A stretch of DNA of 64,000 nt from Eledone cirrhosa. Lineage: Eukaryota. Made by a program: the position numbers and the translations under genes. The stretch lies in the NCBI GenBank assembly GCA_964016885.1, contig OZ024740.1, positions 96,534,001-96,598,000 of the forward strand, in the 5' to 3' direction. The stretch's first letter is position 1; the number at the start of each line of letters is the position of its first letter. This document shows positions 1 through 64,000 of this stretch, in pieces. A model generated the notes under the pieces. The model was not told where the DNA came from, did not search any database, and worked only from the letters and a program-made list of their open reading frames with translations.

Positions 1-1189
1 CTGTTAAATGGATATCCCTCAATTATATATATATTCCATTGACAATGTATGATATTAAAGATTATTACCTACAATTAAACCGAATAATTCAATTTATTTG
101 GCTAGCAGCCAAATCAAATATGGCAAGACAACTCTTCCATGATAAGCTTAGTTCCATTTAATAAATGTGTACCTGGTTTGATGCTTCAGCGTAACACAAC
201 ATAATCAGATTTCTTCTTCAATACCTGAGGTGGAACATCAGATGAATGTTGTTTTATATGAACATTCAGATAGAGAATTTAGAGATTTCTGATTCTGTTC
301 AACACTAACATAATTAAAAGTTTGGAATGTTTTGCTATACCAGTTATGAGTATATGGATGCCATTGTTAAAGTGTACTCCGGGATCATGATTATGAAGAT
401 AATCCATAGAAATAGCCATATTGAGAAACTTAAAATATCAGCAAATATATCCCACAAACAAGAGATAGTAATAGTTGTGGTAGATTAGATAGTATATATA
501 TTTGTTTATGAATAAACCTAGTCAATACATCGGTGATATCAATCGAAAGGAATATGGTATAGAAAAACTTTACATAGGAACATACGCCAACGGAGATAAA
601 ACTGGAGACGCGATATTTTCAAATTTTCCGAGAAGCGATATCATTTGGCTTCTTTGGAAATATTTCTTAGTCAGTGTTATCATTATGTACCTCATAGATA
701 TTCTTGGCGTGAATGTCGTCATCAAACTATTGTCGAAATTCTCGAATTGATCATACCAATTCCCTCTACCATCAAGCCATGCCTCAAGAGTCTGTAATTG
801 CACCTCATATAGAGAAAGTCGGACCAAATAAATTGAAAAGTGAATATATACTTATCTGAATGAAAGTGAAAGCGTTATGATCAATATAGGTATGTCTATA
901 TAAATCCCAAATAGACAGATAATTTTAATGCTGATTACTTGTGATCAAAGCTGAATGGGTTTCACATGCAAGATACATTGACAGAGTTAAGAATATGGAC
1001 AAAGAACAATTATTTCCAGTAGTCATTATAAATTGGAATAGTTTTCACTTACGATATGTATGTTTATTTCTGTGAGGATGACGGTGTTTGTATTGATTGA
1101 TATGTATGCTTATATACATTAATATTTATACCGTTTGTACTAATAATATGCATTTCATGGTTGAAACATCGATTACATATTTGTATATG

Positions 1190-1246
1190 AACACATACAC
1201 ACACACATACACACAAGCACGCACACACACACACACACACGCACAC

Positions 1247-1304
<58 letters not shown>

Positions 1305-1329
1305 GTATATGTGTGTGTGTGTGTGTGTG
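1190..1329. repeat. compound (CA)n/(TA)n/(TG)n microsatellite
   Basis: Directly visible dinucleotide runs; these explain the YI/HT/CV ORFs. Confidence 0.97.
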
Positions 1330-1725
1330 ACTGTTTATATAATAGTATTTTCCTTATTCTAGGAATAACGTGAAGCACGTACTAACAAAAAGAGTCTATG
1401 AATACTAAGGGAATACATATCTGCATATTAGTTTCTCTTCTAATTAGAGGTCATCAAGTATTAGAATATCATTGTCAATTATCTCTCCATAGAGAACTAT
1501 CTCTGTTAGATAGTTGTAAGTAGCCAGTATCAGTGGAACCAGAAACATAGAAAGGGATATTTATTTGGAAATTAAGGTGGTTTACTTATTTTTCATATAA
1601 CAATGGTATATTGAAGTTAAAAAAATACTATCTTCGGTAATGTATTTTTTTCTGTAAGTTAAATATATGTTCAATGTTTCTAATAGAAAACAATTTCTTC
1701 GGCCGGTTACTCAAAGCAATATTGG

Positions 1726-1728
<3 letters not shown>

Positions 1729-1807
<79 letters not shown>

Positions 1808-1810
1808 GGA

Positions 1811-1874
<64 letters not shown>

Positions 1875-1884
1875 GAGAGAGAGA
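1729..1884. repeat. (TA)n(GA)n microsatellite
   Basis: Directly visible. Confidence 0.97.
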
Positions 1885-2204
1885 GCCAATAGTGATTTGG
1901 GTCGAAAACGTTGTTTTCCATTCCAAAGGTTGAACATATAATTAACTACCGAAGATATATTTATATGATCCATTATGCAATATGTTTATATATAATACCA
2001 ATATATTTAATTGTGTGTTGTATGTTTGTACTTTTCATAATGCCACAACTAGGCCCGCATCAGAATAAGAGCTGGGAATTCTTGCATTTCACTGTCATTT
2101 CAGTTTGTTAGCATAAGATTAATTACACCAAGATGCATTGCTATAAAAACAATGCAGAGATATTTGTAGGAAATATTTTTTTTATGATAGCGTGTTTACA
2201 TATA

Positions 2205-3716
2205 TTGCAAACTTGACAGACATTTAGTAATTCAGGTTCCTTGGTTCTAACTATTATTTCCTAGTGTGTTATATCCCATTATTATAAGAAAATACTATTA
2301 TTTATTTAGAAGTTTGGGTTTCTCGTCAAGAGTTCGATATTTTGAAATGTTCATATTTTTCAAGAAAAAACACATTTTTTAAAATGTATCAGTTCATAAA
2401 ATTAAATCAACAGCGTATATATTTATTTTATTACACAGGCTTATCAAAAGCAAACAAGTAAAAACAAATAGCACTTATAAAGTAACTTATACACGTCAGA
2501 AATGACTGAATGTCCTGGATTTTCGGTTGTAGTCCAGGTCGCATTCCCGCACTAGCCCCCAGATATAGTCCCCATCACGTGTTCATTGTAGTGGCCCTAG
2601 TATCTGCGCTCTATCTATTTCACATCTTGGTGGAATCGTTCGCCTTGTTCTTCTGAGTAGGCGCCCATATTGCCATTGAATTCTTCTAGGTGAGCGTCCA
2701 GCATGTGGAGTGTAAGCGACATCCTGCATCCCATGGCTCCAAAATCCTTTATCAGATCCTGCACCAATTGCTGGTAGTTTTCAGCTCTGTAGTTGCCCAG
2801 GAAGCCCTTAAAAACTGCCTTGAAACAGTTCCATACTGTTCTCTCAATCCTATTGAGCTTATTGGAGAACTCGGTAGACTAACACATTCTTTTGTAGTGG
2901 TCAGAGGTGGCTTTGCTGTCTCAAAGGCAGAGGAAGGATTGGAATTTGATAAAGCCTCCTTGGAGTCCAAGCAGGAAAGCCACCATCTTGAAGTCTCCAA
3001 TGATTTCCCAATTGTACTGGTTGTATTGCATAGCTTGCAAGAGGACTTTCTCACTGTAGTAATCTTCCTTCAGGCAGACTGAATGAGCTAGGGGCTATCT
3101 CAGGAAATTGTTTCCATTGTGGATGAGGACAGCCTTCAAACTTGTGGTGGAGCCGTCTATAAATATCCGCCACCCCGTGGGCACAAACGGCACCCCAATA
3201 ACGTCAAACAGTCCAGGCACGTCATGGCAGAAGCAGAGGCCATCCCTAAAAGTGTAAAAACCTGAGAAAGGTTCCTGTCGAGGTCTCTGACTTGTCACCT
3301 GCACTTCCTCCTTGACCAAGTTCCACTGCTTCATCCTGGAGACGAATGCTTAAAACACAACTTACCCCTTATTCAGGGTCCGAAAATCCAGTATCAATAA
3401 ATCTCTTTATTTCACTTTTTAACAATTTTATACATTATTGCACTTTTATAATTTTCTTTAGGTATTAAACTTTATTTTATGATTTTAATTTAACCTGAAA
3501 CATATAGAAAAAAAAATTTAACATAAGCAAATTAAACTGACATACAGCGTTAAAATCCAGCATACAAATAATTCGTGTGAATAGCTTAGAATTTTTACAA
3601 ACCCAAACTTTTAACTGTTTAATAGCATTTAAAAAAAATTTATTTGGGACGTAAGCAACACAAAAAAAGTAATTAGAAGCCAGGAACAGAGAAAGAAAAA
3701 TGTTTGTTACACGGTA
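2205..3716 (-). mobile_element. Internally deleted DNA transposon relic, Chapaev3-like (CMC group)
   Basis: Minus-strand broken frames give WRIFIDGSTTSLKAVLIHNGN, IIGDFKMVAFLLGLQGGFIKF..FLCL*DS and HMLDAHLEEFNGNMGAYSEEQGERFHQDV. Imperfect terminal inverted repeats at ~2205-2310 and ~3595-3716 (both contain gttcct..gg.ttcta and aagtttgggttt). The family name comes from recalled motifs. Confidence 0.7.
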
Positions 3717-3756
3717 TAATCAGAGTATATTTTGATATTTGGCTGAGATTACTGTA

Positions 3757-6700
3757 AAATTCGAGCAGTTCATCGGTACTTCAAAACGAATATAAATTAA
3801 GGTAAAAAAAGATGGTTACATTAATGTAATGTTCCATATATTGGAATTTCACTATGGTGTCCAGGGTATAACTATTGTCTGCCATAGGCGAGCAATATTC
3901 TTCTGCATTATGTGAGATCTGCCTATGGGTAACAAGATGGCCGCCACAGGAATATTTACCTTACTAATTAGAGGGTTGTTTCAGGGAAAGTAACTCCTCG
4001 AGAAATTAGAAAGTGTATGTGGTTTATAGTTAAGAAGTGCTAATGAGTTGAAGTGAGAGACAATGTAAGAGAGGTAATTTATAATTATCTAAGTTAGCTA
4101 TAACTATTTAACTTATTAGCTATCAGCAAAAGTGGGAATAGATGACTATGTTGGGTCAAATATGCTGTTGGCGAAGGAATTAGCAGTTCGATGTTGACAG
4201 CTAATAGTTACCTCCGTTCTATCCTTAATCGGTAGAGTCGTGATAGAGTTATGTAATAGGCTTCGCTAAGATAGATTTCACAAGAGGGTCTTCGTCCATT
4301 GAACGGCTGGGCTCTAGCCAAGATATCCCATGTTAGCGAGTGTTTAACCTTGGTTAATTTAAGGTTTTTAATGAGCATAGCTAGAGATGTCAAACATCTG
4401 TTGCTAGGGTCTCGGAAGGAAAAAGAGTGCGCGTTATAGCGTACCTTAAAAGGGTTAGAGTTAGAGCCAATATAGGAGCTGGTATGCGATGCTGTTTTAA
4501 CTGTGCACCTATAAACTATATTGGGTGTAAGGCATTGTCCGTTTAGTCGGCATGGATTAGGGTAACGGGAGTTGCAGTTACTGCTGCGGTTATTGAGAGT
4601 TGGGCTGTTTAAACTATGCGGTTGGTGCGTGCTAGAAGAGTTAGATGCGGGAGGTATGCTACTAGAGTAAGTATTGGTGTAGTGGCGTGGTGTATTTGAG
4701 ATTTGAGTCTGGCGAGGGGGTACCGCGCTGTGGGAGATATACTGTCTTAGTTTATGATTGTTACTGAATGCCATGTGGCCAGCTAGGTTAGGTATTGTGG
4801 AGAATGAGATGTTAATGTTGTTTTTATTATAGAGTTTGTAATATCTATGGTTGGGGGGAAATGTTTAGATAGGATAGAGAAGAAGCGTTTAGAGATATTA
4901 GTGGTTACGTTAGAAGAGAATGGGGGGTTAATCCAGGAGATATTTCTAGGCCTATTCATTATAGGGGTTCTAGTGGAATTGGCAGGGGCCTTCATAAGGT
5001 TAATATCACCTGGGCTTTGTTATTCAACATCCCATTGCACATTCCTATTCTAGGGTTCATTTTGAGTCTGCTACTTGAATTGGGAAGTAGGCGTCTGCCA
5101 CCATTAATGTGTCTTGTATAGATTCTGTTACTGCTAACATTCCGGCGAATCTGGTTATATGCTAAAGTATTTCTAGTTCTAGTGTTAAGTTTATTATGGC
5201 TGTAGGGAAGTGCTGTGTTATGGCATTTAGGTATGTAGTAAATGGACTGTTCATGACCAGATTCAGAAAGAGCCTTATTATAATATGGCGCATGCTTTTT
5301 AAATATCTCCTCATTTGAGGATAGCATGGAGATCCTATACGAGATAGATTTGATGACTGCTCTGATGACTGACGGTGTGGGGTTAGAGTGTGGGCTAATA
5401 TATGAAAGTATTTCACCTGGTTTTTGATACGGGTAAAATAAATTATTGTTAAGATCTAGGGTAACGTCCAGGAAGTTTACTAATTTATGGTTAGGCTCGA
5501 TGGTGATAGAGAGACCGTTATTTTTAAGATATCTATCTAATTGTGTTTTCAGCAAGTCAATGCCTCGATTAGTGCAAGTATGGACTGCAAATAGGGCGTC
5601 GTCCCTATATATTCCGCTTTGCAACGGTTGGATTTCAGCTCTGATATTATGTAATAAGTAGATTCCAACTAAATCGGTGATTTGCGCAGAGTCGCTTGAA
5701 CCCATAATGATATCGAAGTTGTCTGTTCTGTCTTTCTAGACAAGAATGAACTGTGAATTCAATGATGGTGTGCCTAGCCATAAGTATGATGTCAATCTCG
5801 TTATTGGTTATGTCAGAGTTGGTGCTGGCTAGGGTTAATGCTTGTTTAAGCAGTGCCGGGTTATTGAAGCGTAGTATATGTCAATGTCAAATTGGAGGAA
5901 CCTCATAGATTCCTCGGACCTTAGATCGGAGAACCATCTGATGACTTGGTCGGTGTTGAACCACAGCCTGTTGGTGATATCATCTCGTAGCCCAGGGATG
6001 ATCCTATCGATGATGTTCTTACTGATACGACCCAAGTCACATGTGGTTGGGCTTATAAGTCTAATAGATGGGTTCTCAATAAAGTTTGGCATGTGATGCC
6101 TCAGAGAAAACCTAGGTATTGTAGGTACATAAGTGTGGGTAACTCTATCCACATTCAATTCCTTAACCAGAGACTGGGCTTTTCGGTTAAGTAAATTTAC
6201 ACTGGAGGGTATAGTTTTTTTTATATGTTTTATCAAGTTCCTTAAGAAGGAAAGAGTTGTAAGTTTCAGGAGTCATGGTGTATAAACTTTTGGTTTTGTC
6301 AGACATGACATTTTGTTATAGTTGTTGTTAATTTTGTGAGGAAATTATTCTTGTGTCTATAATGCTTTTAGAATTTAATGCTCCTGACGAAGTTAAATAG
6401 ATCTTTCTCAAAAGGGTCCAGCAGGATGTTGTGTGGGAGGTTCTTGCAGGAGGTAAATCCATATCTGTTTGCTGTACTTCCGGCGTCAGCAGCATTCACT
6501 CGGTCGAAGTGGAAGGCCTTCCATCGTATTCTTCGGATGAAAAAGTTGTCTCTGTATTAGGAGTTTGAGGTTGGTCTTCCTGTCCGGGGAGGTATGGACT
6601 TAAGTGATATCCTGAGTTCCTCTTTGCTCAACATGGTGACGTCTAAAGGTTATTAGCTCAACTATGGGAGCTCGAGTATACACAGGTCAAGAGTAACCAA

Positions 6701-7050
6701 TCTTAAAGAGAGAGATGGAGATAGGAGAGCAGAAGAGAGATTGGTCAATTAGTTAGAAGCCAAAGCGCAAAGGCATGTGCTCAATGTGCAATATGAAGTG
6801 GAAGGCAGCTAGGTGGCTGGGATCATGCAGAGGTTAGGTGCACAGAGCTGGAAATATTCATTAGCTAAGCAAAACAAGACTACAAATTACACAAGCAAGA
6901 CGTTATTAAAAGATTGTCAATGTAGTTTTAGTTTAATGTAAGGAATGTAAAGAATAATAATAATAATACTAATAATGTCCGTTTACAATTATTTCGCTGT
7001 TCCATATAATTATAGATCATTATTGAGGTTGAAGATAATTATCTTAGGTA
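3757..7050 (-). mobile_element. Penelope-like retroelement (Hydra-type motifs), near full length, decayed
   Basis: Start at 6634 (MLSKEELRISLKSIP), then FIRRIRWKAF, NPSIRLISP, FDIDIYYASI, MGSSDSAQITDLVG, GIYRDD, VNFLDVTLDL, WINPPFS and a GIY-YIG-type IVYRC..YIGS..FKVRY..H. Flanking non-coding sequence recurs in nearby copies. Confidence 0.92.
4208..6634 (-). pseudogene. PLE reverse transcriptase + GIY-YIG endonuclease, frameshifted
   Basis: ORF-track pieces 5835-6236, 4992-5705, 4783-4995 and 4208-4774 are collinear RT, thumb and EN fragments. Confidence 0.9.
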
Positions 7051-7054
7051 AAAT

Positions 7055-8799
7055 TTCATTCTCCACAACACCAATACATACTCTAGTAGCATACCTCCCC
7101 CATCTAATCCTTCTGGCAAGCACCAACCGCATAATTTAAACACCCCTCACTCTCACTAACCAAAGCAGTAACTGCAACTGCCGTTACCGTATATCCATGC
7201 CCAGTAAACGGACAAGGCTTTACACACAATATAGTTCATAGGTGCACAGTTAAAACAGCATCGCATACCAGCTCCTATATTGGCTCTACCTCTAACCTTT
7301 TTAAGGTACGCTATAAGGCGCACTCTTTCTCCTTCCGAGACCCTAGCAATAGATAATCGACATCTCTAGCTATGCTCATTAAACAATTTAAATTAACCAA
7401 GATTGAACACTCACTAACATGGGATATCTTGGCTACAGCCAAACCGTTCAATGGACGAATAAACTCTTGTGATATCTATATTACGGAAGCCTATTACATA
7501 ACTCTATCACGACACTACCGATTAATGATAGAATGGAGGTAACTATTAGCTGTCAACATCGAAGGACTAATTCCTTCGCCAACAGAATATTTGACCCAAC
7601 ATAGTCATCTATTCCCACGTTTGCTGATAGCTAATAAGTTAAATAGTTATAGCTAACTTACATAATTATAATTTACCTGCCTTACGTTGTCTCTCACTTA
7701 AACTCATTAGCACTTCTTAACTATAAACCACATACACTTTCTAATTTCTCGAGGAGTTACTTTCCCTGAAACAACCCTCTAATTAGTAAGGTAAATATTC
7801 CTGTGGCGGCCATCTTGTTACCCATAGGTGCATAGCATCGCATACCAGCTCCTATATTGGCTCTACCTCTAACCTTTTTAAGGTACGCTATAAGGCGCAC
7901 TCTTTCTCCTTCCGAGACCCTAGCAATAGATAATCGACATCTCTAGCTATGCTCATTAAACAATTTAAATTAACCAAGATTGAACACTCACTAACATGGG
8001 ATATCTTGGCTACAGCCAAACCGTTCAATGGACGAATAAACTCTTGTGATATCTATCTTAGCGAAGCCTATTACATAACTCTATCACGACTCTACCGATT
8101 AAGGATAGAACGGAGGTAACTATTAGCTGTCAACATCGAACTGCTAATTCCTTCGCCAACAGCATATTTGACCCAACATAGTCATCTATTCCCACTTTTG
8201 CTGATAGCTAATAAGTTAAATAGTTATAGCTAACTTAGATAATTATAAATTACCTCTCTTACATTGTCTCTCACTTCAACTCATTAGCACTTCTTAAATA
8301 TAAACCACATAACATTTCTAACTTCTCGAGGAGATACTTCCCCTGAAACCACCCTCTAATTAGTAAGGTAAATATGTCCTGTGGCGGCCATCCTGTTACT
8401 CATAGGTAGATCTCACATAATGCAGCCTCGACAGAAGAATATTGCTCGTCTATGGCAAACAATAGATATACACAGGACACCACAGTGAACTCCAAATATA
8501 TGGAACTTTACATTCATGTAACCATCTTTTTTTACCTTAATTTATATTCCTTTTGAAGTTCCGACGAACTGCTCCAATTTTACATAAGTTAATTATCTTC
8601 AACTAAACCAGATCAATATTGAGCTATAATCATTTGATCCAGAAACATTATATGGATTAGCGAAACAATTTTAAACGGACATTATTAGTATGATTATTAT
8701 AATTATTCTTTACATTCCTTTCATTAAACTAAAACTATGTTGACAATCTTTTAATGATGTCCTCCCTGTGGAATTTGTGGTCTTTCTTTGCTTAACTAA

Positions 8800-8805
<6 letters not shown>
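7055..8805 (+). mobile_element. Two tandem inverted copies of the 3' part of the adjacent PLE (~7055-7829, ~7830-8805)
   Basis: Near-identical to the reverse complement of ~3760-4680; the second copy restarts at ~7830 (agcatcgcataccagctcc). Confidence 0.9.
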
Positions 8806-8851
<46 letters not shown>

Positions 8852-8909
8852 GATAATAAGTGTAAGGTAATCTCAGCCAAATATCAAAATATACTCTCAC
8901 ATAATGCAA

Positions 8910-9290
8910 CTCAGTCTGCCTGAAGGAAGATTACTACAGTGAGAAAGTCATCTTGCAAGCTCTGCAATACAACCAATACAATTGGGAAATCATTGGAGAC
9001 TTCAGGATGGTGGCTTCCCTGCTTGGACTCCAAGGAGGCTTTATCAAATTCCAATCCTTCCTCTGCCTTTGAGACAGCAGATCCACCTCTGACCACTACA
9101 ACAGAAAGAACTGGAAGCAGCGAACAGAATATGTTGTTGGGACCAGGAACTTTATGTGGGTGCCATGGTTGATCCCAGGATTGTGCTCATTCCGCCACTG
9201 CACATTAAGTTGGGGTTGATGAAGCAGTTTGTGAAGGCTCTCAACCAAGAATCAGCCGCTTTTAAGTACCTTCACGAGTTCATCCCCAAG
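8910..9290 (+). mobile_element. Second Chapaev3-like transposase fragment
   Basis: 8910-9100 is the reverse complement of ~2893-3083 and continues into PPLHIKLGLMKQFVKAL. Confidence 0.8.
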
Positions 9291-9297
9291 GAGGATG

Positions 9298-9908
9298 CGC
9301 TCCAATTTTACCTAGGTTAATTATCTTCAACTAAACCAGATCAATAACTGTTTCTACTTTAGGCACATGGCCAGCAATTACCCAGTGCATTACTGGTACT
9401 TTATTTCATCGACCCCGTAAGGATGAAAGGCAAAGTCAACCTCGGCGGGATTTGAACTCACATCGTAAAGGGACGTAACTATGCTGGAAAGCATGGCGTC
9501 CGACCCTCTACCGATACTGCCAATCAACCAGATCAATAATGATCTATAATCATTTGATCCAGAAACAGTATATGGAGTATCGAAACAATTTTAAATAATA
9601 CTAATAATGTATTAGTATTATTATTATTATTATTCTTTACATTCCTTGCATTAAACTAAAACTACGTTGACTATCTTTTAATAATATCTTGCTTGTGAAA
9701 TTTGTAGTCTTGTGTTGCTTAACTAATGAATATTTCCAGCTCTGTGAACCTAACCTCTGCATGAACCCAGCCCCGTAGCTGCCTTCCACTGCATATTGCA
9801 CATTGAGCATATGCCTTTACGCTTTGGCTTCTAACTAATTCACCAATCTCTCTTCTCCTCTCCTATGTCCATCTCTATATTTAAGATTGGTTACTTTTGA
9901 ACTGTGTG
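9298..9908 (+). mobile_element. PLE terminal-repeat (pLTR) copy interrupted by a SINE
   Basis: Matches 8572-8805 and the reverse complement of ~6680-7050. Confidence 0.85.
9348..9525 (-). mobile_element. tRNA-derived SINE with 14-bp target-site duplication
   Basis: B-box-like gagttcaaatccc on the minus strand; homologous to 46925-47110 and 59215-59398; TSD aaccagatcaataa at 9334-9347 and 9526-9539. Confidence 0.88.
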
Positions 9909-10667
9909 TATATATATATATGTATGTGTGAATGTATGTATGTATGTATGAGGTACTAAATGTCTTTTCTATTCCTGAAAATTTACATTATAGAACAGGA
10001 TTAATTTAGTTCGTTAAAGGTAAGGTACATTTTATTTTAGATATTGATTCTTTTTTGGTTATAGAAAGAGCCGCGATTATCTAATTAGTTTTTGTAGTAA
10101 TGGGCTTTAGCATAAATAGACACTTAAAGCTTTATTTCTATTTGTGGAAATATTTTTATTAGCCTTTTCGGAATTTCATTTCAGAGACACTAGATTAGCC
10201 AAATACCGCTGGCAAAGGACAACAATACATTGTCAGCGAATTAAGGAATCGTAAACCATAAAAATGTTAGATAGTCAACCTACACAAAAATACTGATGAG
10301 AAATCTTTTCCAAATTTCTGTTTTCACATTCAATCAATGAAGTTATTCCGCATCGAAAAAGCAGCGCAATGCAATTCCATAGCAATAAAAAATGAACTAT
10401 TTTTTTTATTCAATTCGTAGTCCTCTCAAATGTGTCATATCCATGTAATCAGCAGCAAAGTGTTGCGCATCTTGCTTTAGGAAAGAAGTATAAAAGAAGA
10501 ACTCATGAGAGACATATTCAACAGAAGGAGAAACATGTGAAAATATCTACCCACAACCAGCCCAAAGCAAACAAAGCATTGAAAAATTGCTCATACCAAA
10601 AAGTGGTAATACAACATCTAATTATATGATCATACCAATTATTTTTAAAAGCTCACCTATATGTAAA

Positions 10668-10752
<85 letters not shown>

Positions 10753-10796
10753 CTTTGTGCGTATAGGTGAGCTGTGTGTGTATATATATATATATA

Positions 10797-11182
10797 TATG
10801 GCGTAACAAGTTATCGTTATAGGTAATCCAGTTACAGGTTGTGAGTACTCTGTGTCGTGGATAGTTTTAACGTGCGGCTTTGTTTGACTCAACAAGATGT
10901 TTTGATAGTTAGGCAACGAGTTTGCGGTAATTCCTAAGTATGTTATACTTGGAGTAATAATAGTAAAAGAATGAAGAGTAACATGGTCGGCTGTACAACA
11001 AGGGGTTTATTTCAGGTATTGATAATTGTTTCATTGATCAGGTGAGTTTAGAGGCTGCTAATCGCTCGAAGTTGTGTCTCTTGATCTCCATTGTAATGGA
11101 GATCAAGTGCCACAATTGTTAATACCTGAAATAAAGACCCTTGTTGTACAGCCAACCATGTTTCTCTTCATTCTTTCACTAT
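10797..11182 (-). mobile_element. Short fold-back repeat, probable PLE terminal-repeat derivative
   Basis: ~70-bp inverted arms (10959-11030 / 11112-11182) between TA tracts; a rearranged relative lies at 54796-55052. Confidence 0.6.
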
Positions 11183-11353
11183 ATATATATACCATTATTT
11201 TTGTAAGGACTAATATATATTCAATATACGTTGTATAAGCGTGTATTTAAAACCATTCGGAGCTTCTTTATTCCTAATCTCTGCGTACAACGTAACTCAT
11301 ACAGAAATCACTAATTTTCTATTTTTTTGTTTTACATTTTAATATACATACAT

Positions 11354-11420
<67 letters not shown>

Positions 11421-13472
11421 TAGTGGGTAATTTACAATTCAAACGAAGTTTTCAACACATACAAATACTGGGGAAAGTGAAATCATGATTCACACCCCAA
11501 ACAAACAACATCGGATTAACATCCATAATCAACATTCAATTCATATTTAGACTAGTATTATTTAATTATATCATTTTGTTTTATCTGTTTACAACCAGAT
11601 TAACTGAAGTCTTGCACTTCTAACTCACATGAAAATTATTTCATTATACTAGCTTATATTAAACCAGAAAATACATCTGAAATGTGTTTTGAGTCATGCC
11701 TGGTTGCTACACTTAGAATGTCAAACGACTACGGAGAGGTTCCAATGACCGAATTCGGACTTGTAAAATCGTTTATAACTATAAACTAACAAATGCGCAG
11801 TTTGGTATTTCCTATAAAATTCAATTAGATATTTATAGTTGAATGCAATATGTAATAGAATAATTATAATTAACGACTATATTTTGAAGATCATGCTTGG
11901 ATAATTTTAGGAAACTAATCAATAAAATGTTTTAAGGTAGGAAAATATTCCGTAGAATAAAATACAATAGTGTTAATTATGTCAATGTTTTAAAGGATTT
12001 GAAAAATGTCCACAGATTGTTTCTGTTAACTGTTAAATGTTTTCGCATAATCTCAGAAATACAGAAGTGTTTACCCTTAAATGTCATGTATGATGTTATG
12101 TAACTTTATTGAATGTATGGACGAAAGCATTATGTGTAAAGGTAATTTAGGAGTTTGCAATACATCACTGAAATGGGCAGATATTATAACTGTTGTATTT
12201 GTAAATTAATTTTAAGTAGATTGGATAACGATGTGCTTCAGGGCTCTAGGAAGACAGCTGTGTCAACTGTTCTACCTTCGATAAAAAATCTGTTTAACAG
12301 GGTGGTAGAAATGCCATGATTTGATTGACTTGTTCATCACATCTTTCTCTCCATCATCCGGGCTATACAGAAACTACTATGGCAGAGAAAGCATCCTAAC
12401 AGAATTATCTGTATGAGCCGTTTGTTATCTATCAAATCAATCACATATTTGAAATGTGGTATCGAAGTTTCTGGCACCTCATGAAATGACTATTATATAC
12501 TAAAGATTCCATATCACTCTTTAGTGTTGATAGATATTATGTATAAGCTCATGGAAAGCCTAGTCGATCAAAACGATGAGCAAATGCATTTTAGTCATAC
12601 GTGTACTGTATGAACACAGATAATATAAGACGTGTGACTGTGTATATTTGCGCATGTGTGTTTGTCAGCTTTCTTCTGATCCACCCTTTTAGATGTAGAG
12701 AACTTCGATTATTAAATCCCTTCACCTGAAAGCCCACAGTGGATTTAAAATTTACCATAAGCACCACTTTTCTATTAACTATATCTAACTCAAGTCTCTT
12801 GACGTTAACCCACACAAATCCAAGCATTTCATGTTAACATATACCATACAACCCATCATAATAAGGAAATATGTCAGCCACCAGACAAAATTAGAACATG
12901 TGTTGATGAAACACATAATTCTTCTCATCTAATCACATATGGGAAGTGTTTTCAATAGACCATTCCCCATTACATTTCTGCTTTGTTTATATACGATAAA
13001 TATAACCCTACGCAACAGAAGAACACGGAAAATAAAATTGTGGATCAATAATGAACAAAATCCCTTTTCATAACAACGAAACTCAAAATAGAAAACTGTA
13101 TTTGATTGAGAGAGCCCAGATACTAAGTTTACACGTCATATCATTAACATGTGAGGCATCAGAAACATTATCTAGTTGCTCTCACGATTCCATTTGTTTA
13201 GTCATACTATAACCAGTCTATATGCTATGAGTGCTACAATCTTTCAAAACATAACTACACATCAAGTCCAAGGAATGTGTTTTACATTGCAGAAAGTATA
13301 GTCTACAGTATCAGCAACGACTTCCTTGTCTCCTCCTTTCAGGTCAGATCACCATGAATGTTCTTACCGAGTCTACGTCCACAAGTCCTCGGTGTATAAT
13401 TAGCGAGTAGATCAGCGATTGTTTCCTAATGAATGCGCGAGCGCACATACACATATATTCATATAAATGTGT

Positions 13473-13516
<44 letters not shown>

Positions 13517-14727
13517 ACGTGTGTGTGCATGTATGTGTGTGTATGCGTGTGTGTGTGTGTATGTCTGTATCTAATTGTATATAATCATATAAATAGTTGG
13601 TGTAAAATTCTACCAAATTAATTGATTTGGAATTTAGCCAGTTTCATAAGCAAAAGTTCCTGAAACTCATCAGATGTTTAATGCTAATATGCACATAGTT
13701 CACTATTCTGTTAGGGTTCGTCTATCAAGATTTTAATTAGAGTGACATCATTAATTTTCGAAATTGTTACTCTTAGATTTACTTTGCTGAACATTTTGCG
13801 CTACATTTTGCTGAACATTTTGCGCTACGGGTTCATTCTGTTCATATGTAACATGTTCCACCCAAATAACAATAAGCATGTTGGTACGTCGATAGCAAAG
13901 AATCCTTCTAAAATCCAACTTATTTTGATGGAGCAGGAGACAGCCATTCACAAAAACATTACCGTGTTTGGACAGCTCGTTCAGCGCATCTCCATATAAT
14001 GTCTCTAGATTAATTATTTCCTCATTCTGTTTACGGGACTTTAAAACATTGACAACGTTCGTATTCACGTGTTGTAGATATATACATATCTGTAACTGAT
14101 TTAAAGCCATTGCTGCAAACGTATTGTGTTCGGTCGTTTTGTTGTTATTGTCGTTAAAGTTGTTGTTATTGCCATTTGAGTTGTATTGTCTAATTTGCTG
14201 TTATTTCTCTTGTATATTTCTGTTATAATTTTAATTTTGCATTGCTGTGGGGAATGTTGTTGGTGCTGGTAATAACGATGGCAGCGTTGGTACAAGGTTT
14301 TATGTTTATTTGTGTTGTGTTGAGTTTATTTACTCCGTTGATAGTGACACGGCGGGAAATTAATTTCATATTTTTCATGCGTTTTCTGTACGGTGTTGTT
14401 GCCATCAATTTCTCATTGGCCCTTCTGACAAACAAGAAGTTTGTATTATGTTTTATTGGTGCGGTTTTATTTCTTTTCGCTTCGGCGACTGTGGTGGTAA
14501 TGGTTTTGTTGGCGTTGTTTCGGGTATGTCTGTGTTTGTTGAAAATGTGGTGCTTGCAATGTTAGGTATCTCTGTGTTTATTTGTTCTTGTGTCTGTTTA
14601 GGTTGTTTGCGTTTGGAGGATTTGTAGGGATGTTGGTGGTGTTGGTGTTGGTATTAGTGCTGTTTGAGTGTGTTTGAGTTGGTAGTGGCTGTACTGTTTG
14701 TTGTGGATGTTTTTGTACTTCACCTCG

Positions 14728-16733
14728 TCTATTACCACCTGAACAAAAACACTGTAAACAGGAGAGTAATGGGTGCAAAGATCAGCTCTGATAAATAGAC
14801 TCATGACGGAAAACCGTAAACATATATTGAAGCACCTGTCAATAACCTGGATAGACTACAAGAAATCATTCGACAGCGTACCTCATTTATGGATCATAAA
14901 GACACTAGAAATGTATCGCATAGCAGCGGAGATAACAACTATCCTGAAGGCAAAGATATCAGACTGGAAAGCTACGATGGTCCTTCAACAACACACTTGA
15001 CTCTTGGAATCTAGACAGATCAAGATTAATTGTGGAATATTCCATAGCTACTCGTTGTCCCATTTGGTGTTCTATATATCACTTGCTCCATTAAGTCAGT
15101 TAGTGCGGAAGACAGGTTGTGGATATAAAATAAACAACAGACACGACAGTCCCCTTTTTTATATTGATGATTTCGAGCTATTTGGAAACAATGGTGAGCA
15201 GCTGGAAAGTTTAATGCACACAGTGAAACAATTCAGTGATGACATGTATATGGAATTTGAGCAGGACAAGTGTGAAAAAGCCAATTTGAAGAGAAGGCTG
15301 TTTTCTAAACATAATGATATTGGAATAGACCAACAAACTACTATAAAGGAACATGACAATGAAGAGTTCTACACATATCTCGGAGTCAATGGAGGAGACG
15401 GAAGCCAACATGCAAGTAAGATGGAAATGATATGGAGCAGTACATAATGAGTGTGAGACTGGTAATAAAAAGGTTAGCTAAACTCCTGCAAGAAATTCAA
15501 AGCTATTAACATTCTAGCAGTACCAGTTGTGACATACAGCTTTAACATCAGAAATTGAAATCTGCAAGAACTACACATCTTGGACACTAAGACAAGCAAA
15601 CTATTCACAACGGAAAAATTACACCACCCGAAAGCTCTATATCCCAAGGAGAGAAAGGGAAAAGGGGGTCCGACAATTGGAAGCTGCGTTCAAACCAGAA
15701 ACCACTGGATTAGATAGCTAACTTCACAACACCTGAGATGAACGAATTAAGAACTACATTCAATAACGAAAGAGGCGAGAAGTTTAGGCCAAAACTGAAC
15801 ATGAAACAAGACATACCCATAGACAATAAACAACAGAGTGCTGCGCAGCTAGCTATGGCTGAAGATCAAAGCAAATCAACTCCAGACAGAGGTACTAAAT
15901 TGTAAATGGAAGGCAAAGCTACTACATTGTAGATTCCCTGAACGATTTTCTGCCAATTATATCGATTGGCATGGCCCGCTATCATAGCTCAGAAGTTCAG
16001 GTTTGTAAGCAGCGACTGAGGTATTCTTAGTTGCGGCACAAGACCAATCGTTAAACACTTAGGCCTACGGACATAGTATAGTCAAAGATGGGAGTGGCAT
16101 TCTATGCAGATTATGCTGCAAACATGAAGAAAATGTAGATCATGTTAACTCCGGGTGACCAGTGGTGGCAAAAAACAGACTATCAAAAGATACACCGCAT
16201 TGCCAAATTTGTGCACTGGATGCTCCGCTAACAAATGGTATGAACATCAACCAAAACATTCATGGAAAAGGGCAACATAACCACCTATGTGATATGCCTG
16301 TGGTAACCGACCTAGAAATCGCTGCCAACAGGTCAGATATGATATCGTAAAAAAGAAAATACAGCTCGGATATATAACCTTATAGAAATTTCCGTGCCAG
16401 CTGACAAGAATACATCTATAAAAAAAATGGAAAAACTGTCAAAATACAAAGACCTGGAAAGAGAGATCAACCGCATGTGGAGGATGACCACAACCCCTAT
16501 CCCTGTGGTAATAGGAACATTAGGATTAATACCCAAATCCTCAGACCTGCACCTTAGCATCCATCCCTGCTAGATCAGCAAATATGAGCTACAGGAACAG
16601 CACACTTTCTCTCACGAGTTCTCTCTCTACAATGAAAACATCTATTGCCCTAGTTTCAAGGCCTGAATCCGGCAATAGGGAAACAGAATTGTGCTAAACG
16701 AAATACCACAACAAATGTAATAATAATAATAAA
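14728..16733 (+). mobile_element. 5'-truncated R4/Dong-type non-LTR retrotransposon (RT + restriction-like endonuclease), decayed
   Basis: EQKHC..GCKDQL, WIDYKKSFDSVPHLWI, LFYIDDFELF, YTYLGV, zinc-knuckle-like CRLC...ENVDHVNSG, NRSDMI, IEISVPAD..EKLSKYKDLEREINRMW..IPVVIGTLG; ends in (TAA)n. Confidence 0.88.
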
Positions 16734-17073
16734 CTGTCAAAATATTCATCATCATTGCCATATAGAGCTATATTTCCCCAACAAATGGATTTGAAATAGA
16801 CGAAGATTGATGAAAGAGTCAATATTTGAATGAAACTTAATGCATTAGGATGGACAGGGACATGTGTAAAGGAATGAGACGCAAACAGACAATATTAATA
16901 ATGATCAAAGCAGAATAGTTGCAATATGTAAGATACGTTGAGAGACTAGTAACACATTGTCAAACAGAACAATAATTTGCAATAATCATTATAAATGTGA
17001 CAGATATAACCAGGAAGGTGAGAAGCCTATGTATATGACAGATATTTTGTGAATCTTCATATGTGTATAGAAC

Positions 17074-17256
<183 letters not shown>

Positions 17257-17441
17257 TATGTGAAATCCTGCCCGGGGCGTGAGGCGCGTTTGACTTGGCC
17301 CTGCACTTGGCATTGAACATATGCATATACCTATTCTATATCTCCTCATGCATCGACTACTACTATTATTAGTGGACGCCTTGATCACATCACCGCAAGT
17401 CTCTCTCTCTCTTTCTCTATCTATATACCCCTCCTCTCCCT

Positions 17442-17516
<75 letters not shown>

Positions 17517-17522
17517 ACATAA

Positions 17523-17558
<36 letters not shown>

Positions 17559-19319
17559 TGATTGTTTGATTTTTTCTCCTAGTTTTATGTAATCCATTAA
17601 TCTTGTATTGATTATTTTGTTCATAAATGCTAGTCGATAGTTTCTTGGAGGCTGTGAAAATAACTTTCTTTACACCTTGTATTTATCCGCTTAATTGACG
17701 GAGAAATTACGGTCCTCTTTGAGAGAACCCAAGTGAAGATTAAGGAGAATTTACTTCTACAGTATAAGGCTCACTGTTTAGATGGATACTAATGAACGAA
17801 CAGATGCTAAGGAACGGATATCCAGTTCCACTAAACAATGGCAAGGTGGACCTACAATTTGCATATGCAATGTGCTACGCGTGATGAACCTTTCCAGTGA
17901 CCCCGAAGCCTATCGAATGTTTCTATCGATGTTCATCTATTTTTATCTATACGAGATGGTCCTAGCTAGTTACCTGATCGTATTTCTCGTTTTTGTAGTT
18001 ATGAACTATGACCACATATATCTCGTTATTTTATACATGGTGTCACACTTCTGAACATTGTATTCACTCTGGACAAATATGTATTAACGTTTCGCACCAA
18101 CGAATTCTTGGTACCACCTCAAATAATTCGATTGCTATTTGATCTACTGTGCTTAGAACATTATATCCATTTAATAAGAGAGAAGGAAATGAACATTTTG
18201 TTTTCTTATTATCATAATGACGGAAACACGGTACAATGAAAATCTATCTATGTGGACAATTTGAGAGATTAATAAATTATTTGAAATACATATTTGCGTC
18301 ACTCCTAATGGAAGGCTATTAAGTTATATGTTTCTCTTAATTCAGCTGTCAGTTGCAGCTAGTTGCATTAAACCAATAGTAAATAACACACGTACGTAGA
18401 ATGTGACATGCATTTCCGACTTAAGTGATGTTATATATTTATGTTAATAAAATAGACCTCCATCGGTTCCCAGGGTGATTGTTCTAATTATTCAAAGAAT
18501 TTATTAGTTTCTTCATGAACCTAACGTGTAAGTAGATGGACATCCACACAGTCACATAGTTTGCTGGGAGGGATGCACATCGATATAGTGTTTGAAATAA
18601 AGGTTTAGTCTATCGAACGGGTGTCGATCCAATTTCGTTATTACCAAGTTTCGCTCTGAAGTCACGGACCGATTCTTGGATAACCGAGACACTTGTCATT
18701 TATCATAGGATAAATTACACGTGTCCAAGGTGTCAGCAGTAGAATCGAAAACTAATGACTGTCAAACGAACCTCTTTCTATTTCGGATAATGTTTGACAT
18801 ATCAATATATTGACAGTCCATAAATTATAATTTTAAACTTTATATTCTGGAATATGTTTGTGTGAATGAAGGGAAATTATTTGAATGTTTTGTAAAGTAA
18901 ACATTTTCCACGGCAAGTAAATATTGAATATCTTCTTTTTAATTTAATACAATTAGAAATAATTTGAGCTCACTGATACATGTGCCGACTCACACACACA
19001 CGCACACATATATGTATTTGTGTGTCACACATACATATACAGATATATCCCTGTATATACTTATATATATATGTATATAAAGAGAGAGATATAGAGAGAG
19101 AAAGATGGAGTTTAACGTGAAGTTACTGTATGTTCACCCAGGTGAGCAACTGCTGTTCAATGTCACGTCTTTTGCGAGGTGTAGAGCAAATAATAAATCG
19201 TCATTTTATTATATACTAGCAGAGGTACCAGGCGTTTCCCGGTATAACTCCCAATGGAGCAGTCATTCAAATCAACCTTAAGACTTCCGTTAAACACGAT
19301 TATAGAAGTAGCAATTTAT

Positions 19320-19620
19320 ACGTGTTGACCCTAAAGAGGGCCTTTGAACGTTCACTTTGAAATAACTCTGCGGCGGTGCTGCCAGCAAAGACGAATCCAG
19401 TGATAACAATATATAGTTGGTGGCCCTGAAGAAGACCTTTAAAAGTTCACTTTCAAATATCTCAGCGGCGGTGCTGCCAGCAAAGGTGAATCCGATGGTA
19501 ACAATTTAAACTTGGGGGCCCTGAAGAGGGCCTTGCTATCGTTTACTCTTAAAAGTCCCAGCGACAGAGCTGTCAGCAAAGACGACTCCGATTAGAGGTG
19601 GTGGCCCTTAGAAGTCGTTA
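19320..19620. repeat. ~95-100 bp degenerate tandem repeat (about 3 copies) inside the Helitron
   Basis: Recurring ccctgaagagggcctt...gcggcggtgctgccagcaaag...aatcc blocks. Confidence 0.75.
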
Positions 19621-20054
19621 ACACCGCTTTGGTGTGTCGTATTTGCTTAGCTTGTTATTTAAGATTGAAACCAAGAAATGCATGTAACATTCGGCGGTTA
19701 CTAAAACCGCCTTGGCAAGATCACGTTGTAATGTCAAAAAAATGTGTAAATAAGATGTAGGGAAAAGTAGATTAATTAGGTTAAAACTACGGAACATCGA
19801 TAGCAAAGCGTGATAGCAACATATAAATGCAGAAAATGGGGACATTGAACATTTATAACGTATAGCAAAAGCAATCTCAGAGCCGTACGTGGTATTGTGA
19901 AAAGGACAAAAATAGCACACAGATACAGCAAATGTAAGCACTTATACAAAAAAGAAAAAACAGCGTTTAATTGTTGGCGGATGGGGTGCCTACAAAACCT
20001 CCTTATAGACTATATCTTGGGTTTTCTCGCGAGTTGCAAAAGCATGTCGGCTCC

Positions 20055-20515
20055 CCACTCCAGAGCGGCCAACATATATTTGACCATGGGAGAAGCACGA
20101 TTCTTCTAAATTAAGCCTTAAGACCGTCATCGTCTGACCCTGCGATTTGTTAATCGACATGGCGAAACTGAGCCAGAGAGGAAATTGCAGCCTTCTGAAT
20201 GTGAAAGGAATGTCTTTAACGGATGGACTGAGAGGTATCCTTGGTATGAAGACAGTATCCCCCTTACTTCCTCCTGTAAGTATTGTCCCTCAGTAACATG
20301 AGGCATCGCCTATTCGACGACCAGACGAGTGCCGTTGGAAAGCTTTCGGGGTTCCAAATTCCTGAGGAGCATGACAGGGGCATCTTTTCTAAGCCTCAGT
20401 AACTGTGGTGGCAATCCGGGATGGTCTAGGGAGTTAAGAAATTATGTGGGGTAATTAACATCTTCGTCCGGATCAGCCATAGAGTCAAGGGACTTGTAGA
20501 CGTGCAGGTTTCCAG
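20055..20515 (-). pseudogene. Helitron Rep/Hel C-terminal Pif1-like helicase fragment
   Basis: FLNSLDHPGLPPQLLRLRKDAPVMLLRNL..LSNGTRL, VFIPRIPL, FRRLQFPLWLSFAMSINKSQGQT, FSHGQIYV; contains stops and frameshifts. Confidence 0.9.
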
Positions 20516-20648
20516 ACAAGCACAGTGTAGTCGGAGGAGGGGTCGTAGTTAAAGGCATTCAACCACCATCGTGAAATGCAAGTCCTAGAAATGCCACGTA
20601 ATGATGATCGCCGTTGTTCCCTTTGCAGAAGTCGGCCACGTCGTTTCT

Positions 20649-21284
20649 CTATGCTTTCAGTATTTCGCGAGGCAGCAGTGGCAGCGGCGTCCCTACTTCA
20701 TCGAACCGCGCGTCATCCTTCATCCTCTCGGGCGCGAACAGTGGATGTTGCAGTGCCGTCCCTACCTCGTCGAACGGCGCCTCGTCCTTCATCCTCTTGA
20801 GCGCGAGCAGCGGCTGTTGCAGTGGCATGCCTGCTTTGTCGAATCGCGCGTTGTCCCTCATCCTCTCGAGCACGAACAGCGGATGTTGCAGCGACGACCC
20901 TGCTTCGTCGAACGGCTCGTCATCCTTCATTCTCTCGAGCACGATCAGTGGATGTTGCAGCGGCATTCCTGCTTCGGCGAACGGCACGTCGTCCTTCATT
21001 CTCTCGAGCGCGAGCAGCGAATGTTGCAGCGGGGTCCCTGCTTCCTCTAACGGCACGTCGTCCTTCACCATCTCGAGCGCAAGCAGCAGCGGTGGCGGCA
21101 GCATCTTTGTTCCGTCTAAGTTCACGCCGACTGCCATCCTCCTCCGCACTTGCAGCTGCTGTCTGCACAGCATTCTGTGAGAGCCTGATCGCAGTTGCAT
21201 TACATCTTCGGTGAGATGCCTTCGCTTAGACCTACTTGCATCATTAGATAATCGACCAATGAAAGTCCTTTTCTTGGGGGGCAT
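20649..21284 (-). pseudogene. Helitron Rep/Hel N-terminal remnant with 60-bp (20-aa) tandem repeats
   Basis: Basic MPPKKR start; about 7 copies of a 60-bp unit at ~20670-21110 (RARENEGRRAVRR-type frame); Rep domain absent. Confidence 0.65.
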
Positions 21285-23994
21285 TGTTTTTAGAAAATTA
21301 ACCAGGGAGAACGATACATATTGGACAAATAACGTTTAAATAAGGGAATCTATACACGGATATAAATTGTGAAAAAATGTGATAAATCTATGTGGTCTGA
21401 AAGAGTGGGTATGTTTTGCAAGATTTTGTGAACCAATCAAATTTCAGGTTTTATGTCAGGGGCAAGCAGCATACGGACTACATGTGATAAAGGAAATTAA
21501 ATAGTGAGGCTACAGTGGTAGGTATATAAGTGTCAGTATGTTTTTTTTTCAGTTCGCACATAGCAATAAGTAAGTACTTACCATTGAAAGGATACAGGCA
21601 AAAATGGCCGAAAAATCAGAGCATGATAAACTGGAAACTTATGACCATAAACCCATTAACTAAACCTGCTTTAAGGTCACAAATGTTGAAGAAGCATGCG
21701 TTTCAGAAATATGGAGTAGCTTATGTAAAAAAACATACCACTTGTCATAAGCCAAAAAAGAAGTGTGATCCTAGGTCGGACTTGACCGATATAAATAGGA
21801 GTGATTTCGCTCAATGAACAACACTCGAGTTGTCAGATTGTTTAGATAATAAAAATAAGTATGATGAAATCTACTGAACACAACTCACTGATGTGTGGTT
21901 GGCCACAGGTCGCGATTTCGCACTTAACTGATGTGCAATTAAACGGGGGAGACAACCGAGTGCAAAAACTAATCAATCATTCTCACAGTTTGGGCATGAG
22001 TGTGAAATAGCACAATCCACATAGAGTAGGCGTTAAAATTTACAGCTGGGTTAAATCGCGCTTTCTTGGTTAGGAGCGTGAAATGACGCCAAAGTTCAAG
22101 GAAAAAATGTTAACTCCGCATTCCGCACTTAATTGTGGTGCAATTAGACGGGGTAGACAACCGGGTGCAAAATCAAATTTAATCATCCTAAAGTTAACTA
22201 AACAAAGTGAAATTAAGTCAGGGGGATTTAAAAATTCGCTACGCCATTTCTAGGACATGAGTACCTGATGCGTCAACCTTCGTTTAAACTGACTTTTATT
22301 TCAAGAAGTTGAAATCCTTTGCTGCGACTAAAATATGAACTTTAAAAGTGGTCCAAAGAGGCTCACTGCCCTCCATAGGGGGTTACCTTGCAAAATTCAA
22401 GTGATAACGAATGTGTGTTGCTTTATCTTATGGCAGACAATAACCATTTCGTTTTGTTTTTGTAATATCAAGTGTAAACTCCAGAGGTTATGGTGTTTTT
22501 TTTATTGTGGCAGTTTGAACTTTTATAGGTTAATAAATTGGGTTCATTGTCCCCGACGGTGTCCTCTTGCTGAATTGAAATGAAAGTAAATGTGATTCAC
22601 TGTATCTTCATTTGTAGTACATGAATTACAAGTCGAAATTAATTTTATTGGACTAAGAATTATCGAAGCTATGATGATTTGCTGCATTACAATAGCCAAG
22701 TACAATAAATGACTCGCCGGGGCTTACAGCCCCCTGGGTGTCCCCATGCTTGTTCCGGGTATAGACTCTTTCTTCAACATCATCTTAGGCAATGGGTAAC
22801 CAATGTGTCCTGTGAAGTGAAAATCGAACGTAAACTTCAAAGGTTATCAGGTACTAATACAGTTTTGATAGTCGAGGGGGCTTACTGCCCCACGCAGGGT
22901 TACCTTTGATAAGTTCAAGTAAAAGTCCATGTGTTCACCTTCCTTTATAAGCCATGGGTAACCAATGCATCTCGCTTCGTGAAAGCAAAACACCAACTGA
23001 AGCAGTTATGACGTTTTGTTACATTGATGATATCAACTTCATCATTCATCTAGTCGGTTTACTGCCTGCCAAGGGGTCCCCTACCTGAATTTTTTGCGCC
23101 AGTGCAAATTTATTTGTAGGCCATAAGCAAACAAAAGATTAATTTAGGTGAAGATGGGAGGCAACCTGCAGGAATTATGGGGTTTTTATGCAGTAGTACT
23201 GTTGAATCCATGCTTAAGTGGGGTTATTTGTCTCTAGGATGCCCCACAATCAAGGTACGGAAAATGAAAATAGCCTAGGACGCGTAGTCGGACTTCAGAA
23301 ACTTGTGTATGAAATATGGTGCAAATCGGTTGGGAAATGTAGAAATGCATCCGGCTACACACACAGACAGACATATATCTTATATTTTATATATATAGAA
23401 ATATATATACAATATATTAACAAATGGAAACTATATTTATAAAACCATATTTATTTCATTATACATATTTCAAGGACACCAAAGCACATTATGGTGCGCT
23501 TTCATCAAATAAAATATAATATAGATCAGTTTTATAAACAAATATTGACATACCATTAAAGAATGCAACCATGTCGGTTGGAAGCTCCTGGATAGTGGGG
23601 TTACTAATTTTATTATTGGTCTATTATGCAAATTAGTGTCGGAATGGTTTAAATCCCAAATATTTAAATTAAGCCGTTGGAATAAAGAAAAGGAAACAGA
23701 ACGAAAGAAAAACAATAGAAAAGAAAGAGAAAGAGAGAAAACCCTAAGTGAGAGAGTGTTGTATTAACGTAATTTTATGAGATGATGAAGCGAAAAGATA
23801 AATATATAGTGGATGAATTACGCGAAGTAAATAAATCGTAATAACCGGAGAATGTTATCTAATGTTTAAATTATATTAAATTATTGAAATCTATAAATAA
23901 AAAATAAAAAATTGAGATCTATATATTATTAAAAGAAATCTATATATTATTAAAAGAAATCTATATATTATAAAAAGAATATATAATTAAAAGA

Positions 23995-24092
<98 letters not shown>

Positions 24093-24093
<1 letters not shown>

Positions 24094-24499
24094 AAAGAAT
24101 AGAGGTGTAAAACACAAGTTATTATATATTGGTAAACGGAATAGAAAATGCTGACAAATTGTTCACAGTGAAAAATAGTTTAATTAGGATTAAGTGAGAA
24201 TTAGTAATAGTTTGGTTAGTATTCAGTTTTGATTTTAAGTTTTACCGGTTGTGCATTTCTAATGCTTTTCAAAAATAATTTTGAGATAGAGCGTCCGTGA
24301 TGTTTGTTCAGATCAGAGCAAACATCACGGACGCTCTATCTCAAAATTATTTTTAATAAGCATTAGAAATGCACAACAGGTAAAACTTAAAATCAAAACT
24401 GAATACTAACCAAACTATTACTAATTCTCACTTAATCCTAAATAAACTATTTTTCACTGTGAACAATTTGTCAGCATTATCTATTCCGTTTACCAATAT

Positions 24500-24500
<1 letters not shown>
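24093..24500 (-). mobile_element. Fold-back hairpin of a PLE 3' terminus (~185-bp arms)
   Basis: 24127-24311 is the reverse complement of 24312-24500 and matches 29295-29466. An extra ~35-nt tail lies on the left; flanked by TA. Confidence 0.88.
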
Positions 24501-24544
<44 letters not shown>

Positions 24545-24549
<5 letters not shown>

Positions 24550-24735
24550 ATAAACGTAAAAGAAAATGCTGACAAATTGTTCACACTGAAAAATAGTTTA
24601 ATTAGGAATAAGTGAGAATTAGTAATAGTATTGCTTAGTATTCAGTTTTGGTTTTAAGTTTTACCGGTTGCGCATTTCTAATCCTTTTCAAAAATAATTT
24701 TGGAATATAGCGTCCGTGATGTTTGCTCTGATCTG
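24545..24735 (-). mobile_element. Solo arm of the same PLE-terminus family
   Basis: Direct homolog of 24127-24311 between TA tracts. Confidence 0.85.
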
Positions 24736-24779
<44 letters not shown>

Positions 24780-24780
<1 letters not shown>

Positions 24781-25840
24781 AGGAGGTGAGTTTTATTGTA
24801 GTACAATAAAGCATTGCAGATATCGGATAAGTAGCACTCTACGATTTGTAGGACTGGAGTATAAATAATATATAAGATGAAAAGATGGTTAAAAGAGTTA
24901 CATGTATTTTATTATGCGGGTTTCAAACACAAATATCTTCATGCGATGACATTTGCGTTTTCGTCAGATATAATAGGAAGACATCATAAGAAGGTTAACA
25001 AACACTTGTGAATAGTGCAGTTTTAAATCAACTTATGAAAAGTAGTTTTAGATTCATGTGTGATATTGGGAAAACAAATTGAGGGGGGGGGGTGAAAAAG
25101 AGGAGGAGATGAGAGTAAATAATGGAAGGGGAGGAGTATAATAAGGAAGGATGAGATAGGAGCAGATATGGGTGATAGAGAGTGAGATAGCTTTTATAAC
25201 TGAGAAAAATATATTGTTTTACATAGAGAGGTTAAAAAACCGTTGGAAGATAATATGTAAATTAAAAGAATTTGAAAATTAACGAAGAGAAAAATTCAAG
25301 AATATTGTTAAATTAAGGTTTGTATATTGACGGGTTTAATAATATGTGCGATGAAAAGAAATTGTTAATATGTATTAAGAATAATATTTAAGGGTTTAAT
25401 AATATGTGCGATGGAAAGAAATATAACAATAGTAATGTAATTAAGGATATATTGTGAAAAGAAGTAGAAGAGTGGATGAATCGATGAATATGTGTAATAT
25501 GTATAAGTTAGATGAGCATGAAAGGGAGAAAAAAATAATGAATTGAGGATGAATAATCTAACGTCAAAAAAATGTTTATGTTTACGAAGGATTTTTCAAG
25601 GTGATATTATAAAGTATTTAAAAGCGTAGGGATATATTGTGGTGAGTAATAATGAGTATTGAGAAGTATCTAGGAAGAAAAGGTACAGATTAGAGATTAG
25701 AAATTAAAAGAAAAAAGGAAAAAAAGAAAGAAAGGGAAGTTATGAATAGGAGTGATATAGAATGAGTAACTAGTATTATGTAATGTATAATAAATAACAT
25801 TGAAATAAGCTAGAAAGATGGGTATATTTTTAAATAATTA

Positions 25841-25874
<34 letters not shown>

Positions 25875-27215
25875 TGCCTTTGAGAAAAGGATTTTAAAAT
25901 GGTAAAGTATTAGATATTAGCTGTATAGTTTATGGAATGTTCTGTGGAATATATGGAAGCAGAGAGAAAACAAGTCAGTGCGTCTATTTATTATAGAATC
26001 TAAATTAGATATAATGGTAAATTCCTCACATAAACAGAGATTACATGTCTTGGATAGAGAAGTATTCAAGTATGGAGAAGCAGAACAAACCTTCCTCCAA
26101 GTGATGTTAGAGTTAATATTTTTGTCTTTCAAGGAACATATGAGTTCTGAGAGTGCCGTGTTGATTCTTTTAAGTTGGTATTTAAAAGAGGAATGATGAT
26201 TATAAAAACGAGCTTTAAAGGAGGTGGAAGTGGAGCCAAAATAGGTACTGGAATTGGTGTCAGTTATAACTTTACATCCGTAGATTAAGTTTGTTTCAAG
26301 ACAATGGTTGTTGAGAGGGGAATTATTTTTAACAGGGCAATTACAATTGCGATTAGAGAAATTAACAGAGTTATTAACAAGTGACCCAGTGTTATCTATA
26401 GAAGGAATTGGACTGGAAAAGTTATTTAAGATAGGAATAATTGTTTCTCGATTTAGAATGGGATTAAGAACATTTAACGAAGTTGCGTTTGACGTTGTAT
26501 TTGGGTTTGCAGAAATTAACCTAGAGTTAACAATGATGTCGGGAGTACTGTTACTATTATTATGATATTCAGTGTTGGAAGGAAGAGATTTAGTATTTAG
26601 TATTTTATTGTTGTGTTTAGAGATAATGTTTGAGATGTTGGAGGAGGTCGAATAGGAAAGTGTATAGTGTGTTTGTTAAATATTTTACTATAGATATGTG
26701 AGGGAGGGAAGCATTTATTTAAGGAACTAAATAATAATTTAGGAATATTAATATTAATAGAGATGGAAAAAGGAGCATTATACCAGATTATGTTTTTGTA
26801 TCTAGGTCTTTTATTAAAGTTATTGGAGTGAACATGATTAATTATTTTACTGTAAGATCTTTTAGAATGTGTTTCTTTACTATATTTGATTTTATCAGGA
26901 TAACCGGCTTTAGAAAGTGTGTTATTATAGTAATTGGCGTGAGCATCAAATATGTTTTTATTAGATAATAGGTTGGATATTATTTTCCCAATATTACTAA
27001 CTATAGCATTCTTAATATTACTGGGGTGGTTAGATTTAAAATTAACATAATTTAGATTCTCATTGTTTTACTGGTAAGTGTAATATAGGCCAGTGTCAAG
27101 ATTAAGAGATACATCCAAGAAATTAGCTTGCTTGATGTTGTTATCAAATTCAATTTTTAAGTTATGTTGGTTAAAGAGATTACGTATATTGTTCTTAATA
27201 ATATTAAGGTTAACT
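24780..27215 (-). mobile_element. 5'-truncated Penelope-like element (Hydra-type motifs) with long 3' UTR
   Basis: ANFLDVSLNL, SNHPSNI, WYNAPFS, CNC..CPLNNHCL..NLIYGC..YFGSTSTSFKARFYNHH, CNLCL; a second copy lies at 56120-57780. Confidence 0.9.
24905..24975 (-). ncRNA. Type I hammerhead ribozyme, degenerate copy
   Basis: CUGACGA, long stem II, GAAAC-CCGC-AUA; stem III is mismatched relative to the 56246-56316 copy. Confidence 0.6.
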
Positions 27216-28731
27216 ATGTTCAACACGAATATTAACTTCACGATGGAATACAGCCATCAACAACTCCCCTTCCTTGACATCCTCATTAAGATCCATAACA
27301 AAAAAATAGAAACAGACATATACTACAAGCCCACAGACTCCAAGCAATATCTTCCTTTCAACTCTTGCCACCCTAGACACGTTAAAATTAATATTCCCTA
27401 CAACTTAGCCAAGAGAATCTGTACTATAGTCTCCAAAAAAAAAAAAAACCTGCTACTTACGGCTACAAGAGCTAAAGGACACCTCATAGGCATGGACTAC
27501 CCTGCATCACTAATTGAAAATGGAATCCAACGTGCCCTAAAACTCAGTACCCAGGACCTTAGACACCCTAAAGTAAATCAACCGAAACTAAAAGCTATTC
27601 CATACATCTACACACAGAACCCCTCAACATTGAGGCCTTTGACACCATTCTCCAGAACATCCCTGTGTTGAAAAAGGTCCATAGAATGAACCAAATCCTA
27701 CGAACACACGATATCATAAAGAGCAAAAGACAATCTAAGTCAATGAAAAACATCCTAACACATGCCAAAGTACTGCCAACCACAACAACGAAACACAGTA
27801 AAAAAATGCGATAGACCCAACTGTGGCATATGCATCAACCTAATAGAGGGTTCGGAATTCGATTTCAAAGAAGGACAACGTTTTATAGTGAAACACAATT
27901 TCACATGCACATCAGATAATCTAATATATGTATTAACTTGCTCAGGTTGTCGAGAACAATACATAGGATAGTCCAAAAACAGCCTCCGCCAACGCAACGT
28001 CCTTAGATCCCAAATTAAAATACGGGAATACAGGAAAATACCACTGAGTGAACACATTGATACCTGTGCCGCCCAAAATGATCCCAACTTCAGAATATTT
28101 CCCCTCTAAAAATGTAAGGATAATGCCACCCACACCCAGCGAATCAGCAAGGAATCTTACTTTATTAACAAATCGGACCCCCTTTAAACACTTCACCCTA
28201 AGACGACATACACACGTCAACATACATACCTACATCAGCATACATATCTATCCACATATAAACACAATGACATACGTAAACACACATGTTCTATGGTGCA
28301 ACACAAATATACACAAATGTGCATACCTTTTGATGTCTATAGATATAAACGTGCCGACACACACACATACATATACGCACACATGCATTGCACACTGATG
28401 GGCACACATATTTGTACACAAGTATTCCAATATGGCAAGGCCTAATGAATTCCCCTTGCAGTACGCACAATCTGGACACTCTCACACACACCTTGGTATT
28501 ATGCCAATACTATATTTCATTTCACACCTTTTATCATTAAGGTTTTTTATGCTCTATTGAGAGGATCGTTTTTACTGAAAATATCGAATAATGTACACCA
28601 TTTTACAAGTATCACAAAAATAAATACTGGTCCAGCCACACTCACACACACACACACCCACATTCTCACACACATACACACATATATACACACACATACA
28701 CACGCGTACATTAACATACAAAAAGACACAC

Positions 28732-28808
<77 letters not shown>

Positions 28809-28923
28809 CACTTCTCCGTATAAGACAAGAGCTGAAAAATATATTTTAACATGTTAAAATATCCCCCACACACCTACAGTCACATTCCTACTGACCAACC
28901 CTCTACCACGAATTACTCTGCTA

Positions 28924-28961
<38 letters not shown>

Positions 28962-29466
28962 TCTTAATAGGCATTTGAACTGTCAACAGGCTGCTGTCGC
29001 ACACACATCCCTGCTGACCATTATCACAACAACGAACCTCTTTACTACTACTACTACTACACACACATTCATTTTTGTTTTGAAAGACTTATTTTTCAGT
29101 TACTTCTCAATTAGCCGACACAAACCTACATTTGGCGCAAAATCAATTTTTAACATTCACATGACCTCTACCGACCAATCAAAATTGTTTTGACCACAAG
29201 AATTTTTGCAACACAAATTGGCGCGAAACATATTTTAATACCGCTGGAGCCACTTTTTTCACATAAAAACAGGTAGAATTTCCAAAACTAATCAGATTAG
29301 AGCAAACATCACGGACGCTCTATCTCAAAATTATTTTTGAAACGCATTAGAAATGCGCAACCGGTAGAGCTTAAAACCAATTCTATTACTAATTCTCGCT
29401 TATTCCTAATTAAACTATTTTTCACTGTGAACAATTTGGCAGCATTTTCTTTTCCGTTTACCAATA
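27216..29466 (+). mobile_element. 5'-truncated Penelope-like element (Neptune-type motifs)
   Basis: INFTME..LPFLDILI..TDIYYKPTDSKQYLPFNSCHPRH..NIPYNLAKRI, Cys linker CDRPNCGIC, TCTSDNLIYVLTCSGCREQYIG (GIY-YIG). The 3' end equals the hairpin family. Confidence 0.88.
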
Positions 29467-29704
29467 TATATATATATATATTTCGTTTCTGAATTTGTTT
29501 AGCAAGATTCTTTATCTGAAATCGTGTGTTGAAACCGATATTGTTATACTTTGGGAGGGTCATGTTGCCAATAAGAAACACACGCACCGTTGCTTTCACT
29601 TCAATTTATTATATATTTATAAATTTATAAATCTACAAATTTACAAAATTATAAATTTCTGTTTGGTTGGTTGGTTCCACAACCAGATAGTTGTTTATAT
29701 ATAT

Positions 29705-29749
29705 AGTCATAGTACTTTCGTCACACACTCTGTGACCTCTTCAGTGACT
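29705..29749 (-). ncRNA. Minimal type I hammerhead ribozyme
   Basis: AGUCA-CUGAAGA-G-GUCAC-agagugu-GUGAC-GAAA-GUAC-UA^UGACU; palindromic GUAC stem III. Confidence 0.82.
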
Positions 29750-29874
29750 GGGGATTCCTTTCTTCGTTTCTGTGCCTTTCCTTTCTTCTATCCTACGCCA
29801 TTTTGTTTCTGTGTGAAACAAAATGGCGTAGGATAGAAGAAAGGAAAGGCACAGAAACGAAGAAAGGAATCCCC

Positions 29875-29919
29875 AGTCACTGAAGAGGTCACAGAGTGTG
29901 TGACGAAAGGACTATGACT
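29875..29919 (+). ncRNA. Minimal type I hammerhead ribozyme (mirror copy)
   Basis: agtca ctgaaga g gtcac agagtgt gtgac gaaa ggac ta tgact. Confidence 0.78.
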
Positions 29920-30079
29920 ATATATATAAACAACTATCTGGTTGTGGAACCAACCAACCAACCAGAAATTTATAAGTTTGTAAATTTGTAGATTTATAAA
30001 TTTATAAATATATAATAAATTGAAGTGAAAGCAACTGGTGCGTGTGTTTCTTATTGGCAACATGACCCTCCCAAAGTAT

Positions 30080-30180
<101 letters not shown>

Positions 30181-30406
30181 CAAATATATAGTTTAATTAG
30201 AATCGAAGTGTGCGTGCCGGATTGTATGGTGGTGACCTGTCCATGTCCGTCTGTGGGTATTCTTATAACCTAAGTGTGTGATTCCAATTTGAGTTTCTAC
30301 AGTTAGTAACGAAACTATGAGTCACACTGTGAGATAATTAACCTCAACAACATATGTGGAATTTACTATTCTTTCGCTTCTAAACTGATTTATGTTTCTG
30401 GCTGTT

Positions 30407-30500
<94 letters not shown>

Positions 30501-30702
30501 CATGTGAGTTTAATCATATGAATGACTCACACATACATAAATATACTTATATAAACATTACATACTTGCAAATATATATATATATATATCATTCTCTCTA
30601 GGGTCAGACAGAATATTATTATTACTTTATATATGACTGTGTGTATATCTGCATGCACACACACTGACACACGCACACATATACAAACACGGACGGACAC
30701 AC

Positions 30703-30755
<53 letters not shown>

Positions 30756-30868
30756 GGTAAACATTGATGCAATTCAATTCAAGCACTCAACGTACTTTTT
30801 CCACATAGGAGTGACGGAGAAAATATCGAATAAGGAGAAGCGAATTTGTTTCAGATGTTCAAATCCTT

Positions 30869-30901
<33 letters not shown>

Positions 30902-31879
30902 GTGTGTGTATGTGTGCGTGTGTGGGTGTATGTGGGTGTGTGTGTGTATATATATATGTGTGTGTGTGTGTGTATTTTGTGTGTGTGTGTGTGTTTTGCT
31001 TCTGCGCATATATTTATATATGTATATATACATGTAATGTTTGAATTCCCATGTGTGTGTGTGCGCCTATATGTAAATAAGCAAATATGATAGAGAATAT
31101 ACTTTCATATCCAAATTAAATTATCTTCTGCTTTTCTGGCCGTGAATGTGCTACATATACATAAGAGATGGCTGAATATAATACATTACATTTATATGAC
31201 CCAGGCATCACCGAAATAATTAGCTGACTTTCTTAAACTGAACTGATTGCTCAACATGACCCGGGAGTTATAATTTCATTACAATACATCAGCAGAATGG
31301 AAAATAAGCAGATTTCATCGGCTTTTAACTAAGAATACTATTAATCTTGATATTATTGTAAGACGGTTAATGTTACTGTAAAATGTCTGAGATGTAAGTG
31401 TTGCCATGCTAGACTAAATATATTAAACATTATTAAGTTTATACCTGACAACGTTCTCAAATTTAAATTCTAGGCGTTTCAACATTGAAATATCTTTGCT
31501 AATTTTTGGTAGGTGTTACAAATACCAGTCATATATTATGATATATTTCATTATTTCAACACAACCACCATCATAAATAATTCTTGTATTTAATCAAAAA
31601 GACCTGCAACAGGTCTTACATCCTGGTTGACCAGAACTAAATCTTTCACACTGCTTTATATTTTGACAAGATGTTTAAGGGTGTTTATTCTGCAACATAC
31701 ACCAAAAAGCCATATGATGGTCTGAAAACAAATGACAGATTATTTATATGATAGTTTTAAAACTCCTGAACGATCCCACTAACCATATTCAAAACAGATT
31801 TAGCCCAATCAATTTAGTATTATAACGATTTATTTGAGATTTTATACTTGAAATTACATCGGCTGGAATGCACTGTATA

Positions 31880-31917
<38 letters not shown>

Positions 31918-31920
<3 letters not shown>

Positions 31921-32124
31921 AACGAGTAGGACCCCGACGGCTGAGCTCAAGCCGTTTGGACGGCTAATTCTGGACTAAAACCACCTTTGACCAGAATTAT
32001 CCGTCGAAACGACTTGAGCTCAGCCGTCGGGGTCCTACTCGTTCCTATTACCAACTCTACTACCCTAAGTATTGAGTACTTTGGTGAGTTATGGTCCATC
32101 TGTTCCCTTACAACATTTCCTTCG

Positions 32125-32127
<3 letters not shown>
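31918..32127 (+). mobile_element. Mini fold-back of the 32186-34086 family
   Basis: 31918-31978 is inverted against 31993-32048, followed by the family tail; lies between TA tracts. Confidence 0.8.
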
Positions 32128-32191
<64 letters not shown>

Positions 32192-32271
32192 ACGAAGGAA
32201 ATGTGGTAAGGAACCAGGTGGACCATAACGCACCAAAGTACTCAATACTTGTGGTAGTAGAGTGGGTAATA

Positions 32272-32383
32272 GGAACCAGTAAGACCCCGACAGCTGAGCT
32301 CAAGCCGTTTCGACGGCTAATTCTGGACTAAATGAAAATTTATCCTGGTATTTAAATAGCCGATCTTCTCAAGGGGTAATTCC
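32272..32383 (-). ncRNA. Type I hammerhead ribozyme, U3-A8 variant (mirror copy)
   Basis: Reverse complement of 33973-34084. Confidence 0.75.
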
Positions 32384-33972
32384 ATATATGGTCAAAGTGA
32401 TTGTCAAAAATCAGTAGTAATTCTGTGGTTGCAAATTAGTAGGGGAGATGGTGGCTAAACCTGCCAGTAGGAGAAAGAGGGGAGGGGTGGAGTAGACCCA
32501 ATCAAGCGCTGGTAGTGCCAGCTACAGCTGGGCATGAGGTCAAAGAAGATACAGGGGAGGGGTAGGGGAGGAAGTCGGAACGGTAGGTAGAACAATGGGG
32601 GGTAGAAATATAGGAAGGAAAAAAACTGAGAGTGAAGAAAAGCAAATAAGTGTAAAGAAAAAAGTAAAGTAAATTAAATTCTACGACCTAGGTGTCAGGC
32701 TATTGTTAGGCTAGAATAAAATAAAGAAAGAAAGAAAGAAAAAAGAAATAAATAAATAAAGAAATAACGAAATAAGTAAAAGAACTAGGTTGGACGGATT
32801 AGGCAAAGACCCTTTTAAGAGGTATAAGTACGTAAATGATACGGTGACGGGTCAACAAAAGGGGCCAAAATACTAAAGAGACTACCACGAAATAAACAAT
32901 AAAGGTTTCCATCCCGGGCCAGCAACGACCCAGTGCAGCAAAGTGAACTTGTACGAGATAATAATTCTAGGTCCCGAGAAAAATATATACTAATGCTAAC
33001 TCTAAAAGATCTAAAACAAGCTACATGAAAGTTCGTACGAAATAAAGGTAGAATACGGAGAAATAAATTCAGAATCCACCCCGCCCAGAAGAAAAGCGAA
33101 GCAAGAAATACTGAAACGAAAAAATAAGGCATAAGTCCCACTAAGAAATATAGTTATATATAGTTATATATAGAATATATACTATTCTCTGTGCCCTCTA
33201 TATTTCTTCGTGGCACTTATGCCTTATTTTTTTGTTTCAGTATTTCTTGCTTCGCTTTTCTTCTGGGCGGGGTGGATTCTGAATTTATTTCTCCGTATTC
33301 TACCTTTATTTCGTACGAACTATCATGTAGCTTGTTTTAGATCTTTTAGAGTTAGCATTAGTATATATTTTTCTCGGGACCTAGAATTATTATCTCGTAC
33401 AAGTTCACTTTGCTGCACTGGGTCGTTGCTGGCCCGGGATGGAAACCTTTATTGTTTATTTCGTGGTAGTCTCTTTAGTATTTTGGCCCCTTTTGTTGAC
33501 CCGTCACCGTATCATTTACGTACTTATACCTCTTAAAAGGGTCTTTGCCTATTTCGTCCCACCAGGTTCTTTTACTTATTTCGTTATTTCTTTATTTATT
33601 TATTTCTTTACTTCTTTCTTTCTTTCTTTATTTTATTCTAGCCTAACAATAGCCTGACACCTAGGTCGTAGAATTTAATTTACTTTACTTTTTTTCTTTA
33701 CACTTATTTGCTTTTCTTCACTCTCAGTATTTTTTCCTTCCTATATTTCTACCCCCCATTGTTCTACCTACCGTTCCGACTTCCTCCCCCTCCCCCTCCC
33801 CTGTATCTTCTTTGACCTCATGCCCAGCTGTAGCTGGCACTACCAACGCTTGATTGGGTCTACTCCACCCCCTCCCCTCTTTCTCCTACTGGCAGGTTTA
33901 GCCACCATCTCCCCTACTAATTTGCAACCACAGAATTACTACTGATTTTTGACAATCACTTTGACCATATAT

Positions 33973-34082
33973 GGAATTACCCCTTGAGAAGATCGGCTAT
34001 TTAAATACCAGGATAAATTTTCATTTAGTCCAGAATTAGCCGTCGAAACGGCTTGAGCTCAGCTGTCGGGGTCTTACTGGTT

Positions 34083-34084
<2 letters not shown>
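33973..34084 (+). ncRNA. Type I hammerhead ribozyme, U3-A8 variant
   Basis: Stem I ACCCC/GGGGU, core UUGAGAA, stem II GA(U)CGGCUA/UAGCCGUC, GAAA, stem III CGGCU..AGCUG, GUC^ at 34067. Confidence 0.75.
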
Positions 34085-34132
<48 letters not shown>

Positions 34133-34174
34133 GAAAATAAACCAAAGAAGCCTTCAATACATCAAAAGTCTTTA

Positions 34175-34217
34175 TTAGCCAACAATGTTTCGTCCTATTA
34201 AGGACTCATCAGGGCAA
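34175..34217 (-). ncRNA. Minimal type I hammerhead ribozyme in the inverted pLTR
   Basis: Reverse complement of 38752-38794. Confidence 0.82.
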
Positions 34218-34412
34218 GTAAAGCTATAAGAAGCACTATCGGCCAATACAACCCAAAAACTCAGAAGAACATGGAGTACACATACATTAAAGCATAGGAA
34301 AATTATCAAGTAAAAATTATCAAGTAAAAATTGCTAAGGAAGTGAATAACATTTTGAACCATATTACAAATATAGTACAATGCAAAAACTAAAACTAAAC
34401 ACAAGTGGTGAT

Positions 34413-36956
34413 ATTAATAGGAATAGGACTGACCCCAGGCATAGAACTCCTTTCAATAACTTTGGCTTCAAAACTTATAAGAGCCCACCACATAATGTTC
34501 TATTAGATAATTTTGAAAATGATTTACTTTCCCTTGTCAAAAATATTAAGTATAGGCCATATAATAGACATGGAAATTATAATAAGTTTGTCAGGTTCCA
34601 GTCTAGACTTAAAAATAGTGTTACGGATTTTAGAGCGAATACGTCTATTCTTGTCCCGGCTGATAAGACTAAGAATTTTTACTCTATGGATTACAGTGCT
34701 TACCGTAATTTTATTTATAAGGAGCTGCATAGAAATTATAAAAAGACTACGCAAGATAATTTGGATCATATCAATAATGATGATCTTAAGATAGTCTAGG
34801 ACCTTGGCCTTGATAAGTATACCCAGCCATATTACCCTAGGGAACCGAGATTCACTCTTAAGGATCATAAGGTAGACTTCATTAGTAATCCCTCTGTTAG
34901 ACTCATCTGTCCTTCTAAGTCTGATATAGCCATAATTAGTAAGAAAATCCTTGACCTTATTATACCAGCCGTTAGAGAGAAGGTTAATTTTAGTCTATGG
35001 GGGAACACTAAGGAGGTTATAGATTGGTTCTCTGGTATTAATAAACTTGAATCTAGTAGGTTTATTCAGTTTGATATTGATGCCTATTACACATCGATTT
35101 CACCTATCCTCCTTAATAAAGCCTTAATGATGGCCATGAGAGTATCTAGCCTTACACGATCACAGATTGATATTATACTAGCAGCCCGTAGAACTATCAT
35201 CAATTTCGAGGATACATTTTGGACCCATAAAAACACGCCCAACAATTTCGACGTTACAATGGGTTCGAGTGATTCGGCCCAGGTAACTGATCTTGCTGGG
35301 CTGTTCCTCCTAAATGAACTGTATGTTACATTTCCGCACCTTAAAGGTGGTCTTTATCGTGACGAACGATTGTTTGTGATTGACTCTAGCACCAATAACA
35401 TCGAGCATAATAAGAAGAAACTTTATAAGTTTTTTAAAAGCTTTAACCTTTCGATCACGATAGATAGAAATGATAGAGCGGTCAACTTTTTAGATGTGAC
35501 TTTGGATTTGCTCACTAATAGTTTTAAACCCTTCCATACGCCTAATGAAATACTCTCTTATGTTAGTCCCAATTCTAACCACCCCAAATCTATGATAAGC
35601 TCTATAATTAATGGTGTATCTAATAGAATTCTCACACTCTCTAAGGACATAGGAATAGATAATGCACATGCAGAGTACTATAATAATGCCCTAGCTAACT
35701 CCGGTTACTCTGGTAAAATACATTATAATAATAGTAACCTTAGAAAGTCTCCGCTTACATATAATAATAATAACATAATATCCCATAATATGGCCATGAA
35801 TGGGAGTAGAAAGCATAAGAATCGTAGAAATCATATAGGTGTATCCGAACCCATCCATAAGTTAAGCCACTGGATTCGTAATAGGGAATCTAATAGTTCT
35901 AGGGATCAAGTTGGGCGCTCTGAGCGCTCATTCAGTGGTAATGCTTTTGCAAAATCTAATTCTAATAGTGTTGTTTCTATTAGTAGCCCTAATACTATTG
36001 ATATGATTCCAGATAGCATTAGATATACTAAAGGTAGAAACAGAACGAGACTCAATGGGGTTTCGGCTGATTCTAATAATGTGGTTTTAACTAGTCCTCG
36101 TAGTAACCCAGATCTTAATAATGGGATATTAGATAACGGTAGAGTTGGTAAGGATAGAAATAGAAGGAGACTAAATACTTATTTTAACCCGCGATATGAT
36201 CAGGAAGTATTAACTAACATCCTTAGGTCTTTCTTTTCTATCTTAGAGAAAAATGTCCCTCCTATTAATAAATACCATGGTATTTTTTATAAAAATGTAA
36301 TTAAACTATCAATATCTACCATCCCTAATATTAGTTCTCATTTAGCTAGCACTAACAATGGGAAAATTAGGGACGGCTACTCCTCTCTGCGTAATGCTAG
36401 CCTGGATAGATCCATAAATGCCTTACCACCTGAGCAGACCTTATCTCATATTAACCCTACGAGTGATGCATCACTACTTCAGCCGATCAATAGCACCCGG
36501 AAGTGTAACGGTAGAGTGAGTGTTAACTGCCCTTTAAACGGTAGCTGCCTCTCTAGGAACATCGTTTATGCTTGTGTAGTTAAAACTAATTCCTCTAATA
36601 GCACATATATAGGCTCAACATCTAACACTTTTAAGACTAGGTTTAATTCTCATATCTCTAATTTTAAATATGTTAAGTTTAAGAATTCCACTTCTTTAGC
36701 ACACCATATCTGGGATCTTAAGGGGGCTAATATACCATATAGCCTTAATTGGCGAATAGTAGCACGCTCTAATAACCTATCAACACACACTAAATTCTGT
36801 AATCTCTGTATCCTTGAGACCCACTCAATAATTTTCTCTAGGGATCTCTTACTTAATAGAAAGTCTGAGATATTCTCTTCCTGCCCCCACGCCATTTCTA
36901 ATTCTTACTTTTATTATAAACCTAAAAGTTCTGGTAGTGTAAATTGTATCCATTAG
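34413..36956 (+). pseudogene. PLE RT + GIY-YIG polyprotein, 5'-truncated, one in-frame TAG
   Basis: ORFs 34380-34799 and 35127-36956 are in one frame with a single TAG at 34797. Motifs: ADKTKNFY, FTLKDHK, FDIDAYYTSI, MGSSDSAQ, LYRDE (catalytic YxDD altered), NFLDVTLDL, IVYAC..YIGSTSNTFKTRFNSH, CNLCILE. Confidence 0.92.
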
Positions 36957-38340
36957 CTGCCATAATCCCTGATTTTTTTTGTTTAGGTTCATTTTGTTTG
37001 CCACCATCATTATCATTATTATTATTGGTTTTTAACAGCTTTTCGATATAGCTTTCTTAGTCTTTTGGCTACCATACCATATCTATCTTCTTACATATTA
37101 TATTTTCCCTATTAACACCTTATGAGTTTATATCTGATTATATGTTTTATTTAATTTTATTTTATATCATTTTATTTTATTTTATTTATTTGGATTCTCA
37201 TTTAGATAATTAACCCCCACCCACCCCACACACACACTTGTCATTCGCCTCTTCAATTATACTATGATTATATTCAATTCCCTTTTATGCTCCTTTCTAT
37301 TGTATTATACAGTATATTGATTATGTTTTTATGCGCCTTCGTATCCTCCATACCTTTCTTGTTTCTGTCCCCATTGGCCTACCATAGTTCTATTTAAAGT
37401 CCGTTTATTAGATAACGTTATTCAACTGATAGTAGAATATTTCATTCTATTCTGTTTATTTTTATTGAGATATCTTAAATTTTGGAGATTTTGATTACTT
37501 AAACCATAGCTAATTTTGTATTGACTTATTATGTATTTTAAATACGTTCAATATTAATTAATTTAATACGGTTTTCTAGTCATTTATCCGGGTTTGATTC
37601 CTAATTTTTTTACTTAACTGCTTGTGACACCTAAGTAAATATATTTGTTTTTGTTTTTCGATTTCCGGTTGATTTTATTTATATTTTTTACTACCGTGCG
37701 TAGTTTCTGTCTGGCTGTTATTCACTTATTCACATATGTCTGTCTACCAACCATGTAATTATGTATAGTATACTATGTTTATTATTTGATATTGAAGTTG
37801 TTATACCATATCACTCTGTGTAATCGTACTATAGATCTTAAATATTTACCGATTATTCGATGTACCCTTATGTTAAATTTTGTAAATTCTGTAATATGTT
37901 TATATTTTTATATTTTCATAATTTTTGTAATGTTTAGATAATATTTATTTATACCAATTGTATAAAAACTTGACCTCCGCCTGTTTTCTTACAACGGTAT
38001 AGATATTTTTCCAGCACAATTTTTTCAACACAATTTAGTTCAGTATGATATTTTTTTCTCACCATGTGTGTAACTTTATATGATTTGTTAAGTTATATGC
38101 CAATATATTATAATATTGTTATTATAGTGTTATTGTAATATTTATATTGTTTGTGCAAATTGACAGGAGATTATAAATTATATAATGATAGTATATTATA
38201 TATTATATGTTCATTTTTACTCTTTCCTTTATCATTTTATACTGTAAATAATATATGTATTATATTTTTATTTTTATTTTTATTTGTATTTAAACTCTTA
38301 ATAAGTGTTAGTTTGTGTTTGTATTGATGGATATGTGTAT

Positions 38341-38438
<98 letters not shown>

Positions 38439-38751
38439 ACATATGCATATATATATATATATATGTATATTGGGCCTTTTAATATTGTTATTATTATCAT
38501 TATCAATTATATTATATTATATTATATTATATATAGTACTGTAATTCTCGCTTTATATCACCACTTGTGTTTAGTTTTAGTTTTTGCATTGTACTACATT
38601 TGTAATATAGTTCAAAATGTTATTCACTTTCTTAGCAATTTTTACTTCATAATTTTTACTTGATAATTTTCCTATGCTTTAATGTATGTATACTCCATAT
38701 TCTTCTGAGTTTTTGGCTTGTATTTGCCGATAGTGCTTCTTATAGCTTCAC

Positions 38752-38794
38752 TTGCCCTGATGAGTCCTTAATAGGACGAAACATTGTTGGCTAA
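38752..38794 (+). ncRNA. Minimal type I hammerhead ribozyme
   Basis: GCC-CUGAUGA-GUCCU-uaau-AGGAC-GAAAC-auu-GUU^GGC, followed by AATAAA. Confidence 0.85.
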
Positions 38795-38938
38795 TAAAGA
38801 CTGTTGATGTATTGAAGGGTTCTTTGGTTTTTTTTCATAATTCTTCGGCTCTGTTTAATTACATTGATCTATACCTTTACTGTCATTTCTATAATATGAA
38901 GAGGTTGTTTAACTCCAACACACTCTAGTATTTTAATT

Positions 38939-38986
<48 letters not shown>

Positions 38987-39001
38987 AGGGGAGGTATATA
39001 T

Positions 39002-39051
<50 letters not shown>

Positions 39052-39761
39052 CATATTCCTATAGAACCTTTGTTTTAGACACCTGTGCCACATTTTATAA
39101 GGCGCTTAACATCTTTCAAGCGTATTCATTCATTAACAAAATGAGTAGTTTATTAAATTCTGTTTATAATGATTTTCATCTGATACTAATTCCGGTTGCC
39201 AATCAGACATTCCTTTCAATCGTATAATTATACCTAACACATGTTGTAGAAGCTGGTCAATGAAGCAATATAAGTGTAGGTTGGCAATAACAAGACAACA
39301 TGATCACTAAATAGATTTCTATCTCATACCACTGGTGGAATATTTTAGGGTTGTTTTTCATTTCTGTACTCTTCATGGAGACTATAGAACTATAGATAGA
39401 ATCAATTTTATAAAGTAATTGAATTAACAAACAATATATATGTGTTTCTATCCTTGTGTGTAAGTTGCATTGTGTGTAGGTGTATTTGTTGATCCGAATA
39501 ATGGTGGTAAAATAACTAGTCTTCTACTCGAATAATTCCTGGAATATTTGTCTCGTAGTACTGCCCTCTAATTTCAATACCCACTTTCTCGTTGCATGAA
39601 GCATTGCGGACAACATACATTTGTGCAGTTAGGTTTTTATTTAGGCTAAATCTGGGGTTAGAAATGTTATCGATTCCGACAACATTAGTGTTTTCTCAAG
39701 CTTTTCGCCGCATCTTACCATGTGCAAAGGCATTCCTTAAGTTTATCTCACTCGCAATCAG

Positions 39762-39818
<57 letters not shown>

Positions 39819-40070
39819 CTCTCTCTCTCTATTTCCGTATCTGTCTCTCTATCTTTCTATCTCCCTCTCTCTATCTGTATATATAGTAATACTAATAAAT
39901 TTAAAGACTAAAATCCAAAGAGGGCTCGATCGGATAAATATATATCAAATATATAAGAACCGTATGGCAAATATTTATTAAAATAACAGATTAAAGTTTA
40001 AACAAAGAATCGCTGCTTTCGCCCTATATATATATATATATATATAATTATATACATATATATATATAAT

Positions 40071-40109
<39 letters not shown>

Positions 40110-40309
40110 GCGTATGTCTGAGTGCGTGTGTGTGGGGGCGTGTGTGCATGCGGAGGGGTGTATGTGTGCAGGTTATAAGTAGGAAAGCAATGTTCAACCT
40201 ATTGCAAAAACGGTTAGGTTTCGGGATCCAAATGTTAACACCACTATATAATGGAGGAGCCATTCGAATAATGGTTCCTTATCAGGCGATAGGACAAATA
40301 TTTAACATA

Positions 40310-40540
40310 GTGACTTATATATATCGCCATTGATCGACTTTCGTGAAATCGGACCGAGAAAAAATGTTTCCGTTGGTCTTTCCAATTGCTAATACTATCT
40401 ATCGGTCGCAGCTCCAGGTAGAAGAAGGAACGTGAAATAAAGTGTCTTGCTCGAGGACATAACGCATCGCACGGCCTAGGAAGCGAACTCACAATCTCAC
40501 GATTGCGAATCCAATTTTCTTAACACTCAGCTACGCGCCT
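40310..40540 (-). mobile_element. Second tRNA-derived SINE family, decayed
   Basis: Minus-strand head aggcgcgtagctgagtgttaga...gtgagttcgcttcc with A/B-box-like motifs, then gtcctcgagcaagacactttatttcacgt; resembles cephalopod SINEs as I recall them. Confidence 0.65.
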
Positions 40541-43500
40541 GTATGTGTGTGCGGGTGCATGAATGTAGAATGAGCTAACTTTTAGTTTCTGCGTCACATA
40601 TTCCACCCAAATGCGTATGATTCGCAAAAAGCAATGATGTCATACATTCTAATTGATCAAGCCAGGAATCCAAGGCTGTTAAATCACATAGACTCATCTG
40701 TAATTTATAGATATAGCATTCCAAACTTATCTGTGCATGATATTATATGTGTGCGTGTCTAGGCAAAGTATATTAATAAATATAAATATATCTATGTAGC
40801 ATAGAACATAGAACACGAAAGATATTCTAAAACTGTGCTTCATAGAAAATGTTTAGTTATGTCAAAGCAACTATTTACCTTCGGGAATCAGCTAGAAAAT
40901 CGCGAAAGAAATATTAAAATCATAAAAATAACGATGAAATTGGAAAGAAGTTTTATGGTTTCTGTTTCAAGTACAATACATGAGATGATACAAGCCTAAA
41001 ATGAAAGAGGACACTTCTGCGTTTCCTTTTGCTATCAGGATTCATGCACGAAATATGAGCTTACTTTTCTCTACTCAAAATTGTATAATTATCTTCAATT
41101 TCAGTTGAATTTCTATCAATATGTATCGTCAAGTCTGCGTCTAATGTACAGTCTGAGATCAATTGGTCATATTTGTTTCATGTTTACAGTGTGTCCAAAC
41201 CATGATTTTGCTCAAGAGAGACAAAACCGTCAATATAGAATCTACTAATCACATATATATCTTGTTTTATCTTCGAAATCTCACCTAGGATATGATTCCT
41301 TATGGAACATAATGCCTGAACCAACATTGTTAGTTACTCCAAAGGAAAACCCAAATCTACTCGTCATTTAAGTATTACAATACACAGGCCTGTTCGTTGA
41401 TTATTGGAAGTAGTCTATCATTTAATATCTCAATGCAATTGTGGCGATGCGCGTTGCAAACATACATTTCAATATATCATAAGTCCCCCTCCATTTTTAT
41501 TTCAATTAGTGGGCTCACGAATGTAATTTCATATTTTCGATTTGTTTAATACTGACAAGTCAATGCTAATCATATATATTTGTTATGAATATACAATCTG
41601 GATTTAAATTTCAAAATTAAAATAAGTTTCAATTATATGAAAAAGTTTCATATACATTCATGTGAACATAATTGACATTTTTCTGGTCTTAACCACCCCC
41701 TTTATTTAGAATTGTATTTGATATAAATCATTTCTTGTAACGGGCGTGTTTCTTGCAAACACAAATAGTGATTGAAAATGTGTTCACTGAATTTCTGATT
41801 ACACTTTTTAGGTTTTGCACCTGCTGTTTCAGTGCGGTTGTGAATAAAAAGACAAGAACAAATGTTTGACATTAAATTCACTGAGAACAATGCATTACAC
41901 AGAAGGTGAGTTAAAATCAATGCTTTCAGTTCAAGAAAATGAAGAAAAATGTCCAAACATCTGCTGATTGTTCACCACAATGAAGAAATTTTGAAAGCAA
42001 ATATTCTTAGTGGAGTTCGGAAATTAATCTTTCACCCGAAATCATGGGAGTTATTTATTCAAGACATCCAGGTGAGAGAGATAATTGGTAATGTGTGCCG
42101 GATTCTAATTAGGAGCAGCAGTCACTTTCCATATATTGATAATGCCTTTAGAAATTCAAGGAAGTCTCACCTTCCTATTACCCTTTATTGAGGTCTCGTG
42201 TTTTGGTGTAAATTTCTGCTGAGTGCAATTGCATAACATCATATACCAAGCAAAATATGTTAAAATCTAAACACACTTTACTAAATATGTGATGTTAAAT
42301 CATATTCAATACACTGTTTATTGAAAAAATATATTTGTAAAAATATCTAGAAATGGCGCCACAAATATTATGTTGATGTTTAATCAGAAGCTGAAATTTT
42401 TAAATAATATTTATGAACCTTATAGATAGAGAGCATGGGGGGGGGGGGGTATTTGGTTTATTACGCTACATTTTTATTTGACATGAAAACCAAGCTTGGT
42501 GGTGTATTTAAAGTTTTATTTCGTCGATATGTTTTACGAATTATTAGTGCATATGTTTCTGTTGGTTTATTCTTTTAATTCTTGATTAAACAAATGCTAA
42601 CAGTGAATTAAACGCATGAAGTCAAATCTAACTGATTAAACCTGTGATAAAGTAGAACTCTTAAAATAATAGCTGGAAGTAAAATTAATATAATAAAAAG
42701 CCATTACGTGCAAACTGCACAGAAACGCCTAGAGAAAGTGCAATTTAAAGACAGGTATTTCTTGTCATTTTAATTAAAGATGACTAGATACATTCTATAA
42801 ATAACAGCCAGCTGCAAAATATATGGATGGATTTGTGGATTTTGTGATTGTAGTTGTTATGGATGTTATTGATGTTATTGCTACTACTACTACCGAAGAT
42901 CTAAGATGCACTATTAATGAACTTTATCCGAAATTTCTGGCATTATATTAGCATTATAAATATTCGTTAGATTTGATGTTGCATCTGTTACGGTTTCTAA
43001 TGATGATGACGATAATACATCATCTAATATTCCTTCCAACATTGACTTCCTTCGTACAAGGAGAATTTCGGCGTCTTTATTCAGCGAGTTCGTTCAAATA
43101 TATTTCCCACAGGCCGATCTTGGCAAGGTAATTGTTATACATCAAAAATTACACAATCATCATATGTTCACTTAGCACTAGGTTAGCGATTCAGATACTT
43201 CCTCACAAATTACTCGCTTTGTGTTTGACTAATCTGCACGACCTGTACTGTTACACTCCTTCTTATATACATTTTTCTATAGCAGTTTGGAAATAATGAA
43301 AGTGAATCTTAAGCATGGTCTTAGAGGTGATGGCTGGAAGGGAACGCATTTCCAGGTCCACTTAATTTAGCTTTGAATGGCGTTATACCTCAGTGTGCAC
43401 AACTTTGTATGTCTTTGGTTATGTTGATTTTATACTACAGAAAAATCAAAACATGTTCTAAATAATTGATGGGATTTGTATGAACATCAGAATGTATTGG

Positions 43501-46500
43501 TACGTTGTGCAGGCTACTCAAATGAGAGATAAACTTGACCTAAAGTGATTTCAACTTAGAATGTATACTAAATGACTGGAGGGATTTTGTCACTCACCTT
43601 AATATTTAATGAGGTGGTGAACTCGATCTTTTCCTGTGTTTTATATATTATATCATGTCCAAGAGCAAGAAAGTCGAGCCGAAGATTGTATTTGCTTTAT
43701 TTCAAAATTGTCTCACACATAAAGGAAAATGTACATTCGATAAAGTACCATATTTCATATGTACCTCCTGCAATTATTGAAAATAAACCAATTATCGTTT
43801 GTGTCATAACAAGAATTAATTGATTCAACCTGACAGTGGTGCAGCTGTTTTCAATAACACAACATTATTTTCTTTATCAAATAATATATATTTCTTGATT
43901 CAACAGATACATAGAAGTTTATGTTTGCAGTGCAGACGTTAAACGTTTGTTTTTAACTTAAACATTACAGTCAAATTATTTAGTCATATTTATCATATAG
44001 ATACATTTCCCCAAAAGTTTCAAACATATTCTGTAAAATGACATCGTTCAACTCTCAAATAAATTTAAAAGATAATATATTTTGAATTATCCATGATTTT
44101 ATATTTAATCAATGAGATAATCTGTGCTCATGATGATTCATTTTTTCAGAATGTTCGGGAATGGTCGGTTTTATGGCAGGAATCATTGCCATAACGGATA
44201 ATTGGCTAGAAGCCTTACGATAGTGTAACTTCGATAAAGGTATCGGAAACCCAGGTGGTTTTGTGAAACTGTCGACAGGTTCAAGAGATATAAAGTAGCG
44301 TTATAATGACCTATATTATTTAGAATTTACAAACAATTGGCACTTCCTTGCAATATTCCACCGTTTCTAAACAAGCTATTTAAATATAACATAGGGATGT
44401 AAATCATATAATGCCCTAATACAAATTAAGCTCAAAGCCTTCGTGATTCCTGATTTTCAGAAATAGCATGTATTTTATATCATTATTAAATTGTATTATA
44501 TTGAGAACAATTACAAGTAGCGTGTTGATTGTACTGATGGCAATGGTGATTGTAGCAGTAGTAGTCAGGAGTGATTGCGTAGTGGATTTATTGAGGTAGT
44601 ATTCTGCTAGAGATGGGTAGTGAAGTCGTGGTTATGTTGATGTTGATAGGAAACTTTTCACATTCGTGGTAGGTATATATACGCCTAATGGAATATTCAT
44701 TTCATGCTAGTGAAGAAGGAGGATTGTGATCAGCACCATTGTTTGCTATTTCGAATCATTGAATCTGAGTTGTTGATATTCACTTTAAACATGAATGTGT
44801 TTTTGTTTGTAAGAAAAATGTGTCTGGGAGGTGGAACACTAAGGTCCTCAATGTCTATCGTATATTACAGATGAGGACTGTATAAAGAGAAGGTGTATCG
44901 GCCGGACTATTGGGAGATAATAATCAGTTGGTTTGTGCAAAATGTTGTAATGAAACTAGAAAATAAAATTAGTGAAAACTATGCTTCTATGAGCTTGTGA
45001 AGATTGCCTATATGGTGAAAAGTTTAATGACACTCAGTGATACAGACATAGTTTGTGGGCTACAATTTGATGGAGAGAATGGTGTGAGAGGGTCACTTGC
45101 ATACGCGAAAAAATACAAATACGAAAATAAATTCCACAGTGAGAGAATACTCAGTCGCTATGTCTAGATGATTTGATCCTGTAGATAATATGTTACTATT
45201 CCTTCACCGGTTTCTTTGAATGTTCAATATGTATGTCTTACATTAAACGTACTGCAGATGTCAATGTACACATCGACGCTATCTTAAATAATTGTCTACA
45301 TAAATATAGCAATTACCAATTTCGAGAAAACCTTTTAAATGGTGTCAGTTTACAAATTGTATGTTTTGTAAGGAATCACAAATGAAAGGAATGAATTACC
45401 TGTAAAATAAACAAAGCAATGATACATTTTAAATTAAATTAAAAATAAACATTACGAAAACTTTGTATTGTTCCTAATTACTGATGAAGTGATTGGCATT
45501 TTCCTAAACCCCTTAAAACCTCAACGATGATGTCAAACTCTCTTTACATTTGTGGAAAATCTAGTAACACCATTAAAAGAAAGAAGGAATCGTTTATGCT
45601 GGAAAGGTAAACCATCTGCCTTGGTAAAATATTGGCCAAAAGGTTAATTACACATTGCCTTAATTTATATACGATCCATTTTATTCCCGGAATTCTGAAA
45701 ATTACAAGTAGACAAGCGTCGATTAATAACTAAATGTCGCTCATCAAATTATACAGTCAACAATTCTTCTTGGGAGCATCGAATTATTTTATGTATAATC
45801 TATGAACGTGAGAAGATGGAATAGTCAAGGCAATAATTGCTTTCGTTTGACTATATGGGTGTTATATGAAGCATTCTAGAATTAAAGGTGTTTGGTAGCT
45901 CAGACATCTATGTCTATCACTGATATACTCTTACCAATGTATATATTAATCAGTGGTTATACTTCTTTAGTTTTATATATTAAAAGTAGTAGGGCGCACT
46001 CCTTGCTACAATCATAAGATAATTTGAACTGCAAACCAAGCAAACACTGCTCAACGTTTCTTTCCGCGTCGTAGCTTTCGGAAGTAAACTATCCCACTTT
46101 GTTCTACCTAAATGTAGGCATCATCTCGATATTACAGATATCAAATCCAATTACAAGGAATGTTAGCTGATTGAGATTTCAGAATAAGTGCAACGTCATT
46201 GATTTGTTGATAACCTACGCAGAAGATTATTTCATACTATGTCAAATCAACTTTTGATTGCTCTCAAGAAACTTTCTATTATATTTGAGACAAATACTGT
46301 GTTACAATACCTTTAATGGATACTGGACGGCTGCAGTAAAACTGTCCACTTCTACCAGTCAATATGTGTGATAGAATTTGCTCCAGCTGAACTAAAGAGG
46401 CTTGACGCCACAGCAACAATAATGAAACATTATATATCCTATATATCGTCTGTGTCACTTATGTTAAATGGTCGTCAGATTTGAATTGCAGAGGATATGG

Positions 46501-46924
46501 ATAGCAATTAGACATCATTCATTTATGGCAGAAGTATATATATATAACTAATAAAGATATAACGAATCATTTGTCTTTCAAAAAGGAAATATATTTTATC
46601 TTTTATTTTTTTTATTGAAATTCAAATGAATTTGATAAATTAAAAAGTGTTTTCAAAACAAATTTATTTTGGATCGTTAATTGTTGAGAAAAACTTGAAC
46701 GCCAAAATTAATATTTGCAAAGATGATATGTTCACACCATGCACATCGTAAATGTTTAAAATAGCGAAATAAAACATTTCCGCATTTTTATATATATACA
46801 TTATCTTTTACATTCTTCTAAACGCCTGACAAATAATGTATCAAATTGACATTATAGAAATCAAATCAAATTAAAAGCAACAGTTTATCTTTCATATGGC
46901 TGTACATTATATTGATTGATAAAG

Positions 46925-47110
46925 GGCGGTGGATTCGCAGTATCGGTAGAGAGTCGGACGCCATGCTTTGCAGCAAAGAGTTACGGCCCTTTATGATCTG
47001 AATTCAAATCCCGCCGAGCTCAACTTTGCCTTTCATCCTTACGGAGTCGATAAAATAAAGTACTAGTAATACACTGGATAATTTCTGGTGGTGTGCCTAA
47101 AGTAGAAACG
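46925..47110 (+). mobile_element. tRNA-derived SINE with 19-bp target-site duplication
   Basis: TSD attatattgattgataaag at 46906-46924 and 47111-47129; homologous to 9348-9525. Confidence 0.92.
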
Positions 47111-47409
47111 ATTATATTGATTGATAAAGTTTATCCGATCTTCGACACCTAGTGCTATCGATCAATTAACATAGGATTTGTTATTATTATGTTATTATTA
47201 TGTTATTATTATAGATCAACGGAAACCATTAGATTTCATCACGGAATTCAATTACAATAAGCTCATTTGTTTCCTTGTGAAATATATTTTGGGAAACATC
47301 ACATAGAAAAACACATGTTCGTGTCTTTTGCTGAGCCCCTCGACCGGTAGGAGGTTTTCTTCCTACGTTACTAAGTCCTCAATCAGATAATATCATTGGC
47401 ACATAAATA

Positions 47410-47540
47410 TCGCTGGTTGTCGAAATCGTTAAATCGTCCGCCAAAATAGTTTGTCGTGCTTTTTCTAACTACCAATTCCACTGAGTTCAACTTTTATCGA
47501 TCTTCATACTTCTAGTGTTTATAAAAATGAAGTCTCATTG
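47410..47540 (+). mobile_element. Highly decayed SINE relic
   Basis: Patchy similarity to the SINE (aattccactgagttcaacttt...cttcatactt...ataaaaatgaagt). Confidence 0.3.
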
Positions 47541-48391
47541 AGGTATGATAACGATATAAATAAACTGTTAGATAAAACTTTCTGTAGATTTATTCTGGCC
47601 CCATGTTTTCTGTGTTCAGCAACGACAGCAATGATGCCAAGCCTAATCAGCATTTTTTTTCTTTTCTTGGGTAAGCTTAGTGACTTGGAGAGAAATTGAT
47701 CATGACAAGAAAAAAAAGTTAATCATCGAAAAATACATGTCTTTCATACGAATACAGCAGGTGTCGATATCCCTTCGAACCTGCCCACAGATGGATTTTG
47801 GTAACTGAGTATAATTATACAATTCAGCTAATACAATTTATAGAAGCACAAGATTAATTACGTAGTCTGTTGATCAACGATGTCAAAGGTACTAAAATAA
47901 AGTCGTTAAGACCACTCTACAAAACTCGAATTAAGAATCTTATCAAGTTATCGACACCAGCATTTGAGTATTGGGCACGTTGCTAAAGTTCGGCCTTTGA
48001 TTAATAGTAACCTTAACTCACACATATGAAACAATTTGCATAATCTTCTTATGTTGACAACCATTCCAGAATTGAGTTGCATAGCAGGATAGAATATCAA
48101 AACAGGAAAACAATGATTAAACAATCTGCCTGCACACAATATCAGTTGATAATTCTATTTACTATGTTAACATTCCTAAATCTCTATCAGCTCTATAATT
48201 GTTTTTATCTCAGTACCGGCTGGTTAACGTTACTGTTGATAGATTAAGGAATATTGAAACAACTGCCTGGCATTCTCAATGGCCGCCAAGATATCTGTAA
48301 TATGTTCACATGAGAAAAGAAAATAATTCTTTTTTCATGAGGAAATAAATATTTTTGTTTTAAAGCGTGGCTCTCCTGTGTTTATAGTACA

Positions 48392-48430
48392 CTAGCACCA
48401 TGGCCCGACGTTGCTCGGGATTTGCTCTAG
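48392..48430 (-). mobile_element. Helitron 3' terminus relic
   Basis: Minus strand: hairpin CCCGA-gcaacg-TCGGG then CTAG|T. Confidence 0.6.
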
Positions 48431-48561
48431 GGTTCTTATATATTCGATATATAAGTATCCTTATCGAGCCTCGTGATATAATACGTTTGTTTATGTTTTG
48501 TTATTGTGTATGCAAAAATATCTGTACACGAATATATAATTATATATATATATTTTTTTTA

Positions 48562-51269
48562 GCAAGGGAGGACTTAAAGTAGAGTTGGAACTCAATAGAA
48601 AAGTAGTGAATTTCCAGGACACCACCATCAACCTCAACACCAAGCTACACCACCCATATCATAAACCCATTGAGAAGCTGGTGTATATCAACGCTGGGTC
48701 CAATCACCCTAGATCTATAGTTAAGGCCGTAGTTAAGAGTGTCTCTGGCATGATCTCTAAGTTGTCTGCTAATAAAGAGATCTTCAATAGTAACGCTGAT
48801 TATTATAACTCAGCACTAGCTAAGGCGTCCCACAGCCATAGGATCAGCTATAACCCTAAAGAGCATGATCGAGATTACCCAAGGGTTCCCTGGGCCAATA
48901 GCCTCAGGGGCATGAGTCGCCCACCTAATTCCACGGTGACCAGTAGTAATAATCCAAGACCCCTAACCACCACCATCCCCGGTAGAAGGTCCCGCATACC
49001 CCACCGGTCTAATACCTAGAACACTGAAGATCACTGTAGTGCGGAGAATATGCACCCATGCACTGGCCCCACCATCCGCCTGACCCTCGATGAGCAGGGA
49101 GGCCGTACCATGCAGGTTTATAGCGCGACGGTGCGCCCATATAACCCTCATGATAGTGACCGCTCTGCACACCAGAATAACACCAACCGAGCTAGACCTG
49201 AGCTGTGCAAAACCCCTCGATGGACCACGGCGGACACCCACCAATCCCGCAGAATAGACCACGAAGGTCACATGGTAGAACCTCCTCGTAATCGGTGGGT
49301 CTACGTACCAGCCTGGCTAGAACATTCTTTAGAGTACTGGATACATGTTTCCCTAGGGCCCACAGGTACCATAAAATATTCAACAGGCACAGCGTGAAAC
49401 ATTCCTACTCAAGCGACGCTCCGTATCCCAGTACATAGCCGGCATAAATAGGAAGAGGCTCACTGCCTCTAATACCACCGTAAACCCCGGAGCCACCCAA
49501 CGGAACCAGCAAGCGGGACTCACCTGGCCCTGGAGAGGCCCAACTAGCACAACGCAACCCAACGGACCTGTGCTGAATACAGCGGCTACCCAGCCAAACC
49601 CGCATGAAGGTAACCCGCGGTATATGTGCAGGGGCTTAAAATGTCATGCAATTGCAGAGACCCATCACTATGCCCCCTTAGTAATGAATGCATGACGAAA
49701 AACGTAGTCTACAGGTGCAAGGTCACAACCCCTAACTCGGAGCACCACTACATAGGATCTACGGCGACGACCTTCAAAGGTAGGTGGTTTAACAGAATAG
49801 AAAAGAGGAAATGTACGGCCCTTTCTGAATTGATATGGAAGCTCAAACTTGAAAAGACCCGCACTATTTGGCCTGGTCCGTGGTTAGAAAGGTTCCCCCG
49901 AGACAGAGGTGGGACTGGTATTTGCAACCTCTGTCTTAGTGAGACACTCGAGATACTTCATGGCGGCACCAAGATATTAAACAGAAGGGCCGACTTATTC
50001 GGCGCCTGCAGACACCTAAGGACGGGAACTTTCCTCAAACTATATGGATAAACCCCGGTTATTGCCTCCCACAACGCCCTCACCCCACCCCCGTAGGTTC
50101 CCTACACCCCGTACCAATGACCAATGGGCAACAACACCCACCCATAGTTTGTGCTGCCCAGAATAGTTTGTTCATCGGATCCTCTACTGGTTAGGAGTCA
50201 GTAAAACCACGTTTTTTTTAACCTGATGGGGGTGGCCTATACAGAAAGAGCAATTATCCTAAGCTACTAACACTATACGCATGAATGCGTGCCCGCAACC
50301 GTGCGTTGTGTGTGTATACTGGGATTATGTGAATATACGCAATTATGTGAATACAACGAAATACTAACACCCCAGGTTTCATTTGAAAAATGTTCGAGTG
50401 TATACTTAAGACTATATTTGTGTATGCTCTCTTGTATGAATGCACATGTGTATATAGACATACACACGCATCCAGAGGTACAAAAGTATGGGTGGGTGCG
50501 TGTACCTGTATATGTCTGTACCAAGGGATTCGCATAAGCTCCAAAGCCCCTAAGCTATTGCTGTGAAGATATATATGACACTCTACTTTTGTCTAGTCTA
50601 AACAATAACATTTCGAAACACCCAATTTACTTTTCTTTAAAAATGACACCGACCTCGTTTTGTATATATATACGCACTTCTGTGTACATACATATATATA
50701 CACATCTGTATGGATTTGTAGGTGTAGATGTGTGTGTGTATGTATGTTGGGTGGGTGTGAGTGTATGTACAAGTCAACCAACATCAGTCTTTTATATGTA
50801 AACTTTCTAAGTATTTGACTCTAATCATAATGTTCAGTAGTACCACCCCACATAAATTCCTCTAATTAACAATGACTTGTAGTATCGAATTTCATACTAT
50901 AAACCTCAATTAAATATATATCTGACCAGGAATGCTTTTTGTGAAAATCAGTCATATGGAACTATTGCCATCTGGCCTGATAGTTTGAACTTTACAACAC
51001 CACCGACCTCTTTGAGGTCAAATACCAATACTACTAGCATCTACAAACTGACCAATGAAAATTAAGATTATTCCTGCTGACAACATTTAATTATCCCTAA
51101 CGAGCGCATATGTCCCAATGTTCTGAAATCATCAACACCAAAATCACAGAGCTGGTATATCTCAGAACTTATTAACTGCCTGATAAGGTCATAGCCATGC
51201 AATGGCTAGCATCGAAATATATAGCAGCAAATAAAGGATTATGAATTCATACAATTGACTTATGCTTCG

Positions 51270-51272
<3 letters not shown>
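48562..51272 (+). mobile_element. 5'-truncated Penelope-like element (Hydra-type motifs), decayed
   Basis: VNFQDTTINL..PYHKP..YINAGSNHPRSI, CNCRDPSLCPLSNECMTKNVVYRC..HYIGSTATTFKGRW, CNLCLSE; 3' hammerhead plus AATAAA. Confidence 0.88.
51176..51227 (+). ncRNA. Type I hammerhead ribozyme, probably inactivated (G8A)
   Basis: CUGC-CUGAUAA, stem II UAGCCAU/AUGGCUA, GAAAU-AU-AUA^GCAG. Confidence 0.65.
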
Positions 51273-51304
<32 letters not shown>

Positions 51305-51308
<4 letters not shown>

Positions 51309-51710
51309 AAGAAAATAGATGTGTAACACACGAGTTGTGATGTATTAGTAAAAGGAAAAGAAAATGCTGACAATTTTTTTCTCAGTCGAAAATAGTTTAA
51401 TTAGGAATAAGTAAAATTAGTAATAAGTATTGGTTAGTATTCAGTTTTAGTTTTAAGTTTTTACCGTTTGCGCATTTCTAATGCTTGTCCAAAATAATTT
51501 TGAGATAGAGCGCTCGTGATGTTTGCTCTTATCACGAGCGCTCTATCTCAAAATTATTTTTAAAAAGCATTAGAAATGCACAACCGGTAACAACTTAAAA
51601 CTAAAACTGAATACTAACCAATACTTATTACTAATGTATACTTATTCTTAATTAAACTATTTTCCACTGGGAAAAAATTGTCAGCATTTTCTTTTCCTTT
51701 TACTAATATA
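51305..51710 (-). mobile_element. Second fold-back hairpin of the 24093-24500 family
   Basis: Inverted arms ~51344-51520 / ~51530-51710, with the same left tail as 24093-24126. Confidence 0.88.
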
Positions 51711-51721
51711 AATATATATAT

Positions 51722-53455
51722 ATATTTCGTTTCTGAATTTGTTTAGCAAGATTATTTATCTGAAATCGTGTGTTGAAACCGATATTGTTATACTTTGGGA
51801 GGGTCATGTTGCCAATAAGAAACACACGGACCAGTTGCTTTCACTTCAAATTATTATAATAAATTTATAATAAATTTATAAATTTATAAATTTCTGGTTA
51901 GTTGGTTTGTTCCACAACCAGATAGTTGCTTATATATTGTCATAGTTCTTTCGTCACACACTCTATGACCTCTTCAGTGACTGGGGATTCCTTTCTTTGT
52001 TTCTGTGCCTCTCCTTTGTTCTGTCCTACGCCATTTTGTTTCTGTGTGTGTGTTGTGTGCTCAGTCTGCGCATGCACCACATCTAGGCGTCTGTGTGTGT
52101 TTATGTTCATTTATTTATTTGTTTATTTACATGTTACTGGTTGGTTGTTTGTTCTATGTGTGTGTGTGTTTTCATTTTGTTCTTAATTGTAAGTTGTGAT
52201 GTTGCTGTTCCACTCATATTTTCTATTTAATTTTGGTTGTAATTCTTTTATATTTATCGCCTCTGTAATTTGTCTAAACATTGCGTCTTTTCTGTGTGTA
52301 GATTCTATTTTTATTTCTATGTTCTCTAATTTACCCTTGTGTTCTACTTTAGCATGTTGGTAGAGTGCATATGATTCTTTACTATCTTGTAGGTCTCGCC
52401 AGTGTTCATTTATCCGTTCCCCTACACTACGAGCTGTCTCACCTTTGTACACTATATTTTTGTCTCTACATTGTCCTTCAGTACATCTCATGCTATACAC
52501 TACATTTCTAGTTTTACAGTTAATATGGGGGCTTATTTTACAGGTTATACATTTCTTATCTATACATGAGGGTCTTTGAAAAGGGTATGTCTTGCTAATA
52601 AGTGTTTTTACGGAGGTACCTGGTCTTTCTACTATCTTAATATTGAGTTTATGTTTATTTAGGGCCCTTCTAAATTTGTAAGCTAATTCACCTCTAGGGG
52701 TTGTATCGATGAACATTACACTCTGGTATTTATTGCTATCATACCATGAGTTTATTCTATTAGCCTTGTTCCTAGTTCTTTCTATTCTATTCCAAAATTT
52801 GCTCCTATACAAGGGGCAGGTCCCATTTATGTCATTATTTACCATTTATTCCCATTTGGTTCTGGCTCCTCTATACACCTGATTTTATCTCTCCGATGTA
52901 GCCAGAGAACTGCATACGGTGGATGAAGTGTGGTATGTGTCTCTCTAGTTCTTCGGGGTTGCACATGCGGGACACGTTTCTCATCACCCGTACCAAATCC
53001 GCAATCAGTATGTTGATTTTGGTATGGTCCGAAACAGCCGAGTTTCGGTGGATCAGATGTTTGGAAGTCATGGGTTTGGCATAATGGGAATGGGGGATTT
53101 GTTTTTGTTATTAATGGTTTCTAACCAGAGCTCTGTGTCTAGTACAGGTAATCGATGGCTGGGGTGTTTACTAGGGTAGTCTATAGTAACTCTAATGCTC
53201 TGGTGGATGGAGTTAGCTATTTTCTGGATACTTTCCATTGTGTTTTTCTCTAGTTCCTGACTGTTCTCTAGTGGGGGTGTCTTAACTACGATGTTTATAT
53301 CATCAATGTAGCGGGAACCAACCAACCAACCAACCAACCAACCAACCAGAAATTTATAAATTTATAAATTTATTATAAATTTATTATAATAAATTGAAGT
53401 GAAAGCAACTGGTGCGTGCGTATTGGCAACATGACCCTCCCAAAGTATAACAATA
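51722..53455 (-). mobile_element. 5'-truncated Penelope-like element (Naiad-like motifs) with inverted pLTR
   Basis: RYIDDIN, DYPSKHPSHRLPVLD, HYAKPMTSK..RNSAVS..KINIL..LVRVMRN, SVMFIDTTPRGEL, C..CITC..CKTRNVVYSMRC..YKGETARSVGERINEH. 53315-53455 is inverted against 51780-51915. Confidence 0.88.
51938..51982 (-). ncRNA. Minimal type I hammerhead ribozyme (family of 29705-29749)
   Basis: GUCA-CUGAAGA-G-GUCAU..GUGAC-GAAA-GAAC-UA^UGAC. Confidence 0.72.
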
Positions 53456-53606
53456 TATATATATATATATTAGAATAACAGATTAAAGTTTAAGCAAAGA
53501 ATCGCATCTTTTACTCTTAACGGGATCATAGGAAACTAAAAAAATCAATCTGTGAACGCAGAAGAAAATATTTATAAAACACTATATATATGTACACACT
53601 ACACAC

Positions 53607-53705
<99 letters not shown>

Positions 53706-53814
53706 CACGCAAACACACACACATATAGCGTCATAATGTCGTTATTCATTCAGCCAGACATACAGACAGATGTTATAAGGGCGCGACGTTATATCTATGT
53801 ATCTATCTAAAAGG

Positions 53815-53990
53815 AAAGACTAAGAATTATAGGGAGAGATCGCTAAATCGCCTAATGCGGTCTCTATGGCATTGAACACACTCACAGGACCATAAGTATT
53901 ACATGTGTAAAATGTTAAAACAATCGGTGGGTGGCTCTCAAATTTTAGGGAGTCAGACAGACAGACATTCTCTGTTTTAGATAGATAGAT
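53815..53990 (-). mobile_element. Helitron-like 5' end relic
   Basis: Minus strand starts TCTATCTATCTAAAA..atgtctgtctgtctg..accgatt, like the 5' end of the 19216-23399 element. Confidence 0.5.
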
Positions 53991-54384
53991 AAACATATCG
54001 TATCTGTTTTCATATACATAGGTATTGTGTAACGAATACTTTCACTATGGTATGTTGGATATGAAATTATACTTATAAAATAGCAACTTGGAATCTATAC
54101 AGCTGCATTGGCTGTTGCTTCTTTCATTCACCACTCAGAGATATACCTACTATGAGATAAAGGAATACAGATATTTGCATGTGTTTGCATGTATATATAT
54201 ATATATATATACATATATATATAACTAGAGAGAGAGAGAGAGAGAGACAGACAGAGAGACAGAGGGGGACAGTGGGGTGACATCAGGATATTAATGTTTT
54301 TGTTGAAACGGTGAGAGCTCAACCGTCGCCCACCGACACTCTACAACATTTCTATATAAGTATGCACATATAGACCCCCCACAC

Positions 54385-54421
<37 letters not shown>

Positions 54422-54795
54422 ATCGAAGAAACTCTGGTCCATACTATTTTATTAAAGAAACCTGTTGAAAACAAATGCGGTATAAAGAAATAAATTGTGA
54501 CTAAATAAGTTACACGGAAATATTTAACTATTAAAAAAAAATTATTATTTTATTTAGTAAAGTGATACTGTGCGACACGAAATCATGTTAATTAATTCAC
54601 GCGGAGTGTTCAAATTTTCTTTCTAAACTGAAAGCCATAACATAATAGTGTACCATGTTAAACAAATTTTCAACTCAATGTGATGCTCGGAGCGACGGCT
54701 TCGCGCATGTGAAAACAGTGACTCACACGGCTCCCTCACACTCCCTGCCTCTCCCTCTAATATAGAAAGACACATCCCCCCCCCTCCACACACAT

Positions 54796-55052
54796 AGTGA
54801 ATGAAAGAGTGAAGAATAACATGGTCGGATGTACAAAAAGGGTTTTATTTACAGTATTAACAATTGTTTCATTGATCAGATTATTCTAAAGTTATTCTAA
54901 AGGCCGCTAATCACTTGAAGATGCGTCACTCGACCTTAAAACAGTGTGTGTCTCTGATCAAAACATCGGAATACTGTACGTTAAAACTATCCATAGTACA
55001 GTGTACTCATAACCACGGAATGGAGTACCTAAAACGATAACTTGTTATCCCA
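54796..55052. mobile_element. Rearranged relative of the 10797-11182 repeat
   Basis: 54796-54930 resembles 10960-11075 directly; 54978-55052 resembles the reverse complement of 10797-10872. Confidence 0.65.
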
Positions 55053-55067
55053 TATATATATATATAT

Positions 55068-56043
55068 ATATATAATTATCTATAAAAGGCAGATTGTTGT
55101 TGTTGTTGTGTGTGTATGTGTGTGTGTGTGCATGTTCTAGGTTTATAAATTTGCACAATTTCAAACCCATTCGACTCAAAGTCTGTAAGATTGTTTTAAA
55201 TAGTTTATCTTAGGTCCACGACTATTTATTTATTTCAAGCTCATCAACAATTTCGGAAATGATCGATAAAACGAAATACATGACGTTTACCCGTCTAATA
55301 CAATCTGATTTCATCTCTCTACTCCCCTTATAATTCGATAAACTACATACATGCTGCAACGTTCTCTTATATACGCTTAAACTTACAAACTTCCTTCAGG
55401 AACGCCGAAGAAAGAAGAGAGAAGGAAGAGAGTGAGAGAGAGAGACTGAACGTTTGTTTTTTAGTGTGGAACGGTCAAACATTTATTTACTTGAATGACA
55501 AAGAGAACTTATTACATTTCATACGAAACAACAATTATTCAAAAGCAACAGATAAATTTATTGAACAACAAAAAAATAACGATAAATCTTTTTTAAAACA
55601 TCTCTCAACGAACGTGGAAGCAAGAAGTATCAGTTTATTTACTATACAAAATAATATCCTGTATGAAGTCACTAAACCTGCTAGAAACAGCAGCTAACTC
55701 TCCCCCATATCACACCCCTCCGTACTGTCTAAAATTTAGAAAACACACATTAGACAACAATGCAGAACAAATCCATCGCAGCTCTGTTGTTCGGCTCGCA
55801 TCTTCTACACGCGTGTTCCGCAAGTAGTGTGAAACAATAAATTTCAACACTTCTTTGAACAGTGATAATATCCATAGGCGAAATTACAATTGCCACTGCT
55901 GCCGCAGCTCCTGCTTCGGCAGTCCGGGTCTGCAATTAATTCACCCAGTGCCTGGCAGACTAAAAGGTGCTGCCATAAAATGGGTGGTGCAACCTAACTT
56001 TGGTAACTTACTGATCCCGGAGCAAGGCCGGGCTTTAATGCAC

Positions 56044-56045
<2 letters not shown>
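55068..56045 (+). mobile_element. Non-autonomous Helitron-like element
   Basis: Starts in TA with tctataaaaggc..(tg)n; ends with hairpin CCCGG-agcaagg-CCGGG about 10 nt before a degenerate end (CACG|T). Confidence 0.55.
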
Positions 56046-56119
<74 letters not shown>

Positions 56120-56122
<3 letters not shown>

Positions 56123-57180
56123 GGAGGTGAGTTTTATTGTAGTACAATAAAACAATGCAGATATCGGATAAGAAGCACTCTACAGTTTGTAGGACTGGAG
56201 TATACATAATATATAAGATCAAAAGATGGTTAAATGAGTTCCATGTATTTTATTATGCGCATTTCAAAAACAAATATCATCATGCAATAACATTTGTGTT
56301 TTCATCAGATAAAATATGAGGACATGACATGAAGGTTAAAAACACTTGTGGATAGTGCAGTTTTAAATCAACATATGACAAGTAGTTTTAGATTGATGTG
56401 TGATATTGGGGAAAGAAAAGTTTGCTTGAGGAGGGGGGGGATATAAAAGAGGAGGAGATGAGAGTAAAAGTGGAGGGGGAGGATGAGGTAGGAGGAGAAA
56501 TGGCTGATAGAGAGAGAGAGATAGCTTTTATAACTGAGAAAAATATATTGTTTTACATAGAGAGGTTGAAAAACCGTTGGAAGATAATGTATAAATTAAA
56601 AGAATTTGAAAATTAACGAAGAGAAAAATAATGTTAAGTTAAGATTTGTATATTGAAGGGTTTAATAATATGTGCGATGAAAAGAAATTGTTAATATGTA
56701 TTAAGAATAATATTTAAGGGTTTAATAATATGTGCGATGGAAAGAAAATGTTAATATGTATTAAGAATAATTTTAAGGGTTTAATAATATGTGCGATGGA
56801 AAGAAAATGCTGATATGTATTATAGAAAAAAACACAGAACTAATTTAAGTAAGGATATATTGTGAGATGAGCATGAATAAGTTAGATGAAAGTGAGAAAA
56901 AAATAATGAATAGAGGATGAATAATCAAACGTCAAAAAAAATGTTTATGTTTACCAAGGATTTTTTCAAGGTGATATAAAGTAAGAATATAGTGTATGTG
57001 TAATAATTGATTCTATGTTAGGCACAGTGAGAAAAGGTACAGATTAGGGGTTAGAAATTAAAAGAGAAAGCAAAAGAAAAGAAAAGGAAAAGGAAGAAAG
57101 AGAAGTGATGAATAGGAATGATATAGAATATGATAAATAACTTTGAAATAAGGTAGAAAGATGGGTATATTTTTAAAGAA

Positions 57181-57253
<73 letters not shown>

Positions 57254-57780
57254 CCTTTCAGAAAAGGATTATGAGTTGATAAAGTGTAGGATATTAGCTG
57301 TATACTTTATGGAAAGTTCTGTGGAATTTATGCAAGCAGATAGAAAACATGTCAGTGCGTCTATTTATTATAGAATCTAAATTAGATATAATGGTAAATT
57401 TTTCATTCAGACAGAGATTGCAAGTCTTGGATATAGAACTGTTCAAGTATGGGGAAGCAGAGGAAACCTTCTTCCAAGAGATGTTATATTTAATATTTTT
57501 GTCTTTCAAGGACCATATGAGTTCTGAGAGAGCCGTGTTGGTTCTTTTATGTTTATATTTAAAAGACGAATGATGATTATAAAGACGAGCTTTAAAGGAG
57601 GTGGAAGTGGAGCCAAAATAGGTGAAGGAATTGGTGTCAGTTATAACTTTACATTCGTAAATTAAGTTTTTATCAAGACAATGGTTGTTGAGAGGACATT
57701 TATTTTTAGCAGGGCAATTGCAATTGCAATTAGAGAGATTATTAACGATTGACCAAGTGTTATCTATAGAAGGAATTCGG
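56120..57780 (-). mobile_element. Second copy of the 24780-27215 PLE family (EN + 3' UTR)
   Basis: Same terminus gtaggaggtgagttttattgtagtacaataaa; collinear homology; a ~58-bp UTR repeat is present in 3 copies here versus 2 in the other copy. Confidence 0.9.
56246..56316 (-). ncRNA. Type I hammerhead ribozyme, apparently intact
   Basis: 8-bp stem I UAUUUUAU/AUAAAAUA, CUGAUGA, long stem II, GAAAU-GCGC-AUA^ with palindromic stem III. Confidence 0.85.
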
Positions 57781-58351
57781 GCTTAGTTTACAGATTATAC
57801 ATTTCTTATCTATACAGGGAGGGGGGCTTTGAAAAGGGTATGTATGGCTAATAAGTGTTTTTATGTACCTGATCTTTCTACAATCTTAATATTGAGTTTA
57901 TGTTTATCTAGGGCCCTTCTAAATTTGTAAGCTAATTCACCTCTAGGGGTTGTATTAATGAACATTACACTCTGGTATTTATTGCTAGCATACCATGAGT
58001 TTCTTCTATTAACCTTATTCCTAGTTCTTTGTACTCTATTCCAAAATGTGCTCCTATACAAGGGACAGGCCTCATTTGTATCATTATTTACCATTTTTTA
58101 CCATTTTGTTCTGGCTCCTCTATATACTCTGATTTTATCTCTCTGATTGTAACCAGAGAACTGCATACGGTGGATGAAGTGTTGTATGTGTCTCTCAAGT
58201 TCTTTGGGGTTGCACATGCTGGACACGTTTCTCATCACCCGTACCAAATCCGCAATCAGTATGTTGATTTTGGTATGGTCCGAAACAGCTGAGTTTCGGT
58301 GGATGAGATATTTGGAAGTCATGGGTTTGGCATAATGGGAATGGAGGATTT

Positions 58352-58353
<2 letters not shown>
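57781..58353 (-). mobile_element. Internal fragment of the 51722-53455 PLE family
   Basis: Homologous to ~52530-53105 (HSHYAKPMTSK...SVMFINTTPRGEL). Confidence 0.88.
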
Positions 58354-58434
<81 letters not shown>

Positions 58435-58439
<5 letters not shown>

Positions 58440-59134
58440 CAGTGTCCAAGTATCAGACCCGTATAGCAGCACAGACTCCACTACAGCAATGAAGAGCGGA
58501 TTTTCAGGTATTTACGAAGGTCCGACTCCAACATCGATCTCAAGATGTGGCACGCCGGCCAGGCTCTGCTTTTCCTGTCAGCCACATCATCCTCCGTATT
58601 CCCAATCTTTGCTCCAAAATACAGGAAGCCCTCAACAAATTCTAGTGGTTTCCCGCCTACATTAGTGATCCCCTCTAGCTTCTCAACATTCTCTACCAGA
58701 TATTTTGTCTTAATCTCATTCATTCTCAGCACCACACTCATCGACACAGTCTCAACTTCCCGAATCAAATTATCTGCCTCCTTCACTGTATTTGTCACCA
58801 AAACTATGCCGTCGGCATATTCAGCATCTGATACCTTTTTCGCCTTAACTCTCCTACTCTGAGCCCGTGCTACAGTAAAGCCAAAGTTCTGGTGTTTCTC
58901 CAGAGGTGACAGGTTAGCTGGAAATGCTCCCCGACATCCAGAGTTGACATTGCATTCATTGCTCCTGTGGGAGCCCCTACATGGACACACTGGAGGAGGA
59001 AGTCCAAGGTTAACGTATGTTGATGCCCTAAGGACAGACACTGGTCTGTTGGAGACGCAGGACATGGCAGCGATAATGAAGGACAGAGACCGCTGGAGAA
59101 CTCGTCCATGGATCTCGGGAATTTTACCCGCCCT

Positions 59135-59136
<2 letters not shown>
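58435..59136. mobile_element. RTE-type LINE 3' fragment with inverted 5' segment
   Basis: Minus 58435-58885: DAEYADGIVL..LRMNEIKTKY..FLYFG..ESVLLYGSDTWTLT. Plus ~58886-59136: RLAG..RHPEL..LLLWEPLHG..PRLTYVDALRTDTGL..MKDRDRW. Confidence 0.82.
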
Positions 59137-59188
<52 letters not shown>

Positions 59189-59214
59189 CCGACACGTTAT
59201 GGATTGGTTTAAGC

Positions 59215-59398
59215 ATTGGTGGATTGTCAGTATCGGTAGAGAGTCGGACGCCATGCTTTCCAGCATAGTTAGGTCCTTTACGATCTGAGTTGAAATCCCT
59301 CCGAGGTTAACTTTGCCTTTCATCCTTACGGCGTCGATAAAATAAAGTACCAGTAATGTACTGCGTAATTGTTGGCCTTGTGCCAAAAGTAGAAACAA
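59215..59398 (+). mobile_element. tRNA-derived SINE (family of 46925-47110)
   Basis: Collinear homology (agtatcggtagagagtcggacgccatgcttt...ctttgcctttcatccttacgg..tcgataaaataaagtac). Confidence 0.88.
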
Positions 59399-60940
59399 TT
59401 ATATGGGATAACCCACCATATAATATGGAGGTGGCCACACCATTAGCTAAGATCTTTCTCTCCCTTATTATGAAGCATTTCCCCCCAGCACATAAGCATT
59501 ATAAATGTTTTAATAGAAATACCATTAGCATTTCTTACTCTATGATTTCTATCCTTGCACATAACTTCACTGCTTCAAATTTAGCTAAATTACCTAGTCG
59601 AAGGGACACGTGCAACCCTATAGCTAATACTAACTGCAATTGTAGGAATCGGGTTGACTGCCCCCTATCTGGGAAATGCCCATCTAGTAACATTGTCTAC
59701 AAATGTAGGGCCTACATAGGGTTAACCGCCAATAGATTCAAGCAGCGTCTTTACATGCATACCATTCATTTCTTAACCCTTTAAGAAGCAATATGACGCG
59801 TAGGCTAGATCGTATAACGGAATTAAAAGGCCATGTGACATCTGCGCTGCTCAAACCCTGGAAATACTCTACGCCAATTACCACATTTTAAACAAAAAAT
59901 CTGAGGCAAGTCCGGCTCGTAAACATATATTGCACAAAACTTTCCTGTATTAGAGCCCCACTTTATACCCTAACGGATAGTACGAACTAACCGCGGATAA
60001 TTTACGTATTGATGTGATAGCTAAGTAAATGTTATGTTTATACCATTAATTATTTGTATAGGTAAGTATTATTACCTGTATGGTTTGTGAAGGTACGTAT
60101 ACTTTCTCGTACGTATATTTGCTTGTATTTGTTATAGGCGTATATATTATAGTATATTATATATACTGGTACATGTGTATATGGTTATGTGTAAACGTGA
60201 GTTTTGCGTTTGTGCGTGTATGCGGGTTTGCACATATGTAGGATGTGTATATATGCATACTTTGTGTTTTGGTTGAGGTACGTTTAGGGAACATATGTGT
60301 ATTTACAAGGTGTGTGTGTTCGCGCGTTATATACGTATAAATGTTGTATATTTATATACGTTTATATAATTATTTGTATACGTGCACACACACATGTATA
60401 TATATATGTTTATATGTTTTATGTGCATTTGGTGTATACGTTCGTATGTGTGTGGGCACAGACGATGCGTGGGTTTTTGCTTGTGTGCGCGTGTTTTTGT
60501 GTACGTGCCTCTATTTGCATACACGTGGCGGGTTTTTTCGTGTATGCATGTGTATGTATTTATATGGATGCGTGCATGTATATATATAATTATTGTTGAT
60601 TTCAACAACAGCTGGAGCCGAGAATTATTCGGTTTCCTAAATGTTAGTCTACGACTTCAGTTAAACCATAAACGTGGTTTTGTCTTTGTGTTTAATTGTT
60701 CTCATCACACCACATAATGACGTATTACGTTCGTTTTTTCCGTTCATTGCCAGGGAGCGACTCCACGAACCACCTAATAGAATATTAGTCTACGACTTCA
60801 TTAATACCATAAACGTGGTTTTGTCTTTGCGTGTAATTGTTTTCACCGCTGCAAATAATGACGTATTATCTTCGTTTTTTCCGTTCTTTGCCGGGGTACG
60901 TTTCCACGAAACAAAGTATCGTTTTCCTGTCTTCCTTCTA
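59399..60940 (+). mobile_element. PLE (Hydra-type) EN fragment with 3' UTR
   Basis: IWDNPPYN..KIFLSLIMKHFPPAHKHYKCFNRNTISISYS, CNCRNRVDCPLSGKC..NIVYKC..YIGLTANRFKQR; two ~141-bp tandem units at ~60642-60915. Confidence 0.8.
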
Positions 60941-60953
60941 TATATATATATAT

Positions 60954-61620
60954 AAAGATGGAATCGAAATTGCAACTGGAGTCTTATTTTTAGAAAAAAT
61001 ATATATTTATTTAGTTCCTTTACCAGTTTCGCAGTTCTGCTTTTCAAAAGGAGAGTAGGTTTTCTTACATTAAGTTGGTCTCCGAATGTTACTTGTTTTA
61101 TATGGAAAAAAGTGGCTCGAAACGCCAGGTTTTTAGAGAAGTAATTTTATTGACTGGTTGGTCAATAATTATAATAAATTTCGCGCCAGTTCGCGTTACA
61201 AAGTTCTTCAAACAAGGGGGGGGGGGCAGGTTGTGTTTACTATATGGTTAATGCAGTCACGTGAATAAGCACATCAACTTTCGCGCCAGTTTGTTTGAAT
61301 TTCTTTTTACTTAAAAAGGGGCTCACCAAGCCTTTTTTTATGAATGTAATTTGATTGGTTATAAATGAAATTATGGCTGTCACGTGAACCAGTTCATTAA
61401 ATTCGTACCCGTATTTGGGAATTTATTTTGTAAATTTTTAGAGATTGTTATGACAAACAAAAGATAATGGTCAAGAGAAATTGGATGGGGGGAATTGTTC
61501 TGGTTCAGTGAATATGGGAAGGTTGTTTTTTCATATATTAGGGAAGTTTGGTTGGTTGATGCAGTCACGTGAATAAGTACATCAGCTTTCGCGTTAGTTT
61601 GTTTCAATATATTTTTACTT
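60954..61620 (-). mobile_element. 3' terminal fragment of a PLE related to 27216-29466
   Basis: Reverse complement of ~61088-61120 (gagccacttttttc.atataaaacaagta) matches 29247-29276; shares TTTCGCGCC motifs; carries a hammerhead. Confidence 0.65.
61016..61052 (-). ncRNA. Minimal type I hammerhead ribozyme, U3-A8 variant
   Basis: UCCUU-UUGAAAA-GCAG-aa-CUGC-GAAA-CUG-GUA^AAGGA, then AATAAA. Confidence 0.75.
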
Positions 61621-61652
61621 TATATATTTATATATTTATATATATATATAAT

Positions 61653-61724
<72 letters not shown>

Positions 61725-61882
61725 TATATATATATGTGTGTGTGTGTGTATGTGTGTGTGTGTGTGTATGATGTGTTTTATATATGCATGTATATATACA
61801 GAGATATAGATAGATAGATGCACATACATACATGCACGCGCAAACATGCACGTAAACATATATATAAATATATTATATTATA

Positions 61883-61925
<43 letters not shown>

Positions 61926-61928
<3 letters not shown>

Positions 61929-62245
61929 TGAAGTAATTCCGTCGGAAAAGTCCAGGAAAAAAGAGGGCTCTATGTAGGTAACAGAGCTTAATATTTATGT
62001 AATAAACAACATAAGGCAATTATTCCATTTACCAGTGGTCTCTAAAAAGCAAAAAATGTTGCTTTCAATCATCAGAATGAAAAAATCCTGGTCTGTTTAT
62101 TGATATTGATATTGGATTTTTAAAATAAAAGATTTCTGTTTCTAAAATCCAATATCAATAAACAGACCAGGACTTTTTCATTCTGATGATTGAAAGCAAC
62201 ATTCTTTGCTTTTAAGAAACCACTGGTAAATGGAATAATTGCCTT
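61926..62245 (-). mobile_element. ORF-less fold-back hairpin with hammerhead (another PLE-terminus family)
   Basis: Arms ~61995-62125 / ~62143-62245; a ~70-nt left tail; TA flanks. Confidence 0.85.
62176..62235 (+). ncRNA. Type I hammerhead ribozyme
   Basis: UUUCAUU-CUGAUGA-UUGAAAGCAA-cauucu-UUGCUUUUAA-GAAAC-cacug-GUA^AAUGGAA; the mirror copy at 62023-62082 has GAGAC instead of GAAAC. Confidence 0.82.
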
Positions 62246-62264
62246 ATGTTTTTTATTACATAAC

Positions 62265-62349
<85 letters not shown>

Positions 62350-62453
62350 GCATGTATGCGCATGTTTGCATTTTTCCGTGGGTATTTGTGCGTTTGTTCG
62401 TGTGTGTGTGTGTCTCTGTGTGAGTGGTTTATGTGTGTATGTATGTGTGTGGG

Positions 62454-62540
<87 letters not shown>
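62246..62540. repeat. (TA)n/(TG)n microsatellite field (one of more than 25 such tracts in the window)
   Basis: Directly visible. Confidence 0.97.
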
Positions 62541-63009
62541 ATAATATCGAACTGAGAGGGAACTATGGGATTCAAAGTATGTGTAGGTGAGAGACACTGA
62601 CATTAACTGCATAAAGTGTGGTTATATCCAAATGTTGTTCCATATAGCTATCTAATTCAGTTAGAAATTATTTTCTGATACTCATTAGATATATTAGGTA
62701 AACACAGATAAGAAGATCCGCTTCTCGGTGCAACGATTGGCGACTTTTCTTCCATTATTAGACTTTCTATGCTATAATTTATAGCGATCGAATGTTTATC
62801 CATTTAGTTCTGGCGTCTCTGTTTCGAACATGGTATATAATAGTATCCCATGATTAATATCGTTCTGTATGATTGTTTCAATGTATCAACATATCAAATA
62901 TTTACGACTAATATATTATGATAAAGAGATACGATATAAACATTAAGCTGATTCTTAGCATTTCACACACAACACATTTTATAATCTTGTCAGGGCAGCT
63001 TATGTATGC

Positions 63010-63069
<60 letters not shown>

Positions 63070-64000
63070 TAATATTATTATTATTAATATTTTGTTGGAG
63101 TCACAGTCATTGATGTTATTTAACTGGAAAATGTGTTCAAATTAACAAACTTCAGACATATAGGACGTTTCGAAGGTCCTTGCTGTTGCCAGCAAGTATG
63201 CCTTTTGGAGTGTTCCAAAAGTGGGGCTGGATTAATGTTCTTTAACAATCCTTTAAAAAATTGAGATTGTACCTAGCACTCCCATGACATTCGGGACGAC
63301 CTTGATCGCATGAGAGTCCCAAACCGTTTAAATTCCCACTTTAAATCCTGGTGTTGATTAGTGTTCTCCTTGTCCTTTTCTTTGTTTTTATTATAATAAT
63401 TATTATTTTCTTTCCTATTTTTTAAGGACATATTGATATTGGCTCTAGAGTCTTTGATGTTTGTAAGTTGTTCTCAATTGCTAGTTGTGTAAAATATTAT
63501 ATGTTACCTATTGATTCGTTCACATATACGTTCATCGCTCTTTCAGAAGGACATTGCATAATACTTGGGTCGAAGGCCTAAATATTTGAACCTTCTACTA
63601 AAACTAATTATTTTGTCAAAAATTATGGACGGAATATGCACCCCAACGTTTCATCTGTTGTCACGAGGCAGCGGTTCAAAAGCTGGCACTACTCTGACCA
63701 CCATTATGAACGGTGCGACTATTACCAACACTAACAACAACATTAACCAAAATATCTCCCATGTAGCAACTGCTAACAAAATAGATTTTCAACCTTTGCT
63801 AACATTTACATATGTCAACGCCGACAAGAACAACAAGGCAAATGGCAACCACAATAAATTGAACAACAATAGGATCAACAGCGTCGTATGACCTAACGTC
63901 TATTTTACAAGAGCTGGAAATAAAAAGGAAGTGATCACGGTCACCCATGAGGAAATGGTTGAAGCCAGAAAAACGGTAAAACTATATGGACACAGGATGG

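What the first reader, a model, noticed from the sequence alone, without database searches (positions are those of the whole stretch)
33973..34084. Elaborate hammerhead with a compensatory U3-A8 core (UUGAGAA)
Seen: all three stems, GAAA and GUC^ are intact, while both C3 and G8 are changed, to U and A. Stem I can extend through an internal loop (GGAA/UUCC), stem II has a ~37-nt loop, and stem III is an almost perfect palindrome (ACGGCU-u-GAGCUC-AGCYGU). Established: positions 3 and 8 form a tertiary Watson-Crick pair and U3-A8 can retain activity. A search for CUGANGA would miss this ribozyme. The same covariation occurs in an unrelated sequence at 61016, which argues for selection rather than decay.
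Basis: partly seen in the sequence, partly recalled or inferred. Interest (0 to 1): 0.75.

Follow-up and report, generated by a model that had tools for sequence, protein, structure and literature searches.

The report
Penelope hammerhead with promoter-like loop
This is a hammerhead-shaped RNA motif with an already published U-A core pair at the end of a very abundant jumping gene; it likely cuts slowly at best, because relatives multiplied with that pair mismatched, and most copies begin inside its large loop at what is likely the element's transcription start.

Summary
The motif is real: a type I hammerhead at 33979-34072 (+), predicted cut after 34067, at the 3' end of a truncated arm of a 3,542-bp Hydra-clade Penelope-like element (PLE) with intact copies elsewhere. 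U3-A8 is the family state: 2,161 of 2,191 genomic matches, none C3-G8. It is not new: U3-A8 is published for Schistosoma PLE hammerheads and other natural hammerheads, and this scan noted it before on other pieces of this genome. The selection argument is weakened: 588 matches in sister subfamilies carry mismatched C3·A8, and the window's subfamily nests within them. Added points: the 37-nt loop holds a TATA-like box (33998) and an initiator-like motif (A at 34027); 15 of 19 randomly sampled arms start at or near that A. Outer ends of copies fall 20 or about 103 nt past the cut site, so the copied RNA was uncut or re-ligated there. Best reading: a weak, partly dispensable ribozyme overlapped by the element's promoter. 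Cleavage and transcription start are untested; no RNA data were available.

The parts
33973..34084 (+). type I hammerhead motif with extended stem I
33984..33990 (+). core UUGAGAA (U3 ... A8)
33991..34044 (+). 54-nt stem II arm with 37-nt loop (34000-34036)
33998..34005 (+). TATA-like box TATTTAAA, 29 nt before the likely start (inferred)
34025..34031 (+). initiator-like TTAGTCC; A at 34027 is the commonest 5' end of short copies (likely transcription start)
34038..34053 (+). competing hairpin AGCCGU-CGAA-ACGGCU, predicted to break stems II and III
34048..34067 (+). stem III (6 bp, near-palindromic) and GUC triplet; predicted cut after 34067
33181..34087 (+). 5'-truncated arm of the Hydra-clade PLE (3' UTR only, unit 2655-3542, 97% to an intact unit), ending 20 nt past the cut site at (TA)n
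32186..33153 (-). inverted partner arm with identical hammerhead (32377-32284) and the 103-nt tail
31916..32131 (.). short head-to-head insertion of a sister subfamily holding only 3' halves of the hammerhead
34088..34129 (.). (TA)n target tract
61016..61052 (-). second U3-A8 hammerhead, minimal type, separate repeat family

Best explanation
The motif is the hammerhead at the 3' end (pseudo-LTR) of a young, very abundant Hydra-clade Penelope-like retrotransposon; it is likely a slow, partly dispensable self-cleaver, and its long stem II loop likely doubles as the element's core promoter. Shown: membership in the element, U3-A8 as family state, amplification of C3·A8 sisters, 5' ends of most copies in the loop, 3' ends at +20 or about +103. 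Inferred mechanism: RNA polymerase II starts at about A34027 of an upstream pseudo-LTR, so the mRNA begins with only the 3' half of the ribozyme and cannot cut there. The element's RT initiates internally at +20 and +103, as shown in vitro for an anole PLE. On the 5' end of the mRNA it runs off after about 60 or 143 nt and leaves the thousands of short head-to-head inserts. Long copies need initiation beyond the complete 3' hammerhead, so fast cleavage would remove the initiation sites unless the RNA re-ligates. A weak core (U3-A8, at times C3·A8) plus a near-isoenergetic off-fold would therefore be tolerated.
For: Intact 3,542-bp tandem units with one open frame (717 aa from the first ATG) and the Hydra motifs RWR, DKT, CxCX5C, CxxC and CxH. 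Core counts 2,161/2,191. 10,271 matches to the 3' half against 2,191 to the core and 3,191 to the 21 nt before it. 5' ends at unit 3498-3515 in 15 of 19 randomly sampled arms (one arm at a locus edge dropped) and 33 of 36 arms picked on the 3' half only; mode 3502 = window 34027 in both sets. YYANWYY at this place in 168 of 184 core-bearing arms, TATA-to-A spacing 29-31 in 179 of 184; a TCAGT variant keeps the initiator while weakening the nested RNA hairpin. 3' ends: 18 at +20 and 12 at +100 of 36. C3·A8 588 matches, C3-G8 6; the young U3-A8 clade (100/99) is sister to a C3·A8 copy (99/94); the 10 main C3·A8 rows are rejected as one clade (p-AU 0.026). Off-fold 0.4 kcal/mol above the hammerhead fold. 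Anole PLE: internal RT initiation defines the tail, hammerhead mutants insert normally (PMC11167929, parts 1-2).
Against: No RNA evidence for a start or for cleavage. No extra G before arms that start at 34027 (1 of 9; 7 have C), so no cap-copying mark. Junction microhomology blurs 5' ends by a few bases. TATA and initiator conservation is among close relatives and may be ancestry alone. The return to U3 and the extension of stem III in the youngest lineage suggest selection for the fold, so the ribozyme may matter. Long perfect tandem arrays (4 or more units) fit a cleaved, circularised template. The tree rests on 505 columns about 1 kb from the motif, the AU group was named after a first tree was seen, and recombination between subfamilies is not excluded.
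Confidence: 0.6

Rival explanations
1. A fully active monomeric hammerhead under selection: it cuts precursors to unit length, the RNA circularises and RT copies the circle; U3-A8 is a true compensatory swap.
For: A stable 6-bp stem III and hammerhead MFE. U3-A8 fixed in two other families (99 of 100 listed; 28 of 28). In 864 kb, 53 of 57 hits at score >=12 have a Watson-Crick 3-8 pair. N7 varies freely while A8 stays (97 of 100 listed). Exact unit-length tandem arrays. Return to U3 in the youngest clade.
Against: 588 C3·A8 matches, with tandem full-length units. Only 2 of 29 tail-bearing random arms start within 3 nt of the cut site. Low activity of core double mutants other than G3-C8 in PMC9901934. 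No stem covariation above shuffles in 16 aligned copies.
Confidence: 0.22
2. The 5'-end hotspot is not a transcription start but RT termination: the inverted repeat AGCCGT-ACGGCT folds in the new cDNA and releases it 5-15 nt later.
For: The hairpin is present in all subfamilies seen, and 5' ends fall just beyond it with a spread of about 15 nt. No cap G.
Against: The mode sits exactly on the A of an initiator-like motif with a TATA-like box 29-31 nt upstream, and the distribution has an upstream edge with a downstream tail, as expected for run-off plus trimming.
Confidence: 0.1
3. A catalytically dead relic: the shape is kept as promoter DNA and as a protein-binding or RT-positioning structure, and position 3 drifts.
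For: U to C to U drift at position 3 while the family kept amplifying. G8, the usual general acid (known role, also named), is absent throughout. The fold is no more stable than shuffles.
Against: U4 G5 A6, A8 A9, GAAA and GUC stay fixed across subfamilies about 15% diverged (partly imposed by my search patterns). Natural U3-A8 is reported as active in vitro (PMC3088659 citing its ref. 32).
Confidence: 0.08

Closest known systems
U3-A8 minimal hammerheads of Cercyon PLEs, Schistosoma mansoni (Cervera and de la Pena 2014, PMC4209133; parts 1-2 of 4 read; supplement not seen)
   Same: Type I hammerhead in a PLE pseudo-LTR with U3-A8 in place of C3-G8 (about 1,300 hits reported); G10.1-C11.1.
   Different: Those motifs are minimal, with little or no helix III, and need dimers. 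Here stem III is 6 bp with a 7-nt loop, the stem II arm is 54 nt, and the host is a Hydra-clade element.
Hydra clade of C-terminal-EN PLEs (Craig et al. 2021, PMC8557442; passages, section 11, supplement parts 1-2 of 59)
   Same: RWR (RWK), DKT, CxCX5C linker, CxxC and CxH, C-terminal GIY-YIG, (TA)n targets, inverted 5'-truncated copy, tail, 3' hammerhead.
   Different: All Hydra hammerhead rows in File S2 have a CUGA core, stem III of 3-4 bp and a loop II of 3-10 nt. The unit here is 3.5 kb with a 1.2-kb 3' UTR (published ones mostly under 3 kb) and the tail is about 83 nt (published 30-40).
Anolis Poseidon PLE, in vitro (Frangieh et al. 2024, PMC11167929; parts 1-2 of 4 read)
   Same: Two internal RT start sites downstream of the cut site that define the tail; cleavage not needed for insertion.
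   Different: Different clade; canonical C3-G8 minimal hammerhead; no start site inside the ribozyme reported in the parts read.
PLE pseudo-LTR promoters (Schostak 2008, PMC2377424, passages; Arkhipova 2013, PMC3846280, passages)
   Same: Promoter in the pseudo-LTR; putative TATA plus initiator noted in Adineta vaga PLEs.
   Different: The passages read do not place them inside a hammerhead arm or link them to the 5' ends of genomic copies.

Membership tests
Type I hammerhead ribozyme | Three helices around a junction with helix I open | tested here: met
   (stem I 0.97, G10.1-C11.1 0.62, stem III 0.63-0.75)
Type I hammerhead ribozyme | Core CUGANGA / GAAA / NUH | tested here: not met
   C3 and G8 are U and A; the other core positions match. 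A published variant.
Type I hammerhead ribozyme | Watson-Crick 3-8 pair kept across the family | tested here: inconclusive
   2,161/2,191 in this subfamily, but 588 C3·A8 in sisters
Type I hammerhead ribozyme | Compensatory changes in the stems | tested here: inconclusive
   no covariation above shuffles in 16 close copies
Type I hammerhead ribozyme | Rfam hammerhead model match | tested here: not met
   no match to this motif; the long arm and changed core would lower such scores
Type I hammerhead ribozyme | Site-specific self-cleavage | not testable with these tools
   no bench or RNA data
Type I hammerhead ribozyme | Stem I-stem II tertiary contact | tested here: inconclusive
   a possible ACCAG/CUGGU pairing is lost in sister subfamilies
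Hydra-clade PLE | Single ORF, RT then C-terminal GIY-YIG | tested here: met
   best database hit carries PF01541; 46% and 38% to the neighbouring element whose C terminus weakly matches GIY-YIG
Hydra-clade PLE | RWK-like, DKT, CxCX5C linker, CxxC and CxH motifs | tested here: met
   RWR, DKT, CNCPDRSIC, CNLC, CKH read against the definition
Hydra-clade PLE | (TA)n target, tandem and inverted structures, tail | tested here: met
Hydra-clade PLE | Placement in an RT tree with reference Hydra proteins | not tested
   reference proteins were not brought into a tree
Minimal dimer-dependent PLE hammerheads | Helix III absent or 1-2 bp, palindromic | tested here: not met
   6-bp helix III; still near-palindromic, predicted homodimer -26.5 vs monomer -5.0 kcal/mol

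The most novel reading that the evidence does not exclude
In this PLE lineage the hammerhead is split by the element's own TATA-initiator promoter, which is built into stem II. The mRNA 5' end carries half a ribozyme, about four in five insertions are RT run-off products that record the start site in DNA, and the 3' ribozyme is kept deliberately slow (U3-A8, C3·A8, an off-fold) because cleavage would remove the RT initiation sites. The subfamilies form a natural U-A, C·A, U-A series for testing whether PLEs need cleavage.
Probability: 0.35. Interest if true: 0.68.

Novelty: new variant of a known kind. Interest (0 to 1): 0.45.

Why it matters
What PLE hammerheads do is stated as unclear in Craig et al. 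2021, and an anole PLE inserts without cleavage in vitro. This family offers a young intact element plus natural paired and mismatched cores that each amplified to hundreds or thousands of copies, so cleavage rate can be set against success. It also shows that CUGANGA descriptors miss abundant families (at least three in this genome). If the start site holds, it explains the short fold-back inserts typical of PLEs. The U3-A8 core alone is not news.

Tried and rejected
Rfam: no hammerhead hit on the motif, only AT-repeat noise. Pfam on 8 window ORFs: only a sub-threshold GIY-YIG. Sequencing runs: no RNA holder listed. Contigs of 4 runs showed the element and more depth over the 3' half and tail, but cannot show starts or levels; not used as evidence. 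Loop II / stem I pseudoknot (ACCAG/CUGGU): rejected, not kept in sisters. Idea that U3-A8 goes with a long stem III: rejected, since the 61016 family is minimal and C3-G8 families with 4-5 bp stem III exist. Copies starting at the cut site: 2 of 29 random tail-bearing arms within 3 nt, 3 of 146 in selected loci; no footprint. Cap-derived G: not seen. Stem covariation: none above shuffles. A close C3-G8 relative with the same long arm was not found downstream of 21 distant ORF ends, so the origin of U3-A8 is not placed. Przybilski and Hammann 2007, Lunse 2017, Martick and Scott 2006 and Arkhipova 2017 could not be read; measured U3-A8 rates and further PLE core variants in them may bear on activity and novelty. 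Literature searches: hammerhead + U3-A8 gave 1 paper; C3U + G8A gave 0; the promoter searches listed no paper whose title, abstract or passages read place a promoter inside a PLE hammerhead.

Full report
Observation. The helices, the UUGAGAA core, GAAA and GUC lie at the stated places. The minimum-energy fold of 33965-34090 is the hammerhead junction, although it is no more stable than shuffles (z -0.87). My descriptor, with positions 3 and 8 free, scored the site 18. At score 14 or more it found 35 hits in 864 kb (80 evenly spaced 10-kb stretches plus the window) against a mean of 0.5 in two shuffles. The 61016 motif is also real and belongs to a separate (TA)n-flanked repeat with a minimal palindromic stem III; 28 of 28 distinct arms held show U3 and A8.

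What carries it. The motif ends a 907-bp arm (33181-34087) that pairs head-to-head with an inverted arm (33153-32186), between (TA)n tracts. Tandem arrays elsewhere give the full unit: 3,542 bp, one open frame (717 aa from the first ATG) and a 1.2-kb 3' UTR ending in the hammerhead. The protein has RWR, DKT, a CxCX5C linker, CxxC and CxH, the Hydra-clade marks of Craig et al. 2021. Many copies are 98-100% identical in the ORF end, so the subfamily is young. The ORF directly to the right (34350-36956) belongs to a different Hydra element with its own C3-G8 hammerhead.

Is U3-A8 the family state? Yes. With fixed flanks, 2,161 matches have U3 and A8, 16 differ at position 3 (13 C, all with A8), 14 differ at position 8, and none is C3-G8. 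These are dead genomic copies, so the count shows the state of the source elements, not selection. A third family, a 591-nt tandem repeat, has 5,932 matches, 99 of the 100 listed U3-A8. In the 864-kb sample 46 of 57 hits were C3-G8, 7 U3-A8 and 4 other.

Is the pair strictly kept? No. Sister subfamilies (1,365 matches to one pattern) include 588 matches with C3·A8, some in tandem full-length units, and only 6 C3-G8 among 19 G8 matches. Other sisters are U3-A8 (31 of 32 arms). I built a tree on 505 ORF columns: 34 of 55 arms plus 3 outgroup rows, after dropping 21 rows (surplus near-identical young copies and copies picked for G8 or A3). It puts older U3-A8 rows at an unresolved base, then a grade of C3·A8 rows, then a U3-A8 clade (100/99) that holds the window's subfamily and is sister to a C3·A8 row (99/94). 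The 10 main C3·A8 rows are rejected as one clade (p-AU 0.026), with the caveat that the group was named after a first tree. The likely order is U-A, C·A, U-A: amplification went on with a mismatch, and the pair later returned. An earlier scan note (e1-10307551) gave this reading and prompted the tree. Stem pairs show no covariation above shuffles among 16 close copies.

Where copies begin and end. The 3' half has 10,271 exact matches, about five times the core. Arms start at unit 3498-3515 in 15 of 19 random cases (one edge case dropped) and 33 of 36 cases picked on the 3' half; the mode is 3502 = window 34027. A tail-based count gave 15 of 29 in this zone and 2 of 29 near the cut site. I find that 34027 is the A of TTAGTCC, which fits the initiator consensus YYANWYY (consensus recalled, not from a call), with TATTTAAA 29 nt upstream. 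Across 184 core-bearing arms, 168 keep YYANWYY and 179 keep a spacing of 29-31; these arms are related, so this is not independent evidence. No cap-derived G was seen (1 of 9). Outer ends fall at +20 or about +103 from the cut site, usually one of each per inverted pair, so the copied RNA was continuous across the cut site.

Mechanism. Shown: structure, counts, ends, tree. From papers: PLE promoters lie in the pseudo-LTR; an anole PLE starts RT at two internal sites that define the tail and inserts without hammerhead cleavage; U3-A8 is described as active in vitro, but showed low activity in one full mutant scan where only G3-C8 rescued. Inferred: transcription starts inside loop II, so the mRNA 5' end lacks the core; RT run-off there makes the short fold-back inserts; long copies need initiation past the complete 3' ribozyme, so slow cleavage is tolerated. 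A competing hairpin (34038-34053) is predicted 0.4 kcal/mol above the active fold and reaches probability 0.54 in a longer context. Rivals are an active ribozyme with circles, RT termination by a cDNA hairpin, and a dead relic.

Known versus new. U3-A8 is published for natural hammerheads (Perreault 2011, passages) and for Schistosoma PLEs (Cervera 2014). The published Hydra hammerheads all have CUGA cores with short arms, so the long-armed U3-A8 form is a variant of a known kind. The promoter-like loop and the mismatch phase were not found in the searches named, but four relevant papers could not be read. This scan has noted U3-A8 PLE hammerheads, the mismatch phase and mid-motif starts before on other pieces of this genome; those are unchecked notes, not support.

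Verdict. Observation confirmed; interpretation partly supported; new variant of a known kind; interest 0.45.

Noticed in passing
L194-L208 (e.g. L198:1500-2091): 591-nt non-coding tandem repeat (retrozyme-like) with a long-armed U3-A8 hammerhead; 5,932 genome matches, inverted arms and (TA)n ends.
   Followed up: partly
window 34128-38841: A second Hydra-type PLE: ORF 34350-36956 with one stop, C3-G8 minimal hammerheads at 34158-34228 (-) and about 38741-38811 (+), inserted in the same (TA)n tract.
   Followed up: partly
window 29744 (-), 29879 (+), 56308 (-), 62182 (+), 51180 (+), 23508 (-): Further hammerhead motifs of other families, C3-G8; the one at 23508 is U3·G8, likely a decayed copy of a C3-G8 family.
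   Followed up: partly
L042:6771-9901 and L043:1-2742: A 55-bp piece of the element's ORF (unit 1714-1771) is repeated in tandem dozens of times at the junction between a tandem array and its inverted arm.
   Followed up: no
L015, L023, L108, L158: The same inversion junction (one arm from unit 3508, the other from 3502) recurs in separate short inserts; either favoured microhomology or an amplified mini-element.
   Followed up: no
L050, L091, L104, L105, L117, L118: More distant sister subfamilies seen only as 3' halves, with a changed stem III loop; their cores were not recovered.
   Followed up: partly
L041 unit positions 2-190 (minus strand): The reading frame stays open from the cut site through the tail for about 63 codons before the first ATG.
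   Followed up: no
window 20589-21335: Tandem 69-bp repeat array with open frames on both strands.
   Followed up: no
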